In this document: positions 1 to 64,000 of the stretch, piece by piece
Position numbering within the stretch: position 1 is the stretch's first letter
Layout: each line of letters begins with the position of its first letter
Source: Eledone cirrhosa
Taxonomy: Eukaryota
Length of the DNA: 64,000 nucleotides
Assembly: GCA_964016885.1 (NCBI GenBank)
Contig: OZ024743.1
Span: forward strand, 373,860,001-373,924,000
Direction of reading: 5' to 3'
Program-made: the position numbers and the translations under genes
The notes under the pieces: model-generated
Told to the model about the DNA's origin: nothing
The model's input: only the letters and a program-made list of their open reading frames with translations
Databases searched by the model: none

Positions 1-3000
1 ACCAACTATACCAAGAGGGTGTACCAACATACCATTATTAACTACCAATTATACCAAGAGGGTGTACCAACATAATATTATTAACTACCAATTATACCAA
101 GAGGGTGTACCAACATACTATTATTAACTACCAATTATACCAAGAGGGTGTACCAACATACCATTATTAACTACCAACTATACCAAGAGGGTGTACCAAC
201 ATACCATTATTAACTCCCAACTATACCAAGAGGGTGTACCAACATACTATTATTAACTCCCAACTATACCAAGAGGGTGTACCAACATACCATTATTAAC
301 TACCCACATACCAAGAGGGTGTACCAACATACCATTATTCACTACCAATTATATCAAGAGGGTGTACCAACATACCATTATTAACTACCCACATACCAAG
401 AGGGTGTACCAACATAACATTATTAACTACCAACTATACCAAGAGGGTGTACCAACATACCATTATTAACTACCAATTAAACCAAGAGGGTGTACCAACA
501 TACTATTATTAACTACCCACATACCAAGAGGGTGTACCAACATACTATTATTAACTACCAATTATATCAAGAGGGTGTACCAACATACCATTATTAACTC
601 CCAACTATACCAAGAGGGTGTACCAACATACCATTATTAACTACCAACTATACCAAGAGGGTGTACCAACATACTATTATTAACTCCCAACTATACCAAG
701 AGGGTGTACCAACATACCATTATTAACTACCAACTATACCAAGAGGGTGTACCAACATACCATTATTAACTCCCAACTATATCAAGAGGGTGTACCAACA
801 TACCATTATTAACTACCAATTATACCAAGAGGGTGTACCCACATACTATTATTAACTCCCAACTATACCAAGAGGGTGTACCAACATACCATTATTAACT
901 ACTCACATACCAAGAGGGTGTACCAACATACCATTATTAACTACCCACATACCAAGAGGGTGTACCAACATACCATTATTAACTACCAACTATACCAAAA
1001 GGGTGTACCAACATACCATTATTAACTCCCAACTATACCAAGAGGGTGTACCAACATACCATTATTAACTACCCACATACCAAGAGGGTGTACCAACATA
1101 CCATTATTAACTACCAACTATACCAAGAGGGTGTACCAACATACCATTATTAACTACCAATTATACCAAGAGGGTGTACCAACATAATATTATTAACTAC
1201 CAATTATACCAAGAGGGTGTACCAACATACTATTATTAACTACCAATTATACCAAGAGGGTGTACCAACATACCATTATTAACTACCAACTATACCAAGA
1301 GGGTGTACCAACATACCATTATTAACTACCAATTAAAACAAGAGGGTGTACCAACATACTATTATTAACTACCCACATACCCAGAGGGTGTACCAACATA
1401 CCATTATTAACTCCCAACTATAACAAGAGGGTGTACCAACATACTATTATTAACTACCAATTATATCAAGAGGGTGTACCAACATACCATTATTAACTCC
1501 CAACTATACCAAGAGGGTGTACCAACATACCATTATTAACTACCAATTATACCAAGAGGGTGTACCAACATAATATTATTAACTACCAATTATACCAAGA
1601 GGGTGTACCAACATACTATTATTAACTACCAATTATACCAAGAGGGTGTACCAACATACCATTATTAACTACCAACTATACCAAGAGGGTGTACCAACAT
1701 ACCATTATTAACTCCCAACTATACCAAGAGGGTGTACCAACATACTATTATTAACTCCCAACTATACCAAGAGGGTGTACCAACATACCATTATTAACTA
1801 CCCACATACCAAGAGGGTGTACCAACATACCATTATTCACTACCAATTATATCAAGAGGGTGTACCAACATACCATTATTAACTACCCACATACCAAGAG
1901 GGTGTACCAACATACCATTATTAATTACCAACTATACCAAGAGGGTGTACCAACATACCATTATTAACTACCAATTAAACCAAGAGGGTGTACCAACATA
2001 CTATTATTAACTACCCACATACCAAGAGGGTGTACCAACATACTATTATTAACTACCAATTATATCAAGAGGGTGTACCAACATACCATTATTAACTCCC
2101 AACTATACCAAGAGGGTGTACCAACATACCATTATTAACTACCAACTATACCAAGAGGGTGTACCAACATACTATTATTAACTCCCAACTATACTAAGAG
2201 GGTGTACCAACATACCATTATTAACTACCAACTATATCAAGAGGGTGTACCAACATACCATTATTAACTCCCAACTATATCAAGAGGGTGTACCAACATA
2301 CCATTATTAACTACCAATTATACCAAGAGGGTGTACCAACATACTATTATTAACAACCAACTATACCAAGAGGGTGTACCAACATACCATTATTAACTAC
2401 CCACATACCAAGAGCGTGTACCAACATACCATTATTAACTACCCACATACCAAGAGGGTGTACCAACATACCATTATTAACTACCAACTATACCAAAAGG
2501 GTGTACCAACATACCATTATTAACTCCCAACTATACCAAGAGGGTGTACCAACATACCATTACTAACTACCCACATACCAAGAGGGTGTACCAACATACC
2601 ATTATTAACTCCCAACTATACCAAGAGGGTGTACCAACATACCATTATTAACTACCAACTATATCAAGAGGGTGTACCAACATACCATTATTAACTCCCA
2701 ACTATATCAAGAGGGTGTACCAACATACCATTATTAACTACCAATTATACCAAGAGGGTGTACCAACATACTATTATTAACAACCAACTATACCAAGAGG
2801 GTGTACCAACATACCATTATTAACTACCCACATACCAAGAGCGTTTACCAACATACCATTATTAACTACCCACATACCAAGAGGGTGTACCAACATACCA
2901 TTATTAACTACCAACTATACCAAAAGGGTGTACCAACATACCATTATTAACTCCCAACTATACCAAGAGGGTGTACCAACATACCATTACTAACTACCCA

Positions 3001-6000
3001 CATACCAAGAGGGTGTACCAACATACCATTATTAACTACCAACTATACCAAGAGGGTGTACCAACATACCATTATTAACTACCAATTAAACCAAGAGGGT
3101 GTACCAACATACTATTATTAACTACCCACATACCAAGAGGGTGTACCAACATACTATTATTAACTACCAATTATATCAAGAGGGTGTACCAACATACCAT
3201 TATTAACTCCCAACTATACCAAGAGGGTGTACCAACATACCATTATTAACTACCAACTATACCAAGAGGGTGTACCAACATACTATTATTAACTCCCAAC
3301 TATACCAAGAGGGTGTACCAACATACCATTATTAACTACCAACTATACCAAGAGGGTGTACCAACATACCATTATTAACTCCCAACTATATCAAGAGGGT
3401 GTACCAACATACCATTATTAACTACCAATTATACCAAGAGGGTGTACCAACATACTATTATTAACTCCCAACTATACCAAGAGGGTGTACCAACATACCA
3501 TTATTAACTACTCACATACCAAGAGGGTGTACCAACATACCATTATTAACTACCCACATACCAAGAGGGTGTACCAACATACCATTATTAACTACCAACT
3601 ATACCAAAAGGGTGTACCAACATACCATTATTAACTCCCAACTATACCAAGAGGGTGTACCAACATACCATTATTAACTACCCACATACCAAGAGGGTGT
3701 ACCAACATACCATTATTAACTACCAACTATACCAAGAGGGTGTACCAACATACCATTATTAACTACCAATTAAAACAAGAGGGTGTACCAACATACTATT
3801 ATTAACTACCCACATACCCAGAGGGTGTACCAACATACCATTATTAACTCCCAACTATAACAAGAGGGTGTACCAACATACTATTATTAACTACCAATTA
3901 TATCAAGAGGGTGTACCAACATACCATTATTAACTCCCAACTATACCAAGAGGGTGTACCAACATACCATTATTAACTACCAATTATACCAAGAGGGTGT
4001 ACCAACATAATATTATTAACTACCAATTATACCAAGAGGGTGTACCAACATACTATTATTAACTACCAATTATACCAAGAGGGTGTACCAACATACCATT
4101 ATTAACTACCAACTATACCAAGAGGGTGTACCAACATACCATTATTAACTCCCAACTATACCAAGAGGGTGTACCAACATACTATTATTAACTCCCAACT
4201 ATACCAAGAGGGTGTACCAACATACCATTATTAACTACCCACATACCAAGAGGGTGTACCAACATACCATTATTCACTACCAATTATATCAAGAGGGTGT
4301 ACCAACATACCATTATTAACTACCCACATACCAAGAGGGTGTACCAACATACCATTATTAACTACCAACTATACCAAGAGGGTGTACCAACATACCATTA
4401 TTAACTACCAATTAAACCAAGAGGGTGTACCAACATACTATTATTAACTACCCACATACCAAGAGGGTGTACCAACATACTATTATTAACTACCAATTAT
4501 ATCAAGAGGGTGTACCAACATACCATTATTAACTCCCAACTATACCAAGAGGGTGTACCAACATACCATTATTAACTACCAACTATACCAAGAGGGTGTA
4601 CCAACATACTATTATTAACTCCCAACTATACCAAGAGGGTGTACCAACATACCATTATTAACTACCAACTATATCAAGAGGGTGTACCAACATACCATTA
4701 TTAACTCCCAACTATATCAAGAGGGTGTACCAACATACCATTATTAACTACCAATTATACCAAGAGGGTGTACCAACATACTATTATTAACAACCAACTA
4801 TACCAAGAGGGTGTACCAACATACCATTATTAACTACCCACATACCAAGAGCGTGTACCAACATACCATTATTAACTACCCACATACCAAGAGGGTGTAC
4901 CAACATACCATTATTAACTACCAACTATACCAAAAGGGTGTACCAACATACCATTATTAACTCCCAACTATACCAAGAGGGTGTACCAACATACCATTAC
5001 TAACTACCCACATACCAAGAGGGTGTACCAACATACCATTATTAACTACCAACTATACCAAGAGGGTGTACCAACATACCATTATTAACTACCAATTAAA
5101 CCAAGAGGGTGTACCAACATACTATTATTAACTACCACATACCAAGAGGGTGTACCAACATACCATTATTAACTCGCAACTATACCAAGAGGGTGTACCA
5201 ACATACTATTATTAACTACCAATTATATCAAGAGGGTGTACCAACATACCATTATTAACTCCCAACTATACCAAGAGGGTGTACCAACATACCATTAATA
5301 ACTACCAACTATACCAAGAGGGTGTACCAACATACCATTATTAACTACCAACTATACCAAGAGGGTGTACCAACATACCATTATTAACTACCAACTATAC
5401 CAAAAGGGTGTACCAACATACAATTATTAACTACCAATTATACCAAGAGGGTGTACCAACATACTATTATTAACTACCAATTATACCAAGAGGGTGTACC
5501 AACATACCATTATTAACTACCAACTATACCAAGAGGGTGTACCAACATACCATTATTAACTCCCAACTATACCAAGAGGGTGTACCAACATACTATTATT
5601 AACTCCCAACTATACCAAGAGGGTGTACCAACATACCATTATTAACTACCCACATACCAAGAGGGTGTACCAACATACCATTATTCACTACCAATTATAT
5701 CAAGAGGGTGTACCAACATACCATTATTAACTACCCACATACCAAGAGGGTGTACCAACATAACATTATTAACTACCAACTATACCAAGAGGGTGTACCA
5801 ACATACCATTATTAACTACCAATTAAACCAAGAGGGTGTACCAACATACTATTATTAACTACCCACATACCAAGAGGGTGTACCAACATACTATTATTAA
5901 CTACCAATTATATCAAGAGGGTGTACCAACATACCATTATTAACTCCCAACTATACCAAGAGGGTGTACCAACATACCATTATTAACTACCAACTATACC

Positions 6001-9000
6001 AAGAGGGTGTACCAACATACCATTATTAACTACCAATTATACCAAGAGGGTGTACCAACATACCATTATTAACTACCCACATACCAAGAGGGTGTACCAA
6101 CATACCATTATTTACTACCCACATACCAAGAGGGTGTACCAACATACCATCATTAACTACCACTTATACCAAGAGGGTGTACCAACATACTATTATTAAC
6201 TAACAATTATACCAAGAGGGTGTACCAACATACTATTATTAACTACCAACTATACCAAGAGGGTGTACCAACATACCATTATTAACTACCCACATACCAA
6301 GAGGGTCTACCAACATACCATTATTAACTACCAATTATAACAAGAGGGTCTACCAACATACCATTATTAACTACCAATTATACCAAGAGGGTGTACCAAC
6401 ATACCATTATTAACTACCAACTATACCAAGAGGGTGTACCAACATACCATTATTAACTACCAACATACTATTATTAACTACCCACAAACCAAGAGGGTCT
6501 ACCAACATACCATTATTAACTACCCACATACCATGAGGGTGTACCAACATACCATTATTTACTACCCACATACCAAGAAGGTCTACCAACATACCATTAT
6601 TAACTACCCACATACCAAGAGGGTCTACCAACATACCATTATTAACTACCAATTATAACAAGAGGGTCTACCAACATACCATTATTAACTACCAATTATA
6701 CCAAGAGGGTGTACCAACATACCATTATTAACTACCAACTATACCAAGAGGGTGTACCAACATACCATTATTAACTACCAATTATACCAAGAGGGTGTAC
6801 CAACATACCATTATTAACTACCTACATACCAAGAGGGTGTACCAACATACCATTATTAACTACCCACATACAAAGAGGGTGTACCAACATACCATTATTA
6901 ACTACCAACTATACCAAGAGGGTGTACCAACATACCATTATTAACTACCGATTATACCAAGAGGGTGTACCAACATACTATTATTAAATCCCAACTATAC
7001 CAAGAGGGTGTACCAACATACCATTATTAACTACCCACATACAAAGAGGGTGTACCAACATACCATTATTAACTACCGATTATACCAAGAGGGTGTACCA
7101 ACATACCATTATTAACTACCGATTATACCAAGAGGGTGTACCAACATACTATTATTAACTCCCAACTATACCAAGAGGGTGTACCAACATACCATTATTA
7201 ACTACCCACATACAAAGAGGGTGTACCAACATACCATTATTAACTACCAACTATACCAAGAGGGTGTACCAACATACCATTATTAACTACCCACATACCA
7301 AGAGGGTGTACCAACATACCATTATTTACTACCCACATACCATTATTAACTACCAATTATACCAAGAGGGTGTACCAACATACTATTATTAACTACCAAT
7401 TATACCAAGAGGGTGTACCAACATACTATTATTAACTACCAACTATACCAAGAGGGTGTACCAACATACCATTATTAACTACCAACTATACCCAGAGGGT
7501 GTACCAACATACCATTATTAACTACCAATTATATCAAGAGGATGTACCAACATACCATTCTTAACTCCCAACTATACCAAGAGGGTGTACCAACATACCA
7601 TTATTAACTACCAACTATACCAAGAGGGTGTACCAACATACCATTATTAACTACCAACTATACCAAGAGGGTGTACCAACATACTATTATTAACTCCAAA
7701 CTATACCAAGAGGGTGTACCAACATACCATTATTAACTACCAACTATACCAAGAGGGTGTACCAACATACTATTATTAACTCCCAACTATACCAAGAGGG
7801 TGTACCAACATACCATTATTAACTACCAACTATACCAAGAGTGTGTACCAACATACCATTATTAACTACCAACTATACCAAGAGGGTGTACCAACATACT
7901 ATTATTAACTACCAATTATACCAAGAGGGTGTCCCAACATACCATTATTAACTACCAACTATACCAAGAGGCTGTACCAACATACTATTATTAACTACCC
8001 ACATACCAAGAGGGTGTACCAACATACCATTATTAACTACCAACTATACCAAGAGGGTGTACCAACATACTATTATTAACTACCCACATACAAAGAGGGT
8101 GTACCAACATACCATTATTAACTACCCACATACCAAGAGGGTCTACCAACATACCATTATTAACTACCAATTATACCAAGAGGGTCTACCAACATACCAT
8201 TATTAACTACCAATTATACCAAGAGGGTGTACCAACATACCATTATTAACTACCCACATACAAAGAGGGTGTACCAACATACCATTATTAACTACTTACA
8301 TACCAAGAGGGTCTACCAACATACCATTATTAACTACCCACATACCAAGAGGGTCTACCAACATTCCATTATTAACTACCAACTATACCAAGAGGGTGTA
8401 CCAACATACTATTATTAACTACCCACATACCAAGAGGGTCTACCAACATACCATTATTAACTACCCACATACCATGAGGGTGTACCAACATACCATTATT
8501 AACTACCCACATACCAAGAAGGTCTACCAACATACCATTATTAACTACCCACATACCAAGACGGTCTACCAACATACCTTATTAACTACCAATTATAACA
8601 AGAGGGTCTACCAACATACCATTATTAACTACCAATTATACCAAGAGGGTGTACCAACATACCATTATTAACTACCAACTATACCAAGAGGGTGTACCAA
8701 CATACCATTATTAACTACCAATTATACCAAGAGGGTGTACCAACATACCATTATTAACTACCTACATACCAAGAGGGTGTACCAACATACCATTATTAAC
8801 TCCCCACATACCAAGAGGGTGTACCAACATACCATTATTAACTACCCACATATAAAGAGGGTGTACCAACATACCATTATTAACTACCAACTATACCAAG
8901 AGGGTGTACCAACATACCATTATTAACTACCGATTATACCAAGAGGGTGTACCAACATACTATTATTAACTCCCAACTATACGAAGAGGGTGTACCAACA

Positions 9001-9175
9001 TACCATTATTAACTACCTACATACAAAGAGGGTGTACCAACATACCATTATTAACTACCAACTATACCAAGAGGGTGTACCAACATACCATTATTAACTA
9101 CCCACATACCAAGAGGGTGTACCAACATACCATTATTAACTACCAATTATACCAAGAGGTTGTACCAACCATACT
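1..9175. repeat. 42/43-bp tandem minisatellite, open at the window start
   Basis: The unit TACCAAGAGGGTGTACCAACATACCATTATTAACTACCAACTA (43 bp), with a 42-bp ...ACTACCCACA variant, repeats continuously. The YQHTIINYPHTKRV ORFs are its translation. Confidence 0.98.
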
Positions 9176-9364
9176 AAAAGTAGATATTCTAAACATGCTG
9201 CCACCATGTTTTTCCTACATATTACTGCCATGCTGTTAAAAATCAATCGTTAATCTAAATTTGTTATCATTCAAAATACAAAATGGGCGAATTTTTAACC
9301 TTACTTATTTACTTTTACTTCCGTGCTCTCTCGTTTTAAGAAACACAAAGTTCTAAACTTCCGC

Positions 9365-9705
9365 CAGGATGGTTGTTCCGCTTGCATGGCCGTACTACCA
9401 CCATGGTAGTTCCGTCAGCATTGTAGTTCCGCCAGCATGGTTGTATCACCTGTATGTTTGTTCCTCCAACATAGTCATTCTGCCAACATGGTCGTTCCTT
9501 CAATATTGTCGTTCCGCCAGCATGGTCATTCGACCAGCATGATCGTTCAGCCACTATGTTCGTTCGGCCAGCATGTTCGTTCCACCAACATGGGCGATCC
9601 TCAAGCATGACCGATCCTCCAGCATGGCCCCTCCTCCAGCATGGCCGTTCTACCAACATGGTCGTTCTGTCATCATTGTCGTTCCGCCAACATGGTCGTT
9701 CTACC
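9365..9705. repeat. degenerate ~17-bp tandem repeat (CCAGCATGGTCGTTCCG-like)
   Basis: CATGGTCGTTC and CCAGCATG recur at about 17-bp spacing. Confidence 0.75.
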
Positions 9706-10029
9706 ATAGTTCTTTCCATCCTTGCCCAACTTTTTTGTGTGTCAAAGATCGTTCCGGGACGTTCGGCGCCAGGTACTCTTAGGCCGGTTTCTGTTCCCGA
9801 GAAAATGACGTATCAATCTTCGATGACGTATCAATCTTCGACAAAATCATCAGCGGGATTTGTTCCGGTTCATTACATTTTGTGTACTTTCTTGTGTGGC
9901 AGTCTTAATCTTCTGGTCGGTTTAACGCCACCACCTGGTCCTTGGGTACCACCACTTTGTTGCCAGCATACAGGAGTTAGAGGTTGGTAGGGGTGGGGAT
10001 TGGAAGGTTTTCGGTTCGAGGATAGCTTC

Positions 10030-10137
10030 CTTTGTCTCTCTGTCTGTCTATCGGTCTGTCTGCTTGTCTGTCCGCATGTCTATCTATCTATCTGACTGTC
10101 TGGCTGGCTGTCTGTCTCTGTCTATCTATCTAGCAAA

Positions 10138-10211
<74 letters not shown>

Positions 10212-10312
10212 TGATCTATCTATATGTCAGTATATCTATCTGTCAGTCTATCTGCCTGTCAGTCTATCTGCCTGACTGTCTGCTTGTCTCTATCTATCTG
10301 TCTATCTATCTA
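10030..10312. repeat. (TCTA)n/(TCTG)n microsatellite, left flank of the Tx1 LINE
   Basis: Read directly from the sequence. Confidence 0.95.
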
Positions 10313-11686
10313 TACGGAATTACGAACTGTCGTATTCCGAACAATTTTAAATAAAACAAAAAAACCAGCGCAACCATCTCAAGCCGAAATTCAGTTAGTC
10401 TTGAAAGACGCGATGAGAGACATCACTTTTATACAAAAGGATAAACTCTATGGGAGTTTATCCATATTGATGAAAGACGAATTGGCGGCGAAAAATACTC
10501 TGTGTCGCCAATTCGGTCCACACACTACACCTTCTTCCCCACCTACATGGGTAAAAAAACCCAGAGGATATGGATAACCACCATCACCCCAAACATAAAC
10601 TACTGGTGGTTACTAACCGGCTTCCTCAATTTAGACGAGGACAACCTCATTTCAATAGGGAAGGCATCCGGCGACGCGTTCAGTGGAACGAGCCTCGAAG
10701 TTCTGACCCAAATAAGGCCAGAACGCATCGCCCAAATCCCTGAGCGCGTCATGCTGGATGACCGTACCCACCTCAACATTATTGTGGAGGGTAGGCGTCC
10801 CTCCTGTTACCTCTGTGGCAATAGAGGTCACCTGAGGGCTGCCTGTCCCCAGCTCACACAGAAAAAAACACTGCTACCAACACCAACACCATCCCAACAA
10901 CAACAACAAAAACAACCACAACAACAACAACAAAAACCAACAACCCCACCACCACCACCACCACCACCACCACCACCACCACAACAACAACAACAACAAA
11001 CACGTGAAAAAATAACACAGAATACCGTCCCACCCAATCCCTCCCCACCCAAAACAAATACAAAAACACACACACCTCAAACACTACCAGAAAACATACC
11101 CCTCCCACCCAACAAGGAAGACGAACCCCTTTCGTCGCAAGACGAAAAAGATCCCTTTCAACAAGTAAAAAGAAAGAAGAGGAGACGCACCAGAGACACA
11201 CATGTTAACTTTAACCCCCCCCCCAAGAGAACACAAACTACACACAAACCACCCCTCCCTGTCACACAACACTATCTGCTTCACAAAAAAAGACCTTACA
11301 ATATACATACATGAACACAGACAACAAAGAATTACGGAAAACAATTTCAGCAAACCCTTCGGTCCAAACCGAAGGGCCTAACTTTAAAACTGCTGTGGGA
11401 CTACCTCATTTGAAAATGATTAAAGTCCCAATGCACTTGTACAAAACACTGAAAATAAATTTCACGGAGGAACGTGCCCCCCCCCCCCCTGCGCCAAACC
11501 AATCAACCGCGTCCTCCAAAAATTTTCACCCCCCCACCCCACCCATACACCCACTCAACCACAAACACCCCAACCCCACAACACACCGATGTCCCTTCAC
11601 TTCCACAAACCACCACCCCACCCAACAACCCATCCCCAACCAGCATGGAAATTGAGCGGCCCGTTTCCCGGGACGCAGAGAGGTAA
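10313..11686 (+). pseudogene. Tx1 ORF1 (gag-like zinc knuckle), frameshifted
   Basis: Split over ORFs 10224-10577, 10502-11314, 11311-11655 and 11474-11686. It has a CX2CX4HX4C knuckle, a Pro/Gln-rich linker and a basic patch (VKRKKRRR). Confidence 0.8.
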
Positions 11687-11710
11687 GTGCCTTTTCTCTT
11701 TACCACCAAC

Positions 11711-14700
11711 ATGGCTGTGCTAAGAGTAGGGTGTCTAAATGCGCGTGGCCTGGGCTCATCTTGGAAGCAAGCAATGCTTCTAAATGACCTCAGGTCACGA
11801 TCTATAAATGTGATGGTTATCTACGAGGCCCGGATCAGCAGCATGCGACAGCTAGCCCCCACCTTTGACGACTTTGAGATGCACGCATCTCTCTGTCAGC
11901 CCGGAGGTGGGGGTGGGGTTGTCGTTCTGCTGCAAAAACATATGGGCCTTGCAACACAGATAGTTCACTTGGACCCAGGGGGTCGACTGGTGGTGCTGGG
12001 CTTTGGCAGTGGTGAAGGTAGAGCCTTTAGGCTGGTAGCCGCATATGCCCCTTTTGGGACTGAGCGGCCCGACTTTTTCCAGCGTCTGGAGTCTTTTCTA
12101 GGGACGTACCGTTCCCTGCTTTTAGTGGGGGATTGGAATGGTATCCTAGATGCACGTTGGGACTATGCAGGGGCATGTCCCGATAGAGAGGGGTGCAACA
12201 GCCTCAAGGGGTTACTCGGCCGATTTGACCTGGCCGATAGATTTCGACTAGATTTTCCGACGGTGCCAACCTGGTCTTGGTCAAATCGCAGCGGATCATC
12301 TAGGTCGTACCTAGATAGATTTTTAGTTAGAAATAAGGACAGGGACTTTTTAAGTTGTCCAGAAATGCTCATGGTTGGCTATTCAGACCACAAGTTGGTG
12401 ACCTGCATGGTCAACCTTGATAGAACGCATAGACAGGGCCCCGGTTACTGGAAGCTCAACTTGTCCTTGCCGGCAAGTAGAGCCTACAGGGATCGGATTA
12501 GTACGTTAGTTAAGGAACGGTTAACTGGAGCGATCGTCAACAGCAGGTGGTGGGTATTTCTAAAGAGAGAGATTAGAGTAGTCTCGATAGAATTTAGTAA
12601 GGTTCTAGCTGCGGATAGGAATAGGAAGGAAAGGGAGCTAATAGATAGAGTAGAAGAGGATATTAGAAGCGGCGACGTGGCCAGAGTGCTAGCGTCGAGA
12701 ACGGCTTTGAGCCAGTTTTTCGACGCGAAGCACGAAGGCTGCGTTATCCGAAGTAAAATACGTGCTCTAGGGAACGAGGGGACCAAAGCTGTTAGCTGGG
12801 CCCGCGTGACAGAGGCCAACAGTGGAACTAAATCCACCATCCGGTCTTTGCGAGCCCTGGATGGACGGGCGATTCTTGAGCCTAAGCAGATGTGTGAGGC
12901 CTTTCAAAGGCACTTTGCCCGACTGTTCGGGAGGGGCGGGGAGCCGGTTGGGAACGTGGACTTCGGTCCATACCTCGACGGCCTGCCGCGCCTCTCGGAC
13001 AGGGAGGCGAAGTCCTGCGAGGAGCCGATTTCGGCCGCTGAGATAGAGGACGTGCTGAGCCAATGCGGCAAACGCAAATCCCCGGGTCTCGATGGTCTTC
13101 CTTACGAATTATATCTAGTTATGCCGGACTTGTTCCCCGATCTCCTCGAGGCAGTCTACTGCAACTGGCGACAGAACGGGAGAATTCCCTGTACTGTGAC
13201 CAAGGGCGTAGTCACGCTAGTGAGGAAGGACGAGAACAAGGGGGACGAAATAAGTAACTTCAGGCCCATAACTCTGCTAAATACAGAGTTACAGATTTTG
13301 GCCAAGGTGCTAGCAAAGAGGTTGGAGCTTGTCGTGGGCAACCTGGTGGGAGATGCGCAGACATGTGCTATCCCGTCCAGGTCCATCCACGATAACCTCC
13401 ACCTCATACGATACATCATAGAGAGGGTTGGGAACGAACCCGGCTTTGGTGGGGCCCTGATCAACTTGGATCAATCTAAGGCATTCGATAGGGTCGACCA
13501 TGGTTACCTGGATGCGGTGCTAGCGGCGGCAGGCTTCGGACCCGTTTTCAGGGGCTGGATCAATGCCATGCACAGCAGCCACATCTGCTCTAGGGTCAAG
13601 GTGAACGGCTACCTCTCGGAGCCGTTCAAAATCGCGCGGTCCATCCGACAAGGGTGCCCTTTCTCCTCCCTTCTGTATGTGTTGACTCTCGAGCCACTAC
13701 TGCGGAAGCTGGAGTTGTTGCAGGGCATCCCTTTGGAACCGGGATTGCGGAAAGCGGTGTCGGCCTACGCCGATGACGTGACAGTAATGGTGTCGACGGC
13801 CTCCGAAATCGAGGCGGTCGGCACCTTACTGGAGGAGTACGAAAGGTTCACAGGGGCTAAGCTGAACCGGGACAAGTCAATCGGTTTGCAACTCGGCACG
13901 TGGAGGGGCAGACCGATGCCCTCCGATGGCGTCGTCGGACGCTGGACGGTGGGCCCGGTGAAGTTGCTCGGGGTCTGGTTCGGACCGGACCTCCAGGTGG
14001 AGAAAAACTGGGCGGAGGTTACGAACAGGGTGTTTGCACTGACCCAGAAGTGGGCCAGTTGCAAACTATCCCTGAAAGGTCGGGCGGAGGTGGCGAACAC
14101 CTACATAGCGTCCGTCATCTACTACCGCCTGACCGTAGTGCCCTGCCCAAGGGAAACCCTCACCAAGATGGAGCGCGCACTCTTCCAATTCCTTTGAAAG
14201 AGGCGGGCTCCTATGGTGAGGAGATCCATCTGCTGTCAACACCCTTCGAAAGGAGGGCTGGGGATGCCGTGGCTAATGATGCGTAAACACGCATTAAGGC
14301 TATGGCACCTCTACGTATTCCTCACCGGACAACCGGCGTGGGCCTCGTTTGTGAGACGAACCTTTCCCAGACTCGTCTCACTCACCGAGCTGCAATCCTG
14401 GGTCAAGCAAAGACCGAGAAAACTGGGCGCCTGGCACACTGAGTGTGCCCAGGCGCTCACCGCCCTCTGGCAGGCGGATCCGGTTATCAGTGGAGACTCC
14501 ACCGCAACATTCTATAGAGGGCTGGTACGCAGCAGGTGCGACGACGCCCTCGGAGAAGCCCTAGACATGGAGGAGGACGAACTGGCCAGCCTGTTCGGTA
14601 GGACATTCAGCGCGGGACCTATGGACAACTTCCAGAAGTCCCTGGCCTGGCAGTGCTACCGAGGGGCTCTACCCATTCGAGAAAGGCTCTACAGACACGG

Positions 14701-15148
14701 GCGCCCGGGTAGGGACCCCGCCAAAAAGATCTGTCTCAGATGCGTGTGCGACGAGGAAACCGTTGCACACGCATTGGTACACTGCTCGGGCGTAGCCGAT
14801 CTGTGGGGCTATGTCGAACAACTGCTGTCAAGGGTGGGACCGATCCGGTTGACCACCGAGTCTATTGTAACGATAAAGCCGCCTCCCCCCTTCAAAGATG
14901 AAGCAGAGGCGGTGTTTCTGTGCGTAATAGCCATGGTGAAAGAAGTTGTATGGTGGACGCGTCTGAAAGGACTGAGGTCAGGCACCTTTCTCTCTGGCCA
15001 ACAACTGGTCCGTTTCTTCCGATATCATTTCGGAAGAAGCATCAGGATGGAGAGAGAGGTGCTCCACCCCAGTCGTTTTTATGAAAGGTGGGTGAAAGTG
15101 GCGAGAATGGCCCGTGTGAATGGGCCTTCTCTTTACATAAGCCTGTAG
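11711..15148 (+). pseudogene. Tx1 ORF2 (APE endonuclease + reverse transcriptase + Zn knuckle) with one in-frame stop
   Basis: ATG at 11711 (MAVLRVGCLNARGL). The TGA at 14195-14197 falls where FLW is expected, and ORF 14213-15148 continues in the same frame. Confidence 0.9.
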
Positions 15149-15806
15149 GTGGAAAAGAGTAAGGAACGAGGGAGCACCCCCTCTCTGTGCTCCTGAGGAA
15201 AAGGGTTGCACACTTTTTTCGGGGGTGTGTGCGACCCCCCAAGGCGCCTCCTCTCTATTGAGGATTTTGTTATAAATTTTATTTGTTGTTATATTTTATT
15301 TTATTTTTATACATTGTTATTGCCTCCTCCTTATTGAGGACGCCCTTTTGTGTAAACTCCCCCCTTTGTACTTGTCCCACTTTTGATGCCCTGGTGGCAA
15401 ATAAAAGAAACATATCTATTTGTCTGTCACTGTCTATCTGTCTGTCTGTCTCTCTGTCTGTCTGTCTCTCTGTCTGTCTGTTCCATATACAACAATCGAT
15501 CTGATGTGACTATACAGTCTGCTGCCAACAGCCAAGACACCATCGTCTGCTTGCAGTAATACCGACAACGATGACAAAGAAACGACTACAACTGCTGTCG
15601 GGTTGTTGATGGTGATAGTGGTGGTGGTGGGGCTGATGGCAGGGATGGGGGTGACAGTGGTTGTGGTGATCATGTTGGTGTTGGTGATTGACGGTGTGAC
15701 AGTGGGGATGGTGGTGATGCAGTCGCAAAACATGATGACAGTATTGACAGTATTAGTAGGGTAAAGCTGCTAACTTGAGTGGTGATGCTATGTGTGTGTG
15801 TGTGCG

Positions 15807-15890
<84 letters not shown>

Positions 15891-15939
15891 GAGAGAGAGA
15901 GAGAAAGAGAAAGATTCATATATATATATATGTACAGAT

Positions 15940-15977
<38 letters not shown>

Positions 15978-16076
15978 GAATGAAAAATAGAGCGAGAAAC
16001 CAGGACTATCCATCATCAGTGATCTTCTGACTATCATCGCTATTTCTTCGCATTAAAGATCAGATACCTCAAAGTC

Positions 16077-16121
16077 AACGGTGGTGATGACAGCTAATAA
16101 GCAAGAAACTAGTTCATCGTT
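16077..16121 (+). ncRNA. degenerate type I hammerhead (core GUGAUGA), homologue of the 17327 HHR
   Basis: AACGGUG-GUGAUGA-CAGC uaauaa GCAA-GAAA-CUAG-UU-CAUCGUU. Stem I is 7 bp and C3 is mutated. The module 16070-16380 is homologous to 17327-17635. Confidence 0.6.
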
Positions 16122-16464
16122 CCTTTGTCAGTGTTGAACAGAAGGGCAACGATGGTTGCCGAACACTGTACGGTTTAATTCGGGCTGTTTGTTTACAAAC
16201 AAACCGAACATTATAATAAATGTTCGGTAAACCCATACGTACATATATATATATATATGTGTGCATGTGTGTATATATATACATACTACTGTACGTCTGT
16301 ATACATATATGTATGTACGTATACATACTTATATTTAGGTATCAGCCGTACTAAGAGTGAGAAATGGAATTTCATTTTTTCCATGTATATATATAACATA
16401 TGCAATATACTTATGTTAAGCGTGAGGGGCATGGGTGGTAATGTTTCAATAGTTGTTCCTACTT

Positions 16465-16632
16465 TTGGCACAAGGCCAGCAATTACCCAGTGTATTACTG
16501 GTACTTTATTTTATCGACCCCCGTAAGGATGAAAGGCAAAGTTAACCTCGGCGGGATTTGAACTCAGTCCGTAAAGGGACGTAACTGTGCTGCAAAGCAT
16601 GGCGTCCGACCCTCTACCGTTACTGCCAATCC
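16465..16632 (-). mobile_element. tRNA-derived SINE (Meta/LF-SINE-like central domain)
   Basis: The minus strand shows an A-box-like TGGCAGTAACGG, a B-box GAGTTCAAATCC, then GCCTTTCATCC...GGGTCGATAAAATAAAGTACCAG. Further copies lie at ~20075, ~20402 and ~35905. Confidence 0.8.
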
Positions 16633-16886
16633 ATTGATAATGGTTGTGGGAAAGTGGTGGCGGCTGTGTTGAGGTGTAACTATTAGAATTGATGTAATTA
16701 GTAGAGGCGGGGATGGTAATGATAGTAGTACTGCGATGTTGATGGTTGTGTAGGTTGTGGAGATGGTCGGGGCGGTGGCTGGTATTGATGTAATGGCGCA
16801 CAACGTATGTAGTTGTAGTAATTAGAAGGATATATATATATACATACATATATATATATATATACGCATATATATATATATATATA

Positions 16887-17026
<140 letters not shown>

Positions 17027-17233
17027 TAAGTATGTACACGTACATACATATATGTATACCGACGTACAGTAGTATGTATATATATATATACATACATGCA
17101 CACATATATATATGCACGTATGGATTCACCGAACATTTATTATAATGCTCGGTGTGTTTGTAAACAAACATCCCGTATTAAGCCGTAGTGTCTAGCAACC
17201 ACCGTTGCTCGTTTGTTCAACACTGACAAAGGA

Positions 17234-17276
17234 ACGCTGTACTAGTTTCAAGCTTGTTAGCTATCGTCAGCAACGT
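17234..17276 (-). ncRNA. type I hammerhead ribozyme (mirror copy in the palindrome)
   Basis: Reverse complement of 17327-17369. Confidence 0.82.
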
Positions 17277-17326
17277 ATACCTTCCTGCCAGATTGTTGAA
17301 CGTTCAACAATCTGGCAGGAAGGTAT

Positions 17327-17369
17327 ACGTTGCTGACGATAGCTAACAAGCTTGAAACTAGTACAGCGT
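17327..17369 (+). ncRNA. type I hammerhead ribozyme
   Basis: ACGUUG-CUGACGA-U AGC uaacaa GCU U-GAAA-CUAG-UA-CAGCGU. Stem I is 6 bp, stem III is the palindrome CUAG and the triplet is GUA. Confidence 0.82.
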
Positions 17370-17632
17370 TCCTTTGTCAGTGTTGAACAAACGAGCAACG
17401 GTGGTTGCTAGACACTACGGCTTAATACGGGATGTTTGTTTACAAACACACCGAGCATTATAATAAATGTTCGGTGAATCCATACGTGCATATATATATG
17501 TGTGCATGTATGTATATATATATATACATACTACTGTACGTCGGTATACATATATGTATGTACGTGTACATACTTATATTTAAGTAACAGCCGTACTAAG
17601 AGTGGGAAATGAAATATCGTTTCATTTTTTCC

Positions 17633-17666
<34 letters not shown>

Positions 17667-17700
17667 GTATATATATATACATATATATATATAATGTATA

Positions 17701-17791
<91 letters not shown>

Positions 17792-17967
17792 ATGTATATA
17801 TGTATATATATATATACGTATCTATATATATATGTATATATATATACGTATATATATATATATACGTATATATATATACACACATATATATATGTGTATA
17901 TATATATATATATGTATATATACATGTATATATATATATATATATGTATATACGTATATATATATAT

Positions 17968-18084
17968 ATAGGAACCAGTAAGACCCCGACAGCTGAGCTC
18001 AAGCCGTTTCGACGGCTAATTCTAGTCCAGAATTAGCCGTCGAAACGGCTTGAGCTCAGCTGTCGGGGTCTTACTGGTTCCTAT
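17968..18084. repeat. perfect 56-bp inverted repeat with a 5-nt loop, centred on a hammerhead stem II
   Basis: The loop AGTCC is at 18024-18028. The right arm reads GCCGUC-GAAA-CGGCU ugagcuc AGCUG-UC-GGGGUC, which is the 3' half of an HHR. Confidence 0.88.
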
Positions 18085-18160
18085 TACCCACTCTACTACC
18101 TCAAGTATTGAGTACTTTGGTGCGTTATGGTCCACCTGGTTCCTTACCACATTTCCTTCG

Positions 18161-18207
<47 letters not shown>

Positions 18208-18353
18208 TGTGTGTATATATATATAGACACACATATATATATATACATATATATACGTATATACATATATATATACATGTATATATACATACATATATAT
18301 ATATATATACACATAAATATATATATATGTATGTATATATATATATATATACG

Positions 18354-18433
<80 letters not shown>

Positions 18434-18710
18434 CGTGAGTATGTATGTGTTTGTATGTGTGTGTATATATGTATGCACCAATGTATGCATGTGTGAGTGA
18501 GACTGTATTCGTGTGTAAGAGACTACGAGAGACAGAGAGAAAGAAATCGATAGATAGGGAGAGATAGAATATGTGTGTCTGTGTGGGGATAGGCTGAGAT
18601 AGAAAGAGAAAGAGAGAGAGAGTGGGGAGAAGGACTGTACACTTGTTGGAATCATTTGGTAGTTGAGCTTTTGAGAGAGTAATACGTCTATATATCTAAT
18701 ACATATAAAA

Positions 18711-19125
18711 ATGGGGCAACGCGTCAGTCGGCATCGTGTCGCCACTATACCAGCTGAGCAGCGTTTTGACTCTTTAGCTGGCACTGCCAACCCTACAATT
18801 GCTACGAACACTTCCAACTACAACAGCAACAGCAACAGCAACAACAGTAACACTACTATTATGACAACTACGGCTAATCCTACCAACACCACTAACCCCA
18901 CATCTGCTGCTCCCATCGCTTCCACTGCCACCAGTATTATGACCAACACCAACCCCACCACTTCAGCTACTATTAGCAGCAGTAGGACCGGCAATACAGC
19001 GGTGCTAAACCAAAATGATATATCCACCGAAGATTTGACTACCTGTCAGTATAAACGAGTGACGAGCGAAGTACACCATTTCAACGAAGATGCCGGTCTT
19101 CTAGTGTTGTTACTGTTACGTTTAC
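18711..19125 (+). CDS. candidate first coding exon of an unknown host gene (Asn/Thr-rich, MGxxxS N-terminus)
   Basis: Unique-sequence island with AAAATGG start context, MGQRVS N-myristoylation-like motif and possible donor C|GTAAGG at 19125/19126. No domain recognised. Confidence 0.3.
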
Positions 19126-19490
19126 GTAAGGCAAGACGAGAGAAAAGGCTCAACATTCCGTAGGTCAAAGGATCGAAACCAAAACTACAGCTGGCGAACC
19201 GCTGCTGACCGAGATATACTTAAATCTATCAATGATTTCTACATAAACATATATGGACACCAATGAATGCGGGAGTACGCTTCCACACACACACACACAC
19301 ACACATACACACACATACATACACACACGCACACATGCACACATACACAGACACGTACGTTACACAAACACACAGACAGGCAGACATACATACGTAAATA
19401 CTTTTTTTTATTTTGACTGATCCACGCTCTTTGTATTGAGCCCATAAATGAATGACTGGTCTATTTATTAATGGTATTAATGTAAACAAT

Positions 19491-19522
<32 letters not shown>

Positions 19523-19647
19523 GTATATGTGTGTGTGTGTATATATATATATATAAATATGTGTGTGTGCATATATATATATATATTTATGTGTGCATGT
19601 ATATATATATATATATATATGTGTGTATATATATATATATGTGTGCA

Positions 19648-19774
<127 letters not shown>

Positions 19775-20006
19775 TATATATGCACATACATATACAAAGA
19801 GCCGGAACAAATACCGCGCAGCACTTTGTTCGATGCTTTTAAGATACTGCCAGCCCCACACTCTTCAATAATAATAAAGTCAATAAAAATAATAACAATT
19901 ATAATAAAAATAGTAAAAAAAAAATATTTATGAAAATAATAAAAAACATAGTGATAATGATAACAATGATGTGATGATAATAAAGGTGCTGTTGATGATG
20001 ATGATG

Positions 20007-20061
<55 letters not shown>

Positions 20062-20401
20062 TAATAATAATAATTGTTTCTACTTTTGGCACAAGGCCAG
20101 GAATTATCCCAGTGTATTAATGGTACTTTATTTCGTCGACCCCGTATAATAATAATAATAATAATAATGGTTTCTTTATTGGCCACAAGGGCTTTATATA
20201 TTAATAATAGTAATAATGATTATTGCTTTTATTTGCCTCAAGAGCACCAATTGAGGAGACACGGCAAAGACAAATTACATAGTGTAAATAAATAAATAAA
20301 TAGATAAATAAATAAATAAATAAATAAATAAAATTTGAAGTGTATATATATATGTACACATACACATACATGTATGTTTAAATACATACATATATATAAT
20401 T

Positions 20402-20566
20402 GTTTCTACTTTTGGCACAAGGCCAGCAATTATCCCAGTGTATTACTGGTACTTTATTTTATCGACCCCGTAAGGATGAAAGCAAAGTTAACCTTGGCGG
20501 GATTTGAACACAGAATGGAAAGGGCCGTAACTCTATGTGTCAAAGTATGGCGTCCGACATTCTACC
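20402..20566 (-). mobile_element. tRNA-derived SINE copy
   Basis: Closely similar to 16465-16632. A shorter fragment lies at 20075-20145. Confidence 0.78.
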
Positions 20567-20844
20567 GAATGACCCTGTGATAAACATGCGAAACTCCGGG
20601 GTAACAAGACTCCATATTTAGCCTTAATATAACTGAATATTAAAACCCTACTCCGGTTTTGAGTACTCCATTCCCTCAGCCGTCAACCACATTCGATATA
20701 TATATAGAGATAGAGAGAGAGAGAAAAAGAATTAGAAATATGTACATATACACATACATATGTTTAAAAACATACACACACACACACATATATGTATATG
20801 TATTCATATATATATATACATACACATGCATATATTTACACACA

Positions 20845-20931
<87 letters not shown>

Positions 20932-20932
20932 T

Positions 20933-21003
<71 letters not shown>

Positions 21004-21006
<3 letters not shown>

Positions 21007-21557
21007 GTCTATAGAATCACCAGATAAAATATATACCATTTCCTCTCCCAATTAGCATAATTAACCATATAAAAAATCGATTAGACCAAGCTATAAGAAT
21101 AAAGGCTTCTATGAAGAAATCTCCGACAAATAACCGAAAGCAGCCCTTCGCGTCGGCCGCGACGGAATATTTATCGAGTATTTCGACAGCGTGTATGAAT
21201 CGCCCAGATATACAGTCAATTAAACAGAATTAGGTGTAAAATAAACTAGGAGAAAAGTGAACATATTTAGTTACCTCTACCATGGTTTCGTCCGCATTTT
21301 AAGATATCCGATAGCTTCGGACACCTAGAGCACCGGACTCTTCAGGAAGTTAGCTCAAATTTAGACAATAAATTTTCAAAAGTGATCGCGCCAAGAATAC
21401 ATTAAAAAATGGCTAAGAATCGTGACGTAGCAGCGGTCAGGTTAGAAGGAATGTGGTTAGTTGCTTACGGCTGGTGGCTTTTTGCTAGAAAGCGCAGCAC
21501 AATACAGCCAAAATTTGATCTCAACCTAACGGGAGATTATTATATAAAGGTTTACAC

Positions 21558-21603
<46 letters not shown>

Positions 21604-21871
21604 TTTGCAACGGGTCACTTTGTGGCTCAATGAAAAGTTAATAAATTAAATAATCAGAGCTATATATCATAAAACATGTCTATAGAATCACCAGATAAAA
21701 TATATACCATTTCCTCTCCCAATTAGCATAATTAACCATATAAAAATTCCATTAGACCAAGCTATAAGAATAAAGGCTTCTATGAAGAAATCTCCGAAAA
21801 ATAACCGAAAACAGCCCTTCGCGTCGGCCGCGACGGAATATTTATCGAGTATTTCGACAGCGTGTATGAAT
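21004..21871 (-). mobile_element. Penelope-like/retrozyme-like non-coding module (~671-bp period, ~197-bp direct repeats)
   Basis: 21004-21200 repeats at 21675-21871. It contains the canonical HHR at 21273-21350 and starts at a (TA)n tract. Confidence 0.7.
21273..21350 (-). ncRNA. canonical type I hammerhead ribozyme
   Basis: Minus strand: ACUUC-CUGAAGA-GUCCG...CGGAC-GAAA-CCAUGG-UA-GAGGU. Stem II contains the hairpin UCCGA/UCGGA, stem III is palindromic and the triplet is GUA. Confidence 0.9.
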
Positions 21872-21951
21872 AGTGAAGTTTTAAATCTACATTGATTTAA
21901 AACTGCACTATTCACAAGTGTTTTTTAAGCTTCATATGATGTCTCCCTATT

Positions 21952-22014
21952 TTATCTGATGAGAACGCAGATATCATCCCACGATGATATTTGTTTTTGA
22001 AATGCGCATAATAA
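21952..22014 (+). ncRNA. type I hammerhead ribozyme
   Basis: UUAU-CUGAUGA-GAAC GCAGAUAUCAUC ccac GAUGAUAUUUGU UUUU-GAAA-UGCGCA-UA-AUAA. Stem II is long, stem III is palindromic and the triplet is AUA. Confidence 0.85.
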
Positions 22015-22053
22015 CATACTTGGAACTCTTTTAACCATCTTTTGATCTTATAT

Positions 22054-22168
<115 letters not shown>

Positions 22169-22279
22169 CTTGAAGGCGGCCAACCGGACTGGCAACTGCT
22201 GATTTTTTGGCCGCCTTCTCGTCTTGGGCATCTCTCATCCTTGGATTGTGTCTATTATATTCCTCTGTTAAATTTCGGA

Positions 22280-22337
22280 ATACCTGATGATGTCACCGGA
22301 TTCATACTGAACCCGGTCATTGAAATGTTCATAGTAT
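22280..22337 (+). ncRNA. type I hammerhead ribozyme (short stem I)
   Basis: AUAC-CUGAUGA-...ACCGG..UUCA uac UGAA..CCGGU...-GAAA-UGUUCA-UA-GUAU, immediately followed by AATAAA. Confidence 0.65.
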
Positions 22338-22668
22338 AATAAACCTTTAAGGAATTACACCAGTCCAGCCTCCTGTTATTTTATAATACATATGTATATT
22401 TTATATATATATATATATATTTATTAAAATAACAGATTAAAGTTTAAGCAAAGAATCGCTGCTTTCACCCTTAACGGGATCTTCTGAAACTAAAAAAATC
22501 AATCTGTGAACGCAGAAGTAAATATTTCGAAAACGTTGCAGCCGAAGGAAGACAGGAAGACGATACTTTGGTTCGTGGAAACGTTCCCTATACAAATAAG
22601 TAATGGTATAAACATAACATATACTTAGCTACCACATCAAGACGTAAAATATCCGCGTATAGTTCGTA

Positions 22669-22806
22669 CTATCCGTTAGGGTATAATGTGGGGCAGTAAT
22701 ACAGGAAAGTTTTGGGCAATTTATGTTTACAAGCCGAAATCGCTTCAGATTTTTTGTTTAAGATGTGGTCTTTGGCGTAAAGTATTTCCAGGACTCCAAA
22801 ATACTC
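22669..22806 (-). pseudogene. C-terminal remnant of a Penelope-like (RT/GIY-YIG) ORF
   Basis: Hand translation gives EYFGVLEILYAKDHILNKKSEAISACKHKLPKTFLYYCPTLYPNG*. This matches the LNKRSE..S.CRH motif I recall at the end of PLE GIY-YIG domains. Confidence 0.65.
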
Positions 22807-22826
22807 TTCACAGATTGATTTTTTTT

Positions 22827-22877
22827 AGTTTCAGAAGATCCCGTTAAGGGTGAAAGCAGCGATTCTTTGCTTAAACT
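22827..22877 (+). ncRNA. hammerhead-fold variant (core CAGAAGA); mirror copy at 22441-22491 on the minus strand
   Basis: AGUUU-CAGAAGA-U CCC guuaa GGG U-GAAA-GCAG cgauucu UUGC-UU-AAACU. All three stems form, with a U4A core change and a CUU triplet. Confidence 0.6.
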
Positions 22878-23186
22878 TTAATCTGTTATTTTAATAAATA
22901 TTTGCTCTACGGTTCTTATATATTTGATATATATTTATCCTTATCGAGCCCTCTCTGGATTTTAGTCTTCAAATTTATTATTATTACTATATATATATAT
23001 TTAATACAATAACAGAGATAGTTTAAAGCTAAACTCTGACTGGTAACCATCTCACCCAACAAACATTAGGTTATATTAAAATATAAACCCAATTTAAGTG
23101 TTTGGGGTGCTAACAAAATGTATAATGTGGAAAAAACCAGTTGTATTATTTTATGAGATATAATTAAAGTTAAAGTATATCTCTCT

Positions 23187-23312
23187 TTCCAAACAATTGT
23201 TTCATTATAAGTTTTCTACAAGTTTGGGAGAATGTTTCCAGTTTATGTAGAAGCCTAATATATATTCATGTAAGAATATATTTAGGTGGGCACTTATAAA
23301 TCGTCAGTGGAA
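23187..23312 (-). ncRNA. type I hammerhead with a branched stem II
   Basis: UUCCA-CUGACGA-U UUAUAAGU...ACUUAUAA U-GAAA-CAAUUG-UU-UGGAA. Stem II encloses two hairpins (CCUAAAUAUAUUC/GAAUAUAUAUUAGG and UUCUACA/UGUAGAA). Confidence 0.82.
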
Positions 23313-24189
23313 GCCCATTAAACATTGATATAAGAAAACAAATTTCTTACCGCTGTCAAAAGTCATGTCCGTAAAGTAGCTCTCTCTCACCTCGAATGAC
23401 CGCCAAATTTGAAATTCCAGCAGTTTTTGACTGAGGAAGTATCATAGCGACACGAAGCGGGAAGGGGAGACAACCCACGAAATGAGGAAAAAAATAATAT
23501 ACACGCGGGTTAAATAGTATTTTTGAAAACATTATCAATCCGATGTGTTTAAGAACTCAATTGAAAATAAAAAAATAAATATATGCTTGTATAAATTACA
23601 CACGCATATAGATATTTTCTTAGGCTAAATCAGAAGTTGTACCCGAATAAGAACCGCTTCTCATAACCGCAGTAAATGCAGAAAGTTATGCTATAAAGGG
23701 CAAATGGGAATATAATTCTCCGGCCGAAATATTAAGAGTAAAATTTAAAACACACGCGGGTTAATTAGTTATTACAAAACCAATATTAGTTCCTCGTGTA
23801 AAGAACTCAATTAATAAAAGAAAATAAATACACATATGCATGTAATTATATACGTAGGCATATATATATATATTTTCCTAGGCTAAAAAACAGAGAAGTT
23901 ACAACCAAAAAAAGCCACAATATTTCACAAAGAGTAAAATAAGGAAAGTCAAATTCATAAGGTACCTGGAAATAAACACCTCTGGCCGATCAAGAGTAAA
24001 TATTTAATACAATAACAGAGATAGTTTAAAGCTAAACTCTGACTGGTAACCATCTCACTCAACAAACATTAGGTTATATTAAAATATAAACCCAATTTAA
24101 GTGTTTGGGGTGCTAACAAAATGTATAATGTGGAAAAAACCAGTTGTATTATTTTATGAGATATAATTAAAGTTAAAGTATATCTCTCT

Positions 24190-24315
24190 TTCCAAACAAT
24201 TGTTTCATTATAAGTTTTCTACAAGTTTGGGAGAATGTTTCCAGTTTATGTAGAAGCCTAATATATATTCATGTAAGAATATATTTAGGTGGACACTTAT
24301 AAATCGTCAGTGGAA
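24190..24315 (-). ncRNA. type I hammerhead, second copy of 23187-23312
   Basis: Same sequence 1003 bp downstream, with one substitution in a junction. Confidence 0.82.
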
Positions 24316-24806
24316 GCCCATTAAACATTGATATAAGAAAACAAATTTCTTACCGCTGTCAAAAGTCATGTCCGTAAAGTAGCTCTCTCTCACCTCGAAT
24401 GACCGCCAAATTTGAAATTCCAGCAGTTTTTGACTGAGGAAGTATCATAGCGACACGAAGCGGGAAGGGGAGACAACCCACGAAATGAGGAAAAAAATAA
24501 TATACACGCGGGTTATATATATATATATATAATATTAACAAATGGAAACTATATTTATAAAACCATATTTATTTCATTATACATATTTCAAGGACACCAA
24601 GTTAAATTATGGTGTGCTTTCATCAGACAAAATATAATATAGATCAGTTTTATAAATAAATATTGACATGCCCTTAAAAAATGCAACCATTACTGTTGGA
24701 AGCTCCCGGATAGTGGAGTTGTTTACTTATATTATTATTAGTATTGGATATTTTTATTTTTAAAATAAGCCATTGGGTTACAGAGAAAGAAAAAGGAGAG
24801 AGAGAA

Positions 24807-24841
<35 letters not shown>

Positions 24842-25401
24842 GCCAAAACAACAGAGAGAAATATATGTAGAGAGAGAGAGGAGACAGAGAGAAGGGGAGA
24901 GAACGAAAACTCTAAGTCATATCTTGTTGAGTTAACTTAACAATTGAGATGAAATGAATAAATAAAAATAGAAATGTTAATAATCATGAATGGAATATAC
25001 ATATATAATATGAGAAATTAATCATTGTTTAAATATGTTTAGTTAATCATTTAAATATTGAGATCAATATATTAAATATTGGAATCTATATATTAAGAAA
25101 TCCATATATTGCTAGAGAACTACATATCATATAACACGTATACACACGCAAAAATACATATAAAAATATATACACACTTAAAAAATACATAACATATCTA
25201 ACTACGTATATAATATATACACACAAAACATAAAGGATTCTTTAATTTAATCTAAGATATAAGAATCTTAAAAATGTTATAATTGTGAAGATATTAAAGG
25301 AAATTTTATGTTATACACACTTTATGTTATTAAACAAATTTTTTTATATAAGTTTTATAAGATTACCTGGTTTTATAAGATTACCGGGTTTTATAAGATT
25401 A

Positions 25402-25575
25402 CCGGGTTATAGCTACTGTCGCTCAGAGAGTGGGATTGGCTCAGTGCACAGTCTTTCCTCACTTTAAAAAATATCTTCACGCACAGGCATTGCACGATAG
25501 AATTCATTAATAATTATTAATAATGGTATATCGTGCAATGGCCATACTCGATAACGAGGGGGCAGCCATCATCAT
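25402..25575 (+). mobile_element. internally deleted (bipartite) RTE derivative: 5' UTR piece fused to the 3' tail
   Basis: 25402-25497 matches RTE 36493-36587 and 25531-25575 matches RTE 40305-40351. It is followed by (TATG)n. Confidence 0.88.
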
Positions 25576-25711
25576 GTATGTATGTATGTATGTTATGTAT
25601 GTTATGTATGTATGTTATGTATGTTATGTATGTATGTTATGTATGTTATGTATGTTATGTATGTATGTATGTATGTATGTATGTATGTATGTATGTATGT
25701 ATGTATGTATG

Positions 25712-26786
25712 TTCTTCTGGTTTTATAATTTCACAAATATTTACCAATAGCGAGAGAGCCGGTTTCTAACATAGTTACAAGACTCTTTCATTGGAATTTA
25801 CACAACACCAACTAGGTAGATATGTATGCATGTCCGCATGCATGCATGTGTGTACAGGTATAGATGTTATTGTATGTGTGGATGTGTATGTTTTGAGTTG
25901 TATATGTGCATGTGCATACGCTTTGTATCTGTACATGTGTATATGCAGTTATTAGATGCAACATTTTTGGAATGTTTTACATATTTTTACAGTTCCATTA
26001 ATGGATTGTATTTGTAGTTTCCTAACTAATTGTGTTCTTTCTGTTCCTGTGAAGCCCATCTTCTCAAGATTTGTATTGAGGCAGTTACTAACATATCCGA
26101 GTGCCCCAATAATCACAGGCATAAATCTGAAGGTATAGTCAGGGTGGAGTATCTGCAGATTTCTCATCAGTTCTGTATAAATATTCTCCTTTTCGCTAAT
26201 CTTTGATATTATATTAGCATCTGCTGGGCAGCTAACTTCCACTGCTGTGCATGCCTTCTTTTCCCTGTTCCATATCATTATATCTGGTCTGTTATGCCTG
26301 CATTTTATTAGGGTTTTCACTGGAACATTCCATCAGTACTCTTTCATATTATGTATATGTATGTCTTCCATATTGCTGTAGCTTTTAATGTGTTTATTAT
26401 CGGAACTACCTTTTCTACGGATTGCATTGTACAGTGTTTTGACCACTACATCATGCCTCATAGGTAGATAGTACCGCGATGACATCTTTGGACAGCTGCT
26501 GATGACATGGGTGATATCCTCGATGTTAGTTCTGCAGAGTCTGCACTTGTTATCACATCTAAGTGTTTTGCCTGCATCCCTATCTCTTTTGTGAATCAGG
26601 TATTTCGTGTTGATTTCCTCTTCTTGGATTGCAAAAGCGTATCCTTCAAAGTGGGAGCCAATATAGCGATTGTTGGTCCAAGATAAAATACTTAGTTTAT
26701 CTATATTACTCTCACTCTGGAGCTTCCTGGCAACATATCCATGCATGATCTTTTGCCGATAAGCATGCAGTTTTTCATCCATGGAT
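25712..26786 (-). mobile_element. R4/Dong-clade RLE LINE, 5'-truncated 3' end
   Basis: CCHC finger CRLC...H..SSC, RHD motif and HNRPDIMIW...EVSCP restriction-like endonuclease motif. Flanked on both sides by (TATG)n. Confidence 0.88.
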
Positions 26787-26862
26787 TATGTATGTATGTA
26801 TGTATGTATGTATGTATGTATGTATGTATGTATGTATGTATGTATGTATGTATGTATGTATG

Positions 26863-27656
26863 TTCTTCTGGTTATATAATTTCACAAATATTTACCAATA
26901 GAGAGAGAGAGTCGGTTTCTAACATAGTTACAAGACTCTTTCATTGGAATTTACACAACATCAACTAGGTAGATATGTCTGCATATCTGCATGCATGTGT
27001 AGGTATGGATGTTATTGTATGTGTGGATGTGTATGCTTTGAGTTGTATGTGTGCATGTGTATATGCTTTGTATCTGTACATGTGTATATGCAGTTATTAG
27101 ATGCAACATTTTTGGAATGTTTTACATATTTTTACTCTTCCATTAATAGATTGTACTTGTAATTTCCTAAGTAGTTGTGTTCTTTCTGTTCCTGTGAAGC
27201 CCAGCTTCTCAAGATTTTTATTGAGGCAGTTACTAACATACTCCAGTGCTCCAATAATCACAGGCATAAATCTGAAGGTGTAATCAGGGTGGAGTATCTG
27301 CAGATTTCTCATCAGCTCTGCATAAATATTCTCCTTTTCACTAATCTTTGATATTATATTGGCATCTGCTGGGCAGCTAATTTCCACTACTGTGCATGCC
27401 TTCTTCTCCCTGTCCCATATCATAATATCTGGTCTGTTATGCCTGCATTTTATTGGGGTTTTTACTGGAACATTCCATCAGTACTCTTTCATATTATGTA
27501 TATGGATGTCTTCCACATTGCTGTAGTTTTTAATGTGTTTATTATCGGGGCTATATTTTCTACGGATTGCATTGTACAGTGTTTTGGCCACTACATTATG
27601 CCTCATAGGTAGATAGTACCGCGATGACATCTTTGGACAGCTGCTTATGACATGGG
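26863..27656 (-). mobile_element. R4/Dong-clade LINE, second 5'-truncated copy in tandem
   Basis: Homologous to 25712-26520 and flanked on both sides by (TATG)n. Confidence 0.88.
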
Positions 27657-27719
27657 TATGTATGTATGTATGTATGTATGTATGTATGTATGTATGTATG
27701 TGTTTGATTATATTTTTCT

Positions 27720-29150
27720 TAATCGAATGTAATATTCCCTGGTTACACGTTCCTTGTTACATATACCATCATATGATATATTCGCATCTATCCCTAGGTA
27801 TCTGTAACAGTCATCGTAGATATCGGTGAAACAGTTAGGCCATTGATAAAAATGTTAGATTGGCTTGTAGTTTTTCCTCGCTTTACAATCATATATGAAC
27901 TTTTATCTTGGCCAAACTCCATTCCTATATCCTTTGAAAACGCTGTAAATAGGTCAAGGTTCTATTTCATTCCATTTATGTTCTTGGCATACAGTTTCAG
28001 GTCATCCACAAATAAATTATGGGTTAGGTTTGTATTTCTATCCTCCTGTGAGCCAATGATGTATCGTTCACATTTCTTGAGCAGAAAGGTCAAGGGTTTA
28101 ACGACACAATAAATAGTAACACCGAGAGACTGTCTCTTTGAAATATACTCCTGTGATATACTATTTTATCAGAAAAAATAGTCGTCCTTCTCTGTTTTTA
28201 ACTTTATGATAGTAGCCCAAGAAGAAGACAGCTTCTCTGTGGCTCTGATAATAATGTCTGGGACTTTAGCAAGTCGGAGGGCCTCTATCATCCAAGAGTG
28301 GAGGACAGAATCAAATTCTTTAATGGAGTCCAGCCAGACTGTAGCCATATTTCCCTTATGTTGCCGCACATCTGACATCGCGGTTTTGTTAATTAGGCGT
28401 TGTTCAGCACATCCCCAAACACCTTTCTTCCCAGTTGCTTGCTCCTCTATGATGATGTTATTATTGTCACAGTGATCTTGGAGAAATAGGTTCAGGCTGT
28501 ATACATTTATTACATTAGGTTTTTGGCATGCAGTGTGTCCGTGTTCTTTGCCAAGTGGGTGTCTTTGTTCTGTGGGACTAATGTTGTTTGTGCAAATGTC
28601 AACCACCCTGGTATAGGGGCATATCCCTTGAGAGCTTGCTGGTAGAGGTCGATAAGATATATCTTTCCTGGTGTTTTCTTATCTTGGAGTTTTCCTATCA
28701 TTGTCTCAAGGGCAGGATCATTTATTCTGTATGTTCTTGTTGTAGCGTAGGGGCGGTAGTTCTTTTGGATCTCTTTCAGCCACACTGCATTTTGGGATGA
28801 GGCCTCATCGACATTTATCATTTTACTTTTGATATCTCTATAGACTGATGTTTGGTTTCGTCTATAACTTTTATTAATCATTTTCCTTTCAGCCACCCTC
28901 TTCTGGTATCGAAGTTTCTTTCTGACATCTATCTATTCTTGTTTGAGGGTGATCAGCTTCTATTGTTTGCATGTGGAGAGCATTGTCACATATCCTATAG
29001 TTTTTCGTAGGTCAGCAATCTTTTTTCCTATTTTTGTAATATATGATGGCATTTTTGTGTTGTTTTGTTTTTGTTAACATCTCTGTTATTACCAAGATAA
29101 TGTTTCACTGTCGTTACCAGGGCATATAAACAGACGTTGATTTGCCAAAA
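27720..29150 (-). pseudogene. degraded R4/Dong-clade reverse transcriptase
   Basis: EEQATGKKGVWGC, WLDSIKEFDSV and FVDDLKLY motifs, with stops and frameshifts. Confidence 0.82.
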
Positions 29151-29233
29151 TGTAGGTGCTTCAATTTGTCATAAATATTCACCCCCCACCAATTTCATGC
29201 AAAATTTCATATGTATGTTTGTATGTATATATG

Positions 29234-29355
29234 CAGTGGCGGACTGGCCAGGTTGTCAGGTTGCCCAATGGCAAGTGGGCCCTAGGGGGACCACGGTAGC
29301 ATTGCAGGAGCCCATAGTAGGATTGTAGGGCCCACTGTAGTATTTTAGGGGTCAA
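29234..29355. mobile_element. left part of an hAT-like MITE (TIR CAGTGGCGGACTGG)
   Basis: Homologous to 35164-35283. Confidence 0.8.
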
Positions 29356-29419
29356 TATTTAACTTTCAAAAAATACCTGAAGTCTAAGAGAAAGAAATCT
29401 TATGGAACACCAACATGAT

Positions 29420-29875
29420 TTAGAAGTGGACCTTAAGTAGGAGCAATAACATTAGAAAGACATGAATGTAGCACATCATTTTGTTTTGAAAATAGGTTTA
29501 AAAGTATGAATTTTCATAAGCCATTTGTAGTTGTCTCTGTGGCCTAGCGGTAGGTACTAGAGAAGGTGGATATTCAGGTCTTGGGTTCAATCCTGGTCAA
29601 GAGGTACATGTAGTCTTTTCAGTTTTTATTTTACATTCCATGAGAAAAAACTGAAAAGGTTTACTGGGAGCCCTACTCGCTACTCTCGACCAGGATCGAA
29701 CTTCAGACCAGGATGCCCAGCGTCTATGATTCCTCCAAATAGGCCGCGGAGACAGCTACAAAAGTATAATGAAAATTAATAATTATAAACCTACTTTCAA
29801 AATCAAAGTTTGAAAGATGTGGTGTAGTTCATGGCTTTCCTAGAGCTATTAGTCATATTTAGGGTCGACTTGTCA
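29420..29875. mobile_element. degenerate foldback element with tRNA-like arms
   Basis: 29420-29605 is a diverged reverse complement of 29680-29875. The left arm has an A-box TGGCCTAGCGG and a B-box GGTTCAATCC. Confidence 0.65.
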
Positions 29876-29964
29876 AACTTCTGGGTTTTTGGTAACAACC
29901 CTATTATTCTTATGTGTGTTTAACTGTTGAATTACTTTAATTTGATTATTTTAAAAAGCAAATA

Positions 29965-30026
<62 letters not shown>

Positions 30027-30028
30027 CA

Positions 30029-30079
30029 GGCTTCCTGATGATTTCTCCCGAATGAAACAGTTCTATTCATGTAGAAGCT
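30029..30079 (+). ncRNA. type I hammerhead ribozyme
   Basis: GGCUUC-CUGAUGA-U UUC uccc GAA U-GAAA-CA guucuauuca UG-UA-GAAGCU, triplet GUA. It forms an ~65-bp island inside (TA)n. Confidence 0.8.
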
Positions 30080-30158
30080 ATTTGTATATTAAATATATAT
30101 ATATATATGGCGTAGGACAGAACAAAGGAGAGGCATAGAAACAAAGAAAGGAATCCCC

Positions 30159-30203
30159 AGTCACTGAAGAGGTCACAGATTGTGGGACGAAAGAACTATG
30201 ACT
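30159..30203 (+). ncRNA. minimal type I hammerhead ribozyme
   Basis: AGUCA-CUGAAGA-GG UCACA gau UGUGG GAC-GAAA-G aa C-UA-UGACU. Stem I is a perfect 5 bp and the triplet is CUA. Confidence 0.72.
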
Positions 30204-30378
30204 ATATATAAACAACTATCTGGTTGTGGAACCAACCAACCAACCAGAAATTTATAAATTTATAAATTTATTATAAATTTATTATAATAAATTGAAGTGA
30301 AAGCAACTGGTGCGTGTGTTTCTTACTGGCAACATGACCCTCCCAAAGTATAACAATATATATATATATATGTATATA

Positions 30379-30509
<131 letters not shown>

Positions 30510-30575
30510 GACGTAAAATAAGAAAATATTTTTTTAAAAAAATTTTAAAAAAATTTTTTACTTACTTAAATTTCC

Positions 30576-30657
30576 ACTCCAACTAATTAGTTTCTGCAAT
30601 GGGATAAAGACAGTTACGTAATCCAACTGTCGAGAATTCATTGCGTCATCAGGGAGT
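30576..30657 (-). ncRNA. type I hammerhead, array unit 1
   Basis: ACUCC-CUGAUGA-C GCAAUG..GACAGUUG gauuacg UAACUGUC..CAUUGC A-GAAA-CUAAUUAG-UU-GGAGU. Confidence 0.85.
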
Positions 30658-31135
30658 CTATTCTCAGTTAAGTCTCCAGGCAATGCGCGGACACTGGCGG
30701 CTCATATAAAAATAATAATAATTCGGTAGATCGAACAGCTTGCGAGGACTGGATTCTATGTACCGAAATTCTCACTGCTTCAAGTCAAATGGCCGATTCT
30801 AAAGAATCAATCACGTGACACAGAGGCTAGTTAGAAGGAATGGGATGGTAAGATGACTGACGCCTACTAACACCCCCAAAAAAAAAATTTTTTTAGAAGT
30901 GGTTTTGACAAGTTTGCTCGACAAATCAGTGATTTGGAGATAAATATAGATAATTTAATATATCAACTAACATAAGCGCACAGATGCACGCCCATGCCAG
31001 CAAATACACAGGTTATGTCATAGTACCTAGGTGGTTCAATGCAGGAGAATGCAGAACAATAATATAAAGGACGTAAAATAAGAAAATATTTTTTTAAAAA
31101 AATTTAAAAAAAATTTTTTACTTACTTAAATTTCC

Positions 31136-31217
31136 ACTCCAACTAATTAGTTTCTGCAATGGGATAAAGACAGTTACGTAATCCAACTGTCGAGAATTCA
31201 TTGCGTCATCAGGGAGT
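31136..31217 (-). ncRNA. type I hammerhead, array unit 2
   Basis: Same sequence as 30576-30657. Confidence 0.85.
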
Positions 31218-31703
31218 CTATTCTCAGTTAAGTCTCCAGGCAATGCGCGGACACTGGCGGCTCATATAAAAATAATAATAATTCGGTAGATCGAACAGCT
31301 TGCGAGGACTGGATTCTATGTACCGAAATTCTCACTGCTTCAAGTCAAATGGCCGATTCTAAAGAATCAATCACGTGACACAGAGGCTAGTTAGAAGGAA
31401 TGGGATGGTAAGATGACTGACGCCTACTAACACCCCCCAAAAAAAAAAAAAAAATTTTTTTTAGAAGTGGTTTTGACAAGTTTGCTCGACAAATCAGTGA
31501 TTTGGAGATAAATATAGATAATTTAATATATCAACTAACATAAGCGCACAGATGCACGCCCATGCCAGCAAATACACAGGTTATGTCATAGTACCTAGGT
31601 GGTTCAATGCAGGAGAATGCAGAACAATAATATAAAGGACGTAAAATAAGAAAATATTTTTTTAAAAAAATTTAAAAAAAATTTTTTACTTACTTAAATT
31701 TCC

Positions 31704-31785
31704 ACTCCAACTAATTAGTTTCTGCAATGGGATAAAGACAGTTACGTAATCCAACTGTCGAGAATTCATTGCGTCATCAGGGAGT
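31704..31785 (-). ncRNA. type I hammerhead, array unit 3
   Basis: Same sequence as 30576-30657. Confidence 0.85.
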
Positions 31786-32267
31786 CTATTCTCAGTTAAG
31801 TCTCCAGGCAATGCGCGGACACTGGCGGCTCATATAAAAATAATAATAATTCGGTAGATCGAACAGCTTGCGAGGACTGGATTCTATGTACCGAAATTCT
31901 CACTGCTTCAAGTCAAATGGCCGATTCTAAAGAATCAATCACGTGACACAGAGGCTAGTTAGAAGGAATGGGATGGTAAGATGACTGACGCCTACTAACA
32001 CCCCCCAAAAAAAAAAAATTTTTTTTAGAAGTGGTTTTGACAAGTTTGCTCGACAAATCAGTGATTTGGAGATAAATATAGATAATTTAATATATCAACT
32101 AACATAAGCGCACAGATGCACGCCCATGCCAGCAAATACACAGGTTATGTCATAGTACCTAGGTGGTTCAATGCAGGAGAATGCAGAACAATAATATAAA
32201 GGACGTAAAATAAGAAAATATTTTTTAAAAAAAATTTTAAAAAAATTTTTTACTTACTTAAATTTCC

Positions 32268-32349
32268 ACTCCAACTAATTAGTTTCTGCAATGGGATAAA
32301 GACAGTTACGTAATCCAACTGTCGAGAATTCATTGCGTCATCAGGGAGT
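32268..32349 (-). ncRNA. type I hammerhead, array unit 4
   Basis: Same sequence as 30576-30657. Confidence 0.85.
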
Positions 32350-32829
32350 CTATTCTCAGTTAAGTCTCCAGGCAATGCGCGGACACTGGCGGCTCATATA
32401 AAAATAATAATAATTCGGTAGATCGAACAGCTTGCGAGGACTGGATTCTATGTACCGAAATTCTCACTGCTTCAAGTCAAATGGCCGATTCTAAAGAATC
32501 AATCACGTGACACAGAGGCTAGTTAGAAGGAATGGGATGGTAAGATGACTGACGCCTACTAACACCCCAAAAAAAAAAAAATTTTTTTAGAAGTGGTTTT
32601 GACAAGTTTGCTCGACAAATCAGTGATTTGGAGATAAATATAGATAATTTAATATATCAACTAACATAAGCGCACAGATGCACGCCCATGCCAGCAAATA
32701 CACAGGTTATGTCATAGTACCTAGGTGGTTCAATGCAGGAGAATGCAGAACAATAATATAAAGGACGTAAAATAAGAAAATATTTTTTTAAAAAAATTTT
32801 AAAAAAATTTTTTACTTACTTAAATTTCC

Positions 32830-32911
32830 ACTCCAACTAATTAGTTTCTGCAATGGGATAAAGACAGTTACGTAATCCAACTGTCGAGAATTCATTGCGT
32901 CATCAGGGAGT
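32830..32911 (-). ncRNA. type I hammerhead, array unit 5
   Basis: Same sequence as 30576-30657. Confidence 0.85.
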
Positions 32912-33450
32912 CTATTCTCAGTTAAGTCTCCAGGCAATGCGCGGACACTGGCGGCTCATATAAAAATAATAATAATTCGGTAGATCGAACAGCTTGCGAG
33001 GACTGGATTCTATGTACCGAAATTCTCACTGCTTCAAGTCAAATGGCCGATTCTAAAGAATCAATCACGTGACACAGAGGCTATGACATAACCTGTGTAT
33101 TTGCTGGCATGGGCGTGCATCTGTGCGCTTATGTTAGTTGATATATTAAATTATCTATATTTATCTCCAAATCACTGATTTGTCGAGCAAACTTGTCAAA
33201 ACCACTTCTAAAAAAAATTTTTTTTTTTTTTGGGGTGTTAGTAGGCGTCAGTCATCTTACCATCCCATTCCTTCTAACTAGCCTCTGTGTCACGTGATTG
33301 ATTCTTTAGAATCGGCCATTTGACTTGAAGCAGTGAGAATTTCGGTACATAGAATCCAGTCCTCGCAAGCTGTTCGATCTACCGAATTATTATTATTTTT
33401 ATATGAGCCGCCAGTGTCCGCGCATTGCCTGGAGACTTAACTGAGAATAG

Positions 33451-33532
33451 ACTCCCTGATGACGCAATGAATTCTCGACAGTTGGATTACGTAACTGTCT
33501 TTATCCCATTGCAGAAACTAATTAGTTGGAGT
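33451..33532 (+). ncRNA. type I hammerhead, inverted unit 1
   Basis: Reads directly on the plus strand: actcc ctgatga cgcaatg ... cattgca gaaa ctaattag tt ggagt. Confidence 0.85.
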
Positions 33533-34012
33533 GGAAATTTAAGTAAGTAAAAAATTTTTTTAAAATTTTTTTAAAAAAATATTTTCTTATTTTACGTCCT
33601 TTATATTATTGTTCTGCATTCTCCTGCATTGAACCACCTAGGTACTATGACATAACCTGTGTATTTGCTGGCATGGGCGTGCATCTGTGCGCTTATGTTA
33701 GTTGATATATTAAATTATCTATATTTATCTCCAAATCACTGATTTGTCGAGCAAACTTGTCAAAACCACTTCTAAAAAAATTTTTTTTTTTTTGGGGTGT
33801 TAGTAGGCGTCAGTCATCTTACCATCCCATTCCTTCTAACTAGCCTCTGTGTCACGTGATTGATTCTTTAGAATCGGCCATTTGACTTGAAGCAGTGAGA
33901 ATTTCGGTACATAGAATCCAGTCCTCGCAAGCTGTTCGATCTACCGAATTATTATTATTTTTATATGAGCCGCCAGTGTCCGCGCATTGCCTGGAGACTT
34001 AACTGAGAATAG

Positions 34013-34094
34013 ACTCCCTGATGACGCAATGAATTCTCGACAGTTGGATTACGTAACTGTCTTTATCCCATTGCAGAAACTAATTAGTTGGAGT
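34013..34094 (+). ncRNA. type I hammerhead, inverted unit 2
   Basis: Same as 33451-33532, 562 bp downstream. Confidence 0.85.
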
Positions 34095-34280
34095 GGAAAT
34101 TTAAGTAAGTAAAAAATTTTTTTAAAATTTTTTTTAAAAAAATATTTTCTTATTTTACGTCCTTTATATTATTGTTCTGCATTCTCCTGCATTGAACCAC
34201 CTAGGTACTATGACATAACCTGTGTATTTGCTGGCATGGGCGTGCATCTGTGCGCTTATGTTAGTTGATATATTAAATTA

Positions 34281-34347
<67 letters not shown>

Positions 34348-34354
34348 ATATATG

Positions 34355-34452
<98 letters not shown>

Positions 34453-34519
34453 CAAAGTTTAGCAAATAAGAAAAAGTTTTAAAATAAATTTTAAAAAGTT
34501 CACTGTACCTGCTGTAATT

Positions 34520-34604
34520 ACCCTTACCGTACGGTTTCAGGTCTCAAAATAAATGGATAATCCACGCGGAAATCCATTGAAAAGGAAGACTCTCGTCAGA
34601 GGGT
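34520..34604 (-). ncRNA. type I hammerhead ribozyme
   Basis: ACCCU-CUGACGA-GA GUCUU..AAUGGAU..AUCCAUU..GAGAC CU-GAAA-CCGUACGG-UA-AGGGU. Stem III is palindromic and the triplet is GUA. The module 34450-34725 lies in (TA)n. Confidence 0.87.
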
Positions 34605-34727
34605 TCTTTTCGCTCGGAGAATATAAAATTCCCGAGTTCAAATCACGAACTGACGCTATTCAAAATTGTTCCAGAGATGAGAGTGAATGATGAAGAAGCA
34701 ATTCTGTCTAGTGCGTGTAAAGATAGA

Positions 34728-34763
<36 letters not shown>

Positions 34764-34784
34764 GCATATGTATATATATATATA

Positions 34785-34960
34785 CAGTGGCAGACTTGCC
34801 AGGTTGCCAGGTTGCCCAATGGCAAGCTGGCCCCAGGGGGTCCACAGTAGCATTCCAGGGCCCACTGTAGTATTTTTAGGGACCAACGCTAGCATTCTAT
34901 ATATAGGTCGGCCCCCTTCATGTCCTGGCAACCAATATTTTTAGACCCAGTCAGCCACTG
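34785..34960. mobile_element. hAT-like MITE
   Basis: TIRs CAGTGGCAGACT ... CCAGTCAGCCACTG. Confidence 0.85.
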
Positions 34961-35163
34961 CTAACTACTGTACTCTACATTAAATAATGTAGTCCTAGAT
35001 ACACTATGTCTGATAGCCACTAATACTAACAACTATACAGTACATTAGATAATGTAGTCCTAGATATATTATGTCTGATACCCACTAATACTAACTACTA
35101 TATTGTACATTAGAAAATGTAGTCCTAGATATACTATGTCTGATAGCCACTAATACTAACTAC
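34961..35163. repeat. 65-bp tandem repeat x3 plus 8 bp
   Basis: Units start at 34961, 35026, 35091 and 35156 (CTAACTAC...CCACTAATA). Confidence 0.9.
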
Positions 35164-35359
35164 CAGTGGCGGACGGGCCAGGTTTCCAGGTTGCCCAATG
35201 GCAGGTGGGCCCTAGGGGGACCACGGTAGCATTACAGGAGCCCACAGTAGCATTGCAGGGCCCACTGTAGTATTTTAGGGGCCAATGCTAGCATTCTATA
35301 TGTAGGTAGGCCCCCTTCATCTCCTGGCAACCAATATTTTTAGACCCAGTCCGCCACTG
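35164..35359. mobile_element. hAT-like MITE
   Basis: TIRs CAGTGGCGGACGGG ... CCAGTCCGCCACTG. Confidence 0.88.
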
Positions 35360-35904
35360 TATATATGTAAGTATGTATGTATGTAAGTATGTATGTATGT
35401 ATGTATGTATGTATGTATGTATGTATGTATGTATGTATGTATATAATTTCTACACTCTCTCCCCACCATCACATGTCATTACCCTATCTAGACTAAAGTC
35501 ATCGACCTGTTGTCAAACTCTCTACTCTCTGTTGAATGTGTATATATATATGTGTGTGTATGTATATGTGTGTATATACATCACTCAGTCAAACGACCAG
35601 ATTTCAACCCCAACATCTACAACAACAACACCGGCACTAATGTTTACAGCAACAACAGCTTCAGAATGAACTGAAATGAACATTTACAACAACAACAACA
35701 ACAACAACAACAGCGGCATCAAAAGATTAAAAAAAAAGAAAAAGAGGGGAAAAAAAACGAAAAAAAAAACTCTAAATAACAAAACACACACACACACGCA
35801 CACAACACAACAACAACATCAACTGCCACCACCACCACTACCGCCGCCGCCATCACCATCACCAGCGACCGGGCCTTAAGAAAACAACTTTAATAATAAT
35901 TTTT

Positions 35905-36046
35905 CTGCTGTTGGCACGTATCCAGCGACTGCTCCAGCGCATCACTGGTACTCTCTTTTGTTGACTCCGTGGGGATGAAAGGCAAGGTTGACCTCGGCGG
36001 GATTTGAACTCAGAGCGTGGAGGGCCGTGACTCTATGCTGTAAAGC
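35905..36046 (-). mobile_element. tRNA-derived SINE, diverged copy
   Basis: GGATGAAAGGCAAGGTTGACCTCGGCGGGATTTGAACTCAG, as at 16527-16567. Confidence 0.75.
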
Positions 36047-36312
36047 AATTATAATAATACTGGACTGTAGTACGATCGGCTTCAACTATACAAACTCTTG
36101 AAAGTCAACAGTTGACATAATCTTGTAATCTTGTATCAGTAATGACGGTAATATATATATATATATGTGTGTGTGTGTGTAAGTGAGTAGAGTAGCGTGT
36201 GTGTGTTTGTTTGTATGTATGAGTGTTGCTGTGTGCGCGCATATGTATGCGCGTGTGTGTATGTCGTACGTATAAGTGTCAATAAGTGATTTTTTTTTTT
36301 TTTTTTTTTGTG

Positions 36313-36614
36313 CGGGGACATAGAAATAATCGGGCTGGATGCCCGATCGCGCAGTTAAACCACTGGGAGTGAAGAAACCCTAGCCCTTGTCAGGGCATTC
36401 TTCTAGGAGAAGGCATCTCAGGAAACTGGGTTAACTCCGATATAAAACCTGCGGCTCAGTAGTTACCGATGATGTTGATTTTTTCTTCTTTTCGGGTTAT
36501 AGCTACTGTCGCTCAGAGAGTGGGATTGGCTCAGTGCACAGTCTTTCCTCACTTTAAAAATATTCGTCACGCACAGGCATTGCACGAGTGCATTAATAAT
36601 TATTAATAGTGTAC

Positions 36615-36650
<36 letters not shown>

Positions 36651-39600
36651 TATTATTACTTTTTTTTTTTTTTTTTTTTTCTTCCAATTCAATGATGTTC
36701 CAGAACAATATAAAAGAGATAATTGGCAATTTAGGTTCTGGAACAAAAAAGATCATTGGCAATAAGGGCAGGGGCCCCAGGTTATCACAGCCTGGGCCCG
36801 CTCGTCATCGTGCCATTGTAATAGAGCCAAACAAGGCATTTAGTCTTGGCTGCTGGAACGTACGGACGCTGCTTGACAGGGATTCCTTGGAGCGTCCTGA
36901 ACGAAGGACCGCTCTTGTTGCAAAGGAGCTTCGACGTTGCGATCTTGACATCGTGGCTTTATCTGAGACGAGGTTAGCTGGAGATGGTCATCTTACGGAA
37001 TTTTGTGGAGAATATACATTCTTCTGGAAAGGAAGAGATGAAGGAACCAGAAGAGAGGCTGGGGTAGGATTTGCTGTTAAGACTGTGCTTGTGAACAAAT
37101 TAGAAGAATTCCCAGTAGGGATTAGTGAGCGTCTTATGTCCAGGAGAGTTCCGCTGGACAAGGGAAGATATGCTACCCTGGTGAGTGTGTATGCTCCAAC
37201 TATGAGTTCTGTCGATGAGGAAAAGGTGTCCTTTTACCATGCCTTGAAAGGTGTTTTAAGAAATATCCCTCAGGCAGACAAAGTCATCGTGCTTGGTGAC
37301 TTTAATGCTAGAGTGGGTAGAGATTTTAACACATGGAATGTAATCGGAAGGCATGGGGTGGGAAAGTGTAACAGCAATGGTATGCTCCTGCTGCAGATGT
37401 GTGAGGAGCTGGATCTGTGTGTTACCAACACCATGTTCCAACAAAAGAACAAATTCAAGACCACATGGATGCATCCTGCATCTAAGGAATGGCATCTTTT
37501 GGACTACGTCCTAGTCAGGATGCGTGACAGACAGGATGTGCAGTGTGTTCGTGTTCTTCGTGGAGCTGAGTGCTGGACGGACCACCGCCTGGTACGCGCA
37601 AAAGTGAAACTAATCACTAAACGTAAAATCCGGGCTCCTGGTGTTGCCCTGCCCAAAAGATTGAATGCTGCTCGTCTTAAGGATAAAAATGTGAAGAGGA
37701 CATTGGAAGAAGAGATTCAGGCTGCAGATCTTGGTGAGGATTGGCCGACCCTTAAAAAGTCGGTTTATGATGTAGGCAGGCGTGTTCTGAGATTGGCGCA
37801 GAGGAAACATCAGGACTGGTTTGATGAGAATGATGTACATATAGAAGACTTGTTGGCTGATAAGAGGCGTGCTCTGTCACGCTACTTGACGGCAAAACCA
37901 CAGGAGAGGAATACGTTGCATGAGGAACTCAGGGATGTAAAATCACGTGTTAGGCGGAGTCTTTCTCAGATGAAGGATCAGTGGTGGAGTGAGAAGGCTG
38001 GTGAGATACAAACTGCGTCTGATTCCAATAACACAAAGCTGTTGTACAGTCTCTTGCGTGAGGTTTATGGACCGTCTTCTTCTCTGGTGACACCGCTTCG
38101 CAGCAAGGATGGCAAAGAACTTCTTCGTGACTCACAAGGAATTCTACGAAGGTGGCGAGAGCACTTTGATGATCTTTTGAATCAGCCGTCTGTCGTCAGT
38201 GAAGATTTCCTCAATCTCATTCCAGAAAGTCCTGTGAAAGTAGCTCTCGCAGAACTTCCGACACTTGTGGAGGTTGCAGTGGCTATTTCGAAGCTGAACA
38301 GTGGAAGATCTCCAGGTATGGATGGCATACATGCTGAGCTCCTACAATATGGTGGCGAGAGACTCCTGCAACATCTTCACTCTCTGTTTGGCACGATATG
38401 GGCTAATGAATCCGTACCTGAGGACTGGAGAGATGCAGTAATGGTGGTCTTGTACAAGGGAAAGGGTAACAGGAACGATTGTGGGAACTACAGAGGTATA
38501 TCATTGCTTTCTGTCGTAGGGAAAGTTTTATGTAGGGTGCTTCTGGACCGTCTGCTGACACACATTGCAGATTGTGTTCTTCCTGAAAGTCAATCTGGTT
38601 TTTGTGCTGGATGCGGCACTACTGATATGATCTTCTCAGGAGAAGTGCATGGAACAAGGCTTGGATCTGTATCAGGTTTTTGTCGATCTGACAAAAGCTT
38701 TCGATACTGTTAACAGAGATGCATTATGGAAGGTTCTCCAGAAACTTGGTTGCCCTGATAAGTTCCTTGCTTTAGTTAGATCTTTCCATGACGACATGAA
38801 GGCTTGGGTTAATGTCGGGGGTAACATGTCGGAGCCTATCTCAGTAAAAAATGGAGTGAAACAGGGGGATATTCCAGCACCGACCCTGTTTGCCGTATAC
38901 TTTGCAATGGTTTTCTGTATTGTATTCACAAATTTCGAGCATGGTGTTTACATCCGATATCGAACCTCAGGCAGCATATTTAACATCAGGCGCTTTGCTG
39001 CGAAGACAAAAGTGTTTACATCAATTATAAGAGACCTCTTGTATGCAGATGATTGCGATCTTGTAGCGCACACAGAGAGTGATATGCAGCACATTTTGAA
39101 TGCATTTTCTGACGCTTGCACTGCCCTAGGTCTGACTGTCAGTCTCAAGAAAACCGTCGTCATGTACCAACCTGCCTCTGGTAAGCAGTACACTGAACCA
39201 AACATCTATGTGTATGGCAAACAACTTGGAGTGGTTGATCAGTGTGTCTACCTGGGAAGCACTGTCAATCGATACAGCAACCTTGACAGTGAAATCTCAC
39301 TTAGGATTAGGAAAGCAAGTGATGCTTTCGGAAAGCTAGAAAGGCGACTCTGGGGTCGGCGAGACATATGCAGGAGGACAAAGGTAAAGGTGTACAGGGC
39401 ATGTGTGCTCTCTTGTCTTCTTTATGCCTGCGAGACCTGGGTCACATATCGACACCACCTTAAGCAATTGGAGCGTTTCCATCAGATGTGTCTCAGACGG
39501 ATCCATGGCGTTCACTGGAGGGACCACATCAATGATGTCGAGATTTTGGAAAGCTCTATGTGTGACAAGATAGAAGCTCTTGTGCTTAAGCAACGACTCC

Positions 39601-40351
39601 GTTGGACTGGTCACCTTGCCAGGATAAAGGATTCTAGAATACCAAAACAACTCTTTTATGGAGAGTTGGTTAAAGGAAAACGACCGCCACATAAACCAAA
39701 AAGAGGTATAAGGATTCCTTGAAAGCCTCTCTGAAAGACGTTAACATCTCTGCTGATACATGGGAGAATATTGCTGCTGATCGTAATAAATGGAGAGAGA
39801 CTGTATATGAGGGAAAAGTTGCCTTTGAGGCATCTCGAATCGCATACGAGAAAGTAAAGCGGGATGTGAGGAAGGGCATTGCTGTTGCACTTCCAGACGG
39901 CGAGGGTCCTCTTATGGTGCTGACATGCAGCGTATGTGCGAGACTCTGCCTAAGCAAAGCTGGACTCGAAAGTCATCTTCGCAGTCATAAAGTAAGACCA
40001 GTGGTTGACTACCAGGCTGCTGTTGGAGATGCTACTCATCATGCTTGCCAAACATGTGGTAGAGAATGTAAATCAGCAGGAGGGCTCAAGCGACATGCAA
40101 AAGTACACGAACTCCAACCACAGCCGACTATTCACAGTGAATGTTTTGGTTGCCGACTCTGTGCAAGACATTTTAGATCATTGGCAGCGCTGTTAGTTGC
40201 TATCGTGTGTGTGTGTGTTTCTTTTTTTAAAAATTTATTTATTATTATTATTATTATTTTTATTTATTTATTTATTTATTTAATTATTATTTTTTTTCTT
40301 CTTCTCGTGCAATGGCCATACTCGATAACGAGGGGGCAGCCATCATCATCA
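36313..40351 (+). mobile_element. RTE-clade LINE, apparently full length, frameshifted
   Basis: Single APE-RT ORF (WNVRTL, LSETRL, GDFNARVG, LLDY, TDH; SPGMDG, FVDLTKAFD, GVKQG, YADD). The 5' UTR has CTAGGAGAAGG, and the 3' end has a CTCG ATAA CGAG stem-loop followed by a (TATG)n tail. Confidence 0.93.
36692..40196 (+). pseudogene. RTE polyprotein: APE + RT + 3 C2H2 zinc fingers; breaks at ~38635, ~39710 and ~40185
   Basis: Joined from ORFs 36692-38713, 38649-39722 and 39719-. The copy at 50471-51028 shows the undeleted C-terminus. Confidence 0.9.
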
Positions 40352-40369
40352 TGTATGTATGTATGTATG

Positions 40370-40757
40370 AAGACATCAGTAGTTGGACATGCAATTTCTG
40401 TCACCGTGTTCTCGTCTCAAAGGCTGGTTATGTTAATCACCCGAAGTCACATGATAGGATAACCACCTGCAACACCACTCAACAAAGACCTGGTGAAACA
40501 ACGCGTATGATGTGCAACAAAGTGTGTAGAACTGGTTCCGGACTAAAAAGACATATGGTGGTACATAAATAATGTGTCCCACAGGGTGACACCACCGGTC
40601 CTGTGGAAAGCACAACTCTATTCTGTCACCTGTGTCGTAAACCATGCAGATCTACAGATGGTCTACAAAATCATCTACGAAGTCATGGACGTGGGTGGGA
40701 TGACAATGAAGAATCAATAAGAGACGGAAATCGTCTGCGAAGACGCTGCAATCCTGA
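40370..40757 (+). mobile_element. 3' fragment of a second RTE-like family (3 C2H2 fingers) between (TATG)n tracts
   Basis: CNFCHRVLVSKAGYVNHPKSH, MCNKVCRTGSGLKRHMVVH and CHLCRKPCRSTDGLQNHLRSH. 3' hairpin CGTCT GCGA AGACG followed by (TATG)n. Confidence 0.75.
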
Positions 40758-40963
40758 TGTATGTATGTATGTATGTATGTATGTATGTATGTATGTATGT
40801 ATGTATGTATGTATGTATGTATGTATGTATGTATGTATGTATGCATGTATGTATGTATGCATGCATGTATGTATGTATGTATGTATGTATGTATGTATGT
40901 ATGTATGTATGTATGTATGTATGCATGTATGTATGTATGCATGCATGTATGTATGTATGTATG

Positions 40964-43777
40964 TTATCTCTTTCTCTTAATTTCGAGTATATTTTTTTTT
41001 AACTGGCCACCTTCCTGGTGGCAAGGTTGTAAAAGAAAAGAAATTGTGATCCCTTGAATCGCAAGAATGTTTTGCAAATTTTGAAGGTGCCAGCTATCGC
41101 AGCCATTTGTAGACTATGAATTAGGGAGCTGCGCTTTTTGTCCGCAAATCCAAGTTCAGTCATATTTTGGTCCAAGAGGGTTGGTATATAACCCGTAGCT
41201 CCAATAATGATGGGTATGAAGCTAAAGGTGTATCTTGGATACTGGATTTGTAAACTCCTCATCAATGGTCCGTAGATGTCCTCCTTCTCCTGTATTTTTA
41301 TGACAACGTTTACACAAGTGGGCAGCTGATCTCCACAACAGAACACGTTTTCAATGTGTGGTCCCAAACTACAATATCAGGCCGGTTGTGCTTTAATTTG
41401 GTGGCAGTTTTTATTTTCAGGTTCCACCAGTATTCCTTAGTGCCATCTGTCTCAATATATTCTTCCTCGTTTGTTGTTAATTTTGTTTTCCGAAGTGCGT
41501 TCCAGATGGTTCTAGCTATCCCATGGGGAGGTAGTAGCGAGATGACATTCTTTCGCAGCTGGCAACAATGTGGCTTACATCCTCGATCTTTGTTTTACAT
41601 AGCCTACATTTATTGTCAGCTGCTGGCCCTCCTCTTTTGTGCAGCAGATATTTGGTAGGGAGTTCTTGTTCCTGTATTGCATAGAGATATCCCTCAAGGT
41701 GTGATGTCATAAACTTGTCGGAACTCCATGCCAGGCTTTTTGAGTGGTTTATCCCCTCTATGGTCTGTGTTTTACGCCTCAAGTATCCATGCACAACTTT
41801 TTCTGTAAATTGGTCAATTTTCTTATCTTGTTTGAACATTGAATAGGATCTTCCGATTTCTCTGGGTGAGAGATTTATATCAGGCTTTATTCCATATCTC
41901 TCCTCCAGATCAGTTGCTATTCTAATGATATTTCTTTTTTCATGCTCATAAACCTGGGCAAGATGGTTGCCAACCTTTTTCCTCTGTTGAAGGTGTTGCT
42001 TCAGTGTTACTATCCGGGTCTCATATGTTGTTAATATTGATTTTAGACCCCGGCCACCTTCCTTGCGTGAGAAGTATAGCCTATCCACATCACCATTGAT
42101 GTTAAAGTTGCCAGTAACACTGAGAAGTTTTCGAGTTCTAACATCCATCTCACTTAGTTCTTGCAATGACCAGTTCAGTAGGCCAAATGTTGGCGTTAGA
42201 ATTGGCACAGCATAAGTATTGTGGGCAATGTATTTGTTGTATGCTGACAGTTCTGATGACCATATTTTCTTTATTCTTCTGAGGTATTCAGTTCTGGTTC
42301 TCTCCTTATTTATGGGTCCATCATATCTGACATTCTCATCCTGTCCAAGATATCTGTATTTGTCACCTGACTGCAGAGGTTGTTTTTGTCAGGCCGTTCA
42401 TCTCTAGATTTCTAGAGGAGGGCACAGCTCTTCCACGTTTTACTGCAAAATATGCACACTTGGACTCACCAAATTTCATTTTGATGTCGGTTGAAAATTG
42501 TGTAATGAGGTCCAATTGTTTCTTGATGTCATTGATATTTGGCCCATACAACTTCAGGTCATCAACAAAGAAAAGATGGGAGATACTTCTGGGCCCACTT
42601 CTTTGTCCACCTTGTTTCCTGAGTAGGTAAGATAGTGGATTCAGTGAGAGAACGAAGAGTAGTACTGACAAGCTATCACCCTGAAAGATGCCCTTCTGGT
42701 AATGTATCTTATCAGTCTTAACCTGCTCCTCCTCACCTCTAAGGATCAAATTGGTGTACCAGTTCTTGGTCAGGCGTTCAACAGCAGCTACCAATGGTTG
42801 TGGGACTTTAGCTAACTGTAAAGCCTTAATAATCCACCCATGAGGTACACTATCAAATGCTTTTTGATAGTCCAGCCACACGACAGTCATGTTTCTGCGA
42901 TTCTTTGTTGTTTTTTCCTGAATCATTTTGTTAGTTAGTAGGTGATCTATGCAACCCCACACCTCCCTCTTTCCACCAGCTTGCTCAGGTGTTATGATGT
43001 TGTTGGTAGCACAGTGATCCTGTAAGAACAGGTTAAGGCACCCAGTATATAATTTATACATGATGTTTTGGCAGGCAATTGGGCGGTAATTTTTAGCAAG
43101 GGTGGTTTGGCTATTTTGGGGAATGAGGAGAGTAGTGGCAGTTGATAACCATCTGGGCAGTTCTTGTGTGCCCTCAATGGTTTCTGTAAACAGCCGTATG
43201 AGATCTTGCCGATAGAAAGTGAAATTCTTCAACCAGTATCCTGTAATGAGGTCTGGGCCTGGTGATTTCCTATTCGACATTTTCTGTAGAGCTGTTTCCA
43301 GTATTGACCCATCTATGTCATATTGTTTTGTCTGGACATGTTGGCAGTAGTCCTGTTCCAGTTCTTTTAGCCAATTAGCTTGTCTGTTGAATCCGTCATC
43401 CGTTTCCCATACAGATCTCCAGTAGCTCTCAACCTGTTCTTTTGAAGGGGTGTCGTTTACAGGGATTGAGCTTTTGCCACCGAAGCTGCGATAAACTGAT
43501 TTAGGATCTCTGGCAAACAATCTATTTAGCACTTGTCGTTTATGTGCTGTTGACTTATATTTTAGTCTTTCTGTTGTAGCTGTGAGTTGTTGTTTCAACT
43601 GGTGTAATTTGGAGTTCAAAGTTTTAAATTTTGTATCTCCAAATCGTCTCTCTAACTTTTTCTTTAGGTCTTCCTGGTGTCGTGTGAAGTTGCTCTCTAT
43701 GTTGCATTTCATAACGACTGCGATGTGTGAGATACTTCGTCTCAGAGACAAAATTTTGGTTTTCAAATTTCGCATCC
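40964..43777 (-). mobile_element. R4/Dong-clade RLE LINE (second family), 5'-truncated
   Basis: RT motifs (KSPGPD, WLDYQKAFDSVPH, GIFQGDSLS, FVDDLKLY), CCHC finger CRLCKTKIEDVSHIVASC and RPD endonuclease remnant. The 3' end abuts (CATA)n. Confidence 0.92.
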
Positions 43778-44707
43778 ACCCGGCTGTCAGTGGAGAATCC
43801 ACCTCGTCATTCTATAGAGGGCTGGTGGTTAGCAGGTGCGACGACCTCCTCGGAGAAGCCCTAGGCACGGAGGAAGACGAACTGGCCAACCTGTTCGGTA
43901 GGACATTCAGCCCGGGACACCATGGATCACTTCCAGAGGTTCCTGGCCTGGCAGTGTTACCGAGGGCCTCTGCCCGTTCGAGAAAGGCTCTACAGATACG
44001 GGCGCCCGAGTAGGGAGCCCTCGAAAAGATCTGTCTCAGATGCGTGTGCGAAGAGGAAACTGTTGCACACGCATTGGTACATTGCTCGGGCATTGCCGAT
44101 CTGTGGGGCTATGTCGAACAACTGCTCTCAAGGGTGGGACCGATCCGGTTGACCACCGAGTCTATTGTAACGATCAAGCCGCCCTCCCTCTTCAAAAACG
44201 AAGAAGAGGCGGTGTTTCTGTGCGTAATAGCCATGGCGAAAGAGGTTGTATGGTGGACGCGTCTGAAAGGACTGAGGTCAGACACCTTTCTCTCTGGCCA
44301 ACAACTGGTCCGTTTCTTCCGATATCATTTCGGAAGAAGGATCAGGATGGAAAGAGAGGTGCTGCACCCCAGCCGTTTTTATGAAAGATGGGTGAAAGTG
44401 GGGAGAATGGCCCGTGTGAATGGGCCTTCACTCTACATCAGACTATAGGTGAGGAAGATGAAAGATCAAGGGAGCACTCCCTCTCTGTGCTCCTGAGGAG
44501 AAGGGTTGCACACTTTTTTAGGGGGTGTGTGCGGCCCCCCAAGGCGCCTCCTCCCTATTGAGGATTTTGTTATTAAATATTTTTGTTAGATTTTATATAT
44601 TATTTTTTATATCTTGCCTCCTCCTTATTGAGGACGCCTTGTTTTGTAAACTCCCCCCATTGTACTTGTCCCACTCTTTGATGCCCTGGTGGCAAATAAA
44701 AAGAAAG
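43778..44707 (+). mobile_element. Tx1 LINE, 5'-truncated 3' fragment
   Basis: Homologous to ~14478-15410 and ends AATAAAAAGAAAG followed by TTATCTATCTATCT. Confidence 0.92.
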
Positions 44708-44819
44708 TTATCTATCTATCTCCTACTTCCCCCTCTCACTACCTCTATTCCATACAACACTCTCCTACGCCCCTCTCTCAACATCTCTACTCCCCTTCTC
44801 TACAACACTCTCCTACTCC

Positions 44820-44851
<32 letters not shown>

Positions 44852-45100
44852 CTCTCTATTCCCTCTCTTTACAACACTCTCCTACTCTCTTTCTCACTCT
44901 CTCTCACTTTCTCCCTCTCTCCTCACCCTCTCTCTGTCTCTTACTCTCTCTCTCTACCTCTATTCCCCTTCTTTTCATCTTTGTTTCTTTCATCTTACCA
45001 TCTATTTCATCTTTATCGTCATATTTCTATATAACCTACATTCATATCTCCCCCCTCGCTCTTTATATACATACATACACATACACACACACACACACAT

Positions 45101-45188
<88 letters not shown>

Positions 45189-45240
45189 GCAGGCATACAT
45201 ACACACACATACATACACACACACATACACACACACGCAC

Positions 45241-45271
<31 letters not shown>

Positions 45272-45436
45272 TATACATACATATATATATAATATATGTA
45301 TGTATATATGTCTATAAAACCAACATTTATTTTATTATACCTTCTGTCTGTCTCTCCCTCCTTTACTTTATCTCTGTAAATATATACACACACTGGCACA
45401 CACACACACACACACACACACGTTGGCACATACTGG

Positions 45437-45467
<31 letters not shown>

Positions 45468-45572
45468 TGGCACACACACACATATTTAATGGTTTTTTTT
45501 TTATTCACGACGATTGTTTATTCGGAAGTTTTGTTGAAGGTAGAGTCTTCTCAGAACTGCTCACTTCCAACT

Positions 45573-45972
45573 ATACATTCTCTATTAATTAAAACAGATA
45601 CTATAATACATTCTCTATTAATTAAAACATATACTATAATACATTCTCTATTAATTAAAACAGATACTATAATACATTCTCTATTAATTAAAACAGATAC
45701 TATAATACATTCTCTATTAATTAAAACAGATACTATAATACATTCTCTATTAATTAAAACAGATACTATAATACATTCTCTATTAATTAAAACAAATACT
45801 ATAATACATACTCTGTTAATTAAAACAGATACTATAATACATTCCCTATTAATTAAAACAGATACTATAATACATTCTCTATTAATTAAAACAGATACTA
45901 TAATACATTCTCTATTAATTAAAACAGATACTATAATACATTCCCTATTAATTAAAACAGATACTATAATAT
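45573..45972. repeat. 33-bp minisatellite x ~12
   Basis: Unit ACATTCTCTATTAATTAAAACAGATACTATAAT. Confidence 0.95.
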
Positions 45973-46060
45973 ATGGCCTCTAAAAACAGTATATGAGACA
46001 CTCATTCGGTGCATGTTTGTGGTATTTATTACATAAATCGATAAAAGAAGCACATCCACT

Positions 46061-46124
<64 letters not shown>

Positions 46125-46206
46125 CACACACACCTGCATCTCCCTATGTATCGAGTACTCCTATGATTAGTGGTCTCCCCGGTTTCAGCACTGCAGTCTC
46201 CCCCCC

Positions 46207-46248
<42 letters not shown>

Positions 46249-46250
<2 letters not shown>

Positions 46251-46860
46251 GGTGGCTGCCAACTCGTTTTCGAGTACGACCACTAGTTTATATCCATGTA
46301 GGAGAACCCCCTACCGATGCGCTGAACGAGTGTGACTTCCCAGTCCAGCCAGCGACTTGAAAACTCTGGTACAAACACTACACCTGTGACAATTATTGAC
46401 ACATAGTGCTGGGCCCATGGTACCATGTGACGACAAGTGCAGAGAGATCTCCAGATATAAAGCAATGCCTGTGCCGTGAAGCTTTTATAGTGAGCAAAGG
46501 CACTGCACAAAGCCAGTCCCACTCTCTTAACCAAGATGATATTTACCAAAAAGAAGAACAAGTCAACATCATTGGATACCATCAGGATTGCAGGTGTTAT
46601 ATCAGAGTTTTCCTTCTCCTTGAATTCTGCCTTGACAAAGGCTAAGGGGTCATCTCTCCCGGTGATTTTGGATGGCCATTGACTCTTAAGAGCTCCTTTG
46701 CCTTTTGACAGATTTTGTTTTTAGTCCTGCAGGATGTCCAAAGTCACCCTCCTCACCAAGAAACCTTGGTGGGTTGCCAGTTTAGTCGCCAACGACCCGA
46801 CCATGGGACAGGTTGTACTGGGATACATGTTACCAGTAGCACCAACTGGTAACATGTATC
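46249..46860 (-). mobile_element. RTE-derived non-autonomous element (bipartite SINE-like)
   Basis: Reverse complement of 51497-52105. It shares RTE 5' UTR motifs and the CTCG AAAA CGAG...GCAGCCACCAT tail. Confidence 0.85.
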
Positions 46861-46959
46861 CACATGTATGTATGTATATATACACATATATATACATACA
46901 TACATACACACACACACACACCCACACATACACACACACAGACAGACACACACACACAC

Positions 46960-47009
<50 letters not shown>

Positions 47010-47014
47010 TGTAT

Positions 47015-47677
47015 AGTGTAAGATAGTAATATGGACGTAACCAAGAGAAGGAACCCTTCATCAGCTGTTAACTGTGATCATAGATGTTTCGACGCTTAAA
47101 ACAGGACATCGAAATCGATCAGCAGCGCGTAAAACCCTTTTGGATTTCCCTTCTCCCTCTCACTTTCGGTTTCTCTTACTCTCTCTCTCTCTCTCTCCAC
47201 TCACTTTGCTGAGATCGCACGGAAAAACGCCGCTCCGCAGTTATTTGACCACGAGACTTAAGTCTAATCGATTCGTTGTAACTTATTCTATTTTCTCATC
47301 GGTTACTCACTTGCAAGTGCCATTGTCCTGTATCCCCCCTCCATTCGGTTTGTTTACTTCGTTTTTCCTCTTTCTTCCTCTCTCTTCACTATTCTTTTTC
47401 TTTTCTTTCTCACATGACCTTTTGATCGATAAAAGGCCTTGGGCGCGCTGTTGATCGATTTCGATGTCCTGTTTTAAGCGCCGAAACATCTATGATCACA
47501 GTTAACAGCTGATGAAGGGTTTCTTCTCTTGTTGACGTCCATATTACTATCTTACACTTTACAGTAACCACACACCCCGCTACGTTTCTTGTCATTTTGT
47601 ATTTACTGCTGTGAACCCCCGCTCCCTGTTTTGCTCGATTTGTGGTCCCACCATGCTTTCATATCAACTCTCTCCTC

Positions 47678-47750
<73 letters not shown>

Positions 47751-47826
47751 TCATTTTCGACCGTGTTTTACACATGTCCTAAAACCCTTTTGGATTATCC
47801 CGCTTTCCCTTCTTCCTCCCACTTCT

Positions 47827-47917
<91 letters not shown>

Positions 47918-47981
47918 CCACTCATTTTGCTAAGATCTCACGGAAAAACACCGTTCCGCAGTTATTTGACCACAAGACTAA
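47015..47981. mobile_element. non-coding element with a ~115-bp inverted repeat (47015-47129 / 47444-47558) and a direct repeat (47130-47260 / 47780-47981)
   Basis: Seen by direct comparison. The A'-B-C-A-D-B layout starts at a (TA)n tract. Family not identified. Confidence 0.65.
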
Positions 47982-48112
47982 ACTCCAAGAAACTGGACTC
48001 ATATGATTCCAATTCCTTGGAGGACTAACAACACACCCAGGCGCTGGACATATCGATGAATTGACAGAGTGAAACACATTTCAACAACATGTTTATCTAT
48101 TTTGTCTACATT

Positions 48113-48180
48113 AATTCGGACTACCTGATGAGGTGACAGCCAATAATAGCTGTCACTGAAATATATATAACCGAGAATTT
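48113..48180 (+). ncRNA. hammerhead remnant with disrupted stem I
   Basis: CUGAUGA-GGUGACAGC caauaaua GCUGUCACU-GAAA-UAUAUA-UA. Proximal stem I does not pair, and AATAAA follows. Confidence 0.55.
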
Positions 48181-48215
48181 ATAATAAACGAAGCCAAATT
48201 TAACATGTTTGACTT

Positions 48216-48386
<171 letters not shown>

Positions 48387-48611
48387 CCACACATATATAT
48401 ATATATTTATTTCTGTAGGTATAAGGTTACATACAAATTGACTCGATGAAGTAAAAATGTTTCTTATATTTTCAAATAATTCTTATGAATCCAATCATTT
48501 GTTCATATAATTAAATATGTTTTATGAGATGGAAGAAACATGCGTAATTTAAATATAATATAATTAACAGTCTTTGGTCTTTGGTCTTTTTTTCAAGGTA
48601 TATATATGTAT

Positions 48612-49040
48612 GTATGTCGGTTCTCTGCTCACTACATAGCTTGACCACCTCGATATACATGGAGCTCAGTTCCAGCATGAGAACCTATGTGGAATTTTAG
48701 ACCAGATAAACTTTTAAAATGTCGTCCGCATAAATTGCACCTTAGTTTCTGTATAGCTTCAACTGCCTGAATTGTCTGATCTTGATGAAGCTTGAAATGT
48801 CTTTTTAGACCTCCTCTAGATTTGCATATTTTGTGACATATGTGGCATTGATAAATGTGAACTGATTGTCATGTTATGAGGTCAGTAGGACGCGTACTGT
48901 TGTGTGGTCTCATGTGAGATTAAAGTCCAGCTTCTGATAGGGAGATTTTGCCACAAATTGTAAAAGTAGAAAAAGTCCCATTAATGCGTCCTGTTTCGAT
49001 TTTATTCGTCTATCATTGCGAATGCGTTACGGAAAGTTAC
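48612..49040 (-). mobile_element. 3' fragment of a third RTE-like family (3 C2H2 fingers) ending in (CATA)n
   Basis: Hand translation of the minus strand gives TICGKISLSEAGL*SHMRPH, CHICHKICKSRGGLKRHFKLH and CNLCGRHFKSLSGLKFHIGSH. Confidence 0.75.
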
Positions 49041-49177
49041 TACATACACACGCACGCACACACACACGCCCCCCCCCCCCACACGCACACAAATGCATGT
49101 CCATGTATGTATGTATGTATGTATGTATGTATGTATGTATGTATGTATGTATGTATGTATGTATGTATGTATGTATG

Positions 49178-49435
49178 TTCTGGTTTTATAATTTCACAAA
49201 GTTTTGTCAATAGAGAGCGCGTCGGTTTCTAACATAGATACATTGGAATTTACACAACATCAACTAGGTAGATATGTATGCATGTATGCATGTATGCATG
49301 TGTGTGCAGGTATGGATGTTATTGTATGTGTGGATGTGTTACTTTTGAGTTATATGTGTGCATGTGAATATGCTTTGTATGTGTGCAAGTGTATATACAG
49401 TTATTAGATGCAGAATTTTTGGAATGTTTTACATA
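49178..49435 (-). mobile_element. R4/Dong 3' UTR fragment
   Basis: Homologous to 25712-25985 and adjacent to (TATG)n. Confidence 0.85.
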
Positions 49436-49439
49436 ATGT

Positions 49440-49805
49440 AGGTATGTATCTCCAATCCAAACCAGGGCCTTGTCACTCCTGTTGGAGGAACCCGTCTCTG
49501 GTTGACCTCCACAGCTTTCTGTTTGGTTTTGGTCATGTCAGGGGGTTAGCTGTACTCACCATGATTGGTCAATTGCGGGTTGGTGAGGCTATTTAACCCA
49601 TAATTGGGGTGGATGGCCGTTGACTCTGAGGAGTTCATCCGCTCTTTTTGTATCTTTTTTTTTTATGCTGCAGGGGATCCACTTACCTTCCTCACCAGAT
49701 CAGGGCCTGGTGGGGGAGCCGGTCTAGTCATCGACCACTTGACCATGAAGCAGATTGTACTGGGTTACATGTTAGCAGTAGCAGGCAGAAGCTTAACCTG
49801 ACCAT
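49440..49805 (-). mobile_element. diverged relative of the RTE-derived non-autonomous element
   Basis: 49670-49785 aligns by eye with 46728-46845 (CCTCACCA..GGTGGG..TTGTACTGGG.TACATGTTA.CAGTAGCA). Confidence 0.6.
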
Positions 49806-49936
49806 ATGTATGGATGTATGTATGTATCTATGTATGCATGTATGTATGTATGCATGTATGTATGTATGTATGTATGTATGTATGTATGTATGTATGTATG
49901 TATGTATGTATGTATGTATGTATGTATGTATGTATG

Positions 49937-51249
49937 TCATGTACCAACCTGCCCCTGGTAAGCAGTACACTGAACCAAACATCTATGTGTATGGCAAACG
50001 ACTTGGAGTGGTTGATCAGTTTGTCTACCTGGGAAGCACTGTCAATCGATACAGCAACCTTGACAGTGAAATCTCACTTAGGATTAGGAAAGCAAGTGAT
50101 GCTTTCGGAAAGCTAGAAAGGCGACTCTGGGGTCGGCGAGACATATGCAGGAGGACAAAGGTAAAGGTGTACAGGGCATGTGTGCTCCTTTGTCTTCTTT
50201 ATGCCTGCGAGACCTGGGTCACATATCGACACCACATTAAGCAATTGGAGAGTTTCCATCAGATGTGTCTCAGACGGATCAGTTTCCATCAGATGTGTCT
50301 CAGACGGATCCATGGCGTTCACTGGAGGGACCACATCAGTGATGTCGAGATTTTGGAAAGCTCTATGTGTGACAAGATAGAAGCTCTTGTGCTTAAGCAA
50401 CGACTCCGTTGGACTGGTCACCTTGCCAGGATGAAGGATTCTAGAATACCAAAACAACTCTTATGGAGAGTTGGTTAAAGGAAAACAACCGCCACATAAA
50501 CCAAAAAAGAGGTATAAGGATTCCTTGAAAGCCTCTCTGAAAGACGCTAACATCTCTGCTGATACATGGGAGAATATTGCTGCTGATCGTAATAAATGGA
50601 GAAAGACTGAATATGAGGGAAAAGTTGCCTGTGAGGCATCTCGAATCGCATACGAGAAAGTAAAGCGGGATGTGAGGAAGGGCATTGCTGTTGCACTTCC
50701 AGACGGCGAGGGTCCTCCTATGGTGCTGACATGCAGCGTATGTGCGAGACTCTGCCTAAGCAAAGCTGGACTCGAAAGTCATCTTCGCAGTCATAAAGTA
50801 AGACCAGTGGTTGACTACCAGGCTGCTGTTGGTGATGCTACTCATCATGCTTGCCAAACATTTGGTAGAGAATGTAAATCAGCAGGAGGGCTGAAGCGAC
50901 ATGCAAAAGTACACGAACTCCAACCACAGCCGACTATTCCCAGTGAATGTTTTGGTTGCCGACTCTGTGCAAGACATTTTAGATCATTGGCTGGGCTAAA
51001 AAGCCACATTCGATCGCAGCGCTGTTAGTTGCTATCGTGTGTGTGTGTGTGTGTAGATATGCTTATGTGTGTGCGTGTGTGTGTATATATATATGTATAT
51101 GTATATTATTATTGTTGTTGTCGTTATTATTATTGTTGTTATTATTATTATTATTATTATTGTTATTAATGTATGTGTGTGTGTATATGTGTGTGTGAGT
51201 GTGTGTGTGTGTGGGTGTGTGTGTATGTGTGTATGTATATGTATATATA

Positions 51250-51296
<47 letters not shown>

Positions 51297-51402
51297 TATT
51301 TATTTTTATTTTCTTTTTATTTATTTATTATTATTATTATTATTATTTTTTTTTTTCTTCTCGTGCAATGGCCATACTCGATAACGAGGGGGCAGCCATC
51401 AT
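49937..51402 (+). mobile_element. RTE LINE, 5'-truncated second copy
   Basis: Homologous to 39158-40351, with a 30-bp internal tandem duplication at 50251-50310 and an expanded 3' UTR microsatellite. (TATG)n lies on both sides. Confidence 0.92.
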
Positions 51403-51496
51403 GTATGTATGTATGTATGTATGTATGTATGTATGTATGTATGTATGTATGTATGTATGTATGTATGTATGTATGTATGTATGTATGTATGTATAT

Positions 51497-52105
51497 ATGT
51501 CACCAGTTGGTGTTACTGGTAACATGTATCCCAGTACAACCTGTCCCATGGTGGGATCGTTGGCGACTAAACTGGCAACCCCAACAAGGTTTCTTGGTGA
51601 GGAGGGTGACTTTGGACATCCTGCAGGACTAAAAACAAAACCTGTCAAAGGGCAAAGGAGCTCTTAAGAGTCAATGGCCATCCAAAATCACCGGGAGAGA
51701 TGACCCCTTAGCCTTTGTCAAGGCAGAATTCTAGGAGAAGGAAAACTCTGATATAACACCTGCAACCCTGATGGTATCCAATGATGTTGACTTGTTCTTC
51801 TTTATGGTAAATATCATCTTGGTTAAGAGAGTGGGACTGGCTTTGTGCAGTGCCTTTGCTTACTATAAAAGCTTCACGGCACAGGCATTGCTTTATATCT
51901 GGAGATCTCTCTGCACTTGTCGTCATATGGTACCATGGGCCCAGCACTATGTGTCAATAATTGTCACAGGTGTAGTGTTTGTACCAGAGTTTTCAAGTCG
52001 TTGCCTGGACTAAAAAGTCACACTCGTTCAGCGCATAGGTAGGGGTTCTCCTACATGGATTTAAAGTAGTGGCCGTACTCGAAAACGAGTTGGCAGCCAC
52101 CATGT
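51497..52105 (+). mobile_element. RTE-derived non-autonomous element (bipartite SINE-like)
   Basis: GCCTTTGTCAAGGC..CTAGGAGAAGGAAAACTCTGATATAACACCTGC and GAGAGTGGGACTGGC..GCACAGGCATTGC match the RTE 5' UTR. The 3' tail is RTE-like. Confidence 0.85.
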
Positions 52106-52337
52106 ATTTATGTATGTATAATTACATCGCAGTATTGACTATCGTAACGTATGCAGTATAGGATACAAATAAAATTCAAATATGGGCAACTACATTGAGG
52201 CTTGGAGACAATAAACGAGTGGAAAATGCAAACAAGTAAAACAACATGGACATGCTGGTCATCAGCTGTCACTCATTGGATACAGTTTCGCATATCTCTG
52301 AACAGGACTATATATATACGTATATTATGTTGTTCTC

Positions 52338-52428
<91 letters not shown>

Positions 52429-53494
52429 GTATATGTGTGCTCTCACTGACATGTACTCACACATATACTCTCACACAGACTATTTCTCCTTTACTTCATT
52501 TCACCCTATTCCTCTTTTTCTATCTATCTGTTCGTTTGCTTTCCCATCTATTCTGTTCTTTCCATCACTGCCTTTCATCCTCTCACTCATCCCTGCCACC
52601 TTACATTCTTCTCTCTTTCCATACCTTATTATTATCCCCATGTAGAGTTACTTTTTATCTCTCTATATCTTTCCCCGCTTTTACTTATATCTTCATCTCT
52701 TTGCCTATCTTATTCTCTCGCTTTTTCCTTTTTGCTCCTCCACTCGCTAACCACCCTTCTTTCTCCCCCCATATGTCTATCTCCCCTCTCTCACTTTATC
52801 TCTCATTTCTCCGTCTGTCACACATTGTATATATGTCTATCCCTCCTCGCTCTCATCTATATATCTTTTTACTTTTTACTCTTCCACTCATTAACCATCC
52901 TTCTTTCTCTCTCTCCCTCTCGCCTTCATTTTCGCTTTACCTCTCCTTTCTCTCTCTCTCACACACATTGTATATGTCTATCTACCCCCTCTCTCTCTCT
53001 CTATATATATACCTTTTTATTTGTTCTACCACCACTACTATCGTCACCACCACAACTATCATCATCACCACTACAAATAGCACCAATACCACCACCATCA
53101 GTAATACCATCACAAACACCCCCACCTCTCACACACAGTATATATGTCTATTTACCCCCCTCTCTTACTCTATCTACCTTTTTACTTGTTCTCTTCCTTC
53201 TTTAGTCTTAAACCATTTATCCAGTCTCTGCTTCCTCTCTTTCTAACCGACTATTTTCCTGTCTTTCTTTCCATTTATATTTTCGTTCTCACTCTCTTCT
53301 CTCTATGCATATATTCTCTCTTTCCCTCTCCCCCACTCTCTTTGTTTCTTCTTGCACACACACACACTCACACACACACACACTCACACACACACACACA
53401 CACACACAAACAGATGTTTCACCTATTTTTCTTCATACCCTTTCACCCATTATATGTATATAATATATATATAATCTGTCTACCTGTCTCACAC

Positions 53495-56400
53495 CGTCTC
53501 TCCATCTCTGAGTCTCTCTCTCTCTCTCTCTCTTCTGAGTCTCTCTCCCCAACTCTTCTGAGTCTCTCTCTCCATCTCTGAGTCTGTCCCCCAATCTCTG
53601 GGCATGCCTGCCCCCCCAGCTCTGGGCCTGTCCTTCCATCTCTGGGTCTGTCCCCCCATCTCTGAGTCTGTTCCCCCATCTCTGAGCCTGTCTCTCCATC
53701 TCTTTCCTATCCCCCCATCTCTGCGCCTGTCTCTCCATTTCTGAGCCTGTCCCCCAATCTCTGAGTCTGTCCCTCCATCTCTGAGCCTGTCCCACCATCT
53801 CTGAGTCTGTCCCGCCATCTCTGGGCCTGTCTCTCCATTTCTGAGCCTGTCCCTCCATCTCTGAGTCTGTCCCTCCATCACTGAGTCTGTCCCCCCATCT
53901 CTGAATCTGTCACCCCATTTCTGAGACTGTCGCCCCATCTCTGAGACTGTCCCTCCATCACTGAGTCTGTCCCCCCATCTCTGAGTCTGACCCCCATCTC
54001 TGGGTCTCTCTCTCCATCTCTGAGTCTCTCTCTCCATCTCTGGGTCTCTCTCTCAATCTCTGAGCCTGTCTCTCCATCTCTTAGTCTGTCACCCCATCTC
54101 TGAGCATGTCCCCCCCTCTCTGAGCCTGTCTCGCCATCTCTGAGTCCCTCTCCCCATCTCTGGGTCTCTCCCTCCATCTCTGAGTCTCTCCACCCATCTT
54201 CAAGTCTCTCCCTCCATCTCTTCTGAGTCTGTCTCCCCATCTCTGAGTCTCTCCCTTCATCTCTGAGTCTGTTCCCCTATCTCTGGGTCTGTCCCCCATC
54301 TCTGAGTCTCTCTCTCCATCTATGAGTCTGTCTCCCCATCTCTGAGTCTCTCTCTCCATCTCTGAGTCTCTCCCTCCATCTCTGAGTCTCTCCCTCCATC
54401 TTTGAGTCTCTCCCGCCATCTCTTCTGGGTCTGTCTCCCCATCTCTGAGTCTCTCCCTCCACCTCTGGGTGTGTTCCCCCATCTCTGAGTCTCTCCCTCC
54501 ATCTCTGGGTCTGTCGTCCCCCCATCTCTGAGTCTGTCCCCCCATCTCTGGGTCTCTCTCTCCATCTCTGAGTCCCTCTCCCCATCTCTGGGTCTCTCCC
54601 TCCATCTCTGAGTCTCTCCACCCATCTTCAAGTCTCTCCCTCCATCTCTTCTGAGTCTGTCTCCCCATCTCTGAGTCTCTCCCTTCATCTCTGAGTCTGT
54701 TCCCCTATCTCTGGGTCTGTCCCCCATCTCTGAGTCTCTCTCTCCATCTATGAGTCTGTCTCCCCATCTCTGAGTCTCTCTCTCCATCTCTGAGTCTCTC
54801 CCTCCATCTCTGAGTCTCTCCCTCCATCTTTGAGTCTCTCCCGCCATCTCTTCTGGGTCTGTCTCCCCATCTCTGAGTCTCTCCCTCCACCTCTGGGTGT
54901 GTTCCCCCATCTCTGAGTCTCTCCCTCCATCTCTGGGTCTGTCGTCCCCCCATCTCTGAGTCTGTCCCCCCATCTCTGGGTCTCTCTCTCCATCTCTGAG
55001 TCTCTCTCTCCATCTCTGGGTCTCTCTCTCAATCTCTGAGCCTGTCTCTCCATCTCTTTCCTATCCCCCCATCTCTGAGCCTGTCTCTCCCTCCATCTCT
55101 GAGTCTCTCCCTCCATCTTTGAGTCTCTCCCGCCATCTCTTCTGGGTCTGTCTCCCCATCTCTGAGTCTCTCCCTCCACCTCTGGGTGTGTTCCCCCATC
55201 TCTGAGTCTCTCCCTCCATCTCTGGGTCTGTCGTCCCCCCATCTCTGAGTCTCTCCCTCCATCTCTGAGTCTCTCTCTCTCCATCTCTGAGTCTCTCTCT
55301 CCATCTCTGAGTCTCTCTCTCCATCTCTGAGTCACGCCCCCATCTCTGAGTCTGTCTCCCCATCTCTGGGTCTGTCCCTCCATCTCTGAGTCTCTCTCTC
55401 CATCTCTGAGTCTCTCTCTCCATCTCTGAGTCTGTCTCCCCATCTCTGAGTCTCTCTCTCCATCTCTGGGTCTGTCCCTCCATCTCTGAGTCTGTCTCCC
55501 CATCTCTGGGTCTGTCCCTCCATCTCTGAGTCTCTCCCCCATCTCTGGGTCTGTCCCCCCATCTCTCAGTCTGTCTCCCCATCTCTGAGTCTCTCTCTCC
55601 CTCTCTGGGTCTGTCCCCCCATCTCTCAGTCTGTCTCCCCATCTCTGAGTCTCTCTCTCCCTCTCTGGGTCTGTCCCCCCATCTCTGGGTCTGTCCCTCC
55701 ATCTCTGGGTCTGTCCCTCCATCTCTGAGTCTCTCTCTCCCTCTCTGAGTCTCTCTCTCCATCTCTGAGTCTCTCCCCCCATCTCTGAGTCTCTCCCCCA
55801 TCTCTGAGTCTCTCCCCCATCTCTGAGTCTGTCTCCCCATCTCTGAGTCTCTCTCTCCATCTCTGAGTCTCTCCCCCATCTCTGAGTCTCTCCCCCATCT
55901 CTGAGTCTGTCTCTCCATCTCTGAGTCTCTCCCCCCATCTCTGAGTCTCTCCCCCATCTCTGAGTCTGTCTCCCCATCTCTGAGTCTGTTTCTCCATCTC
56001 TGAGTCTCCCCCCCATCTCTGAGTCTGTCTCCCCATCTCTGAGTCCCTCTCTCCATCTCTGAGTCTCTCTCTCCATCTCTGAGTCTCTCCCCCATCTCTG
56101 AGTCTGTCTCTCCATCTCTGAGTCCCTCTCTCCATCTCTGAGTCTCTCACCCCATCTCTGAGTCTCTCCCCCATCTCTGAGTCTGTCTCCCCATCTCTGA
56201 GTCCCTCTCTCCATCTCTGAGTCTCTCCCCCATCTCTGAGTCTGTCTCCCCATCTCTGAGTCTGTTTCTCCATCTCTGAGTCCCCCCCCCCCCCATCTCT
56301 GAGTCTCTCCCCCATCTCTGAGTCTGTCTCCCCATCTCTGAGTCTGTTTCTCCATCTCTGAGTCCCCCCCCATCTCTGAGTCTGTCTCCCCATCTCTGAG

Positions 56401-57172
56401 TCCCTCTCTCCATCTCTGAGTCTCTCCCCCCATCTCTGAGTCTCTCCCCCATCTCTGAGTCTGTCTCTCCATCTCTGAGTCTCTCTCCCCATCTCTGAGT
56501 CTCTCTCCCCATCTCTGGGTCTCTCTCCCCATCTCTGGGTCTGTCTCCCCCTCTCTGAGTCTCTCTCTCCATCTCTGAGTCTCTCTCCCCATCTCTGAGT
56601 CTCTCCCCCATCTCTGAGTCTCTTCCCCCATCTCTGAGTCTGTCTCCCCATCTCTGAGTCTCTCTCTCCCTCTCTGGGTCTGTCCCCCCATCTCTGGGTC
56701 TGTCCCTCCATCTCTGGGTCTGTCCCTCCATCTCTGAGTCTCTCTCTCCCTCTCTGAGTCTCTCTCTCCATCTCTGAGTCTCTTTCTCCATCTCTGAGTC
56801 TCTCCCCCCATCTCTGAGTCTGTCTCCCCATCTCTGAGTCTCTCTCTCCATCTCTGAGTCTCTCTCTCCATCTCTGAGTCTCCCCCATCTCTGAGTCTCT
56901 CCCCCCATCTCTGAGTCTGTCTCCCCATCTCTGAGTCTCTCTCTCCATCTCTGAGTCTCTCTCTCCATCTCTGAGTCTCCCCCATCTCTGAGTCTCTCCC
57001 CCCATCTCTGAGTCTGTCTCCCCATCTCTGAGTCTCTCTCTCCATCTCCGAGTCTCTCTCTCCGTCTCTGAGTCTCTCTCTCCCTCTCTGAGTCTCTCTC
57101 TCCATCTCTGAGTCTCTCCCCCCATCTCTGAGTCTCTCCCTCCATCTCTTCTGAGTCTGTCTCTCCATCTTT
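53495..57172. repeat. degenerate ~19-21-bp CT-rich minisatellite (CCATCTCTGAGTCTCTCTC)
   Basis: Read directly. Internal ~430-bp block duplications lie around 54130-55000. Confidence 0.95.
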
Positions 57173-57404
57173 GATTGTCTGTTTGTTTGTCTGCCCCGGT
57201 CCCTCCACCAGTGTGTGTCAGTCTCTCCATTTCTCCTAGTCTGTCTCTCTGTCTGTTTATCTCTCCCTGTCTCGGTCTCTCTGTCAGTCTATCAGTCTCT
57301 CCATCACTGTAAGGCTCCACTATGGTATAACACACAATCCTCTTCATCTTAGACTGGGTGCCACAGTCCTTGTCTGACAACACTAACAACATCCCTGAAA
57401 AACC

Positions 57405-59960
57405 ACAACCAACTCCATCACCACCACTACTACCACCACCACTACCACCACTACTACCACCACAACTATCACCACCAACACCCATACACCACAACCATCA
57501 CCACCCCACTACCAACACCACCACCACCTCTACTACCACCACCACCACCAGCACACCAACCATCACCAACAACACCCACCCACCACCACCATCACCACTA
57601 CCACCACCACCACCACCACCACCACCACCACCACCACCACCACCACCACCAACAGCAACAACAGCAACAATAACAATACCAACAACAGCAACAATAACAA
57701 TACCACTAACAACAACAATAGTAACAACAGCAATAATAACAACAGTAATAATTTCAGTAGCAACAACAATAACAACAGTAACAACAGTAGTAACAACATC
57801 TAAAACAACAACAGTAACAGTATCACTAACAACAATAACAACGGTAACAACATCAACAACTGTAACAGCAGTAACACCAACAGTAACAACAACAGTAACA
57901 ACAACAGTAACAACAACAGTAACAACAACAGTAACAACAACAGTAACAACAACAGTAACAACAACAACACCAACAGTCACAACTTTAACAATACACAGTA
58001 TTAACACGAATAACAACAACAACAGTAACAACAACAGTAACAACAACAGTAACAACAACAGTATCAACGACAATAACAACAACAGTAACAACAACAGTAA
58101 CAACGACAATAACAACAACAGTAAGAACAACAGTAATAAAACAACAACAACAGTAACAACAACAGTAACAACAACAGTAACAACGACAATAACAACAACA
58201 GTAAGAGTAACAACGACAATAACAACAACAGTAAGAACAACAGCAATAAAACAACAACAACAGTAACAACAACAGTAACAACAACAGTAACAACGACAAT
58301 AACAACAACAGTAAGAACAACAACAATAAAACAACAACAACAGTAACAACAACAGTAACAACGACAATAACAACAACAATAACAACAACAGTAACAACGA
58401 CAATAACAACAACAGTAAGAACAACAGCAATAAAACAACAACAACAGTAACAACAACAACAGTAACAACAAGAGTAACAACAGTAAGAACAACAACAATA
58501 AAACAACAACAACAGCAATAACAACAGTAACAACAACAGTAACAACAACAGTAAGAACAACAACAATAAAACAACAACAACAGTAACAACAACAACAGTA
58601 ACAACAAGAGTAACAACAGTAAGAACAACAACAATAAAACAACAACAACAGCAATAACAACAGTAACAACAACAGTAACAACAACAGTAAGAACAACAAC
58701 AATAAAACAACAACAACAGTAACAACAACAGTAACAACAACAGTAACAACAACAACAATAAAACAACAACAACAGTAACAACAACAGTAACAACAACAGT
58801 AACAACGACAATAACAACAACAGTAAGAACAACAGCAATAAAACAACAACAACAGTAACAACAACAGTAACAACAACAGTAACAACGACAACAACAACAC
58901 CTGTAAGAACAACAGCAATAAAACAACAACAACAGTAACAACAACAGTAACAACGACAACAACAACACCTGTAAGAACAACAGCAATAAAACAACAACAA
59001 CAGTAACAACAACAGTAACAACGACAACAACAACACCTGTAAGAACAACAACAATAAAACAACAACAGTAACAACAACAGTAACAACGACAACAACAACA
59101 CCTGTAAGAACAACAGCAATAAAACAACAACAACAGTAACAACAACAGTAACAACGACAACAACAACACAATAAAACAACAACAGTAACAACGACAACAA
59201 CAACACCTGTAAGAACAACAGCAATAAAACAACAACAACAGTAACAACAACAGTAACAACAACAGTAACAACGACAATAACAACACCTGTAAGAACAACA
59301 GCAATAAAACAACAACAACAGTAACAACAACAGTAACAACAACAACAGTAACAACAAGAGTAACAACAGTAAGAACAACAACAATAAAACAACAACAACA
59401 GTAACAACAACAGTAACAACAACAGTAACAACAACAGTAACAACAACAAGAGTAACAACAGTAAGAACAACAGCAATAAAACAACAACAACAGTAACAAC
59501 AAGAGTAACAACAGTAAGAACAACAGCAATAAAACAACAACAACAGTAACAACAACAGTAACAACGACAGTAACAACAACAGTAACAACGGCAACAACAA
59601 CACCTGTAAGAACAACAACAATAAAACAACAACAACAACAGTAACAACAACAGTAACAACAACAGTAACAACGACAATAACAACACCTGTAACAACAACA
59701 GCAATAAAAGTACAATAACAACATCAACAGTAACAGCAACAATAACGACACCTGTAATAAAACAATAACAGTAACAACAACAATAACAACAACATTATCA
59801 ACAATAACATCAACAGTGACAACAACAATATGAACAGTAACAACAGTAACAACATCAATGCTAACAGTAACAATATCAACAGCAATAACAACAATAACAA
59901 CAACAGTAATAACATCATCATCATCATCATCATCACCATCATAGTTATCAGCAGCAACAG
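57405..59960. repeat. (CCA)n followed by a complex (AAC)-based tandem array
   Basis: AACAACAGT, AATAAAAC and ACCTGTAAG subunits recur. Confidence 0.93.
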
Positions 59961-60312
59961 CAATATAAGCAAACGAGGTTCATTTACCAACACGTCCATA
60001 CAGCTTCTCTCATTCCGACACACCAAAGGTAGGCTGACACTCTCTCTCTCTTTCTCTCTCTATCACACTCTTTCTCACGCACTCACTCACTCTAACACAC
60101 ACACACTCTCTCTCCACACACACACACTCTCTCTCTCCACACACACACACTCTCTCTCTCCCCACACACACACGCTATCACTTTCTCTCGTTCTTTCTCA
60201 CGCACACCCTCTCTCTGTCACGCACACACACTCTCTCTTTTACACACACGTTCTCCACTTTCTAACACACACACTCTCTAACACACACTCTCTCTCACAC
60301 TTTCCCCGCTTG

Positions 60313-60388
<76 letters not shown>

Positions 60389-60740
60389 CTCTCTCTCGCA
60401 CTATTGCTTTCCCTCGTTCTTTCTCACGCACACCCTGTCTCTGTCATATACACACCCTATTTTCCACGCACCTCCTCTTCTCTTTCTTTCTCACACACAC
60501 CCTCTCTCACTTTCACACATACCCGTCTCCGTCTTTCATAATTTCTTTCTCCCCTCTCTCTCTCACACACACTCCCACACACACTCTCTCTCTCGCTCTC
60601 TTAAAAATCCTCTCTCTTTCTGTCATACTCTATCATTCACACTTTTTCTCAATGTTTCTAATCTGAGACTCCTCCTCTTCCCCTCCTCTTCACCTCCTCC
60701 TCCTTCACATTCAATTGTGTGTGTCTATACATCTGTCTCT

Positions 60741-60805
<65 letters not shown>

Positions 60806-61894
60806 CCTCATTCCATCTACTTTATTTTCTCTCACCCAATCTCCTTTCCTTGATCCTTTACTTTCTCTCCCTTCTCACTACCAGTTCTCTCTCTCCCTGC
60901 TAGTTTCACTCTCTCCATTTACAAGTTTCTTTTTCTTCCTTTCTCTCTTTAACCATTTACCCCTCTCTTTTTACCAATTTCCCCCCTCTCTCTATATATC
61001 ACTCTCACTCTCTCCTTTTTTCTCTTCACCCTTTCACCCTCTCTAAACTACATTCTAATTTACACTTCGTCTTTCCTCCTCCTCTTTTCCTCCACCTCTC
61101 TCTCTATCTATCACCCTTCTCTGTTAACTCTCTCTCCTTTTCTCTCCCTTCTCTCTCATTCTCTCTCCTCTCTCTCAACTCCTCTCCCCTCTCCTCTCTC
61201 TCATTCTCTCTCTATATATTTCTATATTTTTCTCTCTCTCTGTCTACTTTGTCTTTTATTTATACATACATTTCTTCCTCTCACTTCCCCTCTCTATATT
61301 TCTCTACATTTCTCTCCCCCATCTCTCTCCTTCCCTGGGTCTCTTCCTCTTTCTCTCCACATTATTATATATTTCTCACTCTTTCGGCCATTATTTCCTC
61401 CCACTCTCACCCAATAACTCCGCCTATCTCTTACACTCTAAAAAATAGCAGAAAAAAAACGCAAGATACATATTGGACAATGTAATGTTAAAATATACTG
61501 GATAGTCACTGTTGGAACGGCTAGACAACAATAACAACAATTCTCTCTATCTATCTAGTTCTTCTCTGTTCGCATCTTCTCTCCCAGCAATCTCTCTCCG
61601 TATCTCTCTCTCTGTCCGTATCTCTCTCTCTCTCTCCGTATCTCTCTCTCTTTCCGTATCTCTCTCTCGCTCTCTCTCTCTCTCTATCTAGCTCTTTCCC
61701 ACCCACACTTTCTCTCCCAGCAACCTCTCCTCTATTCCTATATATCATTAGCCCCTTTCCCCCCTACTCTCCCTATCTCTCCTCATACTGTCCCCTTCAT
61801 CTATATTATACGTACATTTATCACAACCCCTTGAATCTTTCTCTCTCTCTCCTCTCTCTCCTCGTTCCCCTCTCACCCCCTATCTCCTCATCTC

Positions 61895-61956
<62 letters not shown>

Positions 61957-62064
61957 TATCTGTCTCTCTCATATACAGAGAGAATCGAGTTACACTCCAC
62001 TCAGATTTAAACCTACACTTAGAGACATCCACTCTTACAACAACAGCAAAGCCAACAGCAACCA

Positions 62065-63990
62065 AACAACCACCACCACTACCACCACCACCACCACCAC
62101 CACCACCACCACCACCACAACTACCACCACCACCACCACCACCACCACCACCACCACTACCACCACCACCACCACCACCACCACCACCACCACCACCATC
62201 ATAACCACCACCATCACCACCACCACTACCACCACTACCACCACCACCACCACCACCACCACCACCACCACCACCACCACCATCACCACCATCACCACCG
62301 CCACCACCACCACCGCCACCACCACCATCACCACCATCACCACCACCACAATCACCACCATCATCAACACCACCACCACCATCACCACCATCACCACCAC
62401 CACCACCATCAACACCGCCACCACCACCACCACCACCGCCACCACCACCACCACCACCATCACCACCACCATCACAACCACCACCACCACCACCACCACC
62501 ACCGCCACCACCACCACCAACACCACCACCACAATCACCACCACCACCACCGCCACCACCACCACCACCACCACCACCACCACCACCGCCACCACCACCA
62601 CCACCACCACCGCCACCACCACCACCACCACCACCACCACCACAATCACCACCACCAACACCACCACAATCACCACCACCACCACCGCCACCACCACAAC
62701 CACCATCACCACCACCACCACCACCACCACCACCATCACCACCACCACCACCACCGCCACCACCACCACCACCACCACCGCCACCACCACCACCACCACC
62801 ACCGCCACCGCCACCACCACCACCACCACCACCACCACCACCACCACCATCACCACCACCACCGCCACCGCCACCACCACCACCACCACCGCCACCGCCA
62901 CCACCACCACCACCACCACCGCCACCGCCACCACCACCACCGCCACCACAATCACCACCACCACCACCACCACCACCACCACCACCACCACCACCACCAC
63001 CACCACCGCCACCGCCACCACAATCACCACCACCACCACCACCACCACCACCACCACCACCGCCACCGCCACCACAATCACCACCACCACCACCACCACC
63101 ACCACCACCACCACCACCACCACCACCATCACCACCACCACCGCCACCGCCACCACCACCACCACCACCACCACCACCACCACCACCACCACCACCGCCA
63201 CCACCACCGCCACCGCCACCACCACCACCACCACCACCACCACCACCACCACCACCGCCACCGCCACCACCACCACCACCACCGCCACCGCCACCACCAC
63301 CACCACCACCACCGCCACCGCCACCACCACCACCGCCACCACAATCACCACCACCACCACCACCACCACCACCACCACCACCGCCACCGCCACCACAATC
63401 ACCACCACCACCACCACCACCACCACCACCACCACCGCCACCGCCACCACAATCACCACCACCACCACCACCACCACCACCACCACCACCACCACCACCA
63501 CCACCACCGCCACCGCCACCACAATCACCACCACCACCACCACCACCACCACCACCGCCACCGCCACCACAATCACCACCACCACCACCACCACCACCAC
63601 CACCACCACCACAATCACCACCACCACCACCACCACCACCACCACCACCACCACCACCACCACCACCACCGCCACCGCCACCACAATCACCACCACCACC
63701 ACCACCACCACCACCGCCGCCATCACCACCACCACCATCACCACCACCACCGCCACCGCCACCACAATCACCACCACCACCACCACCACCACCACCACCA
63801 CCACCACCACCACCACCACCACCACCACCGCCACCGCCACCACAATCACCACCACCACCACCACCACCACCACCGCCGCCATCACCACCACCACCATCAC
63901 CACCATGATCATGTTAATAATCATCATCATCCTAATCACCACCGTCATCATCATCCCCTTCTTCCTCCTCCTTCTCCTCATTATCATCAT
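62065..63990. repeat. (ACC)n trinucleotide array with GCC/ATC interruptions
   Basis: Read directly from the sequence. Confidence 0.95.
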
Positions 63991-64000
63991 CACCAACTAC

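Follow-up and report, generated by a model that had tools for sequence, protein, structure and literature searches.

The window analysed here, a stretch of 64,000 nucleotides from Eledone cirrhosa, contains a perfect 56-bp inverted repeat (arms 17968-18023 and 18029-18084) with a 5-nt loop, AGTCC, at its apex, and the question raised by this locus is how the inversion was made. In a preliminary description, drawn from the letters of the window, it was attributed to a cDNA that had copied through stem II of a hammerhead ribozyme, snapped back and primed itself there, and it was regarded as a trace of how the inverted ends of Penelope-like insertions arise. The repeat with its AGTCC apex was present as described, as were GAAA, stem III, GUC and GGGGUC downstream of the apex, with the cut after 18064. 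The inversion is also made anew at insertion and does bear on the origin of inverted ends, but the mechanism proposed for it was wrong.

The insertion and its parent element

Just two complex perfect inverted repeats of at least 20 bp (loop of at most 30) were found in the window, and the hairpin is one of them. The whole insertion spans positions 17968 to 18164 and is embedded in (TA)n. Searches of the 3.0-Gb genome returned 3,970 exact copies of a 56-nt piece and 13,875 head-to-head sites with arms 8 to 38 nt apart, and the reversed control returned 0 in each case. A chance origin of the hairpin was excluded because thousands of copies were obtained against none for the reversed controls. 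The window hairpin is one of about 14,000 head-to-head (TA)n insertions of a Hydra-clade Penelope-like element.

Positions within the element were numbered on its RNA, with +1 set at the A in window position 18024, which places the hammerhead cut after +41; two internal start sites were named T1 (+61) and T2 (+141). The inverted arm (17968 to 18023, minus strand) corresponds to RNA +61 to +6 and is the perfect reverse complement of 18029 to 18084. The apex loop (18024 to 18028, plus strand) holds RNA +1 to +5, with a putative capped start at 18024 as judged from a wall of arm ends at +1/+2, an extra G and the position of a TATA-like box. The sense arm (18024 to 18164, plus strand, RNA +1 to +141) matches the full unit at locus L062. 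Within it lies the 3' half of a type I hammerhead (18034 to 18069, plus strand), composed of the 3' strand of stem II (18034-18041), GAAA (18042-18045), stem III with a palindromic loop (18046-18062), U16.1-C17 (18063-18064, with the predicted cut at 18064/18065) and the 3' strand of stem I (18065-18069). At window position 18061 (+38), C is the usual base in the wider family, so that stem III has a G-C pair there in place of G-U. The 80 nt from T1 to T2 (18085 to 18164, plus strand) form the Penelope 'tail', and TAT closes both sites. The insertion is flanked by (TA)n-rich target on the left (17633 to 17967), a target type common to nearly all copies seen, and, judged from its sequence, on the right (18165 to 18430).

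The parent element was found as a tandem array with a period of 3,543 bp (L061 to L063). Its single ORF encodes about 720 aa, counted from the initial Met, and reverse transcriptase and GIY-YIG endonuclease motifs (YRDD and VIY...YIG) were recognized in it by motif reading; a Pfam search of the ORF gave 0 hits, and the assignment rests on the motifs. The array and the inverted arms with their T1 and T2 ends reproduce the tandem/inverted pLTR organization of EN+ Penelope-like elements, including the tail at one end. Features given for the Hydra clade (PMC8557442) were also present, namely a C-terminal GIY-YIG-like domain, RWR (for RWK) and DKT in the ORF, a CxCx5C linker, no CCHH, and CxxC and CxH around the E and N (all three read by eye), a hammerhead in the pLTR, a (TA)n target and an inverted copy plus tail. 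Unlike the elements of that paper, which are generally below 3 kb with tails of 30-40, the unit here exceeds 3 kb, a size trait that is descriptive rather than strict, the tail is 80 nt long, and the family is dominated by palindromes of about 200 bp. By its motifs, which match the definition, the element would belong to the Hydra clade, and together with intact pLTR copies these ORF motifs bear out the preliminary assignment to a Penelope-like insertion with a hammerhead. The type of element and its inverted-plus-tail layout are known; the footprints at the apex and their reading are apparently new within the open-access literature searched.

In L063, where the T2 tandem array meets the T1 arm, a 55-bp piece of the ORF is repeated about 65 times in tandem (5171-8742), a stretch that resembles a very long templated insert. 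The family was also detected in run X5, from a second organism, in four contigs with the same T2 end into TA repeat, a weak indication given so few contigs.

Intact pLTR copies read, in order, stem I, a U3-A8 core, a bulged stem II, a 37-nt loop II, GAAA, stem III with its palindromic loop, UC and stem I. The type I core boxes and stems I to III are present in the lowest-energy fold of an intact copy, in which the three-way junction was obtained but scored no better than shuffles (z 0.04); some copies end at the cut. The U3-A8 core is a described hammerhead variant, and the motif shares with other Penelope hammerheads the type I form, covariation at U3-A8, a long bulged stem II and a palindromic loop III (PMC4209133); unlike those, it has a stem III of 5-6 bp, and its 37-nt loop II holds TATA-like and initiator motifs. 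Because the natural stem II is bulged and has so long a loop, the perfect 13-bp 'stem II' of the window is half natural strand and half the mirror image created by the inversion. The natural 5' strand reads GA(T)CGGCTA, and the apex is not centred on stem II, as had been claimed, but lies inside loop II, 10 nt upstream of the stem II 3' strand. The hammerhead 5' half is indeed missing from the window, where the mirror image replaces it, although the native core is TTGAGAA and not the CTGANGA of the preliminary description. Intact copies had been expected to read ACCCC-CTGANGA, and they read ACCCC-TTGAGAA; a lack of CTGANGA upstream of the hairpin had been named as a refutation, and it was literally observed, yet only because the core is the known U3-A8 variant. 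A genome-wide search for CTGANGA gave 0 matches and was uninformative, its gap limit of 36 being 1 nt below the real 37-nt loop, and an Rfam search of the window gave no match at the gathering score for the half motif.

Other repeats of the window were recorded alongside. A second family with the same layout occupies 17021-17635 (related copy at 16078-16390), with a perfect 281-bp zero-loop palindrome, a tail of about 50 nt and a (TA)n target; no hammerhead was noticed in it, and its 12 genome matches have the apex motif in common and arms of variable length. Further perfect palindromes on or beside TA runs were seen in the flanks of L031, L033, L040, L049 and L059, and several repeat families may insert in palindromic fashion at TA runs. 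Dispersed-repeat copies with a tRNA box-B-like motif (families D12, D14, D16 and D18) lie at 16431-16620 and 20052-20570, and we take these to be SINE-like. The long stretches at 1-8000 and 52000-64000 have a strong, constant strand skew and are probably satellite or simple repeats.

Arm ends and junctions

A set of 90 loci was picked by the sense arm alone, without regard to the apex. Sixty-six of these were parsed as short inversions and 3 more were recognized by eye, 16 run on into the natural sequence upstream, 4 are joined directly to TA and 1 is of another kind. For arm statistics, 190 loci yielded 153 distinct T1 arms, 134 of them at sites with both arms; 24 apex-selected sites were dropped and 110 distinct two-arm sites were used, including rows mis-parsed at substitutions (L098, L147, L169, L175 and L186). 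The first 30 loci had been chosen for likeness to the window's junction and were excluded from all counts. The parsed sites come mostly from the first 100 Mb of contig C1 and from the youngest subfamilies.

The outer ends of the insertions are fixed. By exact extension, the inverted arm ends at +61 in 54 of the 66 short inversions, the others stopping at substitutions and one at +64, and 7,635 exact TA-plus-arm ends of this arm were counted genome-wide. In 88 of the 90 loci the sense arm gives way to TA repeat at about +141, and in 2 it continues into the ORF. Both sites end in TAT, and the TAT at +85 and +105 were not seen as arm ends in the parsed junctions. No T1/T1 pair was present among 71 T1-selected arms (53 of them had a +141 arm within 340 bp, and for 18 none was found), and no T2/T2 pair among the 66 inversions selected by the sense arm. 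Long insertions have the same T1/T2 pair of ends as the short palindromes, and loose TA ends at +61 and +141 occur in contigs of other runs, which may include the assembled sample. The junctions differ from copy to copy, the window's own being found in 2 of the 66 inversions of the apex-independent set; among the 110 sites, microhomology was present at the junction in 36 and inserts in 49, and many inserts of at least 6 nt are copies of nearby sequence.

Both arms end within -5 to +11 in 77 of the 110 sites, with peaks of arm ends at +1/+2 and +5 to +7 and a small group at -4 to -2. A tabulation of apex positions had been suggested in the preliminary description, and the positions are strongly non-random as anticipated there, except that the apex tracks the putative RNA 5' end and not a stem. 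A TATA-like box begins at -29 of intact copies; +1 coincides with the A in a match to YYANWYY, and -4 with that in a match to TCAKTY, both of which we take to be initiator consensus motifs. Across +1 the contig depth of run X1 falls by a factor of about six, in data that may include the assembled sample.

The native base just before +1 is T. Of the 16 arms that end at +1 with at least two inserted bases, 13 have C as the first extra base of the cDNA, equivalent to G in the RNA, against 13 of 72 arms ending at other positions (Fisher P = 3e-6), and the same extra C was found in 5 of 6 arms ending at +6. This extra C occurs on both arms in L084, L087, L097 and L113, the last of which is a zero-loop join. 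The usual cause of an extra G at an RNA 5' end is a copied cap; no paper was found that supports cap copying by a retrotransposon polymerase. A counter-indication is that among 100 listed sites of an unparsed genome-wide list the base before +1 is G in 46, C in 48 and A in 6, a tally in which a cap and the partner arm are inseparable and in which the C class may reflect either the partner arm or a subfamily. Sites with both arms reaching +1 number 2,377 and, by inspection rather than formal count, are dominated by arms ending at -2 to -5. A 3' splice site at the AG (+1/+2 and +6/+7) was considered and rejected, since the arms keep the AG and there is no fixed upstream exon. Most arms likely stop where a capped transcript begins, from a promoter inside hammerhead loop II, and window position 18024 would be that start.

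A second wall lies at +42. Both arms end at +42/+43, the first bases of the hammerhead 3' product, in 4 of the 110 sites. Genome-wide, a +42/+42 joint with a single A or T was found at 57 sites against 1 for +43/+43, which equals its reversed control. The +41/+41 control gave 33 sites and is confounded, its middle base being native on one arm; its matches show that joins at +39 to +42 without new bases are also common. A search for apices at about +30 to +46 returned 298 matches, and the 97 listed were sorted by eye: 21 are 42/42 joints separated by non-native bases, 8 pair an end at +42 with one at +43 to +46 and contain an insert, 27 join at C41/G42 with zero insert and are fitted equally well by CG microhomology, 15 join in palindromic loop III, 2 have inserts and ends at other symmetric places, and 24 are mixed. 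A 42/42 joint with four bases between was also present in run X2, which may include the assembled sample. The extra bases at +42 are mostly A/T, unlike those at +1. Most simply, the ribozyme would cut read-through RNA in vivo, and the 3' product would sometimes serve as template. An RNA starting at +1 is unable to cut itself because it is without the hammerhead 5' half, so that only a downstream copy on read-through RNA could do so.

The ends of the two arms of a site are correlated. Ends at +41 to +43 were found on both arms in 4 sites and on the T1 arm alone in 0 (4/0/2/104, Fisher P = 3e-6, n = 110), and ends at -5 to -2 on both arms in 5 (5/5/1/99, Fisher P = 1e-5, n = 110); the subfamily marker T38C is on both arms in 8 sites and on one arm in 1 (n = 87). 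We infer that both arms were probably copied from one RNA, while paired ends could be mimicked in part by source loci or periods with their own RNA pools.

Routes to the palindrome

The reading that we prefer, with a probability of roughly three in four, is that the element protein nicks both strands of the target, that one RNA is copied twice to its 5' end, from +61 and from +141, and that the two cDNAs are joined. Briefly, both strands of the (TA)n target would be nicked, a single RNA would be primed at the two sites, the second cDNA displacing the first, and each cDNA would run off the RNA 5' end. Transcripts capped at +1 inside loop II (with minor starts near -4 and +6) would supply most templates and leave the extra G, whereas the 3' product of hammerhead self-cleavage (+42) would supply a few percent and leave the extra A/T. 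A template jump or host end-joining would then unite the new 3' ends of the two cDNAs into a palindrome that has the 80-nt tail on one side, and priming in a downstream copy of T1/T2 on read-through RNA would give the long inverted and tandem insertions. In the window, the inverted arm is likely the cDNA primed from a top-strand nick at T1 and the sense arm likely that primed from a bottom-strand nick at T2.

The reach of the arms bears on every reading in which a single cDNA folds back. The T1 arm extends further 5' than the T2 arm in 45 of the 110 sites, less far in 39 and equally far in 26, whereas in a simple snap-back the inverted arm can never reach further 5' than the sense arm; at L064 a T1 arm of about 5 kb stands beside a T2 arm of 0.83 kb. 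Fold-back of a long cDNA is not supported because of these 45 sites and of the extra G on both arms, and since each arm often holds sequence that the other lacks, both were most likely copied from RNA, each with its own primer. A related route, in which one cDNA from +141 runs off the RNA end, snaps back near it, copies to +61 and joins the left flank through TAT microhomology, with nicking and repair at the hairpin centre scrambling the apex, would account for the paired ends and shared variants. Snap-back after full-length cDNA has been reported for R2-based insertions (PMC11371274), 17 of the 110 junctions, the window's own among them, fit the route directly, and it agrees with the inserts copied from nearby sequence. 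The mirror class, with the T1 arm longer and no insert, is nevertheless as common (20 of 110), the extra G is carried by the inverted arm or by both, even in the zero-loop join of L113, T1 is fixed despite the other TAT sites, and kilobase T1 arms occur beside short T2 arms; as the main route it is already weak, and we regard it as unlikely. Self-priming in stem II, the model of the preliminary description, is refuted as the main route by the junction table and keeps scarcely any probability. The apex does fall within the stem II/loop II region in most copies, but quite apart from the bulge and long loop of the natural stem the arms stop at +1, about 28 nt short of the 5' strand, and a second apex class lies at +42, away from stem II. 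Both natural strands and loop II should stand at such an apex, and just 1 of the 110 parsed palindromes (L118) retains the 5' strand, with its junction elsewhere than at stem II.

Self-priming on an antisense template is the published reading of rotifer Penelope palindromes of the same structural type (PMC3846280), and zero-loop and short-loop palindromes are common here too; the marks at the apex are nonetheless those of a sense RNA, with the extra G before the sense initiator A and the cut of the sense-strand hammerhead, and for this family that reading appears very improbable. Double priming could also be right and the walls could reflect stalling of the polymerase or hot spots of deletion at RNA or DNA structure instead of true RNA ends, above all at +42, beside the base of stem III and a CG. 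Microhomology does shape the apex, as the zero-insert CG joins and the loop III joins among the 97 listed sites indicate, and the 33 sites of the +41-type pattern are in keeping with hot spots. A stall at stem III is disfavoured because it would copy C41 first, whereas the 57 sites stop one base earlier and add A/T, and the +1 wall lies 10 nt past a stem, in a loop, with an untemplated G; walls of this kind are rather improbable. Finally, a fixed palindromic mini-element copied whole from a MITE- or SINE-like master, or an assembly artefact, was suggested by the best matches to the window, which have its exact junction. Those matches had been selected for that junction, the apex-independent set gave it in 2 of 66 with otherwise varied junctions in place of the constant interior of a MITE, and the same ends and joints recur in contigs of other runs, which may include the assembled sample, so that practically no weight is given to this explanation.

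Comparison with known systems and implications

In LINE-1 twin priming, as Ostertag and Kazazian reportedly proposed in 2001, two cDNAs are primed on one RNA from two nicks in the target, and an inversion results. There each arm derives from a different part of the RNA and the position of the second site is variable, whereas here the arms overlap, both starts are fixed and both arms reach the 5' end. Opposite-strand primers of the L1 type would fit the TA-joined fixed ends on both sides, target duplications being unreadable in (TA)n, but in place of non-overlapping arms on a poly(A)-primed RNA an overlap from +1 to +61 and no poly(A) were found. Retroviral strong-stop DNA is likewise a short cDNA primed near an RNA 5' end, although it is tRNA-primed and is not inserted as a palindrome.

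R2 offers a parallel in the snap-backs and template jumps at its 5' junctions, events at the cDNA 3' end after run-off, but it primes one strand at the RNA 3' end, unlike the two-site priming proposed here (PMC11371274, PMC13000458). Inverted pLTRs with tails are standard for Penelope-like elements, and their origin was called undefined in the Hydra-clade paper, the accessible text of which gives no mechanism for the inversion point (PMC8557442). The Poseidon element of Anolis, as studied in vitro, resembles the present family in that both strands are cut and extended (here a deduction from the arms), the target is AT-rich and two internal starts bound the tail; the sections available from that study do not link the two starts with the two arms of one insertion (PMC11167929). 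The rotifer Penelope inverted pLTRs also have head-to-head repeats, a palindrome at the junction, an optional tail and TATA/initiator-like motifs, but here the evidence favours two primings on a sense template, unlike the antisense self-priming put forward there (PMC3846280). An internal promoter has been described for Drosophila virilis Penelope, and inversions are not treated in the available part of a retrozyme preprint. Within the open-access literature, to which the search was mostly confined, no report was found that connects the apex with a capped start or with the hammerhead cut.

Taken jointly, and with slightly better than even confidence, the fossil insertions would record the 5' chemistry of Penelope-like RNA, namely a copied cap, a promoter in the hammerhead loop and a ribozyme end at the exact cut. 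An inverted pLTR with a tail would then generally be one RNA copied twice from both ends of a break, the polymerase jumping onto its own first cDNA, and the apex would map transcription starts and reveal hammerhead activity in vivo. With the anole Poseidon protein in vitro, hammerhead cleavage was unneeded for insertion and no reads ended at the cut, according to the portions of the report available, whereas insertion ends here fall on the cut and on the likely capped start (PMC11167929).

The formation of inverted ends, the template strand and hammerhead cutting in vivo, for which an absence of evidence in Penelope is stated in PMC4209133, have been described as open (PMC8557442, PMC11167929, PMC4209133, PMC3846280), and about 14,000 independent junctions speak to all three. 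The reading makes predictions at the level of single bases: +1 should be capped, +42 should carry a 5'-OH, and cDNA synthesis should start at +61 and +141. If true, it would provide genomic evidence for hammerhead cleavage in vivo and for the way in which inverted Penelope ends are formed. One retrotransposon can scatter many thousands of near-perfect short palindromes across an animal genome.
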